Both the position numbers and the translations under genes were made by a program. Source: Camelus dromedarius (lineage: Eukaryota). Taken from it: a DNA stretch of 64,000 nt. The stretch is taken from contig NC_087438.1 of the NCBI RefSeq assembly GCF_036321535.1, positions 1,984,001 to 2,048,000 on the forward strand. The letters run 5' to 3'. Position 1 is the stretch's first letter; each line of letters starts with the position of its first letter. The notes beneath the pieces were generated by a model that saw only the letters and a list, made by a program, of their open reading frames with translations, was not told the origin of the DNA and did no database searches. This document shows, in pieces, positions 1 through 64,000 of this stretch.

Positions 1-449
1 CTGGCACCAAACGCCAGACATCCCGCCTCGATCCCCGGGAGCAGGACACCACCTTCGCTGACGCTGTTGGTGTTCCGTGTGGAACCACTTTGGAAACACG
101 GGTGTGAGGCTGTCTTCATCCATCAATGAGCCATCAGTTCCCTTCACTCTTCATTTGGTTTGATTTGCCTTTTTTTAATTAACTCGTTTTTAAAGTAAAA
201 GAACTAAATCCACATGATCAAATTCAAATAGTTCAGAGTCTCCCTCTCTCCTGGATAATCGCTCTTGGACAGTTTCTCTCCAGAGAAACTTGGATCCACA
301 CCTGGCACCTCGCTCTCCTGTCACCGCAGCAGGGACACACCCTCCCTGTTGAGTAGCAGGTAAGGGCTCACCGGGGACTTTCCCTCCCGGCTCCCATGCA
401 CCTGGCATCCCTGTCTTTCCAGCACCTCCCTGGTGTCCACCCACACCTT

Positions 450-955
450 AATTTATCCTGCCATTCCTGTGATAATAGACATTTTTAGCTGTTTCCAGTT
501 TTGTTTTGTTTTTTCAAAGCTGCTGTGAATCATGCTTACAGGTTTTTATGTGACTTCAGGGCAAATTTATAACAGTAGAATTTTACCGCCAGCAAGTTGG
601 TATAATTAAAATGTGCCCCCTGTTACCAAATGGTCTCCCCTGGAAGCTCTGTATCACAGGAGAGGACGTGTTTTATACTCTGGTTGATGATAGGAGTTTT
701 AAAATTTTTCATTGTTTTTTAAAATTATTTGTCAAGTGGAAAATGGGTATCTAAATGTTATTTTGATTGCATTTTTTAATAACTAGTCAAATTGAGTCTT
801 TTGTTTAGGGATCTATTGAACTTCCAGTATTTTTTTTTTTTTCTGTGAACTCTAAAGTTCACATCTTTTGCTTTTTTTTTTGCTGGTAAACTTTGTATGT
901 TTTTCTGATTGATTTCTCAAAGCTCTTTATAACACCAGAAAATAGCCCCTTGTCC
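450..955 (-). mobile_element. Old L1 (L1ME-like) 3' fragment
   Basis: T-rich decayed sequence with recalled L1M-type motifs (e.g. CTGTTTCCAGTTTT...GCTGCTGTGAA, TTTTGATTGCATTTTTTAATAACTAGT); boundaries approximate. Confidence 0.5.
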
Positions 956-974
956 ATGGAATTGGTAAATTGGT

Positions 975-1065
975 AAAATGGGGAACAATGACATGGAGTT
1001 TCGGGGAGATTAAATGCGCAGAGTGTGTGGAACACGGCCTGGGGCAGAGCCGGGCACAGCAGGGG
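975..1065 (+). mobile_element. MIR SINE 3' fragment
   Basis: AAAATGGGGAACAAT...GAGATTAAATG...CCGGGCACAGCAG resembles the MIR core and tail. Confidence 0.45.
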
Positions 1066-1586
1066 CGCACGCCTGTGCTTCTCCAGATTTGGTGATTTTT
1101 TTACTGTCTTTCCCCGATGGCCTGTGGGTTGGGTGTCCTCTGAACCTCTAACCCTCTACGAGACGACGCATAAATAAAGTCAGTTACGTCCACCGAGAAT
1201 CCACGTGGGGATGCACGTGGAATGGACTTTCTCAGACCCATGGTGGTCTTGAAATATGCCTCCTCTTCTGTGATAACTGAGATAAAAATGGAGTGAGTTG
1301 AATATTTCCTGGTAGGAAGAGTGCGAGAAAGCCCAAGTCAGACAAATGTTCATCTTTCACCTTAACGCAAGGGGCAAATGATTTCCTTTCCTTGTCAAGA
1401 CAGAAATCAGAACTCAGAAGTCGTGCAGCGTCACTGCTGCTCTGTGCTCAGGGCAGCTGATGGGCCCCGTGCAGACTTCGGCTATGTCTAAGATCCTCCA
1501 GGAAGAGAAATCCTCCACCCTCTTACCCTATAAAATGTCCAGACAGGTGATGGAGACAAACTAGCGGTTCTTGTGTCTTCCCGGAT

Positions 1587-1800
1587 CCGTGGTCCCAACT
1601 GGGGGCTGCTCTGCCCCCCAGGGGGCTACTGGCAATATCTGAGGGCATTCCTGGCGATTGCAGCTGGGGACGGGCTGCTCCGGGCAGCTCAGAGGTAGAG
1701 TCCAGGGCTGCTGTTAGCCTCCTTCGAAGCACAGAACAGGCCCCACTGCAAAGAAATGTCCTGCCGGAAATGTAACCAGTGCTGAGGATGACAGATGCTG
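1587..1800 (+). mobile_element. MER20 (hAT-Charlie MITE)
   Basis: CCGTGGTCCCAACTGGGGGC...CCCCCCAGGGG...GGCAATATCTG...AGAGGTAGAGTCCAGGGCTGCTG...CAGTGCTGAGG is collinear with the recalled MER20 consensus, ~214 bp. Confidence 0.8.
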
Positions 1801-4800
1801 TCCTGGACCAGGACCCACGTGGGGACAAGAAAGGTACCACTCCACCCCTGTCCACAGGGTTCAGGCCTCTTCTCTAGGGCCTCGCGCCTGACAGCACAGA
1901 TCCCGCGGCCACCAGCTCTCCTGTCCCTGGCGTGGACCTCCTGCCCTGCCATCGCCAGCTCCAGGGCCAAGTGGAGGCCAAGCTCTCACCCCTCACTTTG
2001 CAGCATCACCTCAATGGGTCTCCCCAAAAACCAATGAGGGGTCTCAAGTTTGCTCTCAATATTAATGAATGATACCCACCAACCACCCTCCTAAGAGCCT
2101 GGATGACTCAGACGGGCATTGCTGTTTGTCTTCCTTTAGCATTAAAATGGATTTAAATCTTTTAATTACATTTTAAATATTCATATTTTACACATACGTG
2201 TAAATTTGCAGTAAAGCTCTTACGCAGAAAACTTTTGGAAGCACACAGGCTGACTTATCACACAATACTTTTTTTTTCCCCTGAAATTTCAAGGTACCAT
2301 AGTGGGCAAAAGACTACCTCTTAGGAGTGAGTCAGATTGACACCGGGGACAAGAACTGTCAGAGCCACCAAAGCTGAGAGGGTCAGATTTCTTTAGGAAA
2401 GCCACAACTTTGGCGTTAAGACTAGTGATTGGGTAACTCCGTGTTCCCGCTTCTCTGGGAACTTTGAGTCACGCAGAGTGAGCGAGACTCAAGACAGGAG
2501 AGGTGGGGCCACGGGACGAGGATGCCGAGTCTCAGAGGAAGGACACAAGACAGTGACAGACGGACAGAGGGCATCGCCACGCCGGCAAAGCCACGCCGCC
2601 CACACGTGCAGGCGGTCCCGTGCGGGGCAGAGAGCCAGGGCCGGTGCTCCCCTACAAAGAGCGCCTAGTTTGCGCCACTGACAGAGGCGGGGAAGTGTGC
2701 CAAGGCTTTTGGAAGTAGTGTTACCAACATAGTTAAGGAAAGAAAAATTGTTTCTTAGACGAGTAAATGGCAAAATTCACTCATTCGGGGCACTTCATCA
2801 GCCAGAGTGAACCGATGAGGAGACGCATCCGGAGTCGGGGGGAAACCGTCTGAATCCAGGGCAGGAAGCGCTGGCTGCGATCACAACAAGCCTTGCACTG
2901 CGACAGGGCGAATCCGTGTCCGAAAGACGGATGCAGTGTCTCTGTGCGTCTGCCTTTTCTGGAATATTCAGACGGACTCGTGTCCTACGAGAGCATTCGC
3001 GCCACACTGAGTAAGTTATTCCTCATCACGGGGTGAAAACGCGCCACGGCAGGAGGCGCTCCTGGCACGGAGGAGGCCGGCGCGAGCGCGGGGCGCCCGG
3101 CGAGGAAGGCTGTCACGGGGCCAGCCGCTCCCCGCATCTGTGACTGCGCTCACCTAGGCCTTTTTATTTTTCACAAGTGTCTTGCAACGAAGGATTCACA
3201 GTGAATCACCACCAGTACAGCTTTACTCAACACTCTGATCATGAAGTTTACTTTTTGAGGGGACAAAACTTATTTTGAAATTATATTTACTTAAAATAAA
3301 TTATAAATCAGGAGATTGGCTCTTAAATTAGAACTCAATATATGCTTTTTCCTATCTTTTCTTTCCCTCTCTCTTTAATGTACAAATTGTATAAATGTGT
3401 AAAGATGATGCAAATAGGTCTATAAATTCATGGTGCTGTGTGCATTTATAAACACAGAGAGGTAAACACTTCATTAATGGTAAATACTTATGTATGAATC
3501 AAGATTCTGATAGTATTTCCTTCTGGAAATAAGTTTTATAGAGTAAGTCATGTTTTTTGTCATACTTATAAAGGATGGAAAATTGTTGATTGGGCTGGTT
3601 TTGTGGACAATATGACGTAAAAGGCAATACATAATGTTGGGGGACCCCAGGGGAAGCCTCCTTGCGTGTGAACCCATAGATATGACAAAGCAAGGGGTGT
3701 GAGCTCTTTTCTGTTTATTTCTGTTTATTTATATTATTTCTGTAAAGGATGCATTTTGTTGATGGGCTACGTGTTTGCTTTTAGGCGCACAGCTTTGTCT
3801 AAGACGTTCCCAGACACTGGTGAGAGTGTTAAAGCTCATGCTGGGGGGTCTGAAATTTCCGAAAGAGTGTGAAGCTTTCCGCGTGGACTGTGCGCGGGAA
3901 TCCGCACCGTGGGGCTGGTTCTCCCGAGATGCTGGCGGAGACGCTGTCACCGGAAGCCTCCCCTCCCGGGTGAGGAGCGGCCCTGCCTGCTGGCCGCAGC
4001 TGCGGGCCTGCGGCCCCCGCCCGCACGCTTGCCCTCGACACACCGTTCCGTTGTCCCCAAATCGCTTAATTGCTTTCAGCTTCCGTTTGTCTGTCTTTGC
4101 ACTGCTGGCCCTGTGACCTCGCGTCCCTGATGGGGCTACGAAGGATTGTTGATGTTCAGTGAATTTAGCCTTTCCTGTGGTGCGGGTGGGAACCTGGATC
4201 TCCAGGCCAGAAACCAGAACTTTCCTGCCCCTCCTCGCACGTCTCTGAAACCTGGTTCCCAGGCAGGGACGCAGCGTTCATTTCTTCTGCACACCTTCCT
4301 GAGCTCACACGGCGCTGGGCTCCGGGGCGCACAGGATCCTGCCCCCAAGGGAAGATGAGGGCAGAGGTGGGCCCTGGCCCAGGGGGCGTTGTGTGAAGGG
4401 TGGGCGGGACGCTGGGTCAGAGGAGAAGACAACTTGGCTCGAGGGCCAGCAAGTCCCTGGCCGATCGACTGAAGACTGACCTGCAGGCGTGAGTGTACAG
4501 GGCACAAAGTCTCAAGCTAGAAGAACTAGTTTCAAATAAAATGCATCAATGAGGGCACCATTCCTAGGGACAGGCCGAAGGGACCGTTCCCCACGCCTCC
4601 AGAGGGGCTTGGCATTCAGCTGCCAGCCCGCTGGCCTGCAGAGACGTGTCTGGAACCCTTCTTGGAGGTGAGTGACCCCCATGTGCCAAAACAGGGGCGA
4701 GGAATGTTCTTTGGCAGGAGACCCCGTTTGCAGGGCCTCGGTGGCCTCTGTTGGGGGAAATCAAAGTTTGTCCACTCCCCTCGCGTCTCCCGCCGAGAAC

Positions 4801-5607
4801 TGAGAAGTTTCTTTATCCTCGCAGAGGGGAGAGGCCAGAGTGCTCACCCTCCCTGGGTGGGCGCGTCTTTGAATGAAAACGTCAGAATCTCGACGTGGGT
4901 GCGGGTCCCTGTCACTGTCGGCTTAGTTGACACGCAGCCGTGGTGTTTCCAAGTCTCCATTTAATTGATTTTTTCAGGTTGGCCTGGATCACAGTCTGTG
5001 TTCCTGTCAACTTTTTAGAAGTTTCTGGAGATTACGTCCGGGTAGCCACTTTGCAGAGTCCATTGGGTTACTTTGTTACTCACAATATCACGGAAACCAC
5101 AAGACACACACGAGGTCACTGTTTAGTACTTCTTGTATGTTTGCATGTTATCAATTACATTAAATTATTTTAGCCTGTAAGCAGTCCAGTTTTGTGAATA
5201 TGATAGTTTTTCCCAACATCCCACTCCCCTGCCAGGGGACAGGAAAGGAGTTGAGGATTATTTGCCCCCAGTAGCTCAGTGATGAGTCTACACCATCCAG
5301 ACTGCATGATGATCATGAGGACCGCGGGCCGTGGGCCTTGCACGCCGGTTGTTGGTCCAGAGTGACTGAACGTGTGTTGGAAACAGGTGGTGGATGGTGG
5401 CGGGTCACTGGCTCTCCTCCGCTCATTCGGCCTGAGGAGCTGGGCTGGTAGCAGGCTGAGAGTCCGGTTATAACCAACCTAAAAGGGACCAGACTCGCAC
5501 CCGGCCTCACCTCCATGCTGTGACGTTCCTTCAATTGTGCAGCCAATTCATGTAAATATATCCTGTACCTTCTGTTTTATGTACAAAACATGTTACGTCT
5601 TTTCTGT

Positions 5608-5743
5608 AACACAGACACAATTTTGCTTCTAACGGCCATCTTATTTGCATATCATTGGATAAGTTGATGACTTATGTAAATACATCCCCAACTTATCCAA
5701 TGATATGCAAATAAGATGGCTCCTAGGAACAAAACTCTGTGTT
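5608..5743. repeat. Inverted repeat/hairpin with perfect 32-bp arms (5635-5666 and 5689-5720), 22-nt spacer and imperfect outer arms
   Basis: GCCATCTTATTTGCATATCATTGGATAAGTTG is the exact reverse complement of CAACTTATCCAATGATATGCAAATAAGATGGC; outer ACACAGA..TTTTG / CAAAA..TCTGTGT pair imperfectly. Confidence 0.95.
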
Positions 5744-6115
5744 TATTATCCATGGGCTACTTCAGAAGTGACATGGGAGATCGCCTATAGGATCTGTTCT
5801 GAGGTGACCGACTTCTCCTTTCTTGTTAACACAGCTTCTTGTATTTTGACTTTTCTGCTTCCTCTTTCACTCATACACGCCATTGCTCCGTCAGATCGTG
5901 ACCCTCCATTTACTGTCCTTGAACTATTTTAAAAGGCATGACTGTAACTTTCAGAAACGTTTTCATTTTTCACGTGGTGAAGTGCGTGGCATCAAGATAT
6001 TAACACATCTCCAAAGTCATCCTTTCGGCCTGATTTGGGGCCCAGGAAAATCAGTCCTCGACGTAAGCCAGGAACAACAGCAGGTGACAAGAGGGGACGC
6101 AGCGGACCCTCTAAG

Positions 6116-6131
6116 CTGTCACCTAGTGGTG
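6116..6131 (-). promoter_or_regulatory. Candidate CTCF motif
   Basis: Minus strand CACCACTAGGTGACAG, one mismatch in the GGC core of the CTCF consensus; motif only. Confidence 0.3.
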
Positions 6132-6299
6132 TCGGCTCAGAACCTCGTAACTCCTCTCCTCACGAATGCACACAGATTCCAGGAGACTGTACGATGTGTT
6201 GCCTTTTTACATTGTGACCTAACATTTAAAATGCAACTTTAAGTTGTGTCGAAAACGTAGAAAATGGAACGTCTAGCTCTAACTGTAAGGCTTGTGTGG

Positions 6300-6436
6300 T
6301 TTTCTATATAAAATCACATAAATATATGATATATTTGATAAGATATACATTTATCAAAACTTATCTAATTGTGCACTTAAAATGGGTATATTTTGTTATG
6401 TGCAAATTATAGCTCAACAGTGTTGGTTTTTAAAAA
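6300..6436 (+). mobile_element. Old L1 (L1MB/MC-like) 3' end
   Basis: ATACATTTATCAAAACTTATCTAATTGTGCACTTAAAATGGGTATATTTTGTTATGTGCAAATTATAGCTCAAC matches the typical L1M 3' terminus. Confidence 0.6.
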
Positions 6437-7499
6437 TCTCAATGACTACTTCGTTGATTTTTGAAACTTCCTGGAAGTAATTTTAGAAAAGACTTCCAGA
6501 GCTCTCCAGGATTCAGCAAGCTTCAAACTCATGTTCTTTCTCGGAAAAGCTGTACTGAGAGTTTAAAGCCAGCCGATGGGGTCTAGTCTGTTCTCAGCAG
6601 CACCTGGGGTTCCCTGCACCAGCCGGACGCCGGCACCGGGGAAGCCACCACCCGGGGGAGAGGGTTGCAGGAATCAACTCTGATGAGATTACCTCCTGTT
6701 TTGCCAGCAAATACCTGCCTTTCGGGGACCCCGCAGAGGTCAGAAAATCTGCCTTTCCCATCAGATGCAGAAGACAAGGCTCCGAGGGAATGAGTCTCCC
6801 TGCCCGGGCTCTGGTCTCATCACGAGGATGAGGCTGGGAGCGCTGGGCGCTGGACCTGGACGAGAGGGCAGCGGCTTCAGGGGACCGGGACGTGGGACTC
6901 TGGGGACTGGCATTCATTCTCAAACTTGGCAAAGGGGCTGGCCTCTCGGGAGTTCCTGCAGGCCCTGCCACCGCCCCTCCCCTGCTCTCTGCCCACCCAG
7001 GGGGCAGGGTCCCCCAGCAGTGGGCCTGGCCTCTGTTTCAAAGCTGCTTTTCTGAACTTGACAGCAAACAGCAGCCCAGCGCCTCTTTAGCTCAGGTCCT
7101 ACCTGACCTTGACCAACCTCTGGACCAACCACTGCTCCCAGTCCATGCCTCCTTCAGCCCGACTGCTGCCTCTACCCGATGTCTGCTCGCCATGTGCTGA
7201 CAGGCAGAGAAGGCCCTGGGAGGTTCCTGGAAGGCTGTGCTGACCCACATGCTGGTTGACCGGATGTGCTGTCCCGTCAAGTGTATCCCGGAGGGAGGAG
7301 GGGCAGCCCCGCCCGCCCACCCCTCCACGGAAGCACAGCAGCCCTGAACAGCTGCCTCGTCCTTCCTCGGGGTGGGTGGAGTTCCCAGTCCCTCCTGAGC
7401 GCAGCGCGGCCCCAGGGCCTGGCAGAGGCCCCGCTGAGCCTCCATCTGTTTGGAGCCAATGTGGAAGAGCTGTGACTCATGCATCACACTCATTTTCCA

Positions 7500-7710
7500 G
7501 TATTTCCTGTCTTCCCAGTGACTGTGAGCTTCCTGCGGACAGGACTCCGGGGTCCCAGGGACTGCGAGCTCCCTGCGGACAGGACTCCAGGTTCCCGTGG
7601 ACTGTGAGCTTCCTGCGGACAGGACTCTGGGGCTGGTTTTCTCCCTGCTGCTTCCCTAGGACGCTGTGTGCACATAGCAGCTGCTCAGTAAGTACTTGTT
7701 AAGTAAACAC
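7500..7710 (+). mobile_element. L2 LINE 3' end
   Basis: GACTGTGAGCTTCCTGCGGACAGGACT...CACATAGCAGCTGCTCAGTAAGTACTTGTT resembles the L2 3' terminus. Confidence 0.55.
7512..7631 (+). repeat. Tandem repeat, 40-bp unit x3
   Basis: ACTG(T/C)GAGCT(T/C)CCTGCGGACAGGACTC recurs at 7521, 7561 and 7601 (period exactly 40). Confidence 0.95.
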
Positions 7711-9379
7711 ATTTCAAAATATGAATATATTTCTATATATTTTAAAGTAGCTGGTAGGCCCCTGCAGGGAAAGTAGGAGTTACGTGTGTATATGTCGTGT
7801 GTATCCGCAAGACACGTTTCTGTTACTTAAAGCACAGACCAGAGCTAAGGCGCGCAGCCCTTAAAGCACCTTGTTTTCACACCTGGGTGGACTAACATAG
7901 CTCACCCCTGCTGTTTTTACACCTGGATGGGACCCATTCACAGAGACACCCTGGGAACTGCTGGCCCAGCCGGGAGGATCAGGGGTGGGATTCAGGCGCG
8001 GAGTGCCGGCTCTCCAAACGTGATGCTAATTGGAGCCGGCTCTCCTCTCTGGGGGCTGCCCCAGGCCCCCAGCCCGCGCACCCGCGGCCCACGGATGTCC
8101 GCGCCCTCACTGCGGGGGCTCTGGGGCTGCGCTTCTAGAGCGGTGACTTCAGAGCCGAGTGAGCAGTGCTGCCAGGACCTGTCCGTGAGCAGTGAGGTGC
8201 TGACATTTAATCAGGAAAGGTGGCACTGCCCTGGGGACAGCCTCATGAGGATGCGGGCTCTGTGCAGACCGCAGGGAGGGCCTCCATTCCAGAAAACTAG
8301 GGTACAGCTTCTGAAATGGGGTTTCTACTGGGGCACGCAATTTCTAGTGGCCAGACGGTGCCTCTCGGAGCGGCCACAGCGGCACTCTTCAGTGCATCAG
8401 GCGGACCCCTCCTGCCCCCCATCTCCCCGTCCAAATCGCCTTCTTCTTATGCTTGGATGAGAAAGGTTCCTAAACGGTTTCTCTGCTTTCACCAATACCC
8501 ACTTCTTTTCTTTTCCAGATCAAGGGCAGAGGGGTAGTTCTAGAATGAGATTCTAAGCATTCCTTTCTCTTGCTTAAAATTCTTCCACGGTCTCCATTGC
8601 TCTTGGAAAAAGCTAAAATGCTGACCGAGTTAAACTTCAGCTGGCCTCGGGCGACCTGTCTCTTTCTCAGCAATCTGGCCTCATCGCACATCAGTCCCCA
8701 CGTTCTCTGAGAGCTCAGCCTCATGACCCCTTCCCCATCTGGTCTGCACGAAGGCAAGTCCCTCTGCCTCAGGGCCTTTGCACCTGCTTCCCCCTCTCCC
8801 TGGGATGACCCTTAAAACCCTCAGAAAGAAAGGGTTGCTTTCTCTCGCTCTGGATCTCAGTTTGATGATCAGGTCCTCGGGGAAGCGTCCTCAGCTCCCC
8901 GCCCAGGGGAGTCCTTCTTCCTCGGGAGCCTCACTGAGGGGCCGCACACAGCTGTGCTCCACTGGTTCCATGAGGTGCTGTTGTTTGCTCCCAGCCTGTC
9001 TGTCCTCATGTCTACTCTGCTGCCGGACCCCTTTCCCTGATGTCCTCAGATATTGTCAACCATCCTGTGGGGGGCAGAGTAGCCCTCGGTTGGGACCACG
9101 GATCCAGGAAGACACAAGAACCACTAGTTTGTCTCCATCACCTGTCTGACCATTTTGTAGGGTAAGAGAGTGGAGGATTTCTCTTCCTGGGGGATCTTAG
9201 ACATAGCCGAACGTCTGCACGTGGCCCATCAACTGCCCTGAGCACAGAGCAGCAGTGACATACAGGACTTCTGACTTCTGTGTTGAGAGGGAAAGAGAAT
9301 CCACCACCATGGGGGTTAAATGCAAAAGACAAAAAACCCTTTTGGCAGCTTTGTTGCTGCTAAAAGTTAAAATCTCTCA

Positions 9380-9598
9380 GAATCCTCTGGAAGCCGAACT
9401 TTTGTCACTTGGGGCTGGGTCATTCCTTGTCCTGAGGGCTACTCTGTGTCCTGGAGGACACTCAGCGGCACCCTTGGCCTCCACCCACTACATGTCAGTC
9501 CCACTCCCAGCCCCAGTTGTCACCACTCAAAATGTCTCCATCCAGGCATGGCCAAGTGTCCCCTGGGGGGTACAACCGCCCTGGGATGAGCACTCCTG
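9380..9598 (-). mobile_element. MER20 (hAT-Charlie MITE)
   Basis: GGGGCTGGGTCATTCCTTG...CCTTGGCCTCCACCCACTACATG...CCAGTTGTCACCACTCAAAATGTCTCCA...AAGTGTCCCCTGGGGGG matches reverse-strand MER20. Confidence 0.8.
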
Positions 9599-10413
9599 CT
9601 GGGGAATTCCATCACAACAGCCCCGTCGGGATATCAAGCCTGACCCTCTCCCACCTGCAGGGACACTGGCACACAGCGCACCCCCGCCACATGCTTCTGA
9701 AATGTCCTGTGGACTGGCTGCCCGCCCTCTGAGTGTCCGGGATTACACCTCGTATGTTTTCCTTGCTGGTGTATCTGAATGCTTCGAAATTTACACAGCT
9801 TGGAAGCTCATATCCTGAAGGCGCCGTAAATCCTTCCCCGCTTCACGGGATTGCTGAATCTTTAAGGACCATTATTTCCCCGTCAATGCGATGGTCCAGG
9901 AACTTTCCCAGCCACTCTGTCATGGCTGTCTCCCCTCTATCCACAGTGACGTTTTGAACGTTGGGAATAGCACACCAGTTTGGGAAGGAAGGCATTTAAG
10001 GAGATAAACCTCTAAAATAACAAAGGAGAGGACGTGGACGAGAGATGTGGGGCGGCGCCCGGCCGGCCCGACGTGGAACCCCTGTCAGGGCTGGTTGATA
10101 AATGGGGCTCCGGGGCCCCACTGTTTGTTCAGGGCTCCTGCTCTGCTCCAACTGCGCACAAAACCCACATTGAAGCGTCTGCCTTGGAAAATAACACGAC
10201 CCGGCGGCGATGGGCCCTCGGGGCCCAGGCCAGACGGGGGGGCAGGGCCGCGGAAGGCTCTCCAAGACGTGAAGCAGGGCCTGGCCTCTTCCCATCCCGT
10301 CCAGACCGCCCGGCCCAGCTCCCCTAGTCTGCACCTTGGTCCTCTCTCCTCCCCAATCCCGGAGAGGGTGGCCCATCACTCCCCCAGGACAAACCTCAGT
10401 GGCCAGTTCACTT

Positions 10414-10427
10414 CTGCCACCTGCTGG
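10414..10427 (-). promoter_or_regulatory. Candidate CTCF binding site (consensus core)
   Basis: Plus CTGCCACCTGCTGG = minus CCAGCAGGTGGCAG, matching the CTCF core CC(A/G)(C/G)(C/T)AG(A/G)(G/T)GGC(A/G). Confidence 0.55.
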
Positions 10428-10590
10428 TGACGGACACCGGAGCTCTGCGTTCCCCAGTCCAGGGTAACCGTGACCTCTCAGGACACCTGGGGGAGGCTGA
10501 CCTTGCACAGGGCCGGTCTTCAGGCCTCCAGGGCCATGCCAGCCACCGCAGCCTCAGACTCTCTGCCAATGGCCTTGCTGCAGAAAAGTG

Positions 10591-11030
10591 TGTTACAGCT
10601 CAGTGGTGACAGCAACCTGGATCCGGGCGAGAGACCAGGCAGCACTCAGAGAGTCGGAGAACTCAGGTTTACTACGCCAGCGGGCCCAAAGGAGTTAACA
10701 CCCCAGGCTCTGCACCCAGGCTGTAGGTTTACACAGGCTTTTACAGGCTGCCAGTTTATACTTTGAAACATCATATGCAAATGAGGTACAACAAAAATTG
10801 ACTAATTAGGAACAAGCTTTGTAGAAATGGACCAATAAGGAGTGAGAGAAATAACCAATCAGAGGTGAGCTCAGGGAACCAATAGAACTTTAGGGGTAAG
10901 TAAGCCGCTTCAGAGGCAAAAAGTGAGCTAGAGCCTCTGGGCCCGGGAACCGGGTGGGGCTGGCAGGAGAGCAGCGGCCCTGCCTGGGGGTCCTGCCAGT
11001 GTTTTTTGGGGGCTCCCCGCCTCAGCCTCA
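10591..11030 (-). mobile_element. Solo endogenous retroviral LTR (440 bp) with 5-bp TSD
   Basis: TG...CA termini; AAGTG at 10586-10590 and 11031-11035; minus-strand TATAAA (10755-10760), octamer (10775-10782), three CCAAT/ATTGG boxes upstream, degenerate polyA signal AGTAAA. Confidence 0.85.
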
Positions 11031-11267
11031 AAGTGCCCTTTCTACTCCTAAGGATGGAGGACACTTCAGATGCCACCGGAAGCACTAAATTAATTTATTT
11101 TATGTTCTAACTTAGACCAAGGCAACTAGGAAAATCAATATTAAGCTACTGCATGAAACACCAACCCAAGGACTTAAGATTTCTGTGGATAAACAACACA
11201 TAAAGACCTTCATGGACTTGAGCAAGTTCTTCCCTACAAGCATCCTGTGTTTGCGTTGTGACTGGTT

Positions 11268-11418
11268 TACAGTATGGTTTTCGGTTTTGTTTTTTTGGGG
11301 GCGGTCATTAGGTCTATTTATTATTATTATTATTTTTTTAATAAGGTACTGGGGATCAAACCCAGGACCTTGTGTGTGCTAAGCACGTGCTCCAGCACTG
11401 AGCTATGCCCTCCCCTCC
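11268..11418 (-). mobile_element. tRNA-Ala-derived camelid SINE (Vic-1-like)
   Basis: Minus GGGGAGGGCATAGCTCAGTGCTGGAGCACGTGCTTAGCACACACAAGGTCCTGGGTTTGATCCCCAGTACC plus A-rich tail; degenerate TSD (GTGACTGG core on both flanks). Confidence 0.9.
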
Positions 11419-11534
11419 GGGTGGTGACTGGATTATGTGAATGTACCAGGGGTCGATTCCCCACCACTTTCAACATCTTTTCCTCCTCTCATGACGTTTT
11501 AAAAATGACCTTGGCGTTAGAATTATCAGCATTA

Positions 11535-11695
11535 TTTTTAATTGTGGTGAAATGCACATAACAAATTTACCGTTTTGCCTGCGTTTCCGTGTACAGATCA
11601 GTGGTATCCGGTACATTCACACGGGTGGGGGGTCACCGCCCTCTCCGTCTCCAGAGCTCACCGTTCCTTGCACAGCTAAGCTCTCTCCCCATTGT
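11535..11695 (-). mobile_element. L1MB-like 3' end
   Basis: TTTTTAATTGTGGTGAAATGCACATAACAAATTTACC...GTACAGATCAGTGG...GTACATTCAC...CCGTCTCCAGA typical of reverse L1MB tails. Confidence 0.65.
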
Positions 11696-11799
11696 TGAGA
11701 TTGTCTATTTTTTTTTCCCATTTGTTTCAAAAGTATTTTTAATTGTTGAAGCAGTGCTATAAAGATTGCTCTAAAAATCTTTGCCAGGTAATTCTCTGA

Positions 11800-12175
11800 G
11801 GCTCTGAACTTTGCTGGCACAGGTGGGGACAGGGCCGCAGATTTCTCCCTGTTGTGATTGTCTGGATTCAGCGATTATTGTCTAAACATTTTCTCTCCTA
11901 CTAGGATGTTCCTTTCCTGGCTCTTTGGCCGGAGAGAGCAGGCTTCTGCTGGGGACTGTGCTGTCTGCACCACTGGCATTTCCATCACCTGCTCCTCTAT
12001 CCCTACGTCTGGGAGGTACGAGAAAGAAAGAAACCCAGGGAGCCACTTCATGTCTGTCCGGGGGCCCCAGGGCTCAGGCTGGATCACAGTCCTCTCTCTC
12101 GTCCCCCAGAGCCTTCCTGTTAGCATTGTATGTGATGCCCAGGGTTTTCAGTTGTGTTTAGTGGGAGGGATAGGA
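11800..12175 (-). mobile_element. Possible old L1M 5' region fragment
   Basis: Ends in GGGAGGGATAGGAGTAAGTATATCTGTTTCGTGTTTCTGGAAGCAGAA, reminiscent of L1MD/ME 5' ends; weak. Confidence 0.35.
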
Positions 12176-12199
12176 GTAAGTATATCTGTTTCGTGTTTC

Positions 12200-12560
12200 T
12201 GGAAGCAGAAAAGACATTTTATTTTTTAAATTTCATAATGTCCATTTTTCCTTAGACTTTCACACACTGTCTGCAGGTTCACCAGTTGTCTACGTTTTGC
12301 CTCATTCGCTTTACTGTCTCGCTATACGCATACATGCGTTTCTCTTCCTGAACTATCTGAAAGTAAGTTCAAGATATTGTGGCCTTCTACTCACAAATAC
12401 CTCGATGTCTATTTCCTATTTTCTTCTACAACCACAGGATCATTTTCAAAAGCAGGAAATTTAACATTGTTGCCACGCTAGAATTGAATCCTAATTCATG
12501 TTAAAATTTCACTAATTGTCTCAATTATGTCCTTTATAGCTTCTAAATTTTTATTTTATT
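12200..12560 (-). mobile_element. Old L1 (L1MC-like) 3' fragment
   Basis: CTGAACTATCTGAAAGTAAGTT...CAAATACCTCGATGTCTATTTCCT...GGAAATTTAACATTG...TTTCACTAATTGTCTCAATTATGTCCTTTATAGC. Confidence 0.5.
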
Positions 12561-13104
12561 ATATTTTTTTAAAGAACAAAATATTCTTGAGAGTGAAAGG
12601 GTGCACTAGTGACAACAGGCATAAGCAAGCATCATCAGGGCAAACTCATCATGTAGTGTCACACTGATTCAGGTCCCAGGAGGGAGCTGGTCTTAGCTAG
12701 GAGGAGAGAGCCCATCACAGGACCAGGAGGAAGGCTGGAGAATGAGACACAGATGCTTAGAGGCTGGAGGGTTTGGTGGTGGGAGGGCACGGTCTCTCTC
12801 TTCTGCCTGCTCAGATTTTCTTAGAGACACAGAAGAGAGGTGATCAGTGGAGAGAGGGAGCAAGTGAGGAGGTGGGAGGAGGCAGAGAAGACCTGTCCAG
12901 AAGGTGGGAGGCTTCCATACCATGCCTGCTTGTCAGTGTCTGGCTGGTATCGGAACTCTATCTCTTCTTTCTGAAACTATTATGTATTTTTGAGTTTCCA
13001 CTAATCAACTGATCTTGCCAAATCACAGATCCAGCTATCAAACTGAATTTGTCTTAGGTTCTAAAAACTCTTCTCCCACTATTTGTACTTTTCTTTTGAC
13101 ACAT

Positions 13105-13640
13105 CATCATTTATTTTTGCAGCGAATGATCACTGAGTGCCTGGTCTGTGTCTGGCACTGGGGGCGCACCTGTCAGCAGAGCTGACCGCAGCCCCTGCCC
13201 TCCCAAGTTAATATTCAGGAAGAGGAGACAGGCCACAAACAAGAAACAAACTAGTAAGCTATGTAAAAGTAAAAACAGAGCAAATACTTTGGAGAAAAAT
13301 AAAGCTGTATTGAGGTGGGTGAGGAGGGTGGGGGCACCTGACTGCAGTTTTAACCGGACCAGGCAGGGCAGAGCTTCCAGACAAGATGGCATGTGAGAGC
13401 AAGGATGAAGCAGGAGAGAAATAAGCCGCACGCCCGGCTGAGGGAACAGCCGGTGCAGAGACCCTGAGGTGGGCATGTGCCTGGCATTTTCAGGAAACTA
13501 TGGACCCAAAGTGGCTGGCGTGGAGGGGAGCAGGAAGGGAACAGGGGTGAGGAGGGGAGGGAGGAGGTGGGGCTGGCGGGCCACCCTGAGGCCTGGCATT
13601 CACTCTGGCTTCCTCGTCAGTGAGCACGCTTGGAAACAGA
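13105..13640 (-). mobile_element. L2 LINE fragment
   Basis: CACTGAGTGCCTGGTCTGTGTCTGGCACTGGGG...GCCCCTGCCCTC...AGGGAACAGCCGGTGCAGAGACCCTGAGGTGGG matches the reverse-strand L2 3' region. Confidence 0.7.
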
Positions 13641-14021
13641 CCCGCAGGACCCGGGCGAGCGGAGGCGGCCGGCGGGCACGTGCGCCGTCTCAAGTTCATG
13701 AAAAAGTCATTAGCCGGCCGCCCCTCTTCTGTCTCTGTCGCTGGAATCATGTCATAAATATTGTCACTCGTCCAGCAGGGGATCAATCCATCCAGGTGGC
13801 CCCCTCTTCCTGTCTCGGGCCAGATGTTTCTGTTATTTATGTCAAGAAAATGACATTTACGTGACGGCCTCTGGTTGTTTACAGAAGTCGAGCTTCTCTG
13901 ACAGAGCTCGGTGTGTGTGCTCAGCCCAGAGATTATGCACGAGCCGGGGCGGTGTTTTCTTTTTTAAATCAAAATCCGTCATCATTATTATTATTATTAG
14001 CAGTAGCAGTAGTAGCAGCTG

Positions 14022-14800
14022 TATTATAACAGAAGTATAGTTGAAGCTGTGTTAGTTTCTGGAGTACAGCATAGTGTTCAGTTATACACATATATATATA
14101 TATTCCTTTTCATATTTTCATGTTCTTTTTCATTATAAGTTATTACCTGATGCAGAATATAGTTCCCTGTGCTCTACTGTATAAACTTATTGTTTGCCTA
14201 TTTTATATATAGCAGTTAATATCTGCAAATCTCAAACCCCCAACTTATCCCTTCCTACCTCCTTCCCCCGCTGGTAACCATAAGTTTGTTTTCTGTGTCA
14301 GAGTCTGTTTCTGTTTTGTAAATAAGTTAATTTGTCTAATTTTTTTTTTTAGACTCCACATAGGAGTGATTTCATATGGTATTTTTATTTCTCTTTCTCT
14401 CTTACTTCACTGAGANNNNNNNNNNNNNNNNNNNNNNNNNNNNNNNNNNNNNNNNNNNNNNNNNNNNNNNNNNNNNNNNNNNNNNNNNNNNNNNNNNNNN
14501 NNNNNNNNNNNNNNNNNNNNNNNNNNNNNNNNNNNNNNNNNNNNNNNNNNNNNNNNNNNNNNNNNNNNNNNNNNNNNNCTGTGGATATTGGGGTGCATGT
14601 ATCTTTTCAGATTAGTTCCCTCCAGATACATGCCCAAGAGTGGGACTGCTGGATCATAGGGTAAGTCTATTTTTTGTTTTTTGAGGACTTGTCATACTGT
14701 TTTCCATAATGACTGCACCAAACTTCATTCCCTCCAGCAGTGTAGGAGGGTTCCCTTTTCTCTGCACCCTCTCTAGCACTTACTGTTTGTGGACTTTTAT
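14022..14800 (-). mobile_element. Artiodactyl/camelid L1 3' end (ORF2 C-terminus plus 3'UTR), interrupted by an N block
   Basis: GAATATAGTTCCCTGTGCTCTACTGTA, CTGGTAACCATAAGTTTGTTTTC and GGGGTGCATGTATCTTTTCAG; minus frame ..GMYLEGTNLKRYMHPNIH.. lies in the ORF2 C-terminal region. Confidence 0.95.
14416..14578. other. N block, 163 bp, inside L1
   Basis: Run of N counted from sequence. Confidence 0.99.
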
Positions 14801-15390
14801 AATCGAAAACCAATTCTTGATATCCTAATCTAATTCAAAACTCTTAGATTAACAATCACAATGCATCTTATTTCCAAGTTTGATGCCATGTGTCCTTCCC
14901 ACTTTGTGTGAGTGTATCTGCATAAAATGGGGCCGAAATGCGAGTTTGCTCCAGAAGATTAGAACCATGGACCAGTCGAGCCCACTGATCTCAGCTGGAA
15001 GAGGAACCACTGACCAGAAGGATCTCTCCTGATTGTTAGTGCGCGCTGCCAGCTGCCAAGCCCCCAGCAGGGGGACAGACAGAACACGGAGCCACAGGAG
15101 AAGGTGCTGCATCTTTGAACAGAGAGCCCCCCGGGTCATATTCCAGGGCTCCTCGAAGCCCCCTCCAGGAGGTCCTCACCCTGTGGGCTGTCAGCAGGAG
15201 ACCGCAGCGGGGCAGGGGCGGGGCTGCGGCCCCCCCTCCCCGGCCGAGGCCCTGCAGCTGCTCAGGCGGTGCCGCCTCTCAGGAGTGGTTGCTCCATCAG
15301 GTGTGGACGACCCAGTGGGAACGTGGGCAGGAGACTCAGACAGACGTCTTCCCAGTGAAGACGTACGAGTGGACACCCAGCGCTTGGAAA

Positions 15391-15587
15391 GACACACACC
15401 GCTATACATAAAATAGAAAAACAACGAGGTCCTGCTGTAAAGCACAGGGAACTGTATTCAACATCTCGTAATAGCCTAGAATGAAAAAGAACATGAAAAA
15501 TGGTGTATGTATGTATGTGTATGATTGAAGCATTGTGCTGCACACCAGAAACTGACACATTATAAACTGACTGTACTTCAATAAAAA
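15391..15587 (+). mobile_element. 5'-truncated L1 3'UTR tail
   Basis: TATACATAAAATAGAAAAACAACGAGGTCCTGCTGTAAAGCACAGGGAACTGTATTCAA...CTGTACTTCAATAAAAA. Confidence 0.9.
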
Positions 15588-17867
15588 TGATTATTTTTCA
15601 ATTATAGAGCATCACACAAGACGAAGATTTCACGTGCTTCTATATTAAAGATGTTCAAACCACACATGCACCCATTCACCAGCGTTCTTCATCTTTCCTG
15701 GTTGTCACCCGCCATCCCTTGCTGACTTACCACGATGCCTTATTTCATTTGGTAGCTCAGAAATTACTTTGATCTCTTTGAAATAAAATAACTTAATCCT
15801 TAAGCATCAGCTCTGTCTGTGATTTCTCTGCATGACAATGGTGGCGCGCTTAGGAAATCTATGATATAAAATGGGAGAGAGTAACCATCTAATTTTTTTT
15901 AAAAAACTGAGCTTCAGAAGCTTATATAATTTTCGTTAGTGGTATTTATCTTAGTTTGACAATGTGGTGCAGCTTCAACTTAGTATCTAAGGCAAGTTGG
16001 ACCGAAATTGAATATAGATCAGGTCTTGAGCTTGCCAGCAGAACAAATCGGTCTGATTATGTGGGATTACATGGTGCATGAATTTTTAAATTAAATAGTT
16101 TCTTGCCCTATTAAATAATGTCAACAGTATTGTTGTGCTGAGTTATTTTCATATCTTGTCTTCTTTCATATACAAGTATTTTTTTCTTTTATTAACCAAC
16201 GTTCCTTCATTTAGATACGGTGACATTCAGGACGTCACTTCTCTCTCTGGAGAGTCTATTCATGTCAAGTAAAGTTTCAGAGTTAATTTAATTTTTTTTC
16301 TTTTCTTATATTTCATGACATACTAAATTATCTTTGGGTTTTTTCTTCCATAATTCTGGAATTAAATTCTGGAATTCTCGTTGGTTTGGTTAGAATGTCA
16401 ACTTGTGTCCTTTCACTGGAGCAAATCCGTGCACTTTCTTCTTTGAGGTTCCTGTTAATATTTACTGACTGTTTTTGTCTGTTGTCCAGTTATTCAAATC
16501 CCCTCCTGTTTGCTGCCGGTGTTCCCAGGCCCCACATCCATTCAGGAATCCGAGATTCTGAAAGGGACAGAGAGCTCCTGGCCGGGAAGGAGCCGCTGGT
16601 GGGAGGCGTCCACCCCGAGCACCCAGGCTCCTGCCCCCGCCCTGTGCAGCCACAGGCAGCTTCAAACACCAAAACACATTGTCTTGAGCCCCAGCCTGTG
16701 AGCTGTTGTTTTAATACTTTCTCCAAGGAAACCGAGTTAGGCAAAACTACATGTGCTTTGGCTTAAGTAGCCAGAGGACACGAGTCAGCAATGGCCACAG
16801 GCAGCCTCCTCTGTCGCTGATAAATGTCTTTATCGTTGTCTATCCTTGCCTGCACTCTCCTGTTTGTGAGCACACTTAAGTAATAATTACTTCTGTTCAC
16901 TTATTTTCTTCTCAGAATTGGACTATGCCACCACAAACCCTCAGGGCTGGGGTGGCACTGCGGTCCCTGTGGGTCCTTGGGGCACTGGGTGAAGATGCTT
17001 CCTGGGGCTGCATGGGGCGCCCCTCTGCGTCCTCTCGTGGTCCAGCAGGTGCGCCCCCGGAGGAGCAGGGTGGGGCCGAAGCCAGCCGAGACGTCCTGCA
17101 GGCCCTGGGGTGGCCGTTGGCAGCCAGGCGCAGTTCTGCCTCCCACGGGGTCTTGGACCCGCCTGCACGTCAGGCAGAGGGAACCACGGGTGCTCAGAGG
17201 GCTGGAGAGTGTCACAGTGTCGCTGGCCCAGAGTGGACACCAGCCATTGCCCAGCGCCCTCCCCCACCACCTTTACCTTTTCACCTGGGTCTTCAGGACC
17301 AAACGTCACCTTGCTGATAAGAATGCCCCTGTCCCTGTTGCCCCCTCTGTACCCACGTCTCGATTTTCCTGGGGTGGTAACAGCATGACAGTGACAGCAA
17401 GATGAGCAGAGCTGTGCCCGCGTGCCCTGCTCCCCTTGCGCACCACGGCACGTCAGTCATGGTGGGCTCCCTCGCACCCGCAGCCCGAGCTCACCCCGCG
17501 AGCTCACAGTGATGCCACCGGGGGTCCACAGGGCGCCCGTCCTCAGGGCCAGGCCTCCTGTTTCTGCTTCGTCTCTTCCTGTGCCGTTTCAGGCACATGA
17601 CGGGACGTAGATGTCGTCACAGTGCTTCAACACGGGGGTCACACACAGGATGTGTGTGGGACGGAGCGGCTTCAGGGAAGAGCAGATTCCAGAATTTCTA
17701 TGTAGACGTGGCTTAGTGATCACAACTGGCTTACAAGAGTTTTGGGGGAGCTAGCAACAGAACTGTTTTTAGACTAGTTAGCCCACTCCTTTTCAGGAGG
17801 TTGCCTCCCTGTTTGGGTTGGCTCGGAGAAAAGACTGCAGAGACAGGGCAGTGCAACTTAGAAATTA

Positions 17868-17888
17868 TGTGTGTGTGTGTGTGTGTGT
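17868..17888. repeat. (TG)n microsatellite
   Basis: ~10 perfect TG units. Confidence 0.95.
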
Positions 17889-17954
17889 TTAGTTGGAGTG
17901 AATACAAATATAGTTAACTATGCTTATACACAAACGCTTTTTTTGAAATGTTGG

Positions 17955-18045
17955 CTTTTTATCGATTTATTGGAGGTGCTGGGGATTGGACCCAGGACTC
18001 TGTGAGCGCTAAACGTGCACTCTACCCCTGAGCTACACCCTCCCC
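17955..18045 (-). mobile_element. tRNA-Ala-derived camelid SINE (Vic-1-like)
   Basis: Minus GGGGAGGGTGTAGCTCAGGGGTAGAGTGCACGTTTAGCGCTCACAGAGTCCTGGGTCCAATCCCCAGCACCTCCAATAAAT. Confidence 0.9.
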
Positions 18046-18599
18046 TGTGCACAGATATTTTTCAAAACAGGCACATGAAAGATACACTGAAATGTGTATG
18101 TCATCCAAAGTTGCTTTTTTTTGGGGTGGGGAGGGGATCAAATGACTTGTCATCAGTGAAAAGATGGATGAGGAAGTCTCTCGGGAAGGCAAGAAGGGTG
18201 TACGATTTCCTTTCTGCTCCGCCAGCAACACCGAGCCCCGGCGAGGCAGCCTGGGTCACCGCCCCCCCCACCAGGGTTTCTGCCTCCCTTCCTCTCCCCA
18301 TCGTCCATCCTGCCCACGATTTCTGGGTGTAAACAGTGAATGCACCGATAGTAAGTGTGTGGTTCTGTCAGTTTCGACAGCCGTGCACCCAGGGGACCCA
18401 CACCCACATCAAGAGGAGCATTTCGCCACCTAGGGTGGAATTGCTCGCTCGTGAAGTATGTGCTTGCCTCTGTTTTCATAAACGCCAAATGTTTTTCCAA
18501 AGTGGAATTTATGAGGATCTCTAAAGCACTGGTGATTTCAATCGCCCCACATCCTCACGTCTGTGAGGTCGTTGGTGCTGCTGAGTCTTCAGTCTGGCT

Positions 18600-19470
18600 G
18601 CTCCACTGGGTCTGAAGTGCTTTCTCTTCAGGGCTGTAACTTGCATCTTCCCTTGATCAGGGATGCTGAACGCTGCTGCACCTCCTTATCGGTTGTTCAT
18701 ACATCTTCTTCTTTGAAGGGCAGCTTCAAATAGTTTGCCTGCTTGCGTGAGGTCATGTCTGTTTGTTACTAAGTTGTGGAGTTTGTGTGTAGGTTCTGGA
18801 TGCAGGTCATCAGTCAGACAGAGGTGTTTGCTCTGCTCTGTAACTTGTCTTTTGATTTTGTTAATGGTGATTTCATTATCACCCATTTTAAATTTTGATA
18901 AAGGCAGTTTGTCAGTTTCTTTCTTTTATGGTTAATACGTTGCTGTGTCTTATCTAAGAAATCTTTACCAGCCTCACAGTTGTGAAGATTTCCTTCTGTG
19001 TCTCCTTCTAAAAGCTTTACAGATCTAGCCTTCACATCTATGTTCACAATCCATCTCAAATTAAGGCTTGAGTATAGTGGAAGGTAAGGGCTGAGGTTTA
19101 TTTATTTTTTTCCATGTGGGTATGCAGTTGTTTCAAAACTATTTGTTGAAAAGACTTTTTTTCTTCATCTATTGAATTCCCTTGAAACCGTCTTAGAAAA
19201 TCAGTTTTCACTGCAGATGTGTGGGGCTGTTTGAGCGCTCTCGGAGTCCATTCATCGGTTAGACCGCCGGTGCTTCTGGGTCACATGGCCCTGGTTGCTG
19301 CAGACTCACAGTCAGCTCTGAAACAGAAGAGTGGCGCTCCCACCCCTCCGTCCCTGCAGCTCAAGCTGCCTTTGGCTGCTCGGCGTTCTCCCCCTTTCTG
19401 TGTGTGTTACAGACTCAGCTTGTCAATTTCTGCAGAAAAGCCTTCTGGGTTTTGCATTCTGTATATAAAT
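18600..19470 (-). mobile_element. Old L1 ORF2 remnant (C-terminal half)
   Basis: Minus frame 18814-19059 [38 protein letters not shown] resembles the L1 ORF2p segment [38 protein letters not shown]. Confidence 0.9.
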
Positions 19471-20989
19471 TAACCTTCTTATTAAAAATATTATACTACG
19501 TTATTCCTGTGTCTAAACAAACATAAGTGGCACCCTTCACCTCATGTCTGAGCTAGTCCAGCTCGGAATGCAGTGCTGTCCACAACTTGCAGCCACAAGG
19601 CGGTTGATCCTGAGAGGCTCCCCTACAGCTTATGAAAGCACCTTATTTGATGTGTTTGCACTTTACCTCTGAGTTTCTCTCTCCTCGATTGTCCTTCCTT
19701 ATCAGAGCCCCAGACGAAGAGTGTCAGCTTTGTCCTAGGGTGGCATCTGCTCTTGGCGTCTCTGAGCAGGTCCTCATCAGCTGGGAGCCATCTGCCCTCC
19801 TTGACGGACTCTTCTCTCGGCCCCTGGTGCGGCCGCACACCACCATCAGGTGAACGTCCCACAGTTTGCTTCCCTGTGGCCCTGGCTCGCCTCTGCTGTG
19901 ATGTTTTAAACTACTAAGGTCCAGATACCAGATTTTAACAAAGCAGTCCTTCCCGAACTTGTAGAAGACACACTGCAGGAGGGACACGTTAAATACGTCC
20001 GCAGTAAACTTACCCAGTGCGTGTGTGATGTAGTAAAACATTGATCACTTTAAAAATTACATGAGAAAAACACAAATTAGATGGTATCTCACATTTTGGA
20101 ATAAATAAGATGCTAGGTATTGTATGTGTGTGCACACACGCCCTCTAGACGTGGAGTGATCACATTAAGGCAGAGTTGATAAAACTGCATTTTCAAAAGT
20201 GAGGTTTGCAGAAGCTAAGCTTTTGATGATATATATATATATTTCGCTTTGGAGATTTATCTTACGGTGCACAACCTTACTTCAGTCAATATATACTGAG
20301 GATTACAGACAAGGTGATGATGGAGAGGTTTCTTATCTTGTATCAATATCATTGGATGTGCGGCTCCAGTCTCCTGAGCATCAGCCACAGAGATGGAACC
20401 AGATGCTGTTCAATAAACAGTTACGGCGTTGGTCTGAGTAACTGCCGTTAGCCAGAGAGAGAATGACCTGGGATCGCCGTGGACGCGAGAGCCCTCCTAC
20501 GAGTGGTCGTCTCCCATCACCCACACAAGCCCCGCGAGGATGTGGCCCCTCGGCCCTTTACCTACGCTTCTCCTCTAAGCTGTAGAAATACCACAACAAA
20601 GCCTCACTCACTGGAAACCCACCTCACTGACAAACTCACCCGCAGAGAACGCAGCCTAGAACCAGAAAGCAGATGTGAGTCATTTTCTGCCCAGACTTTC
20701 AGAGGCCCTGGCCCTGAGAGATGAGCCTCCTGCTCGTCACCTGGGGAGTGGCTCCTCTGAGGGACACCCGCTCGTGCCCAAGCTCCGCAAGCCCATGGGA
20801 CCACTTCCCAAACCCACGGCAGGTTGAAAGGCACAGCACAGGACAGGGGTCCCATTGCAGGAGGTGCTGGATCTGGTGTGTGTGGGGGGTGAGCCCACCC
20901 CTCACCACCCCTGGACTCTCCCCGTGGTCTTCCCCACCCCCTGCTTCGTGGAGCCTGACCACATCCACACCCAACGGACCCAGAGTCTA

Positions 20990-21500
20990 CACTCCAACAC
21001 CGCCTCTCCTTGACACACTCACAGACACAACAGTCTCTCGGCCTCCTGTTCTGGATGTTTCACAGCAGCATCGCAGATTCAGAGCCCAAAGCTCGACTCC
21101 CAAGCCCCACTCCGTTCCACACCCGCCCGCAGTGCGCTGTGTTTCTTCCTTCAAGTAAACTGGCTGTTCCAGCCATAACCCTCTCCACCCCACTGCACCC
21201 CATTCAGCGCATCACGGCCACCCCATGTGAGTGCGGCCCCAAGCTGTCCATCTTCCTGCATCCCCACAGTTCGGGTGTCCATTCCCATTTGCTCGGGCCC
21301 CTGCGCCAGACTCCTGATCACCCCTCCATCGCCCACGTGACTGGCCCCCAGCCTTCGTCTCCTGCAGCGCGTCTGATCCTGTCACACCCTCCCCGAGTCT
21401 CCCTTTGCTCTGAGCAGAATCCTGACCCTTACAGGCCACCGACACCCTTGACGACCCTTCTTCTGGCCAACTCCACCTCCTAACGCCCCGCCCCTCTGCC
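20990..21500 (+). mobile_element. L2 LINE fragment
   Basis: C/T-rich GGATGTTTCACAGCAGCATCGCAGATTCAGAGCCCAAAGCTCGACTCCC... resembles the L2 ORF2 3' region; highly diverged. Confidence 0.5.
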
Positions 21501-21834
21501 CTGCCGTTGCACCTCCCCAGCCCACCGCTAAGGAAGCTGAATTTCATTCTATTCTTCAAGGGTCCAGTTTCCCGCACCTTTGAATCTGCCTGGCAGAGAC
21601 AGCTTTTCCTCCTCCCCACACTCCCCACTCTAATGGCCACATCATCGTCATCCCTGATTCCTACACGAAGTCTTCATGGATCTGCAGAACATGGCTTACA
21701 CACCTCCTGGCTTACAGGCCACATGTTTTCTTGGTCCCCAGGATAAGCCCGCCACTCTCGCCCTTATGATAAAATGTTGTGGCGACGTGCTTAATCACTT
21801 CCTTCTCCCTTAGTTGCAGGAGAAGGAGGAGTTA

Positions 21835-21995
21835 TAACCAGGCATCCTGCGGAGTAGTTCGCATGTATTATCTCACTGCATCTTCAGGCAATTTTCTAAA
21901 ATCGGTACTGCTATCAACCCCACTTTACTGACGGGAACACCGGCATAGGAAAGAGGCGGTGCTTTGCCCAGTTACCTAGCGCAGGGGGAGCAGGG
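21835..21995 (-). mobile_element. MIR SINE
   Basis: GCATGTATTATCTCACTGCATCTTCA...GGTACTGCTATCAACCCCACTTTACTGACGGGAACACCGG...TTTGCCCAGTTAC is the reverse MIR core. Confidence 0.65.
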
Positions 21996-24379
21996 GCTGG
22001 CCAGGCGCCAGTGGGAGGCCGCCCTGCTCCTGACATTCCCCTGCAGGGGCCTGGCTTCCTCACACCCGCTCGTCACCGTGTGCCCAGGTCTCAGCACCAC
22101 ACGTGATCCAGAAGCCACCCTCAGATTTCTTGGGGGTTCGCAAAACGAGCAGACCATGACTACGAAACCTACAGGGACGCTGTTAGAAGGCGCAGGTGTC
22201 CCGTGGAAGGACCAGGCTTAAAGGGCAGGACGGGGAGCAGAGCCTGGTTCTCAGGGAGCAGTGCTGACAAAGCACATCCCTGGGGCTGCTCCCTGGGGAG
22301 GCAGCCCCGCTGCATTTACTGTCCTCACGGGGCCCACCCAGGATGTAAGTCCCTGTGCGGGGAGCACGTGGGGCTTGATTTGTGTGCCGACGCTCAAGGG
22401 CTGAGTGTAGGGAGGTCGGTGTTCCCAGGGCTATGCAGCCCGGGGGGAGGGTGCCCCAGTTTTCTCTACAAGATGGCCCTGCAGCAACACCCCCAGACTC
22501 CCTGGGCAGACCTGCAAACACCCACTCCGTCCTGAGTCAGGCTGGCGTGGCATCGGCGGTTAGGGGCACATGGTTGTGCGGTTTCGCAGTCTGGCGCTGG
22601 GCTGCCCACCAGCTGGCCGGCCTAGGGTGGCCTGGCTGGGACATGGGTGACGCAGCTCTGCTGCCTGTGTCCCCCTCCAGCAGGCCAGCCCCAGCACACC
22701 CTTCCTTCATGCAGGGAGCAGAGAGGACGCCGAAACACCTCGTGCCTTTCAAACCTCTGTTGACATCCCATCGGCCAAAGCAACTCACTCACTGAACTCA
22801 GAATCCAGGAGCGGGAAGCAGACTCTGCTTGACAGAGGACTGAGAGGTCACCAGGGGCAGGGCAAAGGGTGGGGTCGTCTGCGCAGGTAACCCGACGCAG
22901 AGATTCCTCCCCAGGCTGGGATGTTAGGCTATCCCAACGGCCGCACACGCTTCCTCGTGGGCTTCCTCGCAGCGTGGTGACCACAGAGACACGGGCGCCC
23001 ACAACACCCGGAACGTGGGTCTTCGTGGTCACGGCCACGTTAACAGCAAAGCCATCTGGCCACTTTGGGGAAATAAGCCTGGAATTAGAATTTATTTTTT
23101 AAAAGTTCATTTCAAAAGCTGCTATGATGTTTGACTTGGCTAAACAAATTGCTGATAAACGAAGCCCTGCTCACACGTTATCTCAGCACGCAGGTAAACA
23201 CAGCGTATGGGTGGCTGGCATTTTAGGGGGTAAGTCTTCACTTGTTGATTTCTAACAAAAGTTGAGAATTTTATTTTAAAAATAAACCCACTGATTCACA
23301 ATGATTAATTTAGAAGAAGGGTTTCCATACTATTCCCTTAAATATACACATAAACAATTATCACTTAAGCACATAGACGTTGCACAAACTGAGCCAGTTT
23401 AAGCGATTTCTGTGAGTATTTTGTTCACTCTGTACATATACACACATATGTACATGTGCAGATGCATGTATAATTTTTTATAGTTGGATAGAAACTCCGT
23501 CTTGCTCCGGGACTAACAGTCAGACATTCCACGATTGAGGCTTCCTTCCACGAGATGTATTTTAACAAAAGATAGCTCTGGATTTCCAAAAGAAAACTAA
23601 ACAGAGGCGGGAATAACAACGGTTCAATAATTTTAAAGGGAAATTGAAATTCTGGAAGCTCCTGCTGCGAGGACAGGTCTCAGGGCTTCCTCGTCGGGGC
23701 ACCAGGTTCCCAGCAGCGTCTGCCGCTGAGCTGCGGGCTTCAAGTGGGAGACGTTCTCATTGGTACCAACACAAAGCCCGCGTCGTCAGAAATCCAATGG
23801 ACTCTCAAAACCAAATCAAACCAAACAAAAGCCAAAGCAACATGTCTGATCCCGCCTCACGACTCCGTTTCTGATTCCCAGGACACAAACAGAAGACGAC
23901 AGAAGTCCTGTCCGGCTGGCGCTGACGGCCAGCGTCTTGGAGAGGCCAGGGCTCAGCGGTGGCCTTGGCCAGTGCCCCACGAAGAGAGGAAAAAGCGGGG
24001 CAGCCAGTGTGCGGGCAGCGGGGCGTCCGACGGGAGGAGGGGGTTGGGCTCAACAGCAAAACCAATTCTCAGCAGCTCTCTTCGTGAGGAAAGCGCATCT
24101 CCATTTCTGCGCATTGGAGATGATGATGTCACTTTTTTGTTGGTTATTCTATTCCTAAGAAATAAAGGCAGGACAGTGACAAGCTGATCTGTTTAATCAA
24201 ATACAGGCCCCTCCGGAAGAGGGGGGCCGCGCCTGGGAGGGCGAGGACAAGGAGCAGGAAGGAGTCGAGGAGATTCGGCGTCTAGCTGGCAGAGCCTGGC
24301 ATTTCCTTTTCTAAAGCGATGATACAGGGAACGACGGGGTTGAAACGAAGGGAGAGGGTGGACCCAGCCTGCGTGGGCT

Positions 24380-24700
24380 TCCACACCTGTGTCATTGGCC
24401 GCGCGGATTTGTGAACTCCTGTCCTGAGCAGAGAAGGGCCCACCTTCCTGCCCAGCGCAGCGTGGAGAGATGCGCTCGCCCGAACGCCTCCTCCGCACTC
24501 CGGCTCCCGGGCGCGGTCCCGCCCGGAAGACGGGTGGCCGCCCACCCTCCTTTCTCCCGGCACGGGGTCCTGGGGCCGCCCGCGCCCTGCCCTCTGCCCC
24601 GTGACCAGCGCAGCCAGTGTGCGCACGGGGCGCGGTCGCCTTGCTGCGCACTCGGGGGCGGGGGGGGGGCAGAGGGGGGCGTGGCTCTTTGTGTGCCCGG
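24380..24700. promoter_or_regulatory. Small CpG-rich island ending in a G-tract
   Basis: Dense CG/GCGC dinucleotides; G-runs at 24654-24679. Confidence 0.5.
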
Positions 24701-24705
24701 TGCAT

Positions 24706-24773
24706 ACACACACGCACGCACACACACACACACACGCACGCACGCACACACACGCACACACACGCACACACAC
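24706..24773. repeat. Compound (CA)n/(CACG)n microsatellite
   Basis: 68 bp of uninterrupted purine-pyrimidine alternation. Confidence 0.95.
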
Positions 24774-25249
24774 GGTCCTCCCGAGCAGTCAGGAGACACG
24801 TCAGGAATGGAACTCGGTTTCCCTTCAGGCCGCTGGAGAGAACGCCGTTAATGCCCTGGGGACCACGCTTGTCCACCTGCATTTCTGATTGGTTATGAAG
24901 TGTGGAGCTGACAAGTGGATGAACGGGCTGGGTGTGCAGCACGCCCCCTGCAGGTGAGCAGACACCAGCCTTCAATCCACCTACCTGTGTTCAAAGATGA
25001 ATAAACCCACTAAGAGGTCGACATGTGTGCCCGGCGTGGGCAGGCGATGTCCTCACAAAAACGGGAATGAAGAACCACACCTAAAAGTTGTTTGCTGCAG
25101 ACAGCAGAAGAACATGCTAGAAAGAGTCCTTTCTCCCCATTTTTCCACTTCCTTAGGGAATGGGCAGAAGTTACAGTCACTTGGTGGGGAGCGGGATGCC
25201 AGAGGAGGAGAGACGCCAGGTGAACACGTGTCTGTGAAAGAATCTAAAT

Positions 25250-26400
25250 GAAGGAGAAAAATGAAGGAAACCCAGAATTAACAAGACAATTAAATTTCTA
25301 TTCAAAGCAAAAGAGAAGAGCTTCTATGCAGAATATTGAATCAGTAACGAGAAGGATAGACTTAAAATTCTTCCAGGATGTCGAGGACAGCGCTCCAGAT
25401 ACGTGAGGAACAGTGGATGACCAGGACAGAGGAAGGCTCTCCGCCACGGGGGTGACAGTGACTGCTAGAAATCACACTGAACAAAGCAGAGTAAATTACC
25501 ATTGTATCAGTGTTGATAATACCCACGACCAATAAATTATCTAGAAGACCCTCCTGGACTAAAAAAAAAAAGATTTCTATCTATCTTCAAAATAATTATG
25601 TCTAAGGAAAAAGTAATATATGCAATTCTAATCATTTTCTCCTCTTTTTTATTTTCAAATATAGAGAAAAAACCCTATGAATTCCAGAGAAAATTAAAAT
25701 TAAAGCCCAAACCAGGCTGGTCTCGGATGTCTCCTCAGTGTCAGGAGGTAAGGGTGCGGTGTATCCAGCACCTTGGGAAGGGAGGTAAAGACAGTCTAAA
25801 ATTCAACAAAAGTAAACAAGAAAGGGCATTTTTTCCTCAAAAATTCTGTAACCACTGGAGTTGTCACTCAAATATAAAAGTAATATATATATTCTCAAGT
25901 ATTTAATGACTTAGAAAATTCTATGTAATTATTGGAGAAAATTATTTTCCCAAGAAGCTATTCCAGTTGACTATAAAAAGAAACAAAATTTCAGCCTTAA
26001 GAACAGAATAGTAATAATAATTGTTATATTATATATTTTAATAGTAAATGCTATAATCTTGTAATAAAGAATAAATGGCTAAACATAAGTGACTATGACC
26101 ACTATGATTTCACAGTTAATGCAAATGCCAACAATAATTCTTGAAAAACAATCTCATATCCACAGGTTGAGTATAAAATATGATTAAATTAACAAAGACT
26201 AAGAAGTGGAGGAGGGAGATTATAGAATAAAATTAAATTTTAAAAAATTATATTTGTTACATGATTTGAACAAAAAAAGCCCTACATATAAATATATTTA
26301 AATTTTATCAATTAATTTAAAATGTTTTTCTCTATTACAAAACTTAAACTTCCCCAAATAATTTAGAAGATGTATCATTTCTTTATTTAGATACACATTG
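25250..26400 (+). mobile_element. Old L1M fragments
   Basis: A-rich decayed L1-like sequence (e.g. AAAAACCCTATGAATTCCAGAGAAAATT, AATTCAACAAAAG); boundaries approximate. Confidence 0.5.
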
Positions 26401-26939
26401 CTACATATTGTAGATTTGTCAAATCACTGAAAGTTTTTGTGGAATGTATCTTAACCTGTGTCAGCAGCACCTGCCCAAGAACTGTACCTGGTTCCCGACT
26501 GCGGGCTCGGAAGACGGTGATTGAGAAGCTGGGTGTGGGGACACATGGTCCATAGTCATAGAAAGCATCCTGGGAAGATGCCTCAGTGGCTCTGGATTCA
26601 TCACCACAGTGCGTGCACATTTCACAGCAGGCTTGACGACTGGGAGATAAACTATTTGCCAACATCCCCACACTTACGGAAATAATTTGCTTAACGTGGT
26701 GAGAGGAGGGGGTTGGGCATGATCTTCTTATCTTTGTGGACGTTCCACAGCATTTCTCAACGATGGCAAATCTGAAAAGACGTCCTTCCCTCCCCTTCCT
26801 GCCCCCCGCCTGAACCAGGGATGGCACCAACTGGCACTTAGAGCACTCGCTATGGACCAGGACCTCGGCCGCTTGGCCTGCCTGCAGCGACGGGGCACAT
26901 CTTCTACTGTGGATGCAGGCAGAGGTCAGATAGAGAGTA

Positions 26940-27210
26940 TAACTGGGTAGTACTTTAGAGGGTGCAGGGGTCCAGGAAGCAAAGCAGGGCTGTTAGGGGA
27001 GGGCACATTTCAGTTGTAAAGTGGGGGCCGGAGGAAGCCCCATGGAGAAGGTGACACTTGAGCAAAGACAGGAAGATGGGGTGTCCTGGGGTGCTGGTGG
27101 CTGCTATATTGGGTCGAAGGGGCTGGTCCAAGGCTCAGAGGTGAGTGTGTCCCTCCTGAGGAAGGAGAGAGAGAGGTGGGGGGAGGGGAACAGCAGAGAG
27201 CAGGGCTGGG
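26940..27210 (-). mobile_element. L2 LINE fragment
   Basis: GGAGGAAGCCCCATGGAGAAGGTGACACTTGAGCAAAGAC...AAGGCTCAGAGGTGAG typical of reverse L2. Confidence 0.6.
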
Positions 27211-27773
27211 TCCTTCTGTTATCTGTTTTTAAATTAATTTTACTGTGATCAGAGAGCACAACCTGTATGATTTTAACTCCTTTGCACTTACTGACATACG
27301 TTTGGCAGCCTGGTGTATCGTCTTCATGTTCTTGTGAGGAATGTGCATCCAGCAGCTGGCGGGCGGAATATCTCATAAATATCAATTATGTCGAGGTGGT
27401 TAACGGGGCCACTGCTGCTTTTCATCTACCTGTTCTGTTAGTTACTGAAAGATGACTTTGGAAATGCACCATCTTAAAGATTTGTCTGTATCTGCCTTCA
27501 GTTCTGTCTGTCAGGGCTTCATGGAAAAAGCTGCTATTTGATGCATACAGTTTATGGTTGTTTTGTCTTCTTGATTAGTTGGCCTTTTATCTCTGTGAAC
27601 ATGTCTCTTTTATTCTTGTTGATGCTTACTTACCTAAGTCTATTTTGTTTGCTGTTAATATAGCCAGGCTACTCTCTTGTGCTTAATGTTAACATGATAT
27701 ATATCTTCCATACTTTTTAATTATACATGTCATATTTACAGTAGGTTTCTTGCATAGAATGAATACTTGAGTG

Positions 27774-28098
27774 CAGCTGATCTTCGAACAGCGGTGGTGA
27801 TGAAGGGCGGCAACCCCTCCTGCGGCTGAAAGTCCGAGCACTGCTCTCTCTGCCTCAAAACGAAGAATCTGATGAATGAGACACCCCCAGGGCAGGAAGT
27901 CTAAACTGTTTGGATAGAGTTAGGACTCAAACCCTATTTCTTTTGATTCCACAGATTATGATCTCTAATAAAACACAAATTTTCTCCCATACTTAGTTAA
28001 TCTAAAGATCTGCAAAATGTAAGTACTATATTTATTGAAAAAAACCCACATATAAGTGGACCATGCAGTTCAAACTGGTATTGTTCAAAGGTCAACTG
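27774..28098 (-). mobile_element. Tigger2-family (TcMar) MITE
   Basis: Minus start CAGTTGACCTTTGAACAATACCAGTTTGAACTGCATGGTCCACTTATATGTGGGTTTTTTTCAATAAA; the other end CAGCTGATCTTCGAACAG forms the degenerate TIR. Confidence 0.8.
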
Positions 28099-29794
28099 TG
28101 TTGCTCTTTTATGGAATCTGACAATCCCTGTCTTTTAATAAGAGATTAGGTCATTTACATTTAATGCAATTTTCTATACACTGTATTTAAGTCTGCCATC
28201 TTGCTGCTTATTTTCTTTTTATCCTTACTATTCTTTGTTCTTGTTTTATTCTTCTTCTGATTTCTTACCTACTTTTCCAACTTTCTTTCCCCATTTTACA
28301 AGTAAGGATATAACTCTTTCTAATGCTCAATCTTACCATATGGTACATTTCTCTGCAATTTAAAATCTTCTAGAGAAACAAAGGAGCACTTTGAAATACT
28401 AATGTTTTTCACTATTTTATGCCAAAGATAAAATTAGAAAGATGATGTTGGACGTCCTTGAAGTAGAGAGAGAATCATCATGATGATCAATATTTAATAA
28501 TCTTTCCCATTCTGTCCTCATATTATTGTCAAGAACACGATGCTGCTGGGGCCTTCCCATGAAAACACAGGTGATTGGGTCAATAAAAATTGTAGAAGTT
28601 AATTAATCACAGCAAAAAAATATATGGCAAGGTTTTCAACCTTCTCTATCTCCATGTCTATTTATATATTATCTATCTAGCTACCTACATTTCTCCCAGC
28701 ATTTAGTTTATACTTAGAATTAATTAAATGAATGCTCTGAAAAATCATTTTTTCTGTGAGTTTTCTCCCATTATTTTCTCCATGCTTGGCAATGCCAATC
28801 ACCTTAGTTCCACATCTTGATATGTGTCTCAGCACCACATTCTCTGTAATTTAAGAAAGAGGAAATGAAAGTTTAATGCAAGATCATATTCATATATTGG
28901 AGATAAGTTAGCATTTCTATTTTATTGAATATTGTCATTTATTTTGCCAAAAGATTATTGGATACTGTAAATTTATCACCTAGACCCCTACAATAGAGAA
29001 TATTTAAAATGTATAGAATTTATATATTTTGCAGAACTATATGGCAGGGTGATTAATTCCAACATATAAATAACTAGTATAAATTTCTTAAGGGTAAGTG
29101 GAATAGAAATATAAATTCAAGAATTGAAAGGAACAATAAAACGTTTCTGAGATTTGGAGAGGTTTTCCAAGTATTTTGTTATGGATTATGGTGGGTATCA
29201 TATAGTATTTGAATTTCATTAAATCTATTTTTTTTTAAAGTGCAACAATCTAATTTTTAGAAATTTTGTAATACAACAGAAATGACTTTATGGTTATGTG
29301 AGCATAGGATAAAAATTATAAACATGTACATATAATTTTACAATTGTTTTAATGGGAACACAACAACAACAAAAGTTGGAAAACCATCAGTCTAGACTGT
29401 ACTGCTAGAAGTAAACTTGCTAGGTCATAGGTTATGGTCATATTTTACTTTACTCCAGTGTGGTCACATATACTCCAACCAGCACTGATTTAAACTCTTA
29501 CATCTCTAGCCAAATTGTGAATAAAATATTATCTGTTATTGTTTTATCTTAAATTTCTCTGGTTAGTGATATTGAACATCTGTTTATGTTTATAAGATTT
29601 GTTCATCTGTGAATTCCTTATATTTATTTGTCATAAATTTCTAAAGCTTTTAATAATTTTTAGAGACACTTATCATTTTTGTTCAGAAAATATATCCTAT
29701 TAATTATGGCTTATATATTAATTATGTTCTTCTTTCATCATGAAAAAGTTACAAATAATAATAGTCATATTAATTAGCCATTTCCTTTATAATT

Positions 29795-29800
<6 letters not shown>

Positions 29801-29831
<31 letters not shown>
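29801..29831. repeat. (TA)n microsatellite
   Basis: ~15 perfect TA units. Confidence 0.95.
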
Positions 29832-29835
<4 letters not shown>

Positions 29836-30803
29836 TTCCCATTTAAGACATTCTTCTCCACCTCAAGATTACCATGTATCTTGATAGACTATTTGCAGAC
29901 ATTTTATTTAGGAATATATATATATATAATATCAATATTAAATATTAATATATTATAATTATTACATAGTATATTTTGTAATAACATATGCAAGAATATA
30001 TACTACAAGAGTGATTAGCATATGCATTTTCTTTCTTCACCTTTATAGGTATGAGAACTTGAGCAAATTATTCAAATACTCTTCTTTAGTTGTATCATAC
30101 ATAAAATGGAGATTAGCATATTTATCTCTGGGTTTATAAATGAATTTATAAAAAAATTGCCTAGATCAATGTGAGATGTATAAAAAAGCTATTAAGTTAG
30201 ATATTATTTTACTATTATTATACTTTTTCTACTGTTTGGTTTTTGGCTTTGGTGTCAAGGTTATAAGAACATTACAAAATGTCATAAAATTTATTTTGTG
30301 TGATTTAAAAAATCTCTAGCTGTATTTCATTTTACAACAAAAATGTTATTTAGATATACATGTTTTCTTTATCAGCTTTTTAAATGGTATATTTTTATTA
30401 ATATTTTAATGAAAAGACTGGTTTTGTTCATACTGTTTTTGTTAATGTTTTTATATTTAATTTATACTCATATTTTTCAAATTCACCTTCTTTGAACTTT
30501 TCTATTACCTTATTTTTCTAGGTTTCTGATTTGATTAGTGTTTACTCTCTATCCTTCCGTGTTATGTAAATTTAAGGTAACCACACCCCCTCTAAATGTT
30601 ATGCTGGTGTGCCCCAAAGTGTTTTTGCTGCTACTTAGTTTGAAATGTTTTCTAATTTCTATTATAATTTCTTTTTGAAACATAAATTATTAGGACCAGA
30701 TTTTCATTTCTAAATGCTTTAGTTGGTTATGATTTTGTGTTCCTTTCTAATGGTATATTTTTGTCAATAGAAAATGGCAAAATATACAAATATTTGGTCT
30801 TTT

Positions 30804-30946
30804 CACAGGGAATTATATTCAATATCTTGTAATAACCTTTAATGAAAAAATATGAAAATGAATATATGTATGTATATACGTGACTGGGACGTTGTGCTGT
30901 ATACCAAAAATTGACACATTATAACTGACTGTACTTCAATTAAAAA
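30804..30946 (+). mobile_element. 5'-truncated L1 3'UTR tail
   Basis: CACAGGGAATTATATTCAATATCTTGTAATAACC...GACTGTACTTCAATTAAAAA. Confidence 0.9.
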
Positions 30947-32572
30947 TATGGCCTTTTAAATGCCTTTTAAAATTTCATTGCATTATTACATTTTCAAAAG
31001 TTGAATATACTTAAAGAGTGAGTGAGAATTTTCTGGTCATTAGGTGCAGAGTCTTACGGACATTTATTTGATCAAGCTTTGTACTTTGTGTTATTCAATT
31101 TTTCACAAACTATAACTAATCTTACTTGCTTGCTTTATTCATTTTCATAATATTTTGGTAAATTTATCAATTATGATGATGGATTTGTCCATTTTTTTCT
31201 CTTGTATTTATTTTGTCTGTATATATTCTGAGTCTGTTATTATGTGCATATGAGATACGCACTTTTATAGTTTTTTGATGAATTTTTCCCTTTATCATGA
31301 AGATATAACCTTATTATCTATTCATTATTATTATTTGCTCTTGGTTAGCATTAGCGTTACTATCTTTTATTGGTTAGTATTTTCTGTGTACACATCTTTC
31401 ACGATTTTTTCATCTTTACACAGGATGCTGAATTATTTCCTTTTGTTTCTCCCTGATAACATCTCTCTTAAATAAGACAATTTATTACTTTTACATTAAT
31501 TTGAATTGCTATCATGTTTGCAATAATTTCTGCCAAATTCCATTAAGATTTTCTTTTACAATGCATTTTTTCTTCTTTTTAGGGGTCTACTTTTATCCTT
31601 TTCCACTGCATTAAATTAGATTTATTTACTCATTTCTCCTTTCTTGTTAATTTGGAAGTTTTATGTACTATTTATATACAAAATCAAAATGTTTACTTAG
31701 TGTATAAGGTCACTCAATAGTTTTATATAAAGTTTATCATTAACTTAATCATTTTTTTTACTAACAAAATTTTAATGTTTAACTGATCATTTCCTCATCT
31801 TCAGAGGAATTTTGTTCAATATGTTATTTCTATATTACTTTTAACTCACAAGTAACTAATTTTGTAGTAAATAATCCTTTACATTTATCTCTATGTTTAC
31901 CAGTATGTTCCTTAACATTTTTCGTATCATACCTCTTGTTTCTGTGTTTGCATTTACAACATTGCAGTGGGACTTTTACTATTCCCCTCGCCTTGGTGAG
32001 ACAATGGAAAGATTCTCAGTCTTAATTTTTTATTATATCTTTTAATCTCTTGATCTCTACCTTATACTCCTCATCTATTGATTTTTTTCTGGGGTACTTT
32101 CTGTGTAATTTCCTCCTGTCTTGCCATGTAGTAATTCTCATTTATCCATGGATGACCCCTTATTTAATTCCTGATTACATTTTTAAAATTATAAATTTAT
32201 TATAACATATATAACATAGTATTACTATGTTTTATTGCATTAGTAATATTAATTTCTATTTCATCACATATGTGCTCTTTCTGATTTTTTAAATTCCTTT
32301 CTATTCTCTTTTCCCATTTCAGATGATACTTCTTTTACCAAAAGAAACCTTGAAATTTCTTTTTGTGTAGGTCTACTGGTGGTAAATTTGCTGTGCTTTT
32401 GTTTATCTGTGCATATATTTATTTTAATTTCTGAAGGTCACTTTGGTTGGTGACAGAATTCTGAGTTTTTAGATATTTTCTTTTAGCAATTTAGAAGTAT
32501 AATTCCACAACTCTTTATTTCCATCATTTCTGTTGAATTGTCAGCTGTAAATTTTATTGTTGATCTTGTATC

Positions 32573-32661
32573 AAGATTTTCCTCTTTGAGACACAACATT
32601 GTAAAATGATTATAAATCAATAAAAAATGTTAAAAAAAAAAAAAAGATTTTCCTCTTTGAG
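32573..32661 (+). mobile_element. 53-bp L1 3'-terminal insertion (32591-32643) with perfect 18-bp TSD
   Basis: AAGATTTTCCTCTTTGAG at 32573-32590 and 32644-32661 flanks ACACAACATTGTAAAATGATTATAAATCAATAAAAAATGTT plus polyA. Confidence 0.9.
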
Positions 32662-32699
32662 TTCTTTTTGGCAGTGCTCCTGTAGTATTTCCAGGCATT

Positions 32700-32701
<2 letters not shown>

Positions 32702-32732
<31 letters not shown>
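32702..32732. repeat. Poly-T tract
   Basis: 31 consecutive T. Confidence 0.95.
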
Positions 32733-32735
<3 letters not shown>

Positions 32736-33489
32736 ATTTATCCTGCCTGTTGTCCTTAAACATTTTTACTATGTGGGCTCATTTTGTCGTAAGTTTAAAA
32801 AAGTGCTTAGTCATTATCTGTGCAAATATTTTTTCTGCCTCACTTCTCTTTTCCTTAAGTCTCCAATTACATTTATGTTAGTCTTTGTCACTTGGTTTTC
32901 TTTACTGCCTTTTATTTGCAACAAATTTTCTAAACTTACACTTGGTAGAGCTTTTACAAATCTGTTTCATGCTTTTAAAATATAGATTTACATAAGATGT
33001 CTAGAAGCTCTTTGGAAATGAAAGCCAAAATTTCCCTGTACTTGCAATTGCTTAACTCCTGGGTCTTGGCTATTATGGGCAGACTCTTGAGGCTGAGTGG
33101 ATGTTTGTACTAGATCCAAATTCATTCTGTGATGGGAAGGAGAATGATCAATATTAAATGATCAATACTAAATCCAATCTAGGAATAAGGAAGTTAGGGG
33201 ACAACCTTCCCCAGATAAAAGTGTGAACCCAACCTGGACTTTAGCAGATTATAAGTGAGGGAGGAGAAGCCTCTGGGTTTTGGGGGCAGTGGGAGGGCAT
33301 ATGGGGCTGTATTCTTGGAGGAACACAGCGGGAGGATGGGGAAAGGCAGGGTGTGAGGGCTGGTCCATGTGGTGGAGCTGAGTCTGGAGTCTGGAGGTAA
33401 GCAGGAAGGTTTTGCCCCATGGAGCTGGGTGATGAGGTCCCATCAAAGCAGCCACTGCACCACCTTGTGAAGCAGCGAGACAGACCGTG

Positions 33490-33680
33490 TACTGGCCCCA
33501 CCATTGGGTACATACTCTCTGTACATAATCCCTGACTCCCCTGCAATCCTGAACACTAAGCCCCACTTTCCTGATTTTAGAGATGGGAAAACAGGTCTCT
33601 GGGAGGCGAAGAGCTTGTTGAAGGTGAGATCTGAGCTCAAATCTGTCGGCATCTGAGTCCTGGGTGTTCTCACTGCCACG
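33490..33680 (-). mobile_element. Probable MIR fragment
   Basis: CCCCACTTTCCTGATTTTAGAGATGGGAAAACAGG...GATCTGAGCTCAAATCTGTC...CTGAGTCC resembles reverse MIR. Confidence 0.4.
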
Positions 33681-34611
33681 CTCTTCCCACAGAGGCTGTG
33701 AGGAAGATGTCCTAGTACAGGACAGCTGGGGATAGGGCAGCGTCCAGGGTTCCATTCCTAATGCTCAGCAAGGCACAAAGCTGGGAAAGAGACATCACCT
33801 CCCAGAACAAGCCACTGGGGCGAAAGGTTGGGGGTCACAAAGTCCATGTGCAGAATTGGCCCCCTGGACTCTGAGGCTCAATTTCCTCTGTCCAAGGGGC
33901 TGACTCCCCATTCGACCCCTGTCTTGGACTCGGGGGGCACTCCGCAAACAGGTGGTGTTGGGCACCACCTGGGGCCCCTGAAGACAGACTGAACCCTGTC
34001 GTGTATATTCTGTATTAATAGCTAGAAATCACGCGAGACACATTAGAAGAAAATTTCTGTAAAGACATTTTAATGTTGTTGCTTAAATGGGTAGATTTCA
34101 GATGCAGATAAAAATCACTTCTGGCAGAAACCTCAGTAGCTGCTCATCCTGTGTGAGGGGAAGCGGCCGACGTTGGAACTTGCCAGGCCTGACACCTTCA
34201 CCGTCCTCCTCACCCGAACTCCGTGCTGTGCACACACAGCAGGTGAGGAGGGCTCACTCCCAGACAGGCGATGCAGGCGGCGCTGTTAACGGGCCCCTCA
34301 GGGTGTGTGATCTGGAAGAAGATGCACATGGGTCAGAGCATCAGTCAACGGAGCTGGCAGGGTGGAATCTGACCTGTAAGGTAGCGAATGATCCAGACCA
34401 TGTCAAACACACAGCTGAGCTCTGCCTGACTGACAACACAGATCCCTTCCCATCAGAGTCCCCAGCAGGCCTTTAATCGGTGCCACTGGCCAGTGACCTA
34501 AAGACAGTGGTTCTTTGAATAAATGCTCAGTTCCAGAGTGATTGTTTTATACATGTGTTCAAACCTCATTCCAGAACACCAAGCACTATGGTTCTTCACA
34601 GGAGAGCTGTG

Positions 34612-34654
34612 CACACACACACACACAAACACACACACACGCACGCACACACAC
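34612..34654. repeat. (CA)n microsatellite, interrupted
   Basis: Direct reading. Confidence 0.95.
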
Positions 34655-35475
34655 TATGCAACTTAATCCTGCCCCCCAAATCAACGACCTGAACAAAAGG
34701 GATGGGACCTTGAGGAGGCAGAGAGAAGGGAGGCACCGGACTGCATGGGAGGGAAGGAGGGAAGCTAAGGGAGCAGGTTTTACAGGTGCCTTAAGAATCA
34801 CAAAGCTGCATCTATTTTGCTTTAGTTTTTCCCACGAAGCGTCTCATTTTTCACTGTGGATGGATAGCAGACTTCTTGCCATTAGATGCGTAAGACGTCC
34901 TTATAGCAAAGCATTCCTTGTATGCAACAAAACCCCTTCTCAGAGAAGGTGCTCCTGGTTGAGGGTCCCCCAGGAGACCTGGCCGGGCTCTGTGATGCGA
35001 TAAGCATCTCTCAGGGGCATCACTGTGGTTGATAACAAACCCACTTGTTTGTTGCTACATCTTGCTTCATGGACCCTCTTGAAGCAAATTGAGCCAATGC
35101 TTCTGATTCTCAGCTTGAGAAAACGGAGCACAGAGATTAAGTAAGAGGTGGACATCCTCAGGATGAGGTTGCTTCGGCGTCCCAGCCAGGAGCGGTTCAT
35201 CCGCAAAGCACATCCAGTGCTAGTGCCACCCCCGACAGTCAGCCACTGTGCCCACGGTCGCGCCTCCACCGTGAGGCCAGCTCTGCACTGGGAGGCTGGT
35301 GGCTGCCGCTAGAGCCCAGCGCCCCTCCCCACGAGGTGGAGGGGAGCCATCGCGGCCCCGACTGACAAGGTCTGCCCTAACGTGTTCCCGTCCACAACCC
35401 TGCTGGAGGTTCCAGTCAAAGACCCGGGGCCATGGGGATAGGGTTCGCCAACAACCCTGTATGATCATTTAATAA

Positions 35476-36250
35476 CTATGCTGTTGCGAAGCAGGTAAGT
35501 GAAGGGCGTCCTGATTTAATTAGAAACTCTCTTAACCAGCACCTTTCCCTCCAAGGGCAGGCGCAGTGTCCCTGCCTTGGTCCCACTGGCGAGGAAGACT
35601 TCTCTACACTGGCTGGCAAGGCACCGCAGCCGCCACGTCGGAGGGGGGTGTCAGCTTTTAATTGTAACTGTCTTGCAGAGCGGTGTTGTTTTAATATCCT
35701 GTATAGATTTTTATGTAATACACTCACTTGCAGGCAGCCTGAAGCAAGAATCAATTCTGTGAAGGGTTCTTCTTTTGTTANNNNNNNNNNNNNNNNNNNN
35801 NNNNNNNNNNNNNNNNNNNNNNNNNNNNNNNNNNNNNNNNNNNNNNNNNNNNNNNNNNNNNNNNNNNNNNNNNNNNNNNNNNNNNNNNNNNNNNNNNNNN
35901 NNNNNNNNNNNNNNNNNNNNNNNNNNNNNNNNNNNNNNNNNNNNNNNNNNNNNNNNNNNNNNNNNNNNNNNNNNNNNNNNNNNNNNNNNNNNNNNNNNNN
36001 NNNNNNNNNNNNNNNNAGCAGAATACATTAATTAGATGGACTGGGATCATTAGACAGAAACTATCTCATTGGTCCCTTGTATCAAATTTGTATACAATCT
36101 CTATCAAGATATTGCTTTATTTGTGTGGCTAAAAACCGCTGCTGAATCAGAAAGTAGATGGCTACGTCTGCTTCCTTTTTATTGTCCATCACCAACTATT
36201 CTTCCACAAATAACAAATCGTAGATATTTTTGCTTAAAATTGATTGTTTT
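35476..36250. promoter_or_regulatory. Candidate conserved non-coding element; core hidden by N block 35781-36016 (236 bp)
   Basis: Non-repetitive, TAAT-rich flanks (GATTTAATTAG, CATTAATTAGATGG); conservation inferred, not computed. Confidence 0.5.
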
Positions 36251-38039
36251 GGGATGACTCATCATGTGTGGAATTTAGCAAAAAGCATTTCAGGCGCACT
36301 GAAGCCCCTCGGAGGCCCAGCGCACGGCGACCTGTGGTCAGGAGGGCAGGCTGCGGCCCTGACGTGGTCGCGTCCCCAGCGCCTGCGAGCCCAGAAACAC
36401 GCAGGACCCGGTGCTCTTCCACAACAGACCTTGCGATCTTTGCTGCCTTTGTGTTAGCGCTGTCGATGGCACTGTCGGGAGGGAGGACTCGCAGACACCC
36501 TTCCGGGGGAAATTATTGATTTCTGCCCATTCGAGATTCACCGCTGGCTTAACCTGGCTAAGCAGAACCCCCATCAGACCGCTCCCTCCTCCCCTTAGAA
36601 GAGACGGCCTTGAAAGTCAGGCGGTGTCCTTGTTGCTGGAGATCCTGCCCCCAAATTTCACGGGTGGCGAAGAGCCGTGGCCGTCTGCTGAGATGACGTT
36701 GGGAAGCTGAGAATGAGCCACGTGCACTGAGGCCTCAGGAGCCGGGCGTTCCTCCTGCCTTTTGTCCTGGGGGGATGCCCGCCGGGACTCGACTTCTTTA
36801 CCTCTTGGAGAGTCGCCTTTGGCACTTTCGTAGACGCAGTCCTTCCTTCCGCTCCCCCGCGCCCCCCGATCTGTACCATTAGCACCCTACCAAATAATAC
36901 ACCGCTAAGCACAGTCAGAAGGCTTCTGCCTTCCCACTGCATCGTGGTGTGTCCACAATAAGCTGCGGAACAGGACGGAATCAGGGCGTCCATTAATAAG
37001 AGGGTGGTGTTTGTTTCCAAAGACCTTCCTACTTCACTTGCATCTTTCTGGCTTTCAAATTCCTCCTCTTTACACGACCTTTTCACTGAATCCTGGGGGC
37101 CCAGAGATGCCATTTTGAGTTGTCCGTCTGCCGTACACAGTTTCAAGTTTACCAGTGAAATAGTCGCACTTAATAAAAAGTGACCTTGTTTTACAGACAA
37201 ACATGATGAATTTATGGGGGCAGCTGAGTGGAGCTATTCATTCCCAGCCTAGTGCCATTTTAATTAATTAAAATAAAAAAATCAATGAAGGTAGATTCGG
37301 TTTTCTACAAGCTGTTTTACATTTTCTACTTTCCTATTTGAAATTCAAAGGGTTTTTAAAGAAATATTTTATTTTTTTGGTTGCTCATAGTATCTTTTCT
37401 CCCCTTTGTCTGTCTTAAAATGTATTTCTCCAGGGGCACTTGGGGTCCAAAAGGCAGCCGATTGTTCTTCGTGCAGACAGGCTCTGAATCCTGTAGTGTC
37501 TTGATTTGAATAAAGCGAGGAGTGATGGGGCTAATGTGATGGCATCTTGAATTGCTAAGTGGCTCGAGGCTGAAAGCCCAGCGTGGCCGCTCAGGGGCAC
37601 AGGAGTCGCGCACAGAGAAAAGCAGAAGGAGACGGGGAGGAGTCCAGGCACAGACCCTGGACACTCCCCGGCGACGGGCAGGAGAGGGGAGGTCGGCGTG
37701 GGGTCCCGCCGCGCGGCCGTCCACGCAGGGCTCCGGCTGGGACTCCGCCTTGCACAGCCCTCCTTAGCACCCAATTAACTGACTTGGGTTTGGGCAGATT
37801 CCTTCTTTCTGAGAGAGGCTACGGCAGACTGCAGCTTTAATTTCAGAAAATGCTCAACGCAGATTAAAATTAGAAACCTGGAATTACTGTTTTATCATCC
37901 TTGATCAAACACGGAATCCAGAGAAAGAAAGCTTGCGTGGTGGGCACGAACATCGGGAGCTGGATTTTGCATTATTATCTCCTGCCTAACTAGGCACTTT
38001 CCGGGGCACCCGAGCTCTTCGCCTTTTAACTGAGCTTGC

Positions 38040-38760
38040 AGTTGCTATAGTGATGGTATAATTTCGTAATGGTCTAGAAATGACACCGGCATAGATACTG
38101 ACAGATAGGAATTAATTCACTAACAAGTAATTATGTCGCGAAATGTTGACTGCCATCCAGAAGTTGCGCGGTGACACATTTTCTGTTTTTCTGGGATGGC
38201 AGTAACATTAGCATTGGTCATTAGTGGTAGACNNNNNNNNNNNNNNNNNNNNNNNNNNNNNNNNNNNNNNNNNNNNNNNNNNNNNNNNNNNNNNNNNNNN
38301 NNNNNNNNNNNNNNNNNNNNNNNNNNNNNNNNNNNNNNNNNNNNNNNNNNNNNNNNNNNNNNNNNNNNNNNNNNNNNNNNNNNNNNNNNNNNNNNNNNNN
38401 NNNNNNNNNNNNNNNNNNNNNNNNNNNNNNNNNNNNNNNNNNNNNNNNNNNNNNNNNNNNATAAGATGACTCAGAATTTGCATTGTTCATTCTAATAAAT
38501 TTGCTTCCCCTCCATTGCATGGCAGGACCCATCAGATAAAGTCTCCCGGACTGTCATCAANNNNNNNNNNNNNNNNNNNNNNNNNNNNNNNNNNNNNNNN
38601 NNNNNNNNNNNNNNNNNNNNNNNNNNNNNNNNNNNNNNNNNNNNNNNNNNNNNNNNNNNNNNNNNNNNNNNNNNNNNNNNNNNNNNNNNNNNNNNNNNNN
38701 NNNNNNNNGAAGTGTCATTAATGCTGTCTAACTAGAGGAGCCTCAGCTGGGAGAGTGAGC
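38040..38760. promoter_or_regulatory. Candidate conserved non-coding element; N blocks 38233-38460 (228 bp) and 38561-38708 (148 bp)
   Basis: Flanks rich in TAATT/ATTA and TGACA motifs (GGAATTAATTCACTAACAAGTAATTATG, GTGTCATTAATGC); no repeat similarity. Confidence 0.55.
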
Positions 38761-41649
38761 GCCTCTGAAAAAGTAATCACGGCGAGGTGCGGGAGACGGG
38801 AACCAGCGCCCCGACGCCGCGCGAGTCCTATTAGCAAACAGTTGTATTTCTCATCTGCGGTTCTTCACGATAAAATATGGGAGCGCAGACCTCAGAACAC
38901 GTACGTGGGGTTGATACAATTTCTGTCACACACTCACCGGTGGGTCCTAAGCCAGTCCTGCTTAACCTGTTACTACCGGGGCACCTAATATGTAATTTGC
39001 AGATTTCAAGCTCATCTCACCGTTGGAGCCACATGGTGCAAAATTCAGCTGGTACGCAAAGGTGACCGGTGCTGCACTCACCCAGCCAAGTGGTGGATTG
39101 AAGACGTGGACTTAAGACTGTCATTCTGCCCTTAGAGCCCTCTGCTAATAAGATCACGTTGCCATTAATCATCACTTGGCAACCAAAACCCTCAAACAAA
39201 AAATATGCGTAAAAAGATGCAAGCAGGATGCGAACCATGCAGGCAGCCTTCCGCGCAGGAACGGTTCGCTAGGCAGTTGCCGAGCCCACGCCCAGGACGC
39301 TAAGCAGAGCTTTTGTTAATCTGAGCGGCGGGGTAGGAGGCCATCGCGCTATGTTGCAGCTAAATCGGAGAGGAACAGATGCATGGGGGAGAAAGGACAA
39401 TTTTATCACATGACAGGCAGTTTCATTTGGAAATGGATGCGCCCGGGTTTTAGCTGTGCCCCAATGCCCGGGTCGCGAGCCGACTGGTGTGTTGGGCAAT
39501 GGCACTTTGGCGGTGGCCTCGCTGCGTCATCGTGGTGTGCAGGATGCTGCGTCTGTGCAGAAAGTGCCCCCAGCAGATTCCACATCATAGGCACCGGCTC
39601 TTTCCCATCTTGTTGTCAAAATAATACACTCACGTGAGGTCTATCTTCACTTAATTACTGACATCATTTCGTGTCTGTAGAACAAGTAAATTATTGTTCG
39701 GCCACTCAAGAAAGAGTAATGAAGACGGCATTCTGTAGTTTCACAGTTCACAACTTGTCACAGGTATGGCTGAGCTAATTGTCAAGCGGTTAAACATTTA
39801 TCCAGGGAGGATGATCAGGCAAGCACCCTGCGTGTGAGGGAAGCCCAGCCCAGCGCACACAAGCTTCAGCAAGCGTGAAAAGTTTGATTTGCCGCTCTGG
39901 AGATCAGACTTCACGAAGGCAGAGATGTTATTTTATCTTTCAAAAGCCAATGCACGAATGAAACAAGGCTGGAAGCCGGTGGAAGCTGCAGACATTTGAG
40001 GACCACTCATTCCTGATGTCCCGAGTCTTGAGAAAGATGAAAACGCAACGACAACCACTTTGAAAAGGCGGACTTTCAAAGCTTTTTCTAATTTAATCTT
40101 TGTCCCTAAAATTTATCCATGGAAGGTACTCTTATTAATTTTCCTGAGGGAACCCCTTCATGTGGACGGCGTGGGGACACTTTCATTCCTTCTCCCTTAA
40201 GGAAGAGCTCTGCTGGGCTTTCAAAGACTCAGCTAGTGTGGGGCAGATTTTGAAAATTCTAGCAATTAACTGCACAGAAGAACAACATTTTTTTTCTAAT
40301 ATCCTGGGATCGTCCTTCAGGTCGTTACAGGTGGAACCGTCCTTAATGAATGCCAAGGGGACAGCTTAAAAAGCCTTTTTGTCAGTTCCAGTACCCCGGT
40401 CCGGGAGGGTGGGGATAGAGCAAACGCTGGAGACGTTCTAACAGTCACCTTCTTGGGGACCAGCTGGAGAGCAATTGGAGGGAAAACCCTCTCATTAATC
40501 ACTGAGAGGAGGTGAAAAATTAAGATGTCGATTTTGCACCGTCCGCGTTTCCCCTGGACCTCTCCACTCACCAGAGCAGACAGAGACTGGGCTCTCCAAA
40601 AACGCACGCAGGTCACAGGCGGGAAGCGCCACCCTGCCCCGTGCACTTTGCGAAGTTGCTGTAACTTGCGGGAGGTTTCAGAGGCTCACACTTAGCTCCT
40701 GCTGCAGGCGTGCTCACTCACGGGGAGCTGGGGAGCCTGCCCCCCGTTATTCAGGATATCCTGCTAACGCCGCCAGCAGCCAGCTTCTGTCCAGATTCAC
40801 CCCTGGATGGAGTGTACAGGCAAACACAGCCCCTCCTAGGTACCCTTGGTAATTGCTGCAAGTCAGAAAGTCTTGCTCGAGTGTGAAGAGGAAACTCTGA
40901 TCTCGTCCCCCGTGCCACCACCTGGGACTGGCGAGGGGACCAGGCGGAGACGGGGAGGCCCAGGCCGCACTGCCATGCTCTCCCGAGGAGGCCCGGGCGT
41001 GTCGCCCGCTGGGGACACAGGTTGTCCACCTAGGCAGCCACTGGGGATGCCGCAGGCAGCGGGCAGTGGAGCGCCTGCCCGGAGACCTTCGCCGCCTTTC
41101 CCCCAGCTACTGCCTGCTGGATGCAAACAGCTGTTTCAGGCACTTCCAAGAAGACAAATGTCTTTTCAGGGGCTTTTGAGAAAATAAATCGCCATCATTT
41201 GGATAAGGCACATTTTATTAGTGACAAAAACCCATGGGTGAATTTGTTTTCTGTTTCATTAGATGCAATGTAGCCATTCAGCCGGTCACATGTAAAGTTT
41301 GAAAATAGGATTTCTAGCCCTCTGTGTTTACCTACATACGAATTTGCCGTTTCACTCCCACGTCTCAAACGAGCTTCTCCGGGGTGTTAGAAGGATCAAT
41401 TACTCCTTCCTTTAGGGAGACGGCACAGCCTTTTCTTTTTCTGGCAGAAGAGAAAAAGGCTAGAAAATTGGTCAAGATCATTTGCTGCTTCAGAGGCAGC
41501 AAAAACCAGCATCTTTCTCTCGAGTGAAGGTATTTTGAACGTGCACAAAGCAGGATTCTTGCAGGCAGAGCCTGCAGAACCATCAGGACGCGAGAAGGAA
41601 GCCCAGATGCTCCTGGTCCCCAGATTTGCAGGTTCCGGGACGTAGTGTA

Positions 41650-42960
41650 TATTTTATGAAATGATTAATGCGGACAAGGAGCTCACATTTTTTACATTAA
41701 CNNNNNNNNNNNNNNNNNNNNNNNNNNNNNNNNNNNNNNNNNNNNNNNNNNNNNNNNNNNNNNNNNNNNNNNNNNNNNNNNNNNNNNNNNNNNNNNNNNN
41801 NNNNNNNNNNNNNNNNNNNNNNNNNNNNNNNNNNNNNNNNNNNNNNNNNNNNNNNNNNNNNNNNNNNNNNNNNNNNNNNNNNNNNNNNNNNNNNNNNNNN
41901 NNNNNNNNNNNNNNNNNNNNNNNNNNNNNNNNNNNNNNNNNNNNNNNNNNNNNNNNNNNNNNNNNNNNNNNNNNNNNNNNNNNNNNNNNNNNNNNNNNNN
42001 NNNNNNNNNNNNNNNNNNNNNNNNNNNNNNNNNNNNNNNNNTTTTTTTTAAACTCCATATTCATGAAAAGCGGACTTGTAATTTGATAAAGGGGAGCTTG
42101 TGTTCCCGTTTCCATTCAAACGGCATCGCGGAGCAGAATTAAAGTAGGCATCTGTGTTCTCCGGCATTAATCTCCTCAAGCACATCCCAGCTGCTCTGAT
42201 GTGCAGGAGGAAGATAAGTCCTGCGCNNNNNNNNNNNNNNNNNNNNNNNNNNNNNNNNNNNNNNNNNNNNNNNNNNNNNNNNNNNNNNNNNNNNNNNNNN
42301 NNNNNNNNNNNNNNNNNNNNNNNNNNNNNNNNNNNNNNNNNNNNNNNNNNNNNNNNNNNNNNNNNNNNNNNNNNNNNNNNNNNNNNNNNNNNNNNNNNNN
42401 NNNNNNNNNNNNNNNNNNNNNNNNNNNNNNNNNNNNNNNNNNNNNNGGAGCAGCCATCACCATTTGAATTGAGGTATTCAGTAGCACATGAATATGAACA
42501 AATGGCAAACATAAATCTCTTGCATGAAGTACACCTTCTATCCTTTTATTATGGAACAATTNNNNNNNNNNNNNNNNNNNNNNNNNNNNNNNNNNNNNNN
42601 NNNNNNNNNNNNNNNNNNNNNNNNNNNNNNNNNNNNNNNNNNNNNNNNNNNNNNNNNNNNNNNNNNNNNNNNNNNNNNNNNNNNNNNNNNNNNNNNNNNN
42701 NNNNNNNNNNNNNNNNNNNNNNNNNNNNNNNNNNNNNNNNNNNNNNNNNNNNNNNNNNNNNNNNNNNNNNNNNNNNNNNNNNNNNNNNNNNNNNNNNNNN
42801 NNNNNNNNNNNNNNNNNNNNNNNNNNNNNNNNNNNNNNNNNNNNNNNNNNNNNNNNNNNNNNNNNNNNNNNNNNNNNNNNNNNNNNNNNNNNNCATGTTT
42901 GTGTTTATTGAAATAGATTTAATGGTATTATGAGTGATGATACACTTAACCAAGGCTATA
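41650..42960. promoter_or_regulatory. Candidate long conserved non-coding element; N blocks 41702-42041 (340 bp), 42227-42446 (220 bp), 42562-42893 (332 bp)
   Basis: Unique AT-rich islands between the gaps with homeodomain motifs (GATTAATGC, GTAATTTGATAA, GCATTAATC). Confidence 0.55.
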
Positions 42961-45497
42961 TTTATAAATTCCTGTCAAACTTTTATTTTCTTCCCTCTGC
43001 TTGAGCTTAGAGAATTGATCTGAGGTTGTGCTGTCTCTCCTGTGTGTCCGCCACGGGCAGAGCCACGGACAGTGCGCACAGGGGCTTTGTTATTTACGCA
43101 TTGTCTACTGGGCCAGGGTAGCCCGGACCCACCCACCCAGGCCCCTGATATTCTTAAAACAAAAAATAAACAAACAGAAAATAAAAGCTTAACTTCACTG
43201 GATGCATCAGCCTGGGCGGTAGTTTCCACTGAGGACCTGTATTCTGCAACGACCAAAGTGTTTACTCTGCTCCTTCTCCAAAATGGCCTCGACGTTGCCA
43301 ACAACCACAACACCAGAAGCAACAATGACCGGAGGGGGAGGAGCTCCTCCGCACCTTTCTGGTGCCACCTTGCAACTTCCCATCGCATCTCTGCCAGCGC
43401 CCACCGCGCTGGGATCCTGCAGCTGGCCGCACGGGGCCACACGTGGACACATCAGAGGGGCAAGCAGAAGGTGGACACCCCCAGGCTTATCACGGAGGAT
43501 GTGAAGCAACTCGGAATCTTTTCTGAGGCTGGAAAGTCAAGTCCAACTCTAGAAAGAAAATTGTTCTTCGCAGACGAAGAGAGAAAATGCTTTCTGAAGG
43601 GTTGGGTGCTGTGAGTACCTAGGAGAGAAGACAAAAACTGTAAAAAGTTAGAAGAACAAGCCCATCACTTTATCCTCAAGATTGGCAGGCTGTAGACTGG
43701 TCACTCATTACCCCACTTTTCTCTGTCCCCCTAATATTGAAAGTCGTACAGTTCGAGTGTCGACAACACACTCCGGGTCATTACCTGATACAAGCACGTG
43801 CCACTCGTTTCAGGCTCATAAAAGAGAGACTGTTTGCACCTTCCATAAAGTCTACCAGAACGGTTTGAGCATAATAGGTGTTCAGTTAACCCTGTATAAT
43901 GAACAGGCAGATAAACACGGCCCTGAGTGTCTTCATTTCTAGAGGGGTGTAGAGGGACAGTCACTCGTGTGCCCCAGAGCTTGCTGAGGTTAATTTTTTT
44001 ATGCTCCAATGTGTAATTCCTGGTTTTCCAGGATTAGGGTGGCTGAGACAGTGATGAGAAGAAACCAAACACACAAGGGAAAGATCCCTGATCTCAGAGC
44101 AAACTACCAGAAATACATTTCCTTATTAACTTGCTCTGAATCTGTTTATTTGCCAGAATTATTTTCAGTTACCTCTTTGTTATCCACCCCCACACACAAA
44201 AAAATCCAGTGTTTTGTGTGGATGGAGAAATGTTGCAGTTATTAGCACAATCTCTGCCGTTTTTTCTAATCACTGCTATGTATATGGTCTGCAAGAATGG
44301 AGGGAGGTGGGGCCTGGTAAATCCTCTTCTAATAAGAAAAATGTCTGACTTCGTGAAACCAGATACTTAGTTCTGAGCCCCGAAACAAGCTGAAAGCATA
44401 GACTCTTAGGGAATACTGTTTAAAAATCACAGGTAGATTAAAATCACACGCACAGCCTTGCATATTGGGATTTTAATGTTCATTATTGCATTCATTATAT
44501 GATTTAAATGAGATTACAGAGTAAAATATGCTGTACTTTGTGATTTAACAACAATATTTAAATACTCTGTAAGTCTTTTAAATTATTCTTTGATAAAATT
44601 GCAACTTACTCATTTCAACACACAGTCTGTATTGAGTCTTAAAGCTATATAAAGCTTCTGTAAATGTATGGTTTTGCTTTAAGCACATCTTGACGCAAAA
44701 GGGATTCAAAACCTTTTGACTGGATTGAAAATGATGTAGGTGGCGGGGCTGAGAAAAGCCACTGGTGGCGACCAAATTAAGTGAGCTCGCCCTCCGGGGT
44801 TTTCCTGACAGACTGGCCCCACCGGGCAGGTCCCAGGGGAGACATTCACAGACATCTCAAAGGTACCTAGAATTTCTACTCTGAAAGAGCAACCTTTTTC
44901 TCTCTGTGTCTGGGGCCTACGTAAAGCTGCCCTTGAATGTCAGGAGATGTGCCCGGTATACTTTCTTGGAATAAAAATAATTGACTTTTTTTTTTTTTTA
45001 ACCAAACTCAATATTTGAAAGCATTTGATGCCACAGTAGCCCAGTTTCTTGTTTACTTTCCCTCTAAAACACACTTTTTCCCTCTATGTGCTGCTCATCC
45101 CTGGACAGATGAAATTGATTTCAATTTATCCTAGCAATTTTTTACGACTCTACTGAAATTCCGTCATCGCGCCGGCATTGGAAGAAAGAGGGTTCGAAGG
45201 TTAAGACCGTCGGCGCAATCTCTGTGTTAGCATGTTTCCAGGATAATTATTGGACTCCTTCTATGTACAGACCCGTTCAGCGTTGGGCTGGCTGACGATG
45301 GATTTGATTGTGACCACTGGGCAACATTTATTAGGAGTTCCTAGTGTTTGTAAACAATCCAAATATAAGATCTTTCACTTCAAATGGCTCACTTTTTTCC
45401 CTCCAGGGTCACAGTAGATAGAGGGGTAGAAAGGGGAAGAGAAGAGAGAGGGGATACACTTAAACATAAGAAAGGAAATTAAGGAAACACTTAAGCA

Positions 45498-45623
45498 GGG
45501 GAGGGTGTAGCTCAGTGGCGGAGAGCGCACTTAGCATGCACGACGTCCTGGGTTCAATCCCAGGTACCGCCACTAAGAAATAAACATAATTACCTCTCCT
45601 CCCCCCCCCAAAAGAAATAAAAA
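45498..45623 (+). mobile_element. tRNA-Ala-derived camelid SINE (Vic-1-like) with intact Pol III boxes
   Basis: Box A TAGCTCAGTGG 45508-45518, AGC anticodon loop TTAGCAT, box B GGTTCAATCC 45551-45560, then TAATTACCTC-C-rich-A-rich tail. Confidence 0.95.
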
Positions 45624-48600
45624 GAGCAAGAAAGAACACACGTACAGAGGCAAGCACGCTGAGCTTACGTGCGTTAAGAAGGCACTTAAACACGAGGAAG
45701 GAGAGGCAGTTTGTTCAGATCGGTTTTGATGCCTGTTTTCATTCGATTCTGGAATTCTAGTTTTTATTTGATTTCGAAGTTGGTGAGCGTTGTTCCTTCT
45801 AAGTCTAAGGACTTCTCACCTTACAGAAAATTTGAAAGTCAAAATGGGAAACAGAAAAACCACCAGTAGAATCGGAGACAGTGGAGGAAAAGCACAGTTC
45901 TCAGAAGGAGTGGCCCGCGTGTGCGGCCGTGCCCGCAGCTCTGCGCCCCCCACAGGCCCCCGGCACACCTCGCCCTCGAGCCCTCGGCTCCGTGCCCAGA
46001 CCCCCGGACGCCAAGCCCAGTTTCCGTTCTCCCGCTGTCTCCTGCAAACTTCCAGCCGGCACTGGGCCCGTGATGCCACCTCGGGGACTCAGGTGGCCCT
46101 CAGCTCCTGCTCCCCCGACCGCACCTGCGTCTCTGAACAGCCCCTCGTCCGTTCTGCTCCGGGTGAGCCCTCCTGTTGTCGCTCCCCAGGCACTGACACA
46201 GATCGCACTCTTAAAATAGCATTTACTGTCCTGTTCACTGCTGGAGGAATAAGCTGCTCTCTGCAGACAGTAATAAAACAAGGAGAAGGAAGCAAAGGAA
46301 ATGAAAACCACCCGTAGTCCCCAAGTCAGAAGCAAGCCGGCTGGCGTTCACACGCACGCACGTGTACTGAGGACAACCACACGCGTGCACTGCTCCATAT
46401 GCGTGTACTATGACGTGCTGTGATGCAGACACACATGACACACACGGTTCCATTAGCACGTGCATGTGTGCGGGCGTGTCCGCATGGCTTTAGTTCTGGA
46501 TGGGGGAGGAAGCGTCCCTTGTCCTGATCTGTATCTCACGTAGCACCAGGCACAGTGACGTGTGCTCATGGTGTCCTCTCCACAGATAGCTGTTGAGTAA
46601 ATGAAAAAAAAAAGCAGATTTTAAATTTTCCTTTGTTTTTTTTTTTCCTCACGCAGTGACTTTGCAAGTGTCTGAAAATAAAAAGTGCGGTCACTTGGTG
46701 CGCGCGATGCCGAGTGACTGATCTGAGTAGTGTTCCCAGGGAACGTACCCACCTGCTGACTGAGCGCACTGGCTTCCCTTTGCAAGCTCCCCTGCGGCTG
46801 CGTGAGCCCGTGTGCAGGCCCGGGAAGGACGGAGCCCCCTCCGTCTGCGTCCGGAACGGAAGGTTTCATTCCTTCCGCTGCTCATCACAGGCGAAACTGC
46901 TCCCATGGTTTTAAATACGATGCCACGACTGCAAACAACGGTGTGGAAGATGGTATTTGGTTAATTTTCTAACCAGCCCTTGACCCCATCAGTAGCTGTT
47001 CTCTCGGTACCCAGATGAGTACAGCAGGGTGCGCCGGCCTTTAAAACGTGCGCACCCAGAGTCGCCAGGCCCCCGTACAGGCTCCTGCTGAATGTGTTTT
47101 CAGTACTCAAAATGAAGGAAGACTCGCCTTAGCAAAATTGTCACTGGCACAGCCGTCACGTGAGTGTCCCTTCTGGTTTTACCGGCGGGCGCCGTGGCCG
47201 GTGCAACTCACCGCAGAAATCGGGCTTGGGGCTGTGGGAGGCGGGGCGGCCTGGCCTTGTCCGTGCCAGGGTCCTCCTCCCGCGGGGGGAGAGGGTGCGG
47301 GGCCCTGCTTCCGTTACTGTTTTAGGTACTGATGAGATGTTAGAAACAGGGCTGAAATAATTGGATGTGACCTTTTTGGTTTTCTCCACCCGGGAGCAAA
47401 CTTGGAGGGAACCTGGGAGGGTGACTGATGTGGGCGGCTGCTCCCGGACAGCTCGGGCCTCGGGCAAGCGGCTGCCTTCCTAAAATAAGAGTGCACTTTC
47501 TGCTCATTAGGAAGGAAATTCAGCTGCACACTGCGCCTAGCTGCGCCTCCAGACCACCCTCACTGCACTCCACACCCCGCCCCGTCGGGTCCCCAGAGTG
47601 AGCGCTTTGCTGTAAGGTGAAAAAGCAGAAGTCTCGACTCGTATGTGACTTTGAGCTGCTAGGCAGTGCCGTTTCCTTCAGTCGCAGAAAAATTTCACGT
47701 AGACGTAAGAAGGAGGAGAATTTTTAAAGTTGGTTTAGTTTAGTCACATCATTCCAAGAGCAGTCTCTTTCCCATTGCTTGGGGGGGGGGCATCAAGTGT
47801 GACTTTGCTTCACTTCCAGCAGGACAGACTTCGACCCAAACCTGTCTATTTAGAGGGGACTCAGAGCCGAGGGAGGAGCAGAGCCTTTTCCAGAAATAAC
47901 GGTGGATTTATGCTGATGCTGGTAATTCTTGATCAGAGCTTTTCTGCAGTGAAAGCCGGGTTACTAATGGGCTGAAAATACACTTTATTAAGTTTCACTG
48001 AAAATGGCAGAAGGGAGCAGAGTCTGGGAGGAGAACCCGGCCTGGGCCGTCGCCGGTCCTGGTGGCTCTGGGCTTTCTTCTCAAGGCTGTGGGGCTGCCG
48101 GGGACCTTCCACCGTCCCATCCTCCTCTGCCCTCGTTCCCAGAGGCAAGCAGCAAGGGGAGCCGGCTCAGCGGACTCCACGGCCCGGGGGAAGCCTTCCT
48201 GGAGGCCCAGTGTTACCACGATTCATTCCCAGAAACTCCTGAGGCATGGCAGGCGTGAGAACATGGTATTAAACGTGGAAACTTTCATTTCATCTCATTA
48301 AGGGGGGCATGGACTGAATACAGATGATGAAAGTGAAACACAGCAAAAATGGCTGCTCCAGGTCGTCCGATTCACCCAGCTCCACGTGGGCTGCGTCCAT
48401 CACAAGGGCACGCATTGGAGGAAACGCCTTTCAGAAGTTACCTGCCATAGTGGCTGGTTTAAAGGACCCTGTGGAAACGCAGGAGCCGGCTTCCAGGGGA
48501 CACGGCTGTCACTACCTGCCCTCAGGGGACCTGACTGCCACCGACTTCGCAGTGCTGGTGCCAGCTCTAAGCTGGCAATTTACGTTTCCAAACAGCTGCA

Positions 48601-48643
48601 GTGCTCAACTCTGCGGTCCTGCAAATAGATTTGCTTTCTCTAA

Positions 48644-48791
48644 ACAGGGTAATCATTCAGTATCTTGTAATAACCTGTAATGGAAAAGACTCTGAAAAAA
48701 AATATACGTATGTGCATGTATATGTAGAACTGAATCACTTTGCTGTGCACCTGAAACTAATGCAGTGTTGCAAACCAACTGGACTTCAGTT
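48644..48791 (+). mobile_element. 5'-truncated L1 3'UTR tail (older artiodactyl type)
   Basis: CAGTATCTTGTAATAACCTGTAATGGAAAAGACTCTGAAAAA...ACTGAATCACTTTGCTGTGCACCTGAAACTAA. Confidence 0.85.
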
Positions 48792-48795
48792 GGGA

Positions 48796-48935
48796 GGGGA
48801 GAGCGGAGCTCAGCGGAGGAGCGCGTGCTGAGCTCGCACGAGGTCCTGGGCTCAATGACAAGTCCCTTCACTAGAAAACAAACAGATGAGCCTAAACTTA
48901 AACCTAATTACCTCCCCCCTAAAAATACAAAAAAA
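48796..48935 (+). mobile_element. tRNA-Ala-derived camelid SINE (Vic-1-like), diverged
   Basis: GGGGAGAGCGGAGCTCAGCGGAGGAGCGCGTGCTGAGCTCGCACGAGGTCCTGGGCTCAAT...AACCTAATTACCTCCCCCCTAAAAA. Confidence 0.85.
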
Positions 48936-50556
48936 GGATAATAATTTTAAAAAGTAAAGATTGAATTTAAAAAATATTCCAATTTTTTAAAAAGCATGAT
49001 CAAATAAAAGTAGTAAAATTGACATTTAAAGTCAATGCGCATGTGAAGCCACACCTGCAGATGAGAGTGTGTGTCCCTGCCCCAGACCTGCAGCCCGGGT
49101 GCCTGGGGGGCGTCCTGATCGCCAGGCTTTTCCCCACAGGCTGGGTGGTCGCTAAGGCTGTCGCTGTTGCCTTCGGGGCTCCCCCGGCTCTGGTCCCAGG
49201 TGCTGGCGGGGGTCCCAGGGCTCGGCCCGGGTGGATGCAGGATGGTGGGGCTGGACCAGGAGGCTCGCCCTGTGGACCCGCACAGTGCCCTCTGCCGGGC
49301 CTTCTGCCGGGGCGGCCTCCTGTCTCCGCACCAGTGTCCTGTCAGGCTTCACTGGAAACCGAAGATCAAAGCTCACTTACACTATGAGCGAACAGGTCTC
49401 TCAAGTCCAGGAGCCTCTGTTTATTATTTCAAGAAAACGGAGCTAATTTCTTGAAAGCCAGGCGGCCAGGCGCCGCCTCCCTTCCCGGGATGAGCCATGC
49501 GGTTTTGTGCGACAGGCCGGCGCTTGTCCTTTGGAAACCGGAGTGTTGAGGGTGTAGCCACACTGATGTCTTTGTAAAGGTGATACATGCGGTCTGTCTG
49601 TCAGACAAATACCCCAACAAGTACAGTGTTTATCAAATTACCTTTAAACGCGCAGGTCGGAGGGCCCTCGCAGCCAGACGTGGGAAGGCTTGCTTTGCCT
49701 CATTCACACAGAAATCGCTTAATGATAGTTAATATCGCCCTGTAATCTCAGCAGCTCCCATTTAATTGCAACTTTTTGAAGTCTGTCTGCACCCATGGAG
49801 GACGGCGGATCCCTGTCTTAAGCACGATTCAGGTGGTCCTGGCTCCCAGGGAGGCAGGGACAGCGGAGCTCGGTCACCTGCGGGAGCGCTCCAGTCCATC
49901 CTGGTCCGGGGCCCTGACCACTCTCCCCAGCGCTGGGGACACCGCACCTTGGGGAAGTCCTGGAAAGGGGCATGGGGCTACTGCACCCCCAGAAAGGACT
50001 TTTCTTTTTAAACCAAAATCTCAGCTTTCAAAAAAAAAAAAAAACACCAAATTCAGCACGGGCTTGCTTGGAAATGCCAGTGCAATGCTCTGAACACCTC
50101 CAGGCCCTGCCCTGTGGGAGGGCCAGCTGTAAGGCGAGCGCTGGCTGGCCTGTCCCGGGGGGTTCAGACGTTTCCTGGGAGGCAGCAAGCCCTTCTCCCC
50201 GCGCTGACCTCACCTCTGTCCCTAGGACGGGGGGGCCGGGGCCACACCCCGACTCACCCAGACTGGGTGTCCCTCCTGGGCTGCGGACATCAACACGTGA
50301 ACAGAAACTCCTGATTTAAGCATTTTTTCAGCACGTCTTCTCTATTTGATGACACAGAAGCAGACTTAATGGCACGTAATTATTCAAAATACATGGATAA
50401 GGGTTGAACTGAACTTTTCCAACCAAACCCATAAAACCACCTACTGATTAAGACTCACCTTTACAGCTGAGCCTTTCTCTAAATTTCATAGATTGATTTC
50501 ATATTCATTCTTCCATGTGATTCAAATACTCTGCAATGTGGGTCTATGAACATCTG

Positions 50557-50770
50557 TTGGGGTTAGCAGACACACACTACTGTATATAAAATAGATAAGA
50601 GCACAGGGAACTGTATTCAGTTTCTTATAATAACATATCATGGAAAAGAACCTGAAAAGAAAAAGCATCTATGTATGTATATGTATAACTGTATCACTTT
50701 GCTGTACGCCTGAGACTAACGTTGTAAATCAACTGCACTTCAATAAAAGATAAAATTAAAAAAGAAAGAA
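50557..50770 (+). mobile_element. 5'-truncated L1 3'UTR tail (older artiodactyl type)
   Basis: GGGGTTAGCAGACACACACTACTGTATATAAAATAGATAA...GCACAGGGAACTGTATTCAG...CACTTCAATAAAA. Confidence 0.9.
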
Positions 50771-52554
50771 TACTGAAGTATTTGGGTAATGCTGGCGGCC
50801 ATTTGGCCTGTGAGAGCCGTTGGATACTGTGGACCAGAAACCGGCAGACACAGTTTTAAGCACAGACGTGAAGGCATGATGTCTGGGCTTATGACAGAAG
50901 CCTTAATGTGTTGAATATTTTACTTGCTTTTTGAAGCAAAACAATATGTAATTTTTTAAAGTGTCAACATAGGTTTTCTCAGAAGACACATGGCTTAGGG
51001 GTTCCACTGGTTTGGGATATACCTTAATTAAAATTATTTATATGAGCTCTGTAATTTCCTTTTTTTGGTCTTTTGTTTACTTCTCTTCGGCGTCACAGGT
51101 GAATCCTTTCTCTTGACCCCTCAGCTGGATGTAGGGAGCCACTCACACACGCCGAGTGACACTGATTCTCATTCACACGCATTGGGCCTTTCTCTTGTGC
51201 AGCCTGCCTTTAGGAGGGGCGGGATCCACCTTTTTGTTCTGCTGAGCTAGAAAGCCACGTGGGACAGAACAGGAGGGCCTGGTGGGCCGTTTTAACTCTT
51301 GATCGTCAGGCCTGGAGGCCGCCTCCTTCCCCCAGGCATCCTCCGCATCGGATGGGAGGAAGCGTGAGCGTCTCTGGCTGTACCGTGTCGCCATCTCTCA
51401 TTCCTCCACTTCTTATCACAAAATCGACACCATGCCCAGCTGGAGTATCACACCCCCGAATTCTCGGTTGCTCCAGGTAGGCGAACGGTCACCTTGCAGT
51501 CATCTCAAAGGAGGAACACACACACGAACTGATTAAGTAAGCCAGTGTCTACTGCACACGAGCAGGGCCTGCAGAGGAGGAGCGGGTGTACCTGTGAAGC
51601 CTCCCGGGGTGGAGTGGGGTGTTAATTACACCCCTGCTACTGGCTGATCTGTGTCTTGTTGCCTTTTGTCTTGGAGATAACTGCCTGGACTTCAAAGGAT
51701 GCTTTAAATTTGAATCTCTGCTCCATGGCAAAAGCCAGTGTGAAAAGGCTGGGATTACAGTAAAAGTTCTGCAGTTAAATGCCTGAGCTCGTTTTCGCAC
51801 AAACTTCACAACAGTCAATGCCATACATAAACCTCTCAGCATTTTCAAGACAAACCTCTTTTAGAGCTTAGCCTGGGAAACCCACACACGTTACTTAAAG
51901 ACGAGCACACCCTGGTCTTCATTCCCGCACCCTAAAAGCCTCAAGAGGCCTCGGTTTCCCTGATCCTGTCGAGGTGTTGCTTCTGAAAGACAAAGTCGGG
52001 TAGACTGGAGTCCGCGGTGCACGTGGAGCTCCGCGGTTACTGACTGCGTTCCGTCCAGGTGCACACACCGGCCCACACCCTCCCGAATCAGGTGGGGGTG
52101 TTTACCAACTTCTGCACAGTTTTTTAGCCTCTCTGGGTGGTACGTGGCAACGAGATGGAAGCGGGTGATGAAGGTGCTGGTGACTCCTGTATTAGCACAA
52201 ACTGTCCCGTCAGACACAACCTGCTGTGTCCTGTCACCGCTTACCGGCCGCAGCACCCCAGTGCGCCTGCTGCCCCTGCGAGCAGCTTTGTGCGTTCAGA
52301 GGACCAGTTCCTATTTTTTCACGGTGAGGATGCTAATTCCACCCTCCCCCCTCCCCATGTCCATTCCTCTCTGACACCCACCTTCACAGTCACTTCCTAA
52401 GACAGTCCCTTTGCCGATGTCGCTAGCAGGACCCCGTCTCTTGCACAGCCTCACGTCACAGCAGGCCCCGCGGGTATTTTGTAGATTAACCAGCACCTGC
52501 TTTTCCTGACACAAGGTCTTTAGAACTGTATTTATGTTTTGTTTTCCTGTGCCA

Positions 52555-52577
52555 TGTGTGCGTGTGTGTGTGTGTGC
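52555..52577. repeat. (TG)n microsatellite
   Basis: Direct reading. Confidence 0.9.
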
Positions 52578-52929
52578 ACATGCATCGCCAAGGCGACCAC
52601 CCTGACGTTCCTAAGGGCTTTTGTTAAATGCTTGTTACGGTGTCCACTTGGTTTCCTTAAGGAGGAAGCTAAAGAATTCCTTGTTCTTAAGCATGATTTC
52701 CTCGCACTTACTTTCTTGAGGAATCGCGGGGAGCCGGGGGGGCTGGGAGGGAAGCGTTCGCGTCCCGCTCGGCCATTGTCCTTCTGGAGAGCCGTCCTGC
52801 CGCCACTCCGATCACTCACGATTCTCCCCGACGCGTCGCGCCTCCCCAGGCTGGCTCTCCCTCCCGTCCAGCTGCACAAAGGGCTGCTCCCCGGCCGGGG
52901 CTCCGAGACGGCCGCTCTCAGCTGCTCCT

Positions 52930-53860
52930 GTCCCCAGTAATTAGCCTGTGATGGCCGCGGCCTCTTGTGGCTTTGCCTGCGAGAGACATTTGACACAGCA
53001 GACATCAGAGGGGTTTTCAGGAGGCTCTTGTGGCGTCCGAATGGCTCTTAATTAACCGCTTAGGTCTCCTCCTTCAGTCCCCTGCTTGGCACTTTCCAAA
53101 TGGTAGGGGTTTCACCGTGGATCTAAACTCCGGGGGAAGCGTGCTATCAAAAGATGTTGTAAATGAAGGCTTGTGTAAATTATTTTTAATGATCCCCTCC
53201 TGGCACATCATTATGTTTGTAGCTACACACAGGCACTTCAGAGAGGGCTCTCCTTCCGCGAGGTCAGCTCCAGGACCACCGCGACTGGCTGCAGTCAGGA
53301 AATGGCTTATTAATTAGCGCCGTGATTTTACACCGCTAAGAGCTCTGATGTATGGAGCTGGAATTGCAATTGTGTAGACTCAAAATAATAAGCCATCTCC
53401 GGGCTCCTTATGCAAATTGGCATATTATAAAATCATTACCTATCTAAACACCGAGTTTTANNNNNNNNNNNNNNNNNNNNNNNNNNNNNNNNNNNNNNNN
53501 NNNNNNNNNNNNNNNNNNNNNNNNNNNNNNNNNNNNNNNNNNNNNNNNNNNNNNNNNNNNNNNNNNNNNNNNNNNNNNNNNNNNNNNNNNNNCTATTCCG
53601 TGCTTCTGGTTCAAATCAGGTTATTCTCTTTGGTCACAGGAAATAGGCCTTCTTAGCAATAGGTATGTGACATTATGGAACGCTTGTACAGAGAGATGTT
53701 TAACCATCACTTTTTTATGAGTATGATTTTGATTACAATAGAGCGTCAACCATGAGACAAGAAATGCTAAGTGGCATTGGAAGTGGCTTCTATTATATGA
53801 GTGACACGGCAAAGAAGTAAAATCAGGGAAAAACATTACATCTTTATAAAAGCTCATGGA
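52930..53860. promoter_or_regulatory. Candidate conserved non-coding element; N block 53461-53592 (132 bp)
   Basis: TAATTA sites near 52937, 53048 and 53311; octamer ATGCAAAT 53410-53417; no repeat similarity. Confidence 0.5.
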
Positions 53861-55846
53861 TTTGGGGTGGGGATTGAATTTTTAAATAATTATGGTTTTA
53901 GAAGCAAAACATTTTCTAAAACCTATGCGATGCAATTTAATTCTAATACATTGATTTAAAATCGCCCATATAATGATTTATGTATGATGTCATACAATAA
54001 GTGGCAGTCATTCTTGTCTCTAAAGCCAACCCTATCAGGCAAGAGAGGAAAAGGTTTCCTTTTATTTGATGTGGAGCAAACCGGTGCGCGAGCGATCACT
54101 CTCCCACGTGAAGTACCGCCCACAGAAACGGCTGCACGCCTGCCACGATCCCCATGCGTGATCTGAAGAGAATTATGGTGCCGCTTTCTTGACGAGGGGT
54201 ACAGTGGGAGCGTGGAAGGACTGTTTTCTGCCTTTATGACGTTGAATTGAGCGCACAGAGACCTGGCGTGTGCCCTAATATTAGGCGGCGTGAGCTGGTG
54301 AAAGAATGACTGGGTTTAAAACATTAAGTGAAGCAGTTTTTAGAAAAGCAGCGTTACATCTTTGGGGGAACGAAGGACATGCAAGCGGATCGTGATGATT
54401 TGATGAGTTCGTTGCAGAATAAGTAGGACTATTGAAACAGCTGCTTTCCCGTTAATCCCCCGGGGACGCCGAAGGATCTGGGTGGGACTGAACTCCCCCA
54501 GTTCTGCCTCCAGCCACTGGAGCCAGACTGTGCAGGGTGACCTGGAACCCAGCCCAGGTGAGGCGGGGGGGGGGGCCTGGGGGCCCTTGGTGAGCGACGG
54601 CGACACCCACAGAGGACTCGGCGGGTGTCCAGAGCTGGGCCGGAGTGCCCCCCGCTGGAGTCCCGCTCAGCGCGGCTGGGGTTTCTCCACTGCTCCCCCG
54701 GACCCGGCCTCCCCCACCCCAGCCGCGGCGCTGCGTGTGGCAGGCCCATCCCCAGAGCCCTCCTCCGTGAACCGCCACGGCGCCTGCCCAAGTCGCCTGA
54801 TCGATAGCTAGTCTGCACGGTCACCAGCCCAGGTGCGTTTCCCAGCTCCTCCTCCAAACATGCATGTGCAGCAGGTGCAGGGACCCCAGACGCAGGCCCC
54901 TCACTCACCACGGCTCCACCCCCTCCACGCAGCCTGGACCAGGTGGTGCTCCCTTCCTGCAGGCTCGCTTCCTGCTCTTGGCAATTTGGCCCACAGTCAG
55001 GTTCTGGTGTTGGGGTCCCCGCCGTGTGCGCTTGCCGATCTGACTCTGCACACAGCTTCCTGGACATCCTCAGCCTGCACACCCAACCCCACCTGCCGTT
55101 TCCCGGCACTCCGACCTTCGACCTGGCCTTGCACCGGTTTCACTGAGCCACGGCGACCCTGTCTTCGTGGGTCTGAAATTCCGTACATTTACTTGTAACA
55201 AATCCTCAGCAAGAGGCAGACAGCCTTCCCCTGAGAGCTCTGCCCTACGTGTTCCAGAAGCTTCTGCTGCAGGCTGGGGTTCTATGCAGGGAGACCGAGC
55301 CACGTGTGGCCGACTTCCCCTCCCTGCTCCTGCTTCTTAGCCAGACGGCTTCTGAGCACTTGGCTGGCCCTGGTGCGGGGGACTCTCTGAGCTGCTCTTC
55401 CGCGCTCAGCCCTGGTTTACAGCGGGATGTCTGTGGACAGCCTGTTATGGGTCCAGAGCCAATGCTGGGGTGCAATGTCCTGAGAGGCATACGCCCCCTC
55501 TCCTCGGCTTCCCCAGTCTCTAGTGGTTAATTTTAGAAGAATAACTGCTTTTAAAACAAAATCGGTTAGATGTGTTCTGTGGAAGAAATGAAGTACTTGA
55601 CTAATTGTGGTGTAAGCCAAGCAGATGCCACTGTCAACAGAAGGATGGAGGCCAGGACACCCAGCCCTGTCCATCTCCACCTCCACCCGCCTCCATCTCC
55701 TCCTGCATCAGGATCACTCCCTGACGTTCTCAGCACCCAGCACTGTCCTCCTCCATCTCCTCCATCAGGACCGCCTCAACTCCTCATCCTCACCCCTGCA
55801 GCCGAGTGTGCGCAGTGCTGGTGGACTCTCGAGCCTGTGACCCACC

Positions 55847-56267
55847 TGCATGAGTGTCCCCAGGCTGCTGTAATAAAGCACACAGACTGGGCGGCTTACC
55901 CTGTAGAAATTTATTCTCTCACAGCTCTGAGTCCAGAATCCTGAAATCAAGGTGCGCGCAGGGCCGCGCTCCCTCCGAGGGCTCCAGGGAGGATCTTTGC
56001 CTCTTCCAGCTGCCGGCAGTTGCCGTGATCCTGGGGCTCCTGGGCTTGCGGACGCCTCACTCCAGGCTCTGTCTCCATCCTCACCTGGTGATGTCCCCTG
56101 TGTCTGCACCCAAACACCTCTCTTACAAGGACACGGGTCATTGGATTATGACCCCCTCTCATCCAGCTGAGCTGAGCACATCTGCCCAGACCCTCCTTCC
56201 AAACAGGGTCACATCCTGAGCTTCCGAGTGCACTCGAGCTTGGAGGGAACCCGTTCAACCGGCTACC
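55847..56267 (-). mobile_element. MLT1 (MLT1C-like) MaLR solo LTR
   Basis: AGAAATTTATTCTCTCACAGCTCTGAG...GAAATCAAGGTG...CAGGGCCGCGCTCCCTCCGAGG...TCTTACAAGGACAC..GTCATTGGATTA...TTCCAAACAGGGTCACAT is collinear with the recalled MLT1 consensus. Confidence 0.85.
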
Positions 56268-56478
56268 CCATCCCACCCAAGGAAGGAGGAGGAGGGCAGG
56301 GCCTCCAGCCAGCCACCCCTGCCCTGTCCTTCTGGGAGGAGAACAGAGGCCTTCGCACCAGCCACCCACCACGTCCATCCACACGGGTTTAATTTCTTTC
56401 CCTTATTGACTGAATCAGGTTCATGGAATGAGGTGCTTTTTGTGCAGTGTCCCCCAGACCCCAGAGAAATTCGGTGCT

Positions 56479-56873
56479 TGTGTTAGTCAGGGGTTCCCGA
56501 TAGGAGATACACGTACATAAATAGGAATAAAATGTCTATTATGTCATATTAACCTCCCGATTGTGAGGGACTGGCTGCCGTGACTGTGAAAGCTCTCACG
56601 ATCTGCCACTCAGGTGGGGGCCCGGCGAGCCAGCGGTGTAGCCCCTGCGCAAAGTCGGGCAGAAGAAAAGAGTAACTTCTCTCTTCCTCCACCTTTTGTT
56701 CTATCCAGGCTCCCAGCGGGTCGGAAGATGCCGCCTGCTTTGGGGAGGGCCGTCCGCTTTACGGGGTCTGCCCATTCGAATGCCAGTCTCACCCAGAAAC
56801 ACCTCCCAGACCCCCAGAACGATATTTAGCCAGACATCAGGGCCCAGGGCTCCAGCCCAGCGGGCTCGCTCAC
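56479..56873 (-). mobile_element. MLT2 (ERVL) solo LTR
   Basis: TGTGTTAGTCAGGGGTTC...CTTCCTCCACCTTTTGTTCTATCCAGGC...TTGGGGAGGGC...CCAGAAACACCTCCCAGAC is collinear with the recalled MLT2 consensus. Confidence 0.8.
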
Positions 56874-58471
56874 TGTCTCATTTCCTCCTCCACGCACCCC
56901 TGGCGTGCACCGCGGTCCACACTGACCCGTCTCTCACCTGGGCAACGGCCCAGGACTGCAGGCCCTCCACCCACCACGAGGGCCCCATCTGCAGTCACGC
57001 GATCAACATGTTGAGCCAAGCCACCCCGAAACACTTTCCATAAAGAGCCGACGCCTCGGCGAGTGGCCTCCCGAGGCCCCGGCTGGGCCCGCACCTTCCC
57101 CGGCGTCCTGTGGTTCAAGGTTCTTCAGTGATGCTGTTTGCTGTTTCGGTGTCCTCTGCCTGGGAGGCTGTGTCCTCCACGTGCACCCTCTCCTCCTCTG
57201 CTCCTTCTCCAGACCCCAGCTACGCCGTCGTTCCTCTGTCGCAAAGCCGCCCCCCCTTTCCCAGACCCCGACACCCCCCTTAGTAAACACTTTCATCACA
57301 GTTGCAATTCACAGCCACATGTGCCTCTCAAAGTCACGCAGGGGCACGGAGGTTGCCTTCAGCAGCTCCGCTGCTCTCGGAGGCAGAAGCCATGTCTCAC
57401 CCCCTCATCACGGTGGTCTTGGTTCTCATTTCAACTCGTGGGTCACGGTAATTCCTTATCTGGTGAACAAACAGACATCAGCACGCTCTGAAAATGCTTC
57501 TCCTGGAATTTAGCCTCCTCAAAACATGAGCTGCCCCGTCACGCTTCCTCTCTTTGCCTGCCTTTACATCCCTGTCTGCTTTCCAGGGAGAGTGACGTTG
57601 TGCTGTGAGGTGTCGTTGATACCTTTTCACGCATGTTGTGCATTATATTTTTATTTCAGGAAGGACCAGCCATCAGATTATTTTGACAAGTGTCACTTGG
57701 GGAAGGAGGGAGAGAGCATGACTATTCTTTACAAACGCAAACAGATAACTTTCTTTCTCCTGGTCTAGAGCTGACCTTTGACAAGGGGGTCCTGCTACAC
57801 CAAAACCAGATCATCGACGTCATCTTTTTTCCAGAGATTTTGCACCTGAGGTCCATCCCACAGGCATCTCGTGACGGCCTCCCAGGCACTGTCGGCACCT
57901 TGCTCTGCTCACCCCGTGTTCTGGGTTTGTGTGAGGCGCATCCAAGAAGCCAGCCCCATCAGCCGAGGCCCAGCCACTCAAGGATCCCAGCGCACACCAG
58001 CTCGCTGCTCTCCTGGGGCGGCTGGAGCCAGACCCAGGACCCACAGGCCGGCATCTCCCTCCACACGTCGTCCGCTCAACCCTCGGTGTGCTGTGGTCTG
58101 TGTAAGGCCTCGGCCGGCCGCCCACGTGCCCCACTGAAGAGGTCACCCGGCTTCTTCCGGCTTTTCCTGCGGCCCCGGCCACCCCAGCCAAGCATAGCAC
58201 GAGCTGGCGTCCCCGAAGCGTCCCCGCTCCTCCCCGTTCTAGCAGGTGCGGGTCCGAGACCATCCCGGCCGCGGCAACTGTGAGAGAGCCCGAGCTCGCC
58301 GTGTCTCCGCTGAAGGGGGCTGCTAAGTTCTGTGTTACGAGGGGGAGCCCCGCGGGGATGCTTTCTGCCTCGCAACACACCCCGCGTGGTCCAGGGCACG
58401 TGCGGCGGCGGCCCGGGCTCCACCCGACTTCGCACTTTCCTCAGGGACACGCACCGAGACGATTGTGAGTG

Positions 58472-58669
58472 TTTTCTTTTTTTTTTTTTTTTTTCATAAA
58501 AACTTTCCGTTCTGTTTTCCTGTGGTGAGGTCAGTCACGGCGCTGTGCCCGCTTCCGGTGCACAGCGTCATGGCTCGGTCTTCCACGTGCACACATGGAT
58601 TTCTCTCCATGTTCTCTTCCTTGTAAGTCACCACAAGACATTGGATATAGCTCCCTGTGCTACACAGTA
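58472..58669 (-). mobile_element. 5'-truncated L1 3'UTR tail, strongly GC-shifted
   Basis: Poly-T, then ...CACAAGACATTGGATATAGCTCCCTGTGCTACACAGTA; aligns to the other L1 tails in this window. Confidence 0.85.
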
Positions 58670-61600
58670 TTGCAAGCAATTGTTGAGTTCATTATTTTTA
58701 GTCCCAGAATTAATTTTTAAATGAAGATCCCCCCCAAAATAAAAAAAAAAAACCTGGCACATTGGCATGGGGGGGGCACTCATCAGCGAGGACTCGAGCC
58801 CAGAGTTTCTGTCCCTCCAGGCAGAGCCCTCTTCCCTCCGAGCACCCTGAGCGAGTGGCACCGGGGCCAAGGTGGCCCACCTGGCAGCGGCTGTGCAGGT
58901 GGAAGGCACACACCCTGTGACCCTGGGCTGGGCCAGCCCAGGAGCGTGGGGGGCATGGGGCTCACCTCCAGCTGCATCCTTGGTGGTGCCCCTCAGGGCA
59001 GCAGCTGCCTGTTCCTCATGCTGTCTCCTCCCTCCTCCCCTCACGAGCGGTTCAGGACTAAGTGACGAGGGGGGAGGGCAAACTTGAGGCCCACCAGCCA
59101 GGCTCACTGACTTTCTACATCTACTTCCATCCGGCCCATCCCCTGGTCCCAACTCACTGGTACAGGGGGACATCTCCCGGGGCAAGGGGTCCCTGCCTTG
59201 GTTCTCTGCCCTCTTGGGAGCACGGCATCCAGCAAAGGAATTCTTCTCCGAGGCACAAGGAGCAGAGGGGCCACCTGGTGTCCGAGGCCTCCTTGACCTC
59301 CTTTCCTGGAGGTCCAGAAGCCACAGGAGGACAGCACTCCTTGTGTCCTGCCTCTGGCCTCTCCTGGCATCACCGAGGGTCTCTGCTTTTTTGTGAGACC
59401 CTCCCCTGCACGTCCACACAGCCAGCCCGTTCTCTTTCTCCCCCTCCTTGATGTCCCAGACACTGGGGGAGCCACAGGGGTCCCCGATGACTGACCACCA
59501 GGCCTCTAGGCAGCCATGGTGCCCCACCAAGGATGCAGCCTCCTGAGGAATCCACAGCTGTCCACCCACATTCCCCTGCGGGCCGCGCTCGCCCTGAAGT
59601 GGGAAGACACGTGTCCTTCCCCAGTTTGTGCCCAAGTCCCTGGGAGCCAGAGCAGTCCTCCCTCAGCCCCGCCTGCCTTCGGAGAGCAGCCCCGCCTGCC
59701 CCCGTCTCCCGGGTGCTCAGAGCGCCCAGGCAAGGTGGTGAGTGGGGCTCCTGAGTAAATGCAGCCCTGCTTTGGGGGCTCCCTGCAGACCCTTGTCCTC
59801 GCTCGCTGGATGCACCCCAGCAGCAGAGAAACAGTGACAAATCCTGGAAGCGATGCAGGGGACACAGGTCGGATCTCAGACCTACCGCCCACCATAACAA
59901 GGGCCCTGCTTGCCTCCTCTCCCGTTTGGGGGCTGTGGGTGCAGAAAGGGCCCCACGTGGCACAAAGGACCACAGACGGCATCCTTTCCTAGAGCCGAGG
60001 CAGCCCCACTCGGAGCCATAGAGGTGGAAGGATTTGGAGTTGAGGAAAGCGGGGTGACCGAGGTCAGTGGTCAAGCACCAGAGCTGGGGCACACACTGAG
60101 CCTGCAGCCGCTGCGGCCTGTTCTGCACGGAGGATGCCTTGTGCATGCCCGCCTTGCACTCAGCCGGACGCCGCAAGCTTCTTCTCTCCACGAGGATGGC
60201 AGGCGTGTGAGGATGCGTGCCGTCTCCACGGCTTCCCTCCCAGACGCCCCCTCTCAGGCTCCCAGGGGGCTGGCTTCCAGGACTGGGTGCCGGGCTGGGA
60301 GGGGCTATCCGTGCTGCCACCTCCGCGTCACACACCTGAGAACCTCGAGGGCGCAGAGGCCAGCGGGGTTCCTGATGGATGGAGCTGGCGAGCAAGACGT
60401 CGCTGCTGCGCCGCGCGGGCCTGACGGCAGAAAGCCTCCTCCAGACCCGGCCTGTGCTGCTGCCCCGCTCCGCTGCAGGAGCGCAACGACAGTGGCACGG
60501 CCGGAGCCCGGCCGGACCCCAGCCATCGGCCCAGGGAATGAGGGACGGCCTGGGGCGTCCCAGAGGGAAATGGCCAGTGCACCCCGGGACCCGGCATGGC
60601 TGCCAACACCTGCCACACGGCGGCCGGCTCCCGTGTTGGATCCCGGCGCAGATCTTCGCCAAAAATTCCAGTTCAAAGAGACGAGCCCTGAGACTGAGTT
60701 TTACATAAAGCGTTGTGTGTAGCTCTGTTTGATCAAACATACTTCTGAGCTTCAATCTCTTTTCAAAGAAGAAAAATCCAATTTTATCGTGTTTTAGATT
60801 ACGGTCTCCATGCTCCAAATGAAATTTGGTGATCAGCCGGGATAAATCGGAAAGAGGGTGAGCATAGAATTTCACTTTACAAAAACAGAAGGGAGAAGAG
60901 AAGAGGTCTGAGTTCGATGGAAATTTTTCCAAATATTTACATAATTTATTGAATTTAAATAAATAAAAAATAAATTGTATGTATTGTTTCATTGATACAT
61001 CAAATGACAAACTTGGCTTTCAGGAAGTCTCGGGGCAGGTCGCTGGAAGCACGGAGACTGCAAGTTAGGAAGTCTGGTTTGCAGGGCTGCGCTCACCTCC
61101 ACGCGGCAGCCTTGAGTGTGTGCACTTCGACGTTTGCTTTTATTTTAAATGTTAATGTTATTATCTATTACTTGCGTATGCGGTGCTCTCCCTGAGTAAC
61201 TCTTTTTTTCCTGCTTACACCATGTGTTAAGGAACGCAAAAATCTTTGGGTCATTTTTGTGGAGTGATTGATCTTGTGAGAACTTTAAGATAGAAGTTTG
61301 AAATTCTGCACAGGCTCTGAAAAAGTGCTCTGTATGATGTATTTTTTTTAAACAAAACACGTGGAGACAGTTTTTTCTCGGTCAACTGGAAGATGCAAAT
61401 TGTTCTCCGAGTCTGAGCGGAAGTAGAGGCTGTGGCTTTGGCTGCAGAACGACAGTGCCAGGCCCCCGGAACCCTGTGCTTTGAGCTTCTTCCTTGAGGA
61501 CCCATGAGGACCACCTGCCAGATGCCGGTGCCCCCACACCTGCCAGTGGTCGCTGATGGCATCCACCCTGTGATGTTTCTAGCACTCTTGTCCTCCGTGA

Positions 61601-63287
61601 GGGGGACAGAAGAGACTTCACTGGGGTTCTGGCAGAGGGTTCCAGACGGATGTCCTGCTGCACTTGTACCCCAAGACCCGGGAGGTCTCCTGGTTGGACA
61701 GACCCCAGCTGCGCAGCAGATCGTCCCCCAGACTCCACTCCGGGCATTGCTGGAGGTCGTGTCATCACCGTTGACACGTCATCCATCGGCATTTATCACG
61801 CAACCCGATTTTGTCATTTTAAATAAACTATGACTCAGAAGGGCCCGGGTTAAGCCAGGTAAGTAGATGCACTCTGGGAGTGTTGGGCTGGGGGAAGAAT
61901 CCGGCTGTTTTAATTTCATTTTTTTTTTTTTTTTAGTTTCCCTTAGTTTTATTAGCAGGAACACAGAGAGGAAACTGGCTCTGTTCCCCCTTCTTTTACT
62001 GCGATGCTGTTTAGGACCCTGGGATGTTTTCTTCCAGCTATAAAACCATTTCACCCAGGCGCGCTCATCTTCGGAGCGCACCCCTGTTCCCTCAGACCTC
62101 TGAAGCTCCCGCTGATTCTGCACAGGGGCAGAGCACTGAGCTTGTGACACTCTGAGCAGGGGAGAGGAGAAGTCACCGTCTGACCTCCAGGGCCCTGGAA
62201 CCCCGTTAGGGGCAAGGAGGCAGGCGCGCAGGCGTCTCTGAGGCAAAGAAGAAGGAAAGGACCCCCGTGAGGGTCAGGTGCGCAGGGTTTGTGGTCCGAG
62301 GACTCAGCAGAGTCGGCTTCTGAAGGAAAGTCACGTGGGTGGAAACAGAAGGGTGAAGGCCGGGGCCTCCAATTTGAATCTGTGTGCGGCCCACCAGGAG
62401 GGCTTCACGCACACGACTGCCCGGGAGACGCCGCCCATCCAGTCCCGTCTCTGCTTCAGGGGGTCCGAGTGAGGCCGGAGAATTGGCCCTTTTAGTGAGT
62501 TCTAGGTGACCTGATGCTTTGAGGACCCTGGGTTAACGGGGTGTCACTGGTGACACGGCCGTCCCAGTGCTCCTTTCTGACACTTTCAGGGCTGAGCTCG
62601 AGGGCGGTGCTGGTTCCTGCTGGGGGAGGCTGGCGGGTCTTCCTGTCCAGACGACTGGCCGCCCCTGCCGTGCCCAGCTGTGGGCACCCCAGCGGTCGGG
62701 GCAGGGTGAGGGGGGAGGCACGGACTCGGCAGACGGGACCTGCTGGTGACCCGCTGATGCTTGGGGCCCCCCCCCCCCGCGTCCTCTCCCTACGCCAGAT
62801 CTAGGGGGAGCAGCAGTGAGGTGTCTGGTCCGAGGAAGGCGGCTGGGCCCCAGTGACACTCTCCTGAGCCTCTCGACCTGGGCTTCTGGGAACAGCTCTT
62901 CCCCAGCCCCGGCAATGGGGGGAGAGCAGCAGGCTGTCCCCCACTGTGTCTTGCAGAAAATTGGCTGGAATGGAAGCCTGGTCTCCCAGGACGCGCCTTG
63001 TAGGCTGGCCAGCAGGGTGACTGTCACAGCGTCCGGCCTGTGGTTTCACAGCTCCCTTCTCCTGGGGCCGCGGAGCTCCAAGCTCCTCACCCTTTTCTGT
63101 TTCCTTTGTGCTCCTTGACGTCACTGTGAGAGCAAAGTGGGGACCAAGTCCTGTGCAGGGCTGAGAAGGACTTGTAGCCTCTGACACCCGGCCCCTCCAG
63201 CCGAGCTCCTGATGGGCGGCCCGGCCCAAGCTCTCTGGCCAAGTGGGAATGTTGGAGGCCTTGAGGGGAGATACTGATCGGAGCCAC

Positions 63288-63470
63288 CGTGTGTGTGCAC
63301 GTATGCCTGTGGGTGTAGGGGTGCGCGCACGTGCGTGTGAACGTATGCGCGTCCATGCATGTAGGTGTGTGTGCTCGGGTGTGGGTGAATGTGTGCAGGG
63401 AATGTGTATGTGAGTGTGTGCACATGTGCATCCAGGTGTAGATGTGTTCAGAGAGTGTGTGTAGGTGTGC
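63288..63470. repeat. Degenerate TG/CA-rich low-complexity tract
   Basis: Long imperfect purine-pyrimidine alternation (GTGTGTGTGCACGTATGCC...GTGTGTGCACATGTGC). Confidence 0.8.
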
Positions 63471-64000
63471 AGCTAATGCTGCCATCTGGGCTCCGGAGAG
63501 CTGGGAAGGGCACTGGCCCAGGCCAAGTGGAGCGGAAGTGACCGTCTCCGGGCAGATGGCCCAGGAGGGGTCGCGGCCCAGGGCGGGGTGGGTAGAGAAG
63601 CTGCAGAAATGCGCGTCAGGGGTCTACCGGGCACGGTGCTCCCCCAGGAGACGCCGCCGCGCCACGCCAGGCTGCTCCCAGGAGACGCTGTCACGTAGCC
63701 AGGACCCTGACGGCCACCGTGAGTGGGCGTGGGGTGTGATAAATGCCGGCTGCAGAGGCTGGCGTGAGGGCCAGGAGGGCCAGCCCACAGGGCCTGGGGA
63801 TGGCGGAGGGACCGTGGCAAGCAGGGCAGGATGGCCCGGGGGCCCGCGAGGGCCCAGCCCCGCAGACACACAGCATGGGGCAGGGCATCCGAGAGCCCCA
63901 GCGGCCCCGGCTCAGTGTCACAGTCCCTGACTCAGGTTCTCAAGCACAAGCTGATTTGAGGCCCAGAATGTGCTGCCTGAAGGAGACGCTGTGTCTCCAG

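What the first reader, a model, noticed from the sequence alone, without database searches (positions are those of the whole stretch)
35781..53592. Seven N blocks appear to punch out the cores of ultraconserved-like elements
Seen: gaps of 236, 228, 148, 340, 220, 332 and 132 bp, all non-round and clustered, leaving 100-185-bp islands between some of them. All sit in unique, TAAT-rich sequence rather than in repeats, where true gaps usually fall. Inference: a human/vertebrate contamination filter or similarity mask removed segments near-identical to other vertebrates. The gaps would then map a cluster of hidden highly conserved enhancers, and this assembly would falsely appear to have lost them.
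Basis: partly seen in the sequence, partly recalled or inferred. Interest (0 to 1): 0.72.

Follow-up and report, generated by a model that had tools for sequence, protein, structure and literature searches.

The report
Deliberate N masks over conserved elements
The seven runs of N are almost certainly deliberate masks that a filter laid over stretches of camel DNA closely matching human DNA, probably the cores of conserved regulatory elements, so they are a data-handling artefact and not gaps or losses in the genome.

Summary
Seven N runs sit at the stated coordinates (236, 228, 148, 340, 220, 332, 132 bp), with islands of 100, 185 and 115 bp between some of them.

New here: all seven lengths leave remainder 4 on division by 8, and the greatest common divisor (gcd) of their differences is 8. 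The chance of one shared class is about 4e-6. The block starts share no common grid. The window's eighth N run (163 bp) breaks the rule and sits beside interspersed repeats. So the seven were made by an algorithm, not by gap-size estimation. Repeats and microsatellites in the window are left unmasked, so this is not a repeat mask.

The flanks are unique, show no coding signal and no known RNA family, and carry twice the TAAT/ATTA density of GC-matched DNA (p=0.0005). AT content rises from 0.44 to 0.64 towards the block edges. That is the published signature of conserved non-coding elements.

"Ultraconserved enhancer cores" is plausible but untested, because the masked letters may not be looked up. 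Nothing shows that the public assembly lacks these elements. First readers made unchecked notes of the same kind of mask elsewhere in this genome. Ordinary; low interest.

The parts
35781..36016 (.). N block 1, 236 bp (4 mod 8). Deliberate mask.
   Evidence: Unique flanks. The right edge begins with a run rich in homeodomain sites (4 TAAT/ATTA in 50 bp).
38233..38460 (.). N block 2, 228 bp (4 mod 8). Deliberate mask.
   Evidence: Its start is exactly 8x41 bases before the start of block 3, so the two blocks share one grid.
38461..38560 (.). 100-bp unmasked island between blocks 2 and 3.
   Evidence: It contains an octamer-like ATTTGCAT overlapping a SOX-like CATTGTT (read by eye). No coding signal.
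38561..38708 (.). N block 3, 148 bp (4 mod 8). Deliberate mask.
41702..42041 (.). N block 4, 340 bp (4 mod 8). Deliberate mask.
   Evidence: Edge AT content is 0.70 and 0.74.
42042..42226 (.). 185-bp unmasked island between blocks 4 and 5.
   Evidence: Unique sequence with no coding signal.
42227..42446 (.). N block 5, 220 bp (4 mod 8). Deliberate mask.
42447..42561 (.). 115-bp unmasked island between blocks 5 and 6.
42562..42893 (.). N block 6, 332 bp (4 mod 8). Deliberate mask.
   Evidence: Blocks 4-6 make 892 of 1192 bases N.
53461..53592 (.). N block 7, 132 bp (4 mod 8), 10.6 kb from the others. Deliberate mask.
   Evidence: The left flank carries TTAATTA and an ATGCAAAT octamer (read by eye).

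Best explanation
The seven N runs are deliberate masks, not assembly gaps.

The lengths all have the form 8j+4, while the starts lie on no common grid of this genome. That pattern is expected if fixed-length words were taken from every eighth position of the reference and the hits were merged (inferred). Short, less similar pieces between hits survive as the 100-185-bp islands.

The surrounding DNA has no coding signal, is free of repeats and is not close to primates. Stretches of 132-340 bp that match human that densely must be under very strong constraint. They are most likely the cores of a cluster of conserved non-coding elements, of the kind that act as enhancers of developmental genes (inferred). 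Their AT-rich, TAAT-rich margins are still visible at the block edges.

Nothing is missing from the camel genome. The finding is an artefact of data preparation laid over ordinary, known biology.
For: Shown:
- Lengths 236, 228, 148, 340, 220, 332, 132 are all 4 mod 8, and the gcd of their differences is 8. P of one shared class is 3.8e-6.
- Starts mod 8 are 5,1,1,6,3,2,5, so there is no grid on this genome. Blocks 2 and 3 are exactly 8x41 apart.
- The 163-bp run (3 mod 8) has a left flank belonging to a repeat family and serves as an in-window contrast.
- Repeats, SINE-like tRNA hits and (AC)n are left unmasked, so this is not a repeat or low-complexity mask.
- Flanks of the seven are unique in the window.
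- TAAT/ATTA count is 38 against 19.2 +/- 4.7 for GC-matched windows (p=0.0005).
- AT content climbs 0.44 -> 0.53 -> 0.57 -> 0.60 -> 0.64 towards the edges. TAAT density is 2.3-2.9 per 100 bp within 50 bp of an edge, against 0.6-0.9 beyond 400 bp.
- Against random placement of the blocks, p=0.008 for edge AT and p=0.004 for edge TAAT.
- No coding signal and no Rfam family.

From the literature: conserved non-coding elements are AT-rich, enriched in TAATTA, show an AT drop just outside their borders, and lie in regions depleted of transposable elements (PMC5728398). They cluster near developmental genes (PMC3531063).

A published dromedary assembly has about one gap per 95 kb (PMC6618069), so about 0.19 gaps would be expected in 17.8 kb, against 7 seen. 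It is not known whether the window comes from that assembly.
Against: The masked letters were never seen, so their likeness to human, their identity level and their length are all inferred. The scan's program labels the runs as assembly gaps, though automatically. The word length, the merging rule and the reference used by the filter are guesses from seven numbers. No gene was found in the window, so the link to a developmental gene is not shown. The repeat check was only against the window itself.
Confidence: 0.82

Rival explanations
1. They are true assembly gaps, with sizes estimated by a scaffolder.
For: The scan's program labels them so. The window holds one run that looks like a real gap, 163 bp beside a repeat. 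Dromedary assemblies built from short reads do carry many gaps (PMC6618069).
Against: Estimated sizes would not all be 4 mod 8 (P about 4e-6). The flanks are unique, of moderate GC and not low-complexity. Seven gaps in 17.8 kb compares with about 0.19 expected at CamDro2's gap density. Islands of 100-185 bp would be oddly short contigs.
Confidence: 0.04
2. They are deliberate similarity masks, but at least one covers a conserved exon, UTR or small RNA gene rather than an enhancer.
For: First-reader notes elsewhere in this genome place N masks on exons and on a U1 snRNA copy (unchecked). Seven RNA or possibly-RNA runs hold 11-16% of the words of 38709-41701.
Against: No open frame with coding periodicity touches any block, and there are no Pfam hits. 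No Rfam family reaches into the flanks. The edges show no clear splice signals when read by eye.
Confidence: 0.1
3. The mask is already in the public assembly, put there by a contamination screen from the submitter or the archive. Anyone using that assembly would then miss these elements.
For: Screens for human contamination can hit ultraconserved sequence. The length rule shows an algorithm but not whose.
Against: The reads tool has its own filter, which tripped 77 bp from block 2 (the tool says this proves nothing). First readers report similar masks across many pieces of this genome.
Confidence: 0.06

Closest known systems
Hard-masking of sequence by a similarity or contamination filter (matched letters replaced by N)
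   Same: The run lengths obey an arithmetic rule (8j+4). The runs fall in unique sequence and are clustered, with short unmasked islands where similarity would be lower.
   Different: The filter, its reference, its word length and its merging rule are not documented to me. That each N stands for exactly one letter is inferred, not shown.
Ultraconserved elements (over 200 bp, 100% human-mouse-rat) and UCNEs of UCNEbase (over 200 bp, at least 95% human-chicken) clustered in genomic regulatory blocks
   Same: The setting has no coding signal and is repeat-poor. The margins are AT-rich and TAAT-rich with an AT dip outside. Several elements of 130-340 bp lie within a few kb. Five of the seven blocks exceed 200 bp.
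   Different: Identity to human, mouse, rat or chicken was not measured and may not be measured here. No target gene was identified. Two blocks (132, 148 bp) are below the 200-bp limit.
Scaffold gaps of short-read assemblies
   Same: Both are written as runs of N of non-round length.
   Different: Real gaps fall at repeats, as the 163-bp run at 14416 does, and have arbitrary sizes. The seven follow a length rule and lie in unique DNA.

Membership tests
Deliberate similarity mask | Lengths set by an algorithm rather than by measurement | tested here: met
   All seven are 4 mod 8 and the gcd of their differences is 8. The 163-bp run does not fit.
Deliberate similarity mask | N count equals the number of letters replaced (flanks continuous) | not testable with these tools
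Looking the letters up elsewhere is barred.
Deliberate similarity mask | Hidden letters match the reference (human) closely | not tested
   Inferred only from that note and from the nature of the flanks.
Deliberate similarity mask | Not a repeat or low-complexity mask | tested here: met
   Interspersed repeats, SINE-like tRNA hits, (AC)n and (TA)n in the window are left as letters.
Assembly gap | Falls at repeats, low complexity or extreme composition | tested here: not met
   Flanks of the seven are unique in the window, with GC 0.35-0.54 and no tandem repeats.
Assembly gap | Density in line with the assembly's gap count | tested here: inconclusive
   Seven in 17.8 kb against about 0.19 expected at CamDro2's density (PMC6618069). 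It is not known which assembly the window comes from.
Ultraconserved / UCNE element | Over 200 bp at 100% (human-mouse-rat) or at least 95% (human-chicken) identity (PMC3531063) | not tested
   The letters are masked and may not be looked up. Five blocks are over 200 bp and two are shorter.
Ultraconserved / UCNE element | Non-coding | tested here: inconclusive
   Flanks and islands show no coding signal and no Pfam or Rfam match. The hidden parts cannot be judged.
Ultraconserved / UCNE element | AT-rich, TAATTA-enriched, AT drop outside the border (PMC5728398) | tested here: met
   Tested on the visible margins only. AT is 0.64 at 1-25 bp from an edge, falling to 0.44 at 401-800 bp. TAAT/ATTA is enriched two- to four-fold.
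Ultraconserved / UCNE element | Clustered beside a developmental regulator gene | not testable with these tools
   No gene lies in the window, and no vertebrate genome collection is on offer.

The most novel reading that the evidence does not exclude
One or more of the blocks hide a conserved, unannotated transcribed element, such as a long non-coding RNA exon or an ultraconserved regulated exon, rather than an enhancer. The weak RNA word matches beside the blocks hint at this.
Probability: 0.08. Interest if true: 0.3.

Novelty: not a real feature. Interest (0 to 1): 0.08.

Why it matters
Mostly as a warning for the scan. In this genome, N runs whose length is 8j+4 are very likely filter masks of one N per letter, not gaps, so they should not be read as losses, breaks or unknown distances. 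Where they fall in DNA without coding signal or repeats, they mark strongly conserved elements. The 8j+4 rule gives later readers a quick way to tell masks from true gaps. The biology underneath, a cluster of conserved non-coding elements, is well known and not special to camels.

Tried and rejected
- Rfam at gathering and at E<=1 gave only two SINE-like tRNA hits far from the blocks, plus noise.
- The coding search found nothing: ORF list, codon-position scan, and Pfam on the ten longest ORFs. The locus could therefore not be named.
- A common masking grid on this genome was rejected, because the starts differ mod 8.
- A repeat mask was rejected, because repeats are left unmasked.
- I did not use the metagenome or genome collections to fish for orthologous copies. 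That would have recovered the masked letters by another route.

Full report
**What is there.** The window holds eight N runs. Seven are those of the finding:

| Block | Coordinates | Length (bp) |
|---|---|---|
| 1 | 35781-36016 | 236 |
| 2 | 38233-38460 | 228 |
| 3 | 38561-38708 | 148 |
| 4 | 41702-42041 | 340 |
| 5 | 42227-42446 | 220 |
| 6 | 42562-42893 | 332 |
| 7 | 53461-53592 | 132 |

Islands of 100, 185 and 115 bp lie between blocks 2/3, 4/5 and 5/6. Blocks 1-6 put 1504 N into 7.1 kb, and blocks 4-6 put 892 N into 1192 bases. The eighth run, 14416-14578 (163 bp), was not part of the finding.

**Mask or gap.** All seven lengths leave remainder 4 on division by 8, and the greatest common divisor of their differences is 8. 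Seven arbitrary lengths share one class mod 8 with probability 8^-6, about 4e-6. The 163-bp run is 3 mod 8.

The block starts are 5,1,1,6,3,2,5 mod 8, so the rule is not a tiling of this genome's coordinates. Only blocks 2 and 3 share a grid; their starts are 8x41 apart. Lengths quantised per block, with offsets that drift between blocks, are what one expects under a specific model. In it, fixed-length words are sampled at every eighth position of another sequence (the reference), matched exactly against this one, and merged. Small insertions or deletions in the less similar DNA between blocks then shift the grid. This mechanism is my inference from seven numbers. The word length (any value 4 mod 8) and the merging rule are unknown. 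The smallest surviving island is exactly 100 bp, which would fit a rule that bridges shorter holes, but that is a guess.

**Contrast inside the window.** The left flank of the 163-bp run belongs to an interspersed repeat family with copies near 15398, 30804, 48655 and 50598. The sequence on its two sides looks like a LINE-1 tail (recognised from memory, so only a lead). That is where real short-read gaps fall.

The seven blocks have no second copy of their 500-bp flanks in the window and no tandem repeats. Their flank GC is 0.35-0.54.

The repeats in the window are all left as letters: two tRNA-like SINE hits, and the (AC)n and (TA)n arrays. So the blocks are not a repeat or low-complexity mask.

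A published dromedary assembly ends with roughly 22,500 gaps in 2.15 Gb (my arithmetic from PMC6618069). That gives about 0.19 gaps per 17.8 kb, against seven here. I do not know that the window comes from that assembly, and gaps do cluster, so this is only supporting evidence. That the genome is a dromedary rests on earlier follow-up notes of this scan; the run look-up codes the organism.

**Continuity.** The program asked for this test first. The only tool that could show contigs running through the sites is read laying. The cap is one call. Whether each N stands for exactly one hidden letter is therefore not shown. It is inferred from the algorithmic lengths.

**What the masks cover.** The window shows no coding signal:
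- The long ORFs are the low-complexity kind seen in GC-rich DNA.
- A codon-position scan finds nothing convincing.
- Pfam finds nothing in the ten longest ORFs.
- Rfam finds nothing near the blocks, even at E<=1.

The flanks carry 38 TAAT/ATTA in 2000 bp, against 19.2 +/- 4.7 in GC-matched windows of the same 64 kb (p=0.0005). There is also a gradient with distance from the nearest block edge:

| Distance from edge (bp) | AT content | TAAT/ATTA per 100 bp |
|---|---|---|
| 401-800 | 0.44 | 0.56 |
| 101-400 | 0.53 | 1.3-1.6 |
| 51-100 | 0.57 | 1.6 |
| 26-50 | 0.60 | 2.86 |
| 1-25 | 0.64 | 2.29 |

Beyond 400 bp the TAAT/ATTA density stays at 0.6-0.9 per 100 bp. Blocks of the same sizes placed at random give edge AT of 0.504 +/- 0.047 against 0.623 observed (p=0.008). 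They give 5.6 +/- 3.4 edge TAAT/ATTA against 18 observed (p=0.004).

Conserved non-coding elements are described as AT-rich and enriched in TAATTA. They show a marked AT drop just outside their borders and lie in regions depleted of transposable elements (PMC5728398). They cluster near developmental regulator genes (PMC3531063). The visible margins fit that description.

If the masks mark dense exact-word matches to human, as the operators' note implies, then 132-340-bp matches in unique DNA with no coding signal in a camel cannot be neutral sequence. At about 80% neutral identity, a figure from general knowledge, even a 28-base exact run has a chance near 0.002. So "cores of strongly conserved non-coding elements" is the most likely content. 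It remains an inference. I cannot say whether they meet the 100% or 95% definitions, nor whether any is an exon or an RNA gene.

**Transcription.** Seven RNA or possibly-RNA runs hold 11-16% of the sampled words of 38709-41701. Without a further read-laying run, this cannot be told apart from DNA carry-over or intron reads.

Nothing shows that the public assembly lacks these stretches. First readers elsewhere in this genome noted the same kind of exact-looking masks on exons, a U1 snRNA copy and other conserved things. Those notes are unchecked and are not independent evidence. Two of them have spans of 164 and 180 letters, both 4 mod 8, but I do not know that these spans equal N-run lengths.

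**Verdict.** The mask reading is well supported. The "ultraconserved enhancer" reading is plausible and fits the margins but is untested. The "false loss" reading is unsupported. As biology this is ordinary, and as a genome feature the N blocks are not real. The useful product is a rule of thumb for telling masks from gaps in this data set.

Noticed in passing
window:14416-14578: The eighth N run (163 bp, 3 mod 8) has a left flank belonging to a repeat family with about five copies in the window. LINE-1-like sequence lies on both sides. It looks like a true assembly gap and serves as a contrast to the seven masks.
   Followed up: partly
The tool says the filter also trips by chance and proves nothing.
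   Followed up: no
It is far below threshold and is probably just the palindrome.
   Followed up: no
window:11341-11412 and 17971-18042 (minus strand): Two tRNA-like matches just above Rfam's tRNA threshold. The second has a 77%-identical 81-bp copy at 45496-45576. They are most likely tRNA-derived SINEs.
   Followed up: partly
window:28000-33000: A 5-kb block of very low GC (0.26-0.28) with almost no CpG, containing (TA)n and a T35 run. It contrasts sharply with its CpG-retaining surroundings. Its nature was not determined.
   Followed up: no
window:36000-40000, 45500-47500, 52000-54500: CpG observed/expected is 0.6-0.85 at only moderate GC, well above what is usual for bulk mammalian DNA (from general knowledge). 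This fits a broad unmethylated or constrained domain such as surrounds developmental genes.
   Followed up: partly
window:59370-61010 (minus strand): A 546-codon open frame in GC-rich DNA, overlapped by other long frames on both strands. It has no Pfam match and an arginine/glycine/proline-rich composition. It is probably non-coding, but it is longer than base composition alone would predict.
   Followed up: partly
window:53405-53425 and 38465-38485: POU octamer motifs (ATGCAAAT / ATTTGCAT) lie right beside blocks 7 and 2. The second overlaps a SOX-like CATTGTT. Two octamers in the flanks against 0.4 expected (p=0.07), so this is not significant.
   Followed up: partly
window:38709-41701: Seven RNA or possibly-RNA runs (metagenome-labelled or without an organism label) hold 11-16% of this stretch's sampled words. 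Part of the inter-block DNA may be transcribed.
   Followed up: no
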